A stretch of 9,718 bases of DNA from Promethearchaeota archaeon (GTDB lineage Archaea; Asgardarchaeota; Thorarchaeia; Thorarchaeales; Thorarchaeaceae), in contig JALVPN010000188.1 in the NCBI GenBank assembly GCA_027031765.1, positions 1 through 9,718 on the forward strand. The letters run 5' to 3'. Each line of letters begins with the position of its first letter. The first letter of the stretch is position 1. The translations under genes were made by a program, and so were the position numbers. Shown one piece after another: positions 1-9,718 of this stretch. The notes under the pieces were generated by a model, which was given only the letters and a program-made list of their open reading frames with translations, was not told where the DNA came from and made no database searches.

Positions 1-6848: not shown

Positions 6849-8579
6849 GTGTCAGACTCTGAGAAGCTGGTCGAGTGGCATCACCGTGTCGTCGAGGTGG
6901 TCAACGAAGGTGTTGTCATCGTCCAGGACGGTGAGATTGTCCTGGCAAACGGTGCCCTCGCGAAGATGCTCGGCTACCGCGAGTCAGAGCTCACCGGCAT
7001 GCTGTTCGTTGACGTGGTGGACCCAATATTCCACCGGCACGGCGCAACAACCCTGGCGGCAATGAGCGAGGGCACATGCCGTATCAGTTTCAGAACCCGC
7101 CTCCTGCGTCATGACGGCCGCCCCATCCATGTGGAGGTCACCCCGACACCGGTGCTGTACAACGGCAGGCCGGCAACCCTGGCAGCCGTGCGCGACCTGT
7201 CCCGCGAACTCGACCTTGAGAGTACAGTGGGGGCCCTCGAAGAACGCTTCGCATCCCTCTACAACCTCTCGCCAGCAGCATACTTCACACTCGACTCTGA
7301 GGGCGTGGTGCGTCAGGTAAACCGCGAGGCAGAACACCTCCTGGGAGTACCGGAGGAGCAGATTGTGGGCCGTCACCTCGAAGAGTTCCTGCCAGAGCCA
7401 CCTGGCGACTACGATGTGGTCGGTGAGTTCATGCGGGAGGTCCTGATGGGAAAGCACATCCAGGGCGTCGAGATCGAGATGCTGCGTCCTGATGGCCGAC
7501 GACTGTGGGTGAGCGTGTCCTCACGACCACTGAGCAAGATTGGCGCCCACGCAGAAGAGACCGCCTTCATGGCCTTCGACATCACGCGGCGCAAGGCTGC
7601 TGAGGCACGCGTCCTCGAGGAGCGCCAGTGGGCCGACCTCTACCTTGGTGTCATGACCAACGACCTCAACGTCATCAACCAGAGCACACTGTACTCCCTC
7701 GAACTCGTCACCTCGACCGTGCGCCTCCCAGACAAGACCCTCTCAGTACTGCGCGAGACCGCATGGAACGTGCGGCGCTCGTCACGTATGATTGCCAATG
7801 TCAGGGCGCTCATCACACTGCGCAAGTCGCCACCTGAGAAGCGCAGGACCAACCTCTATGCCCACTTCCAGCGCGCACGACGTGAGGCCGACCGGGACTT
7901 TGAATGGAAGACCCTCGAGGTGGAGACCAACATCGAGGACGGCAAGTTCTTCGTCGTTGGCCACCAGTTCCTCTGGAGCGTGTTCTTCAACATCATGCAC
8001 AACGCCATGATGTACGACCCTGAGAAGCACGTCAGGATGGAGGTCACGGCCGAGTACGTCGACAACGGTTCAAAGGTGAGAGTGTCGTTCGCTGACCACG
8101 GGCCGGGTATTCCTGACTCCATGAAAGAGGAGCTCATGGATCGTGCGAGGTCGCCCGAGAGGCATGCCGGTGGCGCCGGCCTCGGCCTCACTTTTGTCTA
8201 CAGGTTCATCCGCGACCTCGGTGGCGACCTGTGGGTAGAGGACAGGGTGCCGGGCGACCACTCCAAGGGCGCGAAGTTCGTCGTCGAGATCCCCGCGTGG
8301 GTCGAGGAGGCGGAGGCCGCAACCATCCTGTTCTACAAGTCGGCCCACTGCGTCTTCTGCGGCCCGGTCTACGAGTCCCTGATGGCAGTCCTCGATGAGA
8401 TGGGCATGAGCAGGAACATGGTGCGGGTCATCGACGTGGACGACCCCAACGCCGGGGTCTCGGAGGACGAGCTGCCAGCCCTACCCACCATCCGCTTTGG
8501 CCAGAGCGAGCTCACGGGCTTCGTGTCGGAAGACGACCTCCGGGAACACCTGATGACCATGCTCATGTTCTCACAGTGA
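6849..8579 (+). CDS. PAS-PAS-HisKA(degenerate)-HATPase protein with a C-terminal thioredoxin-fold CxxC domain, 576 aa
   Basis: Two PAS/PAC domains (ANGALAKMLGYRESELTG; VNREAEHLLG...DITRRKAAE). DHp helix YLGVMTNDLNVINQ. N-box FFNIMHNAMMY, G1 DHGPGIP, G2 GAGLGL. These are followed by TILFYKSAHCVFCGP...VIDVDD...ALPTI...TGFVSEDDLREHL. Confidence 0.92.
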   Translation: MSDSEKLVEWHHRVVEVVNEGVVIVQDGEIVLANGALAKMLGYRESELTGMLFVDVVDPIFHRHGATTLAAMSEGTCRISFRTRLLRHDGRPIHVEVTPTPVLYNGRPATLAAVRDLSRELDLESTVGALEERFASLYNLSPAAYFTLDSEGVVRQVNREAEHLLGVPEEQIVGRHLEEFLPEPPGDYDVVGEFMREVLMGKHIQGVEIEMLRPDGRRLWVSVSSRPLSKIGAHAEETAFMAFDITRRKAAEARVLEERQWADLYLGVMTNDLNVINQSTLYSLELVTSTVRLPDKTLSVLRETAWNVRRSSRMIANVRALITLRKSPPEKRRTNLYAHFQRARREADRDFEWKTLEVETNIEDGKFFVVGHQFLWSVFFNIMHNAMMYDPEKHVRMEVTAEYVDNGSKVRVSFADHGPGIPDSMKEELMDRARSPERHAGGAGLGLTFVYRFIRDLGGDLWVEDRVPGDHSKGAKFVVEIPAWVEEAEAATILFYKSAHCVFCGPVYESLMAVLDEMGMSRNMVRVIDVDDPNAGVSEDELPALPTIRFGQSELTGFVSEDDLREHLMTMLMFSQ

Positions 8580-8653
8580 GGGGCCGTTGTGCTCTCGCAG
8601 CGGACACGTGCCACCAGCACCTGTGCACCGGACGACGACATGTCCCACCCCAA

Positions 8654-9010
8654 CTAGTCCACGGTAATCTTGTCGTCCTTCAGGTCTGGGCACTTGACCG
8701 CAATGACCACGACCTCGTTGTCCCCGGTCTCGAACCAGTGCGGCTCTCCGGGCTCGACCACGACCACATCGCCCTCCCCCACACTGTACGTCCTGTCACC
8801 AACACCCACCACAGTGCTCGCCATCGTCACGAACACCTCTTCGAGCTGCTGGTGGGCATGCGGTTCCGTCCTCGTGCGGGGCGGGATCTTCACCCAGATG
8901 AAGCCCGCGGTCGGGACTGGGGCCCTGAACTTGATATCTGCAACGTACTTCCGGCCGTATCCTCCTGCACCGATAAGCTCACACTCTGAGGCACGGTATA
9001 TCTTGACCAT
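8654..9010 (-). CDS. Cupin (cupin_2-like) metal-binding protein, 118 aa
   Basis: Motif 1 EPHAHQQLEEVF (HxH..E) and motif 2 GDVVVVEPGEPHWF. The His3-Glu metal ligand set appears intact. Confidence 0.9.
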   Translation of the reverse strand: MVKIYRASECELIGAGGYGRKYVADIKFRAPVPTAGFIWVKIPPRTRTEPHAHQQLEEVFVTMASTVVGVGDRTYSVGEGDVVVVEPGEPHWFETGDNEVVVIAVKCPDLKDDKITVD

Positions 9011-9044
9011 GGCCCATCACGCCATGTCGCCGCTCCGGCATGAG

Positions 9045-9053
9045 AAATACGTT
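9045..9053 (-). promoter_or_regulatory. Possible TATA-like element for the cupin gene
   Basis: The minus strand reads AACGTATTT, 35-43 nt upstream of ATG 9010. It is similar to the element before the GyrI-like gene. Confidence 0.35.
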
Positions 9054-9118
9054 CTGGTCTGTCAGGGGGCCGGGCCATGCCTGCCATGCCGGACGCGGCC
9101 CCGACACGTGTAGTGCGT

Positions 9119-9235
9119 CCCACAGCCCCCGGATATGGACACTCCCACCAGCAACAGGTCCGAGCAGAGTGGGGGGAGGGACAGGAGCCCACAGCCCCCG
9201 GATATGGACACTCCCGTCAGCCGGCGCCCAGAGCA
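9119..9235. repeat. Intergenic tandem duplication: 28-nt identical core plus 20-nt partly conserved extension, period 69
   Basis: CCCACAGCCCCCGGATATGGACACTCCC occurs at 9119-9146 and 9188-9215. The next 20 nt align without gaps at 11/20 (accagcaacaggtccgagca vs gtcagccggcgcccagagca). Confidence 0.95.
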
Positions 9236-9258
9236 CCAGCCCGGCATCGACCGCATCC

Positions 9259-9266
9259 TTTAAGTA
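9259..9266 (+). promoter_or_regulatory. Archaeal TATA box candidate
   Basis: TTTAAGTA lies about 50 nt upstream of ATG 9315. The reverse strand reads TACTTAAA, so it could also drive leftward transcription into the repeat. Confidence 0.55.
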
Positions 9267-9314
9267 GTGAATTCGTGGCCAATTGGACTGAACAACAAAT
9301 GGGACGAACCGGCA

Positions 9315-9704
9315 ATGTATCTTGAGCTGTCACTAATCCCGTTCGCCATCCTCCTGGTCCTGTTCCTATGTTTCTTCGTCACAGCTGAGGGCTCGAAATG
9401 GCAGAAACACCCACAACTCGGTGTCTTCGCCAGGTTCATCCAGGTGTCGCCACTCCGCGGCTTCCTGGTGTTCTTTGTCCTCACAATCCTCATGGTACCA
9501 TCGGTCCTGCTCATCATCCTAGGCTACTGGACTGATGCGGTCATCACAGGCACCGTTCCTAACACTACAACCCCCATAGTGAACGTGCTCCTCCTGCTGC
9601 TCCTCATCCTCTCTGGCATGATCCCCGTCCTATGGAGTCACTTCCGGACATGGCGCCAGGCCGTAAGGAGCGCAGCTGAGGTACGTGTCCGCACAATCGA
9701 GTAA
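9315..9704 (+). CDS. Small three-TM membrane protein of unknown function, 129 aa
   Basis: ATG 9315 to TAA 9702-9704. Three hydrophobic segments (LSLIPFAILLVLFLCFFV; FLVFFVLTILMVPSVLLIILGYW; IVNVLLLLLLILSGMIPVLW), a basic amphipathic C-tail and an upstream TATA candidate. Confidence 0.75.
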   Translation: MYLELSLIPFAILLVLFLCFFVTAEGSKWQKHPQLGVFARFIQVSPLRGFLVFFVLTILMVPSVLLIILGYWTDAVITGTVPNTTTPIVNVLLLLLLILSGMIPVLWSHFRTWRQAVRSAAEVRVRTIE

Positions 9705-9718
9705 GACCGGTCAGGAGG

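Follow-up and report, generated by a model that had tools for sequence, protein, structure and literature searches.

A CxxC thioredoxin-type domain at the C-terminal end of a PAS-PAS sensor-kinase-like protein in Thorarchaeota

INTRODUCTION

A thioredoxin-fold domain covalently joined to a histidine-kinase core is known from cyanobacterial SasA, in which the KaiB-like domain is N-terminal, and the SasA and KaiB domains are not known to carry a CxxC motif. Thiol-based redox sensing by kinases is represented by ArcB and RegB/PrrB, which employ single cysteines in their PAS or DHp regions, and a pseudo-histidine kinase is found in Caulobacter DivL, which has a Tyr for the phospho-acceptor His. 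The archaeal proteins MJ0307 and MTH895, carrying CPHC or CPYC, are free-standing thioredoxins of about 85 aa with a minimal Trx/Grx fold. Hardly any experimental work exists on signalling in the Asgard archaea, which among prokaryotes are the closest relatives of eukaryotes.

Here, a soluble, cytoplasmic PAS-PAS sensor-kinase-like protein from a Thorarchaeota (Asgard) archaeon is described, which ends in a thioredoxin-type domain. A full-text literature search found no kinase-thioredoxin fusion, its matches being expression tags or REC-thioredoxin-reductase fusions, and a family of CxxC-thioredoxin kinases is absent from a published archaeal two-component census. The defining feature of the family, a CxxC thioredoxin domain placed after the ATP-binding domain, is thus undescribed in the literature searched, as a preliminary description of this DNA had supposed for the domain order.

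RESULTS

A 576-residue kinase-like protein with a thioredoxin-fold C-terminus

The window, i.e. the whole stretch of 9,718 nucleotides that was analysed, contains an open reading frame that begins with GTG and ends with the stop codon at 8577-8579, and the N-terminus of its product is in register with those of the orthologues. A gap of 316 bp lies upstream and the downstream gene is convergent. The features of the gene are as follows.

6849..8579, forward strand: whole gene, PAS-PAS-DHp-like-HATPase_c-linker-thioredoxin-like domain (576 aa, GTG start, monocistronic)
6888..7208, forward strand: PAS domain 1, residues ~14-120 (Pfam PAS/PAS_9)
7239..7610, forward strand: PAS domain 2, residues ~131-254 (Pfam PAS_4, TIGR00229)
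7614..7826, forward strand: DHp-like hairpin, residues 256-326 (modelled by AlphaFold as two long helices)
7659..7661, forward strand: codon of Asn271, which replaces the phospho-acceptor His in the H-box MTNDLN (alignment with His-bearing relatives)
7968..8297, forward strand: HATPase_c catalytic/ATP-binding domain, residues 374-483 (Pfam HATPase_c, E 7e-17)
8301..8321, forward strand: short variable linker VEEAEAA, residues 485-491 (zero invariant columns; pLDDT <50 at residues 488-490)
8322..8576, forward strand: thioredoxin-fold domain, residues 492-576 (AlphaFold pLDDT 83.5, thioredoxin matches)
8349..8360, forward strand: CVFC active-site-type motif, C501/C504, at the start of helix 1 (sequence, alignment and model)
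8481..8489, forward strand: L545-P546-T547 cis-Pro-type motif preceding strand 3 (aligns with aVPTI of 1FO5)

The segment WVEEAEAA comes directly after the HATPase_c match, and C501-V-F-C504 is encoded by tgc gtc ttc tgc. Each coordinate in the preliminary description agreed on recheck (the ORF, residue 492 at 8322, CVFC at 8349-8360 and the Pro codon at 8484), and the VIDVDD and TGFVSEDDL segments that it had pointed out were both found in the translation. In public annotation, the proteins of this family are merely named 'PAS domain S-box protein'.

The C-terminal 85 residues are a small archaeal thioredoxin-type domain

A 52-sequence profile of the domain matched the solved small thioredoxins 1FO5 (E 3.7e-6) and 1NHO (E 1.4e-5); the CxxC and cis-Pro motifs were aligned, and P546 fell on the VPT of both. 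The AlphaFold model of the domain displayed a beta-alpha-beta-beta-beta-alpha thioredoxin fold (mean pLDDT 83.5), in which helix 1 begins at model residue 25, C504, with C501 at model residue 22, and the ESM Atlas model of one family member resembled it with a TM of 0.82 and an rmsd of 1.6 Å. Concordantly, the language-model clusters closest to the domain were Trx/Grx without exception. Curated Pfam and NCBIfam cut-offs were missed (Glrx-like, 15.9 bits versus 26; Thioredoxin, 11.8 versus 23.5; TIGR01126, 12.6 versus 107); given these sub-cut-off scores and a family profile that reaches 1FO5, the domain is filed as a divergent superfamily member that belongs to no single Pfam family. The last 85 residues are therefore a bona fide small thioredoxin-type domain like those of archaeal MJ0307 and MTH895, and the earlier assignment of a Trx/Grx-type fold with a CxxC and a cis-Pro-type motif, made from the sequence alone, is supported by profile matches, modelling and structure comparison alike.

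The motifs themselves are under strong conservation: none of the 52 sequences departs from C504 or P546, and at least 90% of them have C501, while CxxC and Pro are retained in 39/39 full-length family members, which settles the preliminary description's reservation about an unconserved CxxC. With 29% invariant columns, the thioredoxin domain ranks top of all domains, compared with 14-18% for CA, DHp and PAS2 and 4% for PAS domain 1, the lowest. The strongest conservation in the whole protein falls on the active-site surface, namely HCVFCGP, LPALPTI and G-F-x-SEDDLR, and the LPALPTI block, which includes L545-P546-T547, is invariant across the His-less clade.

The fusion is real, old and confined to one family

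Of 85 genomes in the window's family, 84 have fused frames of roughly 580-630 aa, in most cases two paralogues, and the uninterrupted frame recurs in dozens of independent metagenomes with a linker length conserved among the orthologues. In a homology search with the kinase core, all matches at E<1e-60 were fused, below which the values fell to ~1e-29, i.e. to unrelated methanogen kinases, and no close kinase-core homologue without the thioredoxin domain was found. The domain is truly fused, as the preliminary description had read it, and the fusion is old; the kinase-thioredoxin family is restricted to a single family of Thorarchaeota. The same description had wondered whether a lost stop codon or a misassembly had joined a separate thioredoxin gene; such an artefact, by lost stop codon, frameshift or chimeric assembly, is excluded by the genome count, the independent metagenomes, the linker length and the lack of a thioredoxin-less relative, and its probability is vanishingly small.

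The sole oddity touching on this question is a 156-aa database protein (P0033), in which a ferredoxin-like N-terminus is joined to the thioredoxin domain at CIFCG. Elsewhere, in other Asgard lineages, the same small thioredoxin module is joined to further sensory proteins, in PAS-Trx-PAS-HATPase_c and Trx-V4R-V4R arrangements.

The window gene belongs to a derived, His-less paralogue lineage

The H-box position is Asn271 in the window protein and S, N or Q in 26/26 clusters of alignment A1, while MTHDLN stands at this column in 12 other family members as well as in a paralogue from the same genome (contig C151). The C151 paralogue belongs to the same family and has the same five-domain architecture and the CxFC motif; it retains the H-box His (MTHDLNN) together with a six-cysteine domain, whereas the window copy has Asn271 and the CxxC alone. 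In the six-cysteine ancestral pattern, CGRxxC precedes strand 1, CxFC comes next, one Cys follows strand 3 and the last is C-terminal. HisKA family models did not match residues 250-345 of the window protein at E<=0.01, and the His-bearing paralogue gave a weak HisKA match of 16.6 bits. In the tree, 24 clusters with N, S, Q or Y at the H-box form one group (support 87/78) nested among the His-bearing forms, so that, read under midpoint rooting, the His-bearing form is ancestral and the His-less one derived. On this rooting, the window gene belongs to a derived paralogue lineage that has lost the phospho-acceptor His and the four accessory cysteines; this lineage keeps the CxxC, the cis-Pro-type loop and the acidic SEDDLR patch almost unchanged.

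The ATP-binding motifs are recognizable in the window protein (N-box Asn385; G1 DHGPG, D416-x-G418; G2 GLGL, G444-L-G-L); the Mg-ATP Asn385, retained here, is Tyr or His in 19/26 orthologous clusters. H500 was considered as an alternative phospho-acceptor and rejected, because R, K or D replaces it in some members. As the kinase here has lost its phosphorylatable His, the thioredoxin end is probably the site of signalling in the window protein. Since the ancestral form combines the tail with an intact H-box His, the tail did not originate as a phosphotransfer substitute and the role of the domain need not depend on phosphotransfer loss; the previous suggestion of an output replacing a receiver is hence too simple.

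Gene neighbourhood and complex modelling

The window gene is flanked by genes for an ABC/FtsX transporter, a GyrI-like protein, a 7-TM protein and a cupin; within 10 kb of the orthologues P0027 and P0006 none of these genes is seen again, so the gene context yields no partner for the window protein. Receiver (REC) genes are absent from the window and from the surroundings of the same two orthologues; the genome has only three, every one on contigs other than the window's. The nearest stand-alone relatives of the fused domain are six-cysteine proteins of ~110 aa, whose genes lie next to those for a peptidase, a TPR protein and a flavodoxin, no partner being shared throughout. No redox partner is indicated by the neighbourhoods of the orthologues or of these relatives. 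In a model of residues 255-576, the individual domains were good, while the orientation of the thioredoxin domain to the kinase was not confident (pTM 0.67, linker pLDDT <50). A complex prediction with two DHp-CA cores and the thioredoxin domain scored 0.00, an outcome of 'no answer' that counts for neither side.

DISCUSSION

Possible roles of the thioredoxin domain

About an even chance is given to the reading that the thioredoxin domain acts as a thiol/disulfide switch, with the ATP-binding domain of a PAS-PAS kinase-like scaffold, here a His-less pseudokinase, as its permanent fusion partner. The redox state of C501/C504 and the conformation of the dimeric scaffold would be coupled across the 7-residue linker, and the His-less protein would signal by protein-protein contact or thiol exchange in place of His-to-Asp phosphotransfer. 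We infer that the domain is redox-active, and regulation of the scaffold by the redox state is favoured over a scaffold that gates a reductase. The V-F dipeptide within the CxxC is unlike those of characterised reductases, a point against the switch, and a metal-binding or purely structural role is therefore possible. Were the scaffold to gate a reductase, which corresponds to the redox-coupled output of the preliminary description, PAS sensing and ATP binding would expose or hide the thioredoxin active site, and action on specific target disulfides would take the place of receiver phosphorylation; the canonical output is indeed gone, with neither His nor adjacent receiver, and the best-conserved part is the active-site surface, as a partner-recognition face would be. 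This arrangement is nevertheless unlikely: the His-bearing ancestral paralogues already have the thioredoxin domain, no linked thioredoxin reductase or target gene was found in the neighbourhoods of the window gene's orthologues or of the stand-alone relatives, and thioredoxin activity gated by ATP is without a precedent known to us. It is a long shot that Zn or an Fe-S cluster is bound, as a reporter of oxygen or redox stress, by the two CxxC pairs of the dimer, joined in the ancestral form by the four accessory cysteines. Proline in the CxxC of glutaredoxins blocks cluster binding, CGYC/CSYC Grx being cluster-binding, and the CxxC here is without that proline; the six cysteines of the ancestral form have a fixed pattern and the hosts are anoxic-sediment archaea, all of which would suit such a sensor. 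However, the window's clade has dropped the four accessory cysteines, the pattern of the cluster-binding thioredoxin-like ferredoxins is absent, and the topology alone, by placing the accessory cysteines at the end of strand 1 opposite the CxxC, suggests a separate structural site for them.

A further set of readings concerns KaiC. The preliminary description had seen a gapless likeness to a KaiB segment, which neither the KaiB Pfam model nor any profile or sequence search supports: PF07689 gave no match to residues 485-576, a KaiB search against the six-frame translated genome (E<=0.1) matched contigs C77 and C3 and not the window, and none of the 64 PDB sequence matches of the domain profile at E<=10 is a KaiB or SasA chain. 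As a KaiC-like gene is also absent from the window and from within 10 kb of P0027 and P0006, a specific KaiB/SasA likeness was not borne out. A KaiC link for the fused domain survives as a circumstantial lead from another protein. The genome has at least four KaiC-like genes (on contigs C77, C144, C159 and others), and a related stand-alone CxFC thioredoxin is encoded directly upstream of a KaiC-like ATPase gene, in operonic arrangement, at 18/18 orthologous loci of the order. This protein is 34% identical to the fused domain, gapless over 68 aa (hhalign probability 99.2%), has the FxKSxxCxFC and ALPT motifs in common with it, and matches KaiB sub-threshold (24.9 bits, cut-off 27), with KaiB chains at E about 1e-4. 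It is accordingly conceivable, if rather improbable, that a reversed-order SasA/KaiB logic operates, in which the kinase-like protein would be brought to a KaiC-like hub ATPase by its thioredoxin-fold tail and might compete there with the stand-alone CxFC thioredoxin whose gene adjoins that of the ATPase. The fused domain itself lacks a KaiB match and any nearby KaiC-like gene, however, and the loci examined of its closest stand-alone relatives, the six-cysteine proteins, have no KaiC neighbour either; structural ranking puts KaiB and SasA-N under plain thioredoxins, if not decisively, the invariant CxxC points to chemistry rather than mere docking, and high hhalign scores are expected for any pair of thioredoxin families. 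Improbable, too, is a Thorarchaeota counterpart of KaiB/SasA/KaiC built from a redox-active CxFC module, which would stand alone in the operon of the KaiC-like ATPases and, when fused to the C-terminus of kinases and pseudokinases, would dock these on the ATPases in a manner that depends on the thiol state.

Significance

The kinase-thioredoxin family represents lineage-wide, strongly conserved signalling proteins. Its paralogue pair, one member with the His and six cysteines and the other with neither the His nor the four extra cysteines, offers a natural comparison for the role of the scaffold after phosphotransfer loss, and could reveal how archaeal signalling proteins read the thiol redox state. 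If the KaiC link were true, two-component-like proteins would be connected to the proposed archaeal KaiC signalling hubs, and the CxFC-KaiC wiring would bring PAS sensing and redox state together with KaiC-type ATPase signalling, with no part played by His-to-Asp phosphotransfer.

Comparison with known systems

Among solved structures, MJ0307 (PDB 1FO5) and MTH895 (PDB 1NHO) are the best sequence matches of the window domain, with which they share size and fold, a CxxC at the start of helix 1 followed by Pro, an a-(V/L)-P-T-I cis-Pro strand and a G-x-P/S-x-E turn before the last helix. Unlike these free-standing proteins, the window domain is fused to a kinase C-terminus, carries CVFC, lies below the Pfam thresholds and, in the ancestral form of the fused domain, has four extra cysteines. 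Compared with SasA, the domain order is reversed, the thioredoxin domain being C-terminal, and the CxxC is invariant in the fused family; SasA retains the phospho-acceptor His and has a cognate regulator, whereas the window protein has neither the His nor an adjacent regulator. The related small thioredoxin-fold protein standing beside a KaiC-family ATPase in the same genomes is a SasA-like trait, although the window gene itself is without kaiC linkage. Like DivL, the protein keeps a PAS-DHp-CA scaffold under selection with the H-box His replaced, and the family member P0031 even has Tyr there; in contrast to DivL, most orthologues of the window protein are also without the Mg-ATP Asn, and where DivL is not known to have a redox domain and acts through a receiver protein, the window family adds a CxxC thioredoxin domain. 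In ArcB and RegB/PrrB, oxidation of cytoplasmic cysteines tunes a histidine kinase, whereas the window family instead has a whole thioredoxin-fold domain placed after the ATP-binding domain.

Domain organization and genomic surroundings of the fusion protein

The longest plus-strand ORF of the window starts with GTG and encodes a 576-aa protein, in which two PAS domains are followed by a two-helix DHp-like hairpin, a HATPase_c domain, the linker VEEAEAA and an 85-residue tail. All coordinates assigned to the tail in the preliminary description proved exact.

Features of the gene and its surroundings
1121-4209, minus strand: FtsX permease and ABC ATPase
4504-5154, minus strand: GyrI-like protein
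5429-6532, plus strand: membrane protein (7-TM), 367 aa, without Pfam match
6849-8579, plus strand: kinase-like ORF, 576 aa
Residues 374-483 of this ORF, plus strand: HATPase_c (Pfam E 7e-17)
8322, plus strand: start of residue 492, in the tail
8349-8360, plus strand: CVFC (C501 and C504), in the tail
8484, plus strand: Pro546 codon, in the tail
8654-9010, minus strand: cupin

None of these neighbour genes was present within 10 kb of two kinase orthologues examined, so the proposed pairing of the 7-TM protein with the kinase is not kept in their lineages.

The tail is a thioredoxin-fold domain in an old, lineage-confined fusion

The tail is a thioredoxin-fold domain, as had been proposed. Pfam gave Glrx-like and Thioredoxin matches, both below threshold, while a family profile from the 52-sequence tail alignment matched two solved thioredoxins of the small archaeal type, 1FO5 (E 3.7e-6) and 1NHO (E 1.4e-5), whose CxxC and V/L-P-T-I strand align with the kinase tail. 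An AlphaFold2 model on the same alignment displayed a strand-helix-strand-strand-strand-helix topology (mean pLDDT 83.5, pTM 0.73). It could be superposed on the model that the ESM Atlas gives, independently, for a PAS/HATPase_c cluster of 572 aa from Thorarchaeota (TM 0.82, rmsd 1.6 Å); the closest language-model clusters were Trx/Grx without exception.

The kinase-thioredoxin fusion is genuine, old and confined to its lineage. A word-indexed search found 26 more 90%-identity clusters (562-614 aa, mostly labelled Candidatus Thorarchaeota) with the same tail, and when 1.84 billion representatives were scanned exhaustively with HMMER, only 34 clusters matched, namely fused forms, pieces of fused forms and stand-alone ~110-aa proteins. 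Among 400 genomes of the phylum, strong tail matches (most E 1e-27 to 1e-45) occurred in 84 of the 85 genomes of the window's family, the strongest mostly in frames of roughly 580-630 aa, with a usual complement of two fused genes and one stand-alone ~115-aa gene per genome; genomes outside the family gave weak matches (E 1e-9 to 1e-18) to other small thioredoxins. When the kinase core alone was searched, all matches to E 1e-61 showed the Thorarchaeota-family length and architecture, and the next ones, at about E 1e-29, were generic PAS kinases from methanogens; this gap indicates that neither close relatives without the thioredoxin nor split forms were among the matches. The fusion is thus no product of a lost stop codon or misassembly joining a separate thioredoxin gene, a concern raised earlier.

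The kinase core is degenerate in a single clade

The window's H-box reads MTNDLN, and the His position is S, N or Q in all 26 orthologous clusters aligned and Tyr in one further member, so that phosphorylation on the canonical His is impossible in the window's protein; HisKA models did not match residues 250-345. A paralogue in the same genome (contig C151, L002:64-1815, plus strand) has the same PAS-PAS-DHp-CA-Trx architecture with the H-box MTHDLNN, and the His is also retained in 12 other, more distant members. When 37 DHp-CA-Trx sequences were placed in a maximum-likelihood tree, those lacking the His formed one group by one change (support 87/78), which under midpoint rooting sits within the His-bearing sequences with a His-bearing sister (99/99). 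Alignment with the Pfam model identifies Asn385 (codon 8001-8003) as the Mg-ATP asparagine of the N-box, the residue equivalent to EnvZ N347; kept in the window's protein, it is replaced in 19/26 clusters (Tyr in 18, His in one), so most of the clade has also lost a catalytic ATPase residue. With G1 and G2 retained, these losses lead us to read the His-less lineage from its sequences as a probable pseudokinase, at most an ATP-binding scaffold.

The two paralogues share one contig in at least 12 family genomes (e.g. G350:C431, G353:C5, G342:C68 and G321:C67), mostly 17-20 kb and up to about 34 kb apart, and 83 kb in one genome. Because their DHp sequences are very similar and a distance of 17-34 kb on a shared contig is common, a putative heterodimer of the two is conceivable.

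Two cysteine forms of the tail

Within the His-less clade the thioredoxin has the highest proportion of invariant columns, 29% versus 14-18% in CA, DHp and PAS2 and 4% in PAS1, and its invariant positions include C501, F503, C504, P506, the block LPALPTI, E561, D562, L564 and R565. The CxxC, whose loss in homologues would have spoken against the preliminary description, is retained everywhere except in one stand-alone protein (D-I-Y-C). Four extra cysteines at fixed positions, two forming CGRxxC just ahead of strand 1, one after strand 3 (R-I-C) and one near the C-terminus, are found in the His-bearing members, the His-less P0008 and the stand-alone proteins, the C151 paralogue reading CGCDNC...CLFC...KIC...PCC; all four were lost in the window's clade along with a 5-residue deletion. 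From thioredoxin topology, they would lie at the sheet end opposite the CxxC and may constitute a separate structural site, Zn or disulfide.

Stand-alone six-cysteine relatives of ~110 aa (P0051, P0054, P0055, P0058, P0059 and P0062) occur in many Thorarchaeota genomes; none was found in the window's own genome (95% complete), and no consistent partner was seen near these genes, the neighbours being peptidase M14, TPR and flavodoxin. In the metagenomic P0033 (156 aa), a ferredoxin-like N-terminus (CTGCGLCAKDCP) passes into a thioredoxin-like domain exactly at the common C-I-F-C-G, which looks like a chimeric assembly or recombination at this motif.

The KaiC-linked thioredoxin is another gene

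The suggested likeness of the tail to KaiB and SasA found no support in sequence or gene context: the KaiB Pfam model did not match it, none of its 64 PDB sequence matches was a KaiB or SasA chain, and no KaiC-like gene was found near the window's kinase gene or its orthologues. The genome's best match to the KaiB model belongs to another gene, at a locus on contig C77 (L003:1462-2525, plus strand), which encodes a CPFC thioredoxin of 107 aa. The end of this gene and the beginning of a KaiC-like ATPase gene overlap by 4 nt, and a second KaiC-like gene comes next. A KaiC-like gene directly follows the thioredoxin gene in 18/18 orthologous loci (L003 and L032-L048), 17 from the window's family, own genome included, and one from the sister family. 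Just upstream of the pair in this genome lie a roadblock/LC7-like ORF and a small Ras-like GTPase. By its matches, the thioredoxin from C77 is of the orthodox MJ0307 type (1FO5, E 4.5e-18); it resembles KaiB weakly (E about 1e-4), and shares FxKSxxCxFC and ALPT with the kinase tail (34% identity, no gaps; hhalign probability 99.2%). Together these findings offer a genuine lead, though a circumstantial one, towards a SasA-like arrangement, which we consider improbable.

Redox state as a candidate regulator of the scaffold

The thioredoxin module recurs in other Asgard sensory proteins. A 668-aa PAS-Trx-PAS-HATPase_c protein from another Asgard family (L028:322-2328, minus strand, genome G081), with matches in 12/12 genomes of that family, is a second, independent thioredoxin-kinase fusion of SasA-like domain order; its thioredoxin (CVYC) scores above Pfam cut-offs, and its H-box, S-T-G-L-L-D-P-L, apparently has Thr for His by eye. 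The same small CxFC module also stands N-terminal to two V4R domains in Jordarchaeia (L029:1480-2937, plus strand, 485 aa) and to a Cys-rich region of no known kind (L026:720-1628, minus strand, 302 aa). Given such varied fusions across Asgard archaea, a sensory or regulatory module fits better than a housekeeping reductase.

In the window's protein, a 7-residue tether joins a conserved CxxC thioredoxin fold to a dimeric PAS kinase scaffold at its ATP-binding domain. The dithiol-disulfide state of C501/C504 would be coupled to this scaffold, and the signal would be passed on by protein contacts or thiol exchange. That redox state is an input or regulator of the scaffold has roughly an even chance, counting the parts directly seen, and is favoured because the tail was already present in His-bearing ancestors. 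A gated reductase output is unlikely. Docking of the tail on KaiC, set between the kinship with the C77 thioredoxin and the negative KaiB searches, is more doubtful, and binding of a metal or Fe-S cluster ranks about equally low.

Family proteins are publicly annotated as 'PAS domain S-box protein'. As the preliminary description supposed, the domain order appears undescribed: a census of archaeal two-component systems mentions REC-thioredoxin-reductase as the sole thioredoxin-related fusions and lacks the PAS-PAS-DHp-CA-Trx architecture (PMC5847659), and no kinase-thioredoxin fusion was found described in the rest of the searched literature. The present analysis adds the split between His-less, two-cysteine and His-bearing, six-cysteine forms, the tree, the decay of the N-box, the negative KaiB tests and the homology of the tail to a KaiC-linked thioredoxin.
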